This document shows, piece by piece, positions 1 through 10,727 of a stretch of 10,727 nucleotides of DNA (position 1 is its first letter; every line of letters begins with the position of its first letter). The notes under the pieces are model-generated. The model saw only the letters and a list, made by a program, of their open reading frames with translations, had not been told where the DNA came from and made no database searches. The DNA comes from Planctomycetota bacterium (GTDB lineage: Bacteria > Planctomycetota > UBA1135 > UBA2386). The stretch lies in contig CANMWZ010000066.1 of NCBI GenBank assembly GCA_947501605.1, positions 1 through 10,727 on the forward strand, in the 5' to 3' direction. The position numbers and the translations under genes were made by a program.

Positions 1-286
1 GCGACGGCTCCACGCATGTCGTCCTCGACCCGCTCACCTTCCTCGAACGCCTCTGCGCGCTGGTGCCGCGACCGCGACGCATGATGCTCACGTATCACGG
101 CGTGCTCGCGCCCGCTGCTGGGATGCGCGACCGCGTCGTGCCGCCGCCGCCATTGCTGCCTGACGATGACGATGGCGGCTGCGACCACGATGGACAGCGC
201 CAACGCCACCGCTCGCAGTCGTCGACTTCACCCCACCGCCGCACGCTGAAGGACCAACCCTTCGACAACGACCCGCTGCGGCGACG
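1..286 (+). pseudogene. IS91/ISCR-family (Y2 rolling-circle) transposase C-terminal fragment, copy 1, 3'-truncated
   Basis: Frame from nt 3 reads DGSTHVVLDPLTFLERLCALVPRPRRMMLTYHGVLAP, matching the recalled IS91/ISCR C-terminal block (DGTTH..F.PL.F..RL.ALVP.PR....R.HGV.AP). Identity to copy 2 stops abruptly at ~286. The 5' part is outside the window. Confidence 0.85.
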
Positions 287-650
287 TGATCGAAGCAAGA
301 ACTCGCTGCGGGGACCCGACAGCGGCCGCGCGGCAGCATTGCAAGAAGTCGATCGCATTGGCAACTACTACAGTCCCGCGCGAGGTCGAGTGACCACGAG
401 ACGTACGCCGCGCCGACGATCCGGTTCGGTTGTGTGCGTTGTCCTCACACTTCGCCGGCGGACTTCGACACGTCGAGGTCTCCTTCGCCGCGACCCGCCG
501 GCGAAGGACAATCCAGTAAGCCAGTCGGCATGCAGAGTTGCGGGGCGGGGACAGAGAACTCGGAGATCCTGAGCCGGGCCGAGACGACGCGCGCATTCCG
601 CAGCCCTATCGAACGAGCGCGCGCGGCACGCACGTTGCCCTTCGTCAGCC

Positions 651-2066
651 ATGACTCATCGCCAATCCGCGGCCCACGAACCCACGCGCCGGAACCGCTA
701 TTCGAACTTCTGCTGTGCCCTCACCCTCGCACTGGCCGCATGCGGCGGCGGTGGCGGTGGCAGCAGTGGGACCGTCACACCTTCGACCGGCTCCGCGGTG
801 CACCTCGTCCTCGACACCGCCGCGGGCACGCCCGCTCTCGTGCAGGCCCAGGTCGTCGGCGCGACGCTCGAACGCAGCGACGGCAGCCAGACCAGCAACC
901 TGCTCGTCGCGCCGCGCAACGTCGTGCTGAGTCACCCGAGCGGCGAGGCCGAGGGTCTCGAACTGCGCCACGTCGACGGCGGCAACTACACCGCACTCCA
1001 CCTCGTGTTCGCGCCCGGAACGGGCAGCGCGCAGATGGAGGACGGCAGCCATCACTCGGTCGATCTCTCGTCGAACGACCTGCGCATCGCCTTCGAGGAC
1101 GACTTCGTGCACGGCAGCCGCAGCGAGAACTGGCTCTCCGTGCGCCACTCGAGTTCGTCGGCCCTGACCGGCGCCGGCACGCACCACACGTGGTCGCCTT
1201 CGCTCGCTGGCGGCGGTGCTGCGGACGACTCGCTCGGCGGCATGACGATGCACGTCAGTGGCCGCAGCGCGAATGGATTCACGGCGCGCATCCCTGGCGA
1301 CGACCGCGGCCAGGTCCACGTCGAGATCGAGAACGAGAGCGAGCTGTTCGACGACAACGGCGGTCGGCACGGGGATCACGCGTCGTGGGTGGCGGGCGTG
1401 CAGGTCGGCGACGACGTGTTCGTCAGCGGCACGATCTCGCAGAACGGCACGATCCGCGGCCGCCGCGCTCGCGACGACGGCCAGCGCAACTCGCCGCGCC
1501 ACGTCGGTCGCATCACGTCGCTCGACGGCGGCGCGGGCACGTTCGAGATGGACGTGCTCGCGACCACGCTGCACGGCGACCGCTCGCAGATGCAGACCCC
1601 GGACCACGTCGTCGTCACCGTCGGCACCGCCGAGATCCACTTCTCGCGCACGCAGCAGCAGCTGACGTTCGACGATCTGCAGCAGGGTGCACTCGTGAAG
1701 GTCGAGTTCAGCTCGCGCACCGGCAGCAGTGTCACGGCGCGCGAGATCGACGTCAGCAGCCGCGACGGTCAGCCGCAGTTCCCCGAGTCCGAAGGGCTCG
1801 TCAGCGCCGTCGACATCGCGAACAACACGATCACGGTCGTGCGCCGCAACAACGACCCGCTCCTCGTCGGCGGCCAGCCGCTGACCAGCGTGACGCTGCA
1901 CGTGTCGGCGAACACCTTCCTGTTCCGCAAGGACCGCAGCGGCGGCGGCCGCGGTGCGATCACGCTCGGCCAGGTCGTTCCCGGCAGTGATCGCATCTGG
2001 TTCCGCGGCACGGTCACGAGCCCGGGTCAGGTCGACGCCGACTGGGTGCGCGTGCGGACGAACTGA
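651..2066 (+). CDS. Lipoprotein with repeated DUF5666-like beta domains (471 aa)
   Basis: Lipobox LAAC (Cys31) followed by a poly-Gly/Ser linker. Repeated 'VQVGDDVFVSG' and 'LQQGALVKVEF...VTAREI' motifs resemble DUF5666. GC3-biased, protein-like composition. Confidence 0.8.
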   Translation: MTHRQSAAHEPTRRNRYSNFCCALTLALAACGGGGGGSSGTVTPSTGSAVHLVLDTAAGTPALVQAQVVGATLERSDGSQTSNLLVAPRNVVLSHPSGEAEGLELRHVDGGNYTALHLVFAPGTGSAQMEDGSHHSVDLSSNDLRIAFEDDFVHGSRSENWLSVRHSSSSALTGAGTHHTWSPSLAGGGAADDSLGGMTMHVSGRSANGFTARIPGDDRGQVHVEIENESELFDDNGGRHGDHASWVAGVQVGDDVFVSGTISQNGTIRGRRARDDGQRNSPRHVGRITSLDGGAGTFEMDVLATTLHGDRSQMQTPDHVVVTVGTAEIHFSRTQQQLTFDDLQQGALVKVEFSSRTGSSVTAREIDVSSRDGQPQFPESEGLVSAVDIANNTITVVRRNNDPLLVGGQPLTSVTLHVSANTFLFRKDRSGGGRGAITLGQVVPGSDRIWFRGTVTSPGQVDADWVRVRTN

Positions 2067-2069
2067 GGC
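1940..2069 (+). repeat. Direct repeat A, copy 1 (last codons and stop of the lipoprotein gene)
   Basis: 130 bp, 123/130 identical to 4661-4790 by manual alignment. 1989-2069 (81 bp) is identical. Confidence 0.97.
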
Positions 2070-2120
2070 GTTCGCGGCCTGCGCGAGGGAACGAGCGCGC
2101 GGGCGAGGACAGCCGCAGCG

Positions 2121-2155
2121 AGTTGGCGGCGCCCGTTCGGGTGCCGCCAGTTTCT
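2121..2155 (+). terminator. Probable intrinsic terminator of the lipoprotein gene
   Basis: TGGCGGCGCCC-GTTC-GGGTGCCGCCA stem (one G-U pair) followed by GTTTCT. The U-tract is weak. Confidence 0.55.
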
Positions 2156-2173
2156 CGCGCACGGCCGGAGGCA

Positions 2174-2179
2174 TACACT
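2174..2179 (+). promoter_or_regulatory. Putative -10 box for a leaderless transcript
   Basis: TACACT exactly 7 nt before ATG 2187. Confidence 0.5.
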
Positions 2180-2186
2180 GCGCGCG

Positions 2187-4586
2187 ATGCGTCCTTCGGG
2201 CTGGTTCGCGCTGCTCCTCGCAGCGGCAACGATCGCGTGGCTCCTGTGCCGCGACGACGCGTCCGCGCCCGTCACCGACCCGGCGACGCGGAGCACGATC
2301 TCCGAGGACGAGCACCCCAGCGCGTCCGCGCAGACGACCACCGAATCGAGCCATCGCACGGCGGTGGCACGCGAAGCGGGCGAAGAACAGGGATCGCTGC
2401 GCGTCCTCGCGCAGCTGCCGAACGGCGAACCCGCCGCGGGTGCCGTGGTGCGGTTCTCGGAGAAGGCACCGGAGCGGGCTCGCCGCACGCAGTGGGACTG
2501 GCACAGGGCAGAGGACCTCGAACGGGAGCTCACGACCTCCGGCCGCGAAGCGATCGCCGATTCGCGCGGCATCGCGATCGTGCCCGTGTCGACGCAGACG
2601 CTGTGCGTTCGCAGCGGCGACTTCTACGGCGAAGCCGAGGTCGGCGACGGACGAACCGAGGTCCGCGTCCTCCTCTCGCTCGACATCACGATCCTCGTGC
2701 TCGTGCGCGACCAGCAGGGACGGCCGCGCGAGCACTTCGACGTCACGGCGAACGTGCTCGCGGAGTCGCGGATCGAGGGGGCCATCGACAGTCGCTGGCG
2801 GCTGACGACGACCGACGCGCGTGGCCTCGCCTCGCTGCCGCATGCGCAGCTCGCTGTACCGCTGCCCGGGCCAGACCTCTTGGTCTGGAAGATGGTGTTG
2901 GAGTGCGACTACGGCCCCGAGCTCGAACGAACGGTCACCGCCGCCGAGTTCGCTGCCGAACGCCCACTCGTGCTCGAAGTGCCTGCCGGCGGTTCGATCG
3001 CCGTCGAGGTCCAGAATCCCGACGACAGGTCGCCGTGGGCCGACGTGTCGATCGAGGATCCGCAGGCCAGGCTCGTGGTCGGAGGCGATCCCCGCGACGA
3101 CGCGTACTGGTTCCAGCAGTTGCCGCTCGGTCGCAGGTGGATCGCGACGGTGGAGTCCTTCGGCGAGCGCGTGCAACGCGAGATCGACGGACCGACACAG
3201 GTCGACGAGGTCGTGCGCGTGCGCATCGACCTGCCGCTGCTCAGGATCCTGGTGCGCGGCCGCGTCGTGCGACCGGACGGCGTCCCCGTTCCGAGAGCGA
3301 GCATCCGGTTCGCAGGTGCGCCCGTGCGCTTCTTCCGCGAGACGACGGAGAGTCGCGACGGATCGCTCGGGGATCGCGTCGGCGACTTCGCCTTCCACGG
3401 CGCAATGCCAGCGGACGTCGCAAACGTGGCCGGCGCGACGCTGCACGTCGAACGCGAGTCGTACTGCGTCCCGACCACGATCGTGCTGCCGGCGCTGCAC
3501 GCGGGCGAGAACGAACTCGGCGACGTCGTCGTGCAGTTGCCGCCGGACGAGATGCGCCTCGCGTCGGTCGAGGTGCGCGCCGGGGGTCGCAACATCTCGC
3601 AGGAGGCGTGGGCCTTCCTCCAGGCCGCCGGAGACACGCAGGTCAACTCGGTGACCTCGATTCGCGCCGTGCGCGACGACCGCATCGAGTTCCTCGGACC
3701 GAGGACGACGAGCCCGCTCGTGATCGGCGCGAGTTGCGACGGCTTCCTCTCGCGCCGAGTGCCCGTTCGACTCGGCGAACACGTCGTCGTCGAACTGGAA
3801 CCCGAGGCTCGGCTCGCCGTGCGCGCATTGCTCCCACCGGTGCCGCAGCGGCTGTGCACCGCCGTGTTGTCCGAACTGGATGCGAACGCGGGGGCCTCGC
3901 GCTTCTTCGACGGCGAAGGCTACTCGTGGGACTCATTGAGTCCGGGGCGGTACCGCCTGCGCCTGTTCGTCGATGGCCGCCCGGTCCACGAAGTGGCTGC
4001 GATCGACCTCGTTCGCGGTGCCAACGTCTGGCCGCCCGACGGTGGCGCGATCGACTTGCGTTCGCGCGCGTTGGCGCATCACGTCGACGTCCGCGCGGAG
4101 GACGACAGCGAGATCGAGCGATGGCGGTGCTACGTGCTGCCCGTCGACCGCGGGACACCGCCCGAGGAGTTCGACCGCGGCGAGTTCGCGATGCGCCTGC
4201 CGCAGTGGTTCGTCGTGCGCAGCGAGCCCGTGGAACTCGTCGTCACCGCCGCGGGCTTCGTTCCGAAGCGCGTGCTGGCGCCGACTGCCGACACCGTCGT
4301 ACGACTCACGCCGTGCACCAAGGTCCGCGTGCATGCTCCGGCTGGCGAGAACGTTCGCGTCGGCGTCGTCGTGGTCGAGGACGGCGTGTGCGATCCGTGG
4401 CTGCGCGCGCTCGACGCAGACAACGTGCACGAGGAGGACTCGAGCCTCGTCGCCGAGGACGAGCCTGCGGAGTTCGCATTCGCTCCGGGCACCGTGGTCG
4501 AACTGTCGCTCGAACGCGAGGGCGTCACGCCGACCCCTCGGCGCGTGACCGTCGGGAACATCCCGCTCGAGATCGTGCTGCGGTAG
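2187..4586 (+). CDS. Secreted/membrane-anchored protein with carboxypeptidase-regulatory-like (prealbumin-fold) beta-sandwich repeats (799 aa)
   Basis: N-terminal hydrophobic segment. Repeated motifs such as 'VLVRDQQGRP', 'TTDARGLA', 'VRGRVVRPDGVPVPRASI' and 'LSPGRYRLRL'. Normal composition, unlike the overlapping Arg-rich ORFs. Confidence 0.8.
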   Translation: MRPSGWFALLLAAATIAWLLCRDDASAPVTDPATRSTISEDEHPSASAQTTTESSHRTAVAREAGEEQGSLRVLAQLPNGEPAAGAVVRFSEKAPERARRTQWDWHRAEDLERELTTSGREAIADSRGIAIVPVSTQTLCVRSGDFYGEAEVGDGRTEVRVLLSLDITILVLVRDQQGRPREHFDVTANVLAESRIEGAIDSRWRLTTTDARGLASLPHAQLAVPLPGPDLLVWKMVLECDYGPELERTVTAAEFAAERPLVLEVPAGGSIAVEVQNPDDRSPWADVSIEDPQARLVVGGDPRDDAYWFQQLPLGRRWIATVESFGERVQREIDGPTQVDEVVRVRIDLPLLRILVRGRVVRPDGVPVPRASIRFAGAPVRFFRETTESRDGSLGDRVGDFAFHGAMPADVANVAGATLHVERESYCVPTTIVLPALHAGENELGDVVVQLPPDEMRLASVEVRAGGRNISQEAWAFLQAAGDTQVNSVTSIRAVRDDRIEFLGPRTTSPLVIGASCDGFLSRRVPVRLGEHVVVELEPEARLAVRALLPPVPQRLCTAVLSELDANAGASRFFDGEGYSWDSLSPGRYRLRLFVDGRPVHEVAAIDLVRGANVWPPDGGAIDLRSRALAHHVDVRAEDDSEIERWRCYVLPVDRGTPPEEFDRGEFAMRLPQWFVVRSEPVELVVTAAGFVPKRVLAPTADTVVRLTPCTKVRVHAPAGENVRVGVVVVEDGVCDPWLRALDADNVHEEDSSLVAEDEPAEFAFAPGTVVELSLEREGVTPTPRRVTVGNIPLEIVLR

Positions 4587-4660
4587 CATGCCGTTCTCGA
4601 CAGCGCCCCGCCCGACCGGTCCCCTCGAGTCGCATCCCTTCTGGTCGACAGCAGAGAATC

Positions 4661-4790
4661 CGGCGGCGGCCGCGGCGTGATCACGCTCGATCAGGTCGTC
4701 CCCGGTAGCGATCGCATCTGGTTCCGCGGCACGGTCACGAGCCCGGGTCAGGTCGACGCCGACTGGGTGCGCGTGCGGACGAACTGAGGC
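4661..4790 (+). repeat. Direct repeat A, copy 2: orphan 3' fragment of the lipoprotein gene
   Basis: Encodes GGGRGVITLDQVVPGSDRIWFRGTVTSPGQVDADWVRVRTN*. Seven differences from copy 1, all transitions, all in the first ~50 bp. Confidence 0.97.
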
Positions 4791-4900
4791 AGCGCTGGCG
4801 GTTCGAAGTCCGCAGGCGCTCGGCCGCGGCTTCGCTCCTTTCCTTCGCGCGCGTGGCACCGTCCGACGGGTGGCTCGTATCCACCCGTTCGAGCCCCACG

Positions 4901-5461
4901 ATGCCACCACGCGCGTTCCGTTTCCTCGGCGGCACCTACGGACCGTGGGTCGTCACGTCCTTCCGCCCCTTCCGTGGCGAGGCGCTGCCGCCCGTCGAAC
5001 GCATCGCGGACGAACCCGGCCTCGACCCTTCGCTACCCGAAGGATCGCGCTGGCTCTTGCGCGGCGTGACGAGCAACGAGCGCTACGCGACGAAGGCCGA
5101 GAAGGCATCGATGCAACGCGTGCAAGCTCCGCTCGGAAGGCCCGAGGCCACGCACGGCGCGATGATCCCGATCCGCAAGAGCGCCGCGTGGTGGGCGCTC
5201 GCGCAAGACGAACGGCGCGAGGTGTTCGAGGAGACGTCGCGGCACATTGCGATTGGCGCGAAGTACCTGCCCGCGATCGCGCGGCGCCTCCACCACTGCC
5301 GCGACCTCGGGTGTGACGAGCCGTTCGACTTCGTGACCTGGTTCGACTTCGCGGGCGCACATGCGTCCGCGTTCGAGGACCTCGTGGCTGCGCTGCGGGC
5401 GACGCGCGAATGGGACTTCGTCGAGCGCGAGTTCGACGTGCGCATGGTGCGCGCGGTGTGA
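4901..5461 (+). CDS. cld: Chlorite dismutase, short clade-2 type (186 aa from ATG 4901; ORF track start 4853)
   Basis: Motifs 'LRGVTSNERY', 'IPIRKSAAWWALAQDERR', 'HI....KYLPAIARRLHHCRD', 'EPFDFVTWF' and 'LRATREWDFVERE' closely match recalled Nitrobacter/Klebsiella-type Cld. The likely proximal His and distal Arg (IAR) are present. Confidence 0.9.
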   Translation: MPPRAFRFLGGTYGPWVVTSFRPFRGEALPPVERIADEPGLDPSLPEGSRWLLRGVTSNERYATKAEKASMQRVQAPLGRPEATHGAMIPIRKSAAWWALAQDERREVFEETSRHIAIGAKYLPAIARRLHHCRDLGCDEPFDFVTWFDFAGAHASAFEDLVAALRATREWDFVEREFDVRMVRAV

Positions 5462-5606
5462 ACGCTGCTCAACACGGATTCTTGCCGTCGACGGGCGCAG
5501 CGACCTCCGACCGCGCGGGCGCCCGCGATGTAGTTGGCGCCGAATCCAAGCAACTCCGAACTGCAGCCTCGGCAACTCGGCCGGCGGCGCTGTGTTCATT
5601 GGGCGA

Positions 5607-5738
5607 CTGCGTGGGGAATCTCACCTCGAATAGAGGTTGCGGACGCGATCCACGGCGGCCACTTCGCGGGACGGAGCCCCACGACCACCATCCCGCGCGA
5701 CTCGCGGATGGTCCGGGAGCCCCTTTGGAAGTCCTACC
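5607..5738. repeat. Direct repeat B, copy 1: structured 132-bp element of unknown type
   Basis: 125/132 identical to 7382-7513. Contains four stems (see findings). Confidence 0.95.
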
Positions 5739-5896
5739 CTGCCGGTTCGCATCACGGCAACTCCTGGGTGTGGGGAAAGCAACGCGGGCAGGACGTGCGG
5801 GATTCGTGCGGTGGGACTCTGGTCCTAGCCCGCCGGATGGTCAACCGCCGATGCCGCGGTTGGGCAAGACGCATCGGGTGCTCGCCGCCCAACGCC

Positions 5897-5902
5897 TAGG
5901 AT
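5897..5902 (+). promoter_or_regulatory. Putative -10 box for a leaderless transcript
   Basis: TAGGAT exactly 7 nt before ATG 5910, with no obvious Shine-Dalgarno sequence. Confidence 0.5.
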
Positions 5903-5909
5903 CCCCGCG

Positions 5910-7037
5910 ATGTTGATTGCCCTCGCCGCGACCTTCCTCGTTCCTCAGCAACCCGCCGCTGTCGCGCCACCTGCACCGCTGGTCGCCGCGCTCGCGCCCG
6001 CCGCCGCCGGCGACAAGGGGGGACCGCGTTGGAGCCCGAAGGGTGCGACGGTGCCGCTCACGCTCGGCGACCAGGGGCCCACCGGCAGCTTCACCGTCGG
6101 CACGCCCGACGCGCCGGCAGTGACCGTTCGCCTGCAGAAGAGCGCTGGTGCCGCGCACTACGACCAGCTGTGGCTCGACACCAACCGCGACGGCAAGCTC
6201 GCCGACGACGAGAAGCTGACCACCACGCCGAAGGAACAACGCGGCAAGTGGTGGTCGAGCTTCACCTCGGAGATCGCGATCCCGGTCGCCGCCGAGGCTG
6301 GCAAGCCGGCGACCACGCGGCCGTATCCGCTCAACCTGTGGTTCGTCGAGGACCCGCAAGAGCCCAACGCCCAACCGGCGCTGCGCTGGTCGCGGCACGG
6401 CTGGCACGAAGGCACGGTCGAGATCGCCGGCAAGCCGGCGCTGGTGATGATCACCGAGATGGAGATGGACGGGGTGTTCGACCAACGCGACAGCTGGGCG
6501 CTGGCGCGCGAACGCAGCCAACTGTTCACCGCCGACTCGCGCAGCATGGAACGCCATGTCTGGTTCGATGGCGTCGCGTATCGGCCGACGTCGATCGACG
6601 CGCATGGCCGCAGCCTGACCTTCGAGCGCTGCGATCCGGGCATGACCGAGGCCGAGGAGAAGGCCAAGGCCGATGTCTACAAGGCCGACCGCGAGGCGCC
6701 GCGCGCGGCCAAGCCGCTGGCCTTCGGCGGCGATCTGGCGGCGGCGCTGGCGACGGCGAAGCAGGACAAGAAGCGCGTGTTCATCGACTTCCAGACCACT
6801 TGGTGCGGGCCGTGCAGGCAGATGGAGCAGATGGTCTACACCGCGGCGGCGGTGGTGACGGCGGCCGACGGCGTGATCGCGGTCAAGCTCGACGGCGATG
6901 AGCAGCGCGAGTTGGTGAAGAGTTACGGCGTCGCGGCGTATCCGACGATGCTGCTGCTCGACCAGGACGGCAACGAGTTGAAGCGCGCCGTCGGCTACCG
7001 CTCGGTCGCGGCGATGGTCGAGTTCTTCAAGCCGTAG
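5910..7037 (+). CDS. Secreted thioredoxin-family protein (C-terminal WCGPC domain, uncharacterised N-terminal domain), 375 aa
   Basis: 'KRVFIDFQTTWCGPCRQM' and cis-Pro loop 'YGVAAYPTMLLLD'. Hydrophobic Ala/Pro-rich N-terminus. Contains a DxNxDG motif, 'DTNRDGKLADDE'. Confidence 0.9.
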   Translation: MLIALAATFLVPQQPAAVAPPAPLVAALAPAAAGDKGGPRWSPKGATVPLTLGDQGPTGSFTVGTPDAPAVTVRLQKSAGAAHYDQLWLDTNRDGKLADDEKLTTTPKEQRGKWWSSFTSEIAIPVAAEAGKPATTRPYPLNLWFVEDPQEPNAQPALRWSRHGWHEGTVEIAGKPALVMITEMEMDGVFDQRDSWALARERSQLFTADSRSMERHVWFDGVAYRPTSIDAHGRSLTFERCDPGMTEAEEKAKADVYKADREAPRAAKPLAFGGDLAAALATAKQDKKRVFIDFQTTWCGPCRQMEQMVYTAAAVVTAADGVIAVKLDGDEQRELVKSYGVAAYPTMLLLDQDGNELKRAVGYRSVAAMVEFFKP

Positions 7038-7047
7038 CGATCACGCT

Positions 7048-7408
7048 GTGCTGGTCCACCTGCGGAGGGGGGCTCGTTGTCCTGGCCTTGTTGGTCTTGG
7101 CGGTGGGCGCGCTGCTGTTCCTGGTCTACGGCTACAACCGGTTCGAGGTCATCAACCGCAGCGGCGTCGACGTGCGCGACCTGCAGCTCGTGCTGCGCCA
7201 ACTCGACGGCACCGAGGTGCTGCGCATCGAATGTCCGGTGCTGGCTCCGGGTGAGTGCCTGACGCGCCGCCTGCAGCTGCTCGATTCCCGCGCCGAGTGG
7301 TCGTACTCGTGGCACGGCAAGCCGCAGCGCGGCGACGATGGCGACCAGCAACGGCCACGGTTGACCCAGCGCGCGCAGAAGCTGCGTGGGGAATCTCACC
7401 TCGAATAG
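7048..7408 (+). pseudogene. Small single-TM protein, probably frameshifted at a G6 run and running into repeat B
   Basis: GTG 7048 gives MLVHLRRG. Removing one G from 7067-7072 joins it to LVVLALLVLAVGALLFLVYGYNRFEVINRSG (the 7088..7408 frame). The stop codon lies inside repeat B copy 2. Confidence 0.5.
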
Positions 7409-7513
7409 AGGTCGCGGACGCGATCCACGGAGGCCACTTCGCGGGACGGAGCCCCACGACTACCATCCCGCGGGGCTCGCGGATGGTCTGGGAGACCCTT
7501 TGGAAGTCCTACC
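7382..7513. repeat. Direct repeat B, copy 2
   Basis: Same orientation as 5607-5738, offset 1775 bp. Abuts the ISL3 remnant. Confidence 0.95.
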
Positions 7514-7517
7514 TTGC

Positions 7518-7849
7518 GCCTGGTCGCTGAAAGAGACTGCGATGGGCATCTGGCGTTTCGTCAGACGCAGTAGCGCCGGAGCGGCGCTGCGCGAGTGGGT
7601 AACCAAGGCGATGCGCAGCCGCCTCGAGCCGATGAAGCGTGCCGCGAGCATCTGTGGGGCATCGTCAACGCCATGGCCCTGCGGGTCACCAACGCCGCCA
7701 GTGAGTCCGTCAACTCCAAGGTGCAGCGCGTCGAGCGCGCCGCCTGTGGCTTCCGCAACAGAGAGCGATTCAGGAATGCGATTCTGTTCCACCTCGGGGG
7801 CCTCGATCTCTATCCCGCAACCGCGTCAGCTACCCACACGAGTTCCTGA
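7518..7849 (+). pseudogene. ISL3-family transposase C-terminal remnant, frameshifted
   Basis: Reads AWSLKETAMGIW...WVTKAMRSRLEPMKRAA, shifts frame at ~7641-7648, then EHLWGIVNA...TNAASESVNSKVQ...ACGFRNRERFRNAILFHLGGLDLYP. This matches the recalled ISL3 C-terminus. Confidence 0.9.
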
Positions 7850-7856
7850 TGCGCCC
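7826..7856 (+). mobile_element. ISL3 right terminal inverted repeat
   Basis: TCAGCTACCCACACGAGTTCCTGATGCGCCC overlaps the transposase stop codon and matches the reverse complement of 10328-10358 at 27/31 positions. Confidence 0.8.
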
Positions 7857-7883
7857 ACGACCTTACGAATGGGGCGAGGCGGC

Positions 7884-8309
7884 TCATTGGTTCACGATAG
7901 ACGAGCCCGGTTCGATAGGCTTGTTCCCAACATGGACCGTGTTTGAGTTTCGCCCCTCGGCCAGACCCCAGACACCGAGCCCACCCAAGAGGCAAGCCGT
8001 GACGATTGCCAAGCGATTAGCCGCGGTCGCAGACAGCGCTTGATCCACGGGACCAAGGCAACCGCAAGCCTCACCTGAAAAGACGTGCCAAGAAACAGCA
8101 GCTGTTGTCCATACCACGATGGCGCCAACCACCATCTTCCTCGGCATCACAGCCACTACCAAGGCCATGCATAGATCGACCCACACCAATGCGACCTGCC
8201 ATGTTGAATAGGTGGAATCCGAAGACGTCCACTTCAGGAGCACCAGAGCCGCGAATGCTGCTGTGACTACGATGCGAGTTGCAGTTGAGCGCTTCATGGA
8301 GCGCCTCAC
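7884..8309 (-). CDS. MauE/DoxX-like small membrane protein with CGC motif (141 aa)
   Basis: About four hydrophobic helices and 'EACGCLG' (MauE family CGCFG). GTGA overlap with the upstream gene's stop at 8306-8309. Confidence 0.65.
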   Translation of the reverse strand: MRRSMKRSTATRIVVTAAFAALVLLKWTSSDSTYSTWQVALVWVDLCMALVVAVMPRKMVVGAIVVWTTAAVSWHVFSGEACGCLGPVDQALSATAANRLAIVTACLLGGLGVWGLAEGRNSNTVHVGNKPIEPGSSIVNQ

Positions 8310-9913
8310 CTGCCCAGCACTGCCTTGAATGTCGCCTCTCCAGCTCCTCGGATCGGGACATCGACGAACTGTGAGTAGCTCCCCAAGAATTGACTAGAGG
8401 CCCGAAACTCAATGGCGCCGCACGGCAGTAGCATACGAGCATCTGCTGTCGAACCGTCAAATCCGAGTCTGGCCACCCGTTGGTCTGCGACATAAGCCTC
8501 CAAGAAAATTCCACCGACGACATCTGACATCAGATTCCCCACTAGCTCAATCTCGCAGAGCCTCGCATCATGAGGCAATCTAGCTTCGCCGCTCCCACTA
8601 CCGCCGGCTTCCACGATGATTTTCTCGATGTACTCCCCTACTCCCCAGGTGATGTCATACGTCCCAGGAGGGACACGCACATCCGTTCCGGACTGGAGCT
8701 TTCCGACTCTCCAGGATCTGCTTCCGTTGACACCCTTGGCGCTGAGCGGGACCCCGAACAACTCTCGATTGCTGGCATCGATGACCTTGAAGCTCAGAGA
8801 GCCGCACACGAGCGAGCGATCTAATCCCTGCGGCACAGTGAATGATTGACACCACTCGCTACCTGAAAGACTCTTCAATTCGTAATCTCTGTCTATCCAA
8901 CCGAGACCTTCAACGAAAGCTGTGAGCGTGGCTTTGAGCATGGGGTCCTGAGCTCTGGCCATGAACAGCGTGTCTGCATTGCTCAGCGGACAACGCTCCT
9001 GCATTCGTTCTCTAGCTCGTCGCAATCCGCGGAAATGCGGAGTTCCCTTCATCTTGCAGCTCAAACTAAGACAAAACAACTTCTCGGCAGGGATATCGAG
9101 CGCCAACCCCACCAAAGGCGTCAAGACAATCCTGTATGGGCCACCAGGAACTGTGAAGCTTGCTAGTGCAATCTCGACTGAAGCGACGAATGCTTCGTGT
9201 TCAACTTCGACCCCGTAATTCCCGGCCGTGAGCTTTAGTAAAACCGATCCTTCCGCGTCAGTTGTCGACGTCGCAATACCATGAACCTGCCCATCTCTGT
9301 AGACGGCAATCGAAGGACCCTCGCCTCTCCACCTCGCCGGAATGGGGCCCTTGGAAGCGGCAAGCTCGACGCCTTGGATTGGCTCACCTGCAGTATCAAC
9401 AATTTGAAATTGAATCACAGCGGCATCAGGCAGTTCAGCCAGCCATCCACCAGGGCGCACCTCCCGGAAAGGAACCATGAAATCTGCCCAGAGGATCTTG
9501 GCAAAAAAGGCCTTGTGACCAACCCTCAGATCGTCCGTGGCGATTTTCGCAATGCCGTCGGCGCCGGTCACACCGAGCATCACACCCCCTGCGGGCACCT
9601 GACGCTTTCCAGCATACTGCGCCTCAAATGCCACGACCTCGACGTTGGCGACACCGGCCCCAGTGGCTGATTTGGCGAAAAACTCGACGCTGCCACCCAC
9701 AGAACTTGCCAAGGATCGCGGCAAGGAGAGAGAGTCGGTCCCCACCGAAACAGCGGCTTGCGGGCCCGAGGCCATGGGAAGCGGCTTCTCTGAACCAGCA
9801 GCCGCAGCCGCATTGTTCGGCTCGTTTGTGAACATCGACAGGAATGCCACACCCAGTAAAATCGAGAGCGCGAGCGCAGTCCCGACCACCGAATTACGCC
9901 CGACGGACTTCAC
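8306..9913 (-). CDS. Membrane-anchored protein with carboxypeptidase-regulatory-like repeats (~535 aa; likely GTG start at 9913)
   Basis: GTG lies 1 nt after the upstream stop and is followed by a TM segment, 'VVGTALALSILLGVAFLSMF'. Motifs 'IVDTAGEPIQGVEL', 'TTDAEGSV..KLTAGNY' and 'VPPGTYDI'. Confidence 0.75.
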   Translation of the reverse strand: MKSVGRNSVVGTALALSILLGVAFLSMFTNEPNNAAAAAGSEKPLPMASGPQAAVSVGTDSLSLPRSLASSVGGSVEFFAKSATGAGVANVEVVAFEAQYAGKRQVPAGGVMLGVTGADGIAKIATDDLRVGHKAFFAKILWADFMVPFREVRPGGWLAELPDAAVIQFQIVDTAGEPIQGVELAASKGPIPARWRGEGPSIAVYRDGQVHGIATSTTDAEGSVLLKLTAGNYGVEVEHEAFVASVEIALASFTVPGGPYRIVLTPLVGLALDIPAEKLFCLSLSCKMKGTPHFRGLRRARERMQERCPLSNADTLFMARAQDPMLKATLTAFVEGLGWIDRDYELKSLSGSEWCQSFTVPQGLDRSLVCGSLSFKVIDASNRELFGVPLSAKGVNGSRSWRVGKLQSGTDVRVPPGTYDITWGVGEYIEKIIVEAGGSGSGEARLPHDARLCEIELVGNLMSDVVGGIFLEAYVADQRVARLGFDGSTADARMLLPCGAIEFRASSQFLGSYSQFVDVPIRGAGEATFKAVLGR

Positions 9914-9914
9914 T

Positions 9915-10292
9915 TCAGCACCTGCAGACCTTCTGAGGCGTCGCGTTCGGCACTCCGAACTCCTTGCATGGCTTCGCGCAGTAGTTGCGTACGCACGTGT
10001 AAGTCCAGACGCTGGTTTGCGCGTCGATCTGCCCACCCCCCTCACAAGGATTGTAGGGCTGCGTCTGATTTCCGCAACCGCAGGAGTAGTACCACACGCC
10101 AGCAACGAACACCGTCACCAGTTCGCAACTACTGTAGTCGTCACACAATGTGGCGGGGCAGGTGAAAAGAACCGATCCATTCGGGCTCGTGCTGATCTGA
10201 AGCCCGCAGTTCTCGCTTGTCGGCGCGGGCGCTGTGATCGCAGCCAGCGAGATCAGCACCATTAGCCCCAGCCAAACTTTTGTTTTGATCAT
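9915..10292 (-). CDS. Secreted cysteine-rich miniprotein (125 aa, 12 Cys)
   Basis: Sec-type signal MIKTKVWLGLMVLISLAA. Twelve Cys in a mature region of ~100 aa, ending in CRC. First gene of a tightly packed operon. Confidence 0.8.
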   Translation of the reverse strand: MIKTKVWLGLMVLISLAAITAPAPTSENCGLQISTSPNGSVLFTCPATLCDDYSSCELVTVFVAGVWYYSCGCGNQTQPYNPCEGGGQIDAQTSVWTYTCVRNYCAKPCKEFGVPNATPQKVCRC

Positions 10293-10299
10293 GGCTAGC

Positions 10300-10308
10300 A
10301 AGATAACA
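10300..10308 (-). promoter_or_regulatory. Putative extended -10 promoter (TGnTATCTT), leaderless
   Basis: The minus strand reads TG-T-TATCTT-GCTAGCC-ATG (7-nt spacer to ATG 10292). Confidence 0.55.
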
Positions 10309-10317
10309 GGGGGGGGG
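10309..10317. repeat. G9/C9 homopolymer directly upstream of the extended -10
   Basis: Nine consecutive G on the + strand. Confidence 0.9.
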
Positions 10318-10327
10318 CCAAAACTAG

Positions 10328-10358
10328 GGGGTCTTCAGGAAGTCGTGTGGGTAGCTGA
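10328..10358 (-). mobile_element. Isolated ISL3-type terminal inverted repeat
   Basis: GGGGTCTTCAGGAAGTCGTGTGGGTAGCTGA is an inverted match (27/31) to 7826-7856. No ISL3 ORF follows it. Confidence 0.75.
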
Positions 10359-10406
10359 GCATAGCTGATGGCCTCGATGCCTATCGTCCTGGCCACTGCG
10401 CAGCCA

Positions 10407-10727
10407 CTTAAGCGGTATCGCGACGGCTCCACGCACGTCGTCCTCGATCCGCTCACCTTCCTCGAACGCCTCTGCGCGCTGGTGCCGCGGCCGCGACGCA
10501 TGATGCTCACGTATCACGGCGTGCTCGCGCCGGCTGCCAGCATGCGCGATCGCGTCGTGCCGCCGCCGCCGCTGCCCAACGATGACGATGGCGCGGATGG
10601 TGCCGGCGGCTGTGACCACCTTGGTCAGCGCGAACGCCGCCGGCCGCAGTCGTCGAGTACATCCCACGGCCGCACGCTGCAGGGCCAACCCTTCGACAAC
10701 GACCCGCTGCGCCGACGCCGCATGCCG
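10407..10727 (+). pseudogene. IS91/ISCR-family transposase C-terminal fragment, copy 2, 5'-truncated and running off the window
   Basis: Reads LKRYRDGSTHVVLDPLTFLERLCALVPRPRRMMLTYHGVLAP...DPLRRRRMP. 10420-10717 aligns with 1-286 with substitutions and two in-frame indels. The upstream sequence is the ISL3 end, not the transposase N-terminus. Confidence 0.85.

What the first reader, a model, noticed from the sequence alone, without database searches (positions are those of the whole stretch)
5607..7513. Unexplained 132-bp structured element in two copies, with all substitutions outside the stems
Seen in copy 1: CGTGGGG(5610-16)/CCCCACG(5677-83) closes a multiloop containing ACCTC/GAGGT (5623-37) and CGCGA/TCGCG (5644-68). 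A further hairpin, ACCATC(C)CGCG/CGCGGATGGT (5687-5712), has one bulged base. The seven differences (5638, 5656, 5686, 5698, 5700, 5714, 5720) all avoid these stems, though the stems were picked by eye. Both copies have sharp, identical boundaries in unrelated flanks, with no terminal IR or obvious target duplication. Copy 2 sits at the junction of two broken genes. Inference: a non-autonomous mobile unit or structured RNA/ssDNA site, for example an IS110/IS1111 non-coding end (bridge/seek RNA-like) or an HUH-nuclease substrate (the minus strand starts GGTAGG). It may mobilise the enclosed thioredoxin module.
Basis: partly seen in the sequence, partly recalled or inferred. Interest (0 to 1): 0.8.

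Follow-up and report, generated by a model that had tools for sequence, protein, structure and literature searches.

The report
Leftover ISCR transposon origin ends
The two repeats are cut-off "start" ends of a known rolling-circle jumping gene (ISCR/IS91 type), not a new structured RNA; such ends sit in same-facing rows between unrelated genes in this bacterium and its relatives.

Summary
The repeat is real: 132 bp, exactly the seven differences listed. It is the oriIS (right) end of an ISCR/IS91-family rolling-circle element. The genome holds ten near-full copies. On contig C55 the same sequence ends 225 nt after the stop of an ISCR-like Y2 transposase remnant. Its last bases match published ISCR oriIS motifs, and NYGC follows in 10 of 10 copies. 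Only the 3' boundary is sharp: copy 1 runs on to 5524.

The multiloop is unsupported: fold z-scores are unremarkable and its helices are 60-65% paired across 11 copies. One sub-terminal hairpin holds up (85%). No IS110 or Y1 transposase and no intact cognate transposase were found in the assembly. Movement of the thioredoxin gene is possible but not shown.

A single-contig relative carries 85 such ends, mostly in same-facing clusters. This scan has noted the same array pattern on other genomes. Verdict: new member of a known kind, low interest.

The parts
5524..5738 (+). Copy 1: 215-bp 5'-truncated non-coding right end (oriIS region) of an ISCR-like element; begins about 10 nt after where the transposase stop would lie
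   Evidence: 92% over 220 bp to C55:14907-14689 and 79% to C55:10660-10441, which follows the Y2 transposase remnant
5687..5712 (+). Sub-terminal hairpin of copy 1, ending 26 nt before the terminus; candidate oriIS palindrome
   Evidence: 85% of cells paired in 11 copies, one pair changed on both sides; its base is the RNAalifold consensus helix
5721..5738 (+). oriIS core motif CCCTTTGGAAGTCCTACC of copy 1; inferred nick site on the minus strand at its right edge
   Evidence: Most conserved part of the alignment, 0.94-0.95; resembles ISCR1, ISCR27 and L049 oriIS
5739..5742 (+). Tetranucleotide CTGC next to the ori end (target or cleavage site; register uncertain by 1-2 nt)
   Evidence: NYGC follows 10 of 10 near-full copies; genome frequency 7.4%
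5910..7037 (+). Intact 375-aa protein with hydrophobic N-terminus and C-terminal thioredoxin domain (WCGPC); passenger between the two ends
   Evidence: PF00085 E=1.6e-15; homologues in 24 of 90 family genomes; no ISCR transposase or end within about 1.5 kb in 14 of 14 homologue loci
7088..7381 (+). Orphan ORF running into copy 2; possibly cut by it
   Evidence: No Pfam hit; 0 of 90 family genomes; Atlas look-alikes are unnamed 111-127-aa proteins
7382..7513 (+). Copy 2: 132-bp 5'-truncated oriIS stub, starting at CTGC
7462..7487 (+). Sub-terminal hairpin of copy 2
7496..7513 (+). oriIS core motif of copy 2
7514..7517 (+). Tetranucleotide TTGC next to copy 2's ori end; the related ISL3 copy on C39 has ACGC in the same register
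7516..7855 (+). 3' fragment and right end of an ISL3 element, frameshifted
   Evidence: PF01610; 94% to C39:41477-41125; other copies carry 13 extra bases at 7641
10329..10409 (+). First 81 bp (left end) of an ISL3 element, joined to the next transposase remnant
   Evidence: 97.5% to C39:42674-42594; inverted repeat with 7826-7856
1..286 (+). Internal fragment of the cognate ISCR-like Y2 transposase, cut by the contig start and lacking its 3' end
   Evidence: 88% to C55:11224-10927; PF04986 E=0.0098; NF052416 E=4e-9
10410..10727 (+). 5'-truncated fragment of the cognate transposase, same orientation, running off the contig end
   Evidence: 91% to C55:11234-10917; NF052416 E=2e-10

Best explanation
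The repeats are non-autonomous, 5'-truncated oriIS ends of an ISCR-type (IS91-family) rolling-circle element. Shown here: their identity, their position after the transposase stop, a fixed 3' end followed by NYGC, variable 5' cut points, and same-facing clustering. From published work on IS91: a HUH transposase nicks the bottom strand between a tetranucleotide and oriIS, displaces that strand towards the transposase side and inserts it next to a target tetranucleotide without duplication; failed termination drags along upstream DNA (one-ended transposition). Inferred here: repeated one-ended events, plus recombination between the 130-350-bp shared ends, left rows of ori | passenger | stub | ori. 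The window's 5739-7513 (thioredoxin gene, orphan ORF, stub) is one such unit. It is probably a fossil in this genome, as no intact cognate transposase is assembled. The confidence is for the identity; the route by which the rows were built is about 50% sure.
For: C55:11373-10671 is a Y2 transposase remnant (PF04986 E=7e-16; 36% to a plasmid ISCR-type transposase, E=3e-36; best NCBIfam hit ISCR clade Ia), and the repeat ends 225 nt after its stop. ISCR1's oriIS region is 232 bp and ISCR27's motif lies 236 bp downstream. The terminal motif resembles ISCR1 GTGGTTTATACTTCCTATACCC and L049 GCGTTTGAACTTCCTATACGC. In relatives, 15 of 29 transposase loci from other genomes have a TT-N6-8-CCTAY motif 174-415 nt after the stop, against 0.03 expected per 520 nt (the motif was chosen after seeing some of these loci, and 4 of the 14 misses had under 150 nt of downstream DNA). 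Full-length relatives carry Zn_Tnp_IS91 plus Y2_Tnp. No terminal inverted repeat, no duplication and a fixed adjacent tetranucleotide are IS91-family traits. Copies start at different points: C55 11373, 15055, 7555, 2221; C52 1243; window 5524, 7382. All 5 ends on C55 and all 4 pieces in the window face one way. In G224, 85 ends were found, 70 in clusters of three or more, and 60 of 68 neighbouring pairs face the same way; full and truncated copies mix there.
Against: No intact cognate transposase or terIS is assembled in G000, so nothing shows these copies moved as stubs. No true empty site was found; where a flank has a homologue, the left and right flanks come from different genes. The nick register is uncertain by 1-2 nt, because ISL3 homology next to copy 2 starts at the third base of the tetranucleotide. 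A test for a transposase signature at the 5' junctions of 21 G224 stubs was inconclusive. No passenger was found repeated next to two ends among 26 G224 ends. ISCR transposition itself is not experimentally proven (PMC13393415).
Confidence: 0.92

Rival explanations
1. Working cassette system: each ori|NYGC junction is both a termination site and a preferred insertion site, so a transposase acting in trans excises ori-to-ori circles (here 5739-7513, 1775 bp) and re-inserts them at other ori ends, like integron cassettes.
For: The geometry fits. A two-oriIS 'sandwich' capture is described for ISCR28 (passage in PMC12772301). G224 has stubs directly or shortly after another ori (L073 17948/17953; L066 13301/13727). 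Clusters are large and same-facing.
Against: No shuffled or repeated passenger among 26 G224 ends. 14 of 14 thioredoxin-homologue loci lack ISCR ends. Many passengers begin or end inside genes (ISL3, MATE). The stretch 5713-7409 recurs almost unchanged in two runs of different studies (one may be the source sample). No cognate transposase in G000.
Confidence: 0.2
2. Passive accumulation: whole elements inserted independently into permissive islands and were later trimmed by deletion. They face one way because of a bias tied to replication direction, and the genes between them were not carried by the elements.
For: In G224 (dnaA at about 0.8 kb, GC skew changing sign near 4 Mb) 74 of 85 ends and 14 of 17 clusters point with the fork, p=0.013. 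A replication-linked orientation bias is reported for IS91 (PMC3971601). Internally deleted and 3'-less pieces exist.
Against: The published IS91 bias is against the fork, opposite to G224. In G000 all 6 copy-bearing contigs put the element mostly on the C-rich strand, also opposite to G224 (they may be pieces of one island). The ori end is kept far more often than the transposase start, which random trimming does not predict.
Confidence: 0.3
3. The stubs are kept because they carry outward promoters that drive the next gene (here the thioredoxin gene), as the ISCR1 oriIS region does.
For: ISCR1 outward promoters raise downstream expression 13-15-fold (PMC6218425). The thioredoxin gene starts 171 nt after copy 1 on the same strand.
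Against: No sigma-70-like site in 5450-5950 (this scan may miss promoters of this lineage). Copy 2 and several C55 ends face broken or opposite-strand genes.
Confidence: 0.1
4. A structured non-coding RNA, or an IS110/IS1111 non-coding end (bridge or seek RNA).
For: Stems can be drawn in the two window copies. The whole structure scores slightly above shuffled columns (12 of 500 for pairing, 16 of 500 for covariation), a level that related sequences often reach without structure.
Against: No Rfam match near the repeat at E<=5; z-scores not significant; multiloop helices broken in about 40% of cells; no IS110 recombinase in G000; position fixed behind a Y2 transposase.
Confidence: 0.02
5. REP/RAYT-type (Y1 HUH) palindromic repeat or an unrelated MITE.
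For: Multi-copy, non-coding, with a hairpin.
Against: No PF01797 in G000; no terminal inverted repeat or duplication; continuous with Y2 transposase coding sequence in 5 copies (C55 x3, C52 x2).
Confidence: 0.01

Closest known systems
ISCR elements (ISCR1, ISCR27, ISCR28; NCBIfam NF052416 ISCR clade Ia)
   Same: About 520-aa Zn-finger plus Y2 HUH transposase in relatives (about 40% to plasmid IS91-family transposases); a 225-nt non-coding right end closing in a TT..CCTAY motif; copies lacking terIS; genes sandwiched between two oriIS.
   Different: Transposases score 330-366 bits against a 925-bit clade Ia cut-off, so they are another ISCR lineage. The host is an environmental bacterium, passengers are not resistance genes, there is no class 1 integron link, and most copies are stubs in rows of 5-15.
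IS91, IS801, IS1294 (IS91 family proper)
   Same: No terminal inverted repeats, no target duplication, a tetranucleotide next to oriIS, sub-terminal palindrome, one-ended transposition (PMC13181058).
   Different: Tetranucleotide is NYGC on the top strand (GCRN on the bottom) rather than CTTG/GTTC; the transposase is longer and below the NF033538 cut-off; no activity shown.
Integron cassette arrays (attC)
   Same: Same-facing repeats separating unrelated accessory genes (integron features recalled, not read here).
   Different: The repeats are one-sided transposon ends of variable length, continuous with transposase sequence; passengers often break inside genes; no reordering shown.
Non-autonomous Helitrons
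   Same: HUH rolling-circle elements whose defective copies carry gene fragments (search listings and abstract starts).
   Different: Bacterial, no helicase domain seen in relatives; the conserved end here is the origin end.

Membership tests
ISCR / IS91 family | HUH Y2 transposase with N-terminal zinc domain upstream of the end | tested here: met
   Remnant on C55 (PF04986); full-length in relatives L020 and L043; only fragments in G000
ISCR / IS91 family | oriIS motif about 170-250 nt downstream of the transposase stop | tested here: met
   225 nt on C55; 15 of 29 loci of other genomes; published 232-236 bp
ISCR / IS91 family | No terminal inverted repeats and no target-site duplication | tested here: met
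ISCR / IS91 family | Conserved tetranucleotide adjacent to oriIS | tested here: met
   NYGC in 10 of 10 copies; CCGT in 23 of 26 G224 ends. Whether it is target or part of the end is not settled without an empty site
ISCR / IS91 family | Sub-terminal palindrome in the oriIS region | tested here: inconclusive
   Hairpin 5687-5712 85% paired, one two-sided change; not evident in the distant ends aligned
ISCR / IS91 family | terIS upstream of the transposase | tested here: not met
   All G000 copies are 5'-truncated, as expected for remnants; a shared left end is visible in 3 of 5 long G224 copies
ISCR / IS91 family | Rolling-circle transposition through a single-stranded circle | not testable with these tools
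   Only assembled contigs were available
ISCR clade Ia (NF052416) | Score above the curated cut-off of 925 bits | tested here: not met
   365 and 330 bits for full-length relatives
IS110/IS1111 | DEDD recombinase gene beside the non-coding end | tested here: not met
   No PF01548 match in G000, 91% complete
Structured non-coding RNA | Stable fold and covarying helices | tested here: not met
REP/RAYT | Y1 transposase with flanking palindromes | tested here: not met
   No PF01797 match in G000

The most novel reading that the evidence does not exclude
In this bacterial order, ISCR oriIS stubs act as the attachment sites of an integron-like gene-collecting platform: a transposase in trans cuts ori-to-ori single-stranded circles (such as the 1775-bp thioredoxin unit) and inserts them next to existing ori ends, growing 40-100-kb same-facing islands like the five large ones in G224.
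Probability: 0.2. Interest if true: 0.65.

Novelty: new member of a known kind. Interest (0 to 1): 0.22.

Why it matters
As a single finding it corrects an annotation: a supposed structured RNA is a transposon end. Its wider value is as a pointer. ISCR transposition has not been shown experimentally (PMC13393415), and relative G224 has 85 near-identical ends with several full-length transposases in one single-contig chromosome. That is a natural data set for target choice, truncation and orientation bias. If ori-to-ori excision and re-insertion were shown, ISCR ends would be a general gene-collecting platform in environmental bacteria rather than a feature of resistance plasmids.

Tried and rejected
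Rfam at E<=5: two chance hits elsewhere in the window, none on the repeat. Single-strand folds: not better than shuffles. IS110 and Y1 transposases: none in G000. The intact IS91-family gene on C10 lies behind a tyrosine recombinase, has no tblastn match to the remnants and no such end in the 500 nt after it, so it was rejected as the cognate enzyme; action in trans was not tested.

Empty sites: none found; flank homologues were informative only for the ISL3 piece. Thioredoxin as habitual passenger: 0 of 14 loci fetched, out of 24 genomes with a homologue. Signature at 5' junctions: AT lay at the junction in 7 of 21 G224 stubs (p=0.004 alone), but it was chosen after looking, TC scored equally among the 16 dinucleotides, and some stubs share a cut point; inconclusive. 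In G000 several stubs start at or near YGC, others do not (not tested statistically). Repeated passengers beside G224 ends: none in 26. Replication bias: with the fork in G224, opposite sign in G000; not general.

Public runs: 4 of 22 listed runs were laid, all as contigs. No listed joint marks a circle or clean loss of 5739-7513, but contigs drop rare forms and 4 joints were not shown. Promoter scan: nothing. Paper searches listed no paper on large arrays of truncated ISCR ends in environmental chromosomes; the library lacks most subscription papers and no supplements were read, so this does not show absence from print.

Full report
Observation. The window is a whole contig (G000:C66). Identity runs four bases further, with one mismatch. 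The genome has 10 near-full copies on C66, C55, C78 and C52, and 5 weaker ones on C45 and C57.

Structure. Neither strand of either copy folds better than shuffles (z +0.05 to -1.9), and Rfam has no match on the repeat. RNAalifold keeps the base of that hairpin but not the multiloop. The two next-closest copies each change three stem positions. Conservation peaks in the last 24 bases (0.94-0.95), as expected of a protein-recognised end.

Identity. On C55 the repeat closes a 225-nt non-coding stretch after the stop of a Y2 transposase remnant. That remnant is 36% identical to a plasmid ISCR-type transposase, and its best NCBIfam hit is ISCR clade Ia, below the cut-off. Both ends of the window are fragments of the same gene. 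Relatives are common: 137 of 300 other genomes of the order match at E<=1e-10, and full-length ones carry Zn_Tnp_IS91 and Y2_Tnp. In 15 of 29 fetched loci from other genomes a TT-N6-8-CCTAY motif lies 174-415 nt after the stop (chance 0.03 per 520 nt; motif chosen after seeing some loci). Published ISCR ends agree: ISCR1 GTGGTTTATACTTCCTATACCC (PMC13023784, passages), ISCR27 236 bp after the stop (PMC8894482, passages), a 232-bp ISCR1 oriIS region (PMC6218425, passages), and the fetched plasmid end GCGTTTGAACTTCCTATACGC. IS91-family elements lack terminal inverted repeats and target duplications and sit beside a fixed tetranucleotide (PMC13181058, passages). Here NYGC follows 10 of 10 near-full copies (7.4% background). 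IS110 and Y1 transposases were not found in G000.

Anatomy. Every G000 copy is 5'-truncated, at different points, and no intact cognate transposase is assembled. The five ends on C55 and the four pieces in the window each face one way, with a few opposite fragments elsewhere. Between them lie intact accessory genes and gene fragments. Right of copy 2 is an ISL3 3' fragment, and an ISL3 left end sits at 10329-10409 before the next transposase remnant, so 7514-10409 looks like the inside of an ISL3 composite cut at both ends (inference). Several contigs break inside these repeats, so they may be parts of one island (inference). Contigs from 4 public runs of 4 studies cover the window; two bridge 5713-7409 almost unchanged, and summed depth rises about tenfold over the repeat (one run may be the source sample).

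Relatives. In G224, a single-contig genome of the same order, an exact pattern finds 85 ends (0 for the reversed control). Seventy lie in clusters of three or more, and 60 of 68 neighbours within 30 kb face the same way. Full-length and truncated copies are mixed, and CCGT follows 23 of 26 ends examined. With dnaA near position 1 and GC skew changing sign near 4 Mb, 74 of 85 ends and 14 of 17 clusters point with the fork (p=0.013). A published survey found IS91 biased against the fork (PMC3971601, passages), and G000's six copy-bearing contigs lean that way by GC skew. Replication bias may therefore contribute but is not a general explanation.

Mechanism. Shown: identity, fixed ori end, adjacent tetranucleotide, variable 5' truncation, clustering. 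From published IS91 work: bottom-strand nicking, single-stranded circles and one-ended transposition. Inferred: repeated one-ended events and recombination between shared ends built the rows, and the thioredoxin unit is one captured piece. Capture between two oriIS is described for ISCR28 (PMC12772301, passages citing a paper I did not see), and IS91-driven circles with passenger genes in an environmental strain (PMC5737581, passages). Against an active cassette system: no ISCR end beside 14 of 14 thioredoxin homologue loci, no reused passenger at 26 G224 ends, an inconclusive junction test, and no enzyme in G000. ISCR transposition is itself unproven (PMC13393415, passages).

Novelty. The element is a new lineage of a known family. 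My reading was noted before I consulted the scan's notes. Those notes list at least eight similar arrays in other genomes (unchecked) and call this organism a planctomycete (unchecked). Seven paper searches listed nothing on such large environmental arrays, but the library is partial and supplements were not read. Interest is low for this window; the G224 arrays are the better place to test the cassette idea.

Noticed in passing
window 1940-2069 and 4661-4790: A 130-bp, 95% identical direct repeat of the 3' end of the DUF5666 gene (651-2066) flanks the 799-aa CarboxypepD_reg gene (2187-4586); it may mark an insertion or duplication.
   Followed up: no
window 7856-10328: Lower-GC stretch (54-61% against about 69%) with a 599-aa CarboxypepD_reg-like gene and a small Cys-rich ORF on the minus strand, enclosed by ISL3 right and left ends. 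C55:15675-17099 has a similar-looking gene pair after an ori end.
   Followed up: partly
window 10409/10410: In run X2 one contig covers 7763-10409 and continues for 1146 further letters, close to the length of the missing ISL3 body; this could be an allele without the transposase remnant or a path through the C39 copy.
   Followed up: no
window 5742-5743: Run X3 has contigs leaving the repeat at the tetranucleotide into two flanks that are not in the G000 assembly, hinting at further insertion sites in this or a related population.
   Followed up: partly
window 4761-5720: In runs X2, X7 and X9 the contig through the chlorite-dismutase-like gene carries 14-34 other letters, against 3 in X3, suggesting other stub alleles at this site.
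   Followed up: no
window 4901-5461: Chlorite dismutase-family gene (PF06778) ends 62 nt before copy 1.
   Followed up: no
G224:C1 (L066-L074): 85 ISCR ends in one 7.7-Mb chromosome, five clusters of 8-15, with full-length transposases; three long copies share a left boundary that resembles the ori junction.
   Followed up: partly
L014 (G000:C10) 404-2599: Intact tyrosine recombinase followed by an intact IS91-family transposase (NF033538 above cut-off), unrelated to the remnants.
   Followed up: partly
G000:C57 1133-1315, C45 6941-7045, C10 3430-3607: Two other dispersed repeat families of about 100-170 bp with many copies across the genome; not identified.
   Followed up: no
G000:C85 (3661-2619) and C31 (27494-27088): Remnants of a second ISCR subfamily with their own ori ends.
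   Followed up: partly
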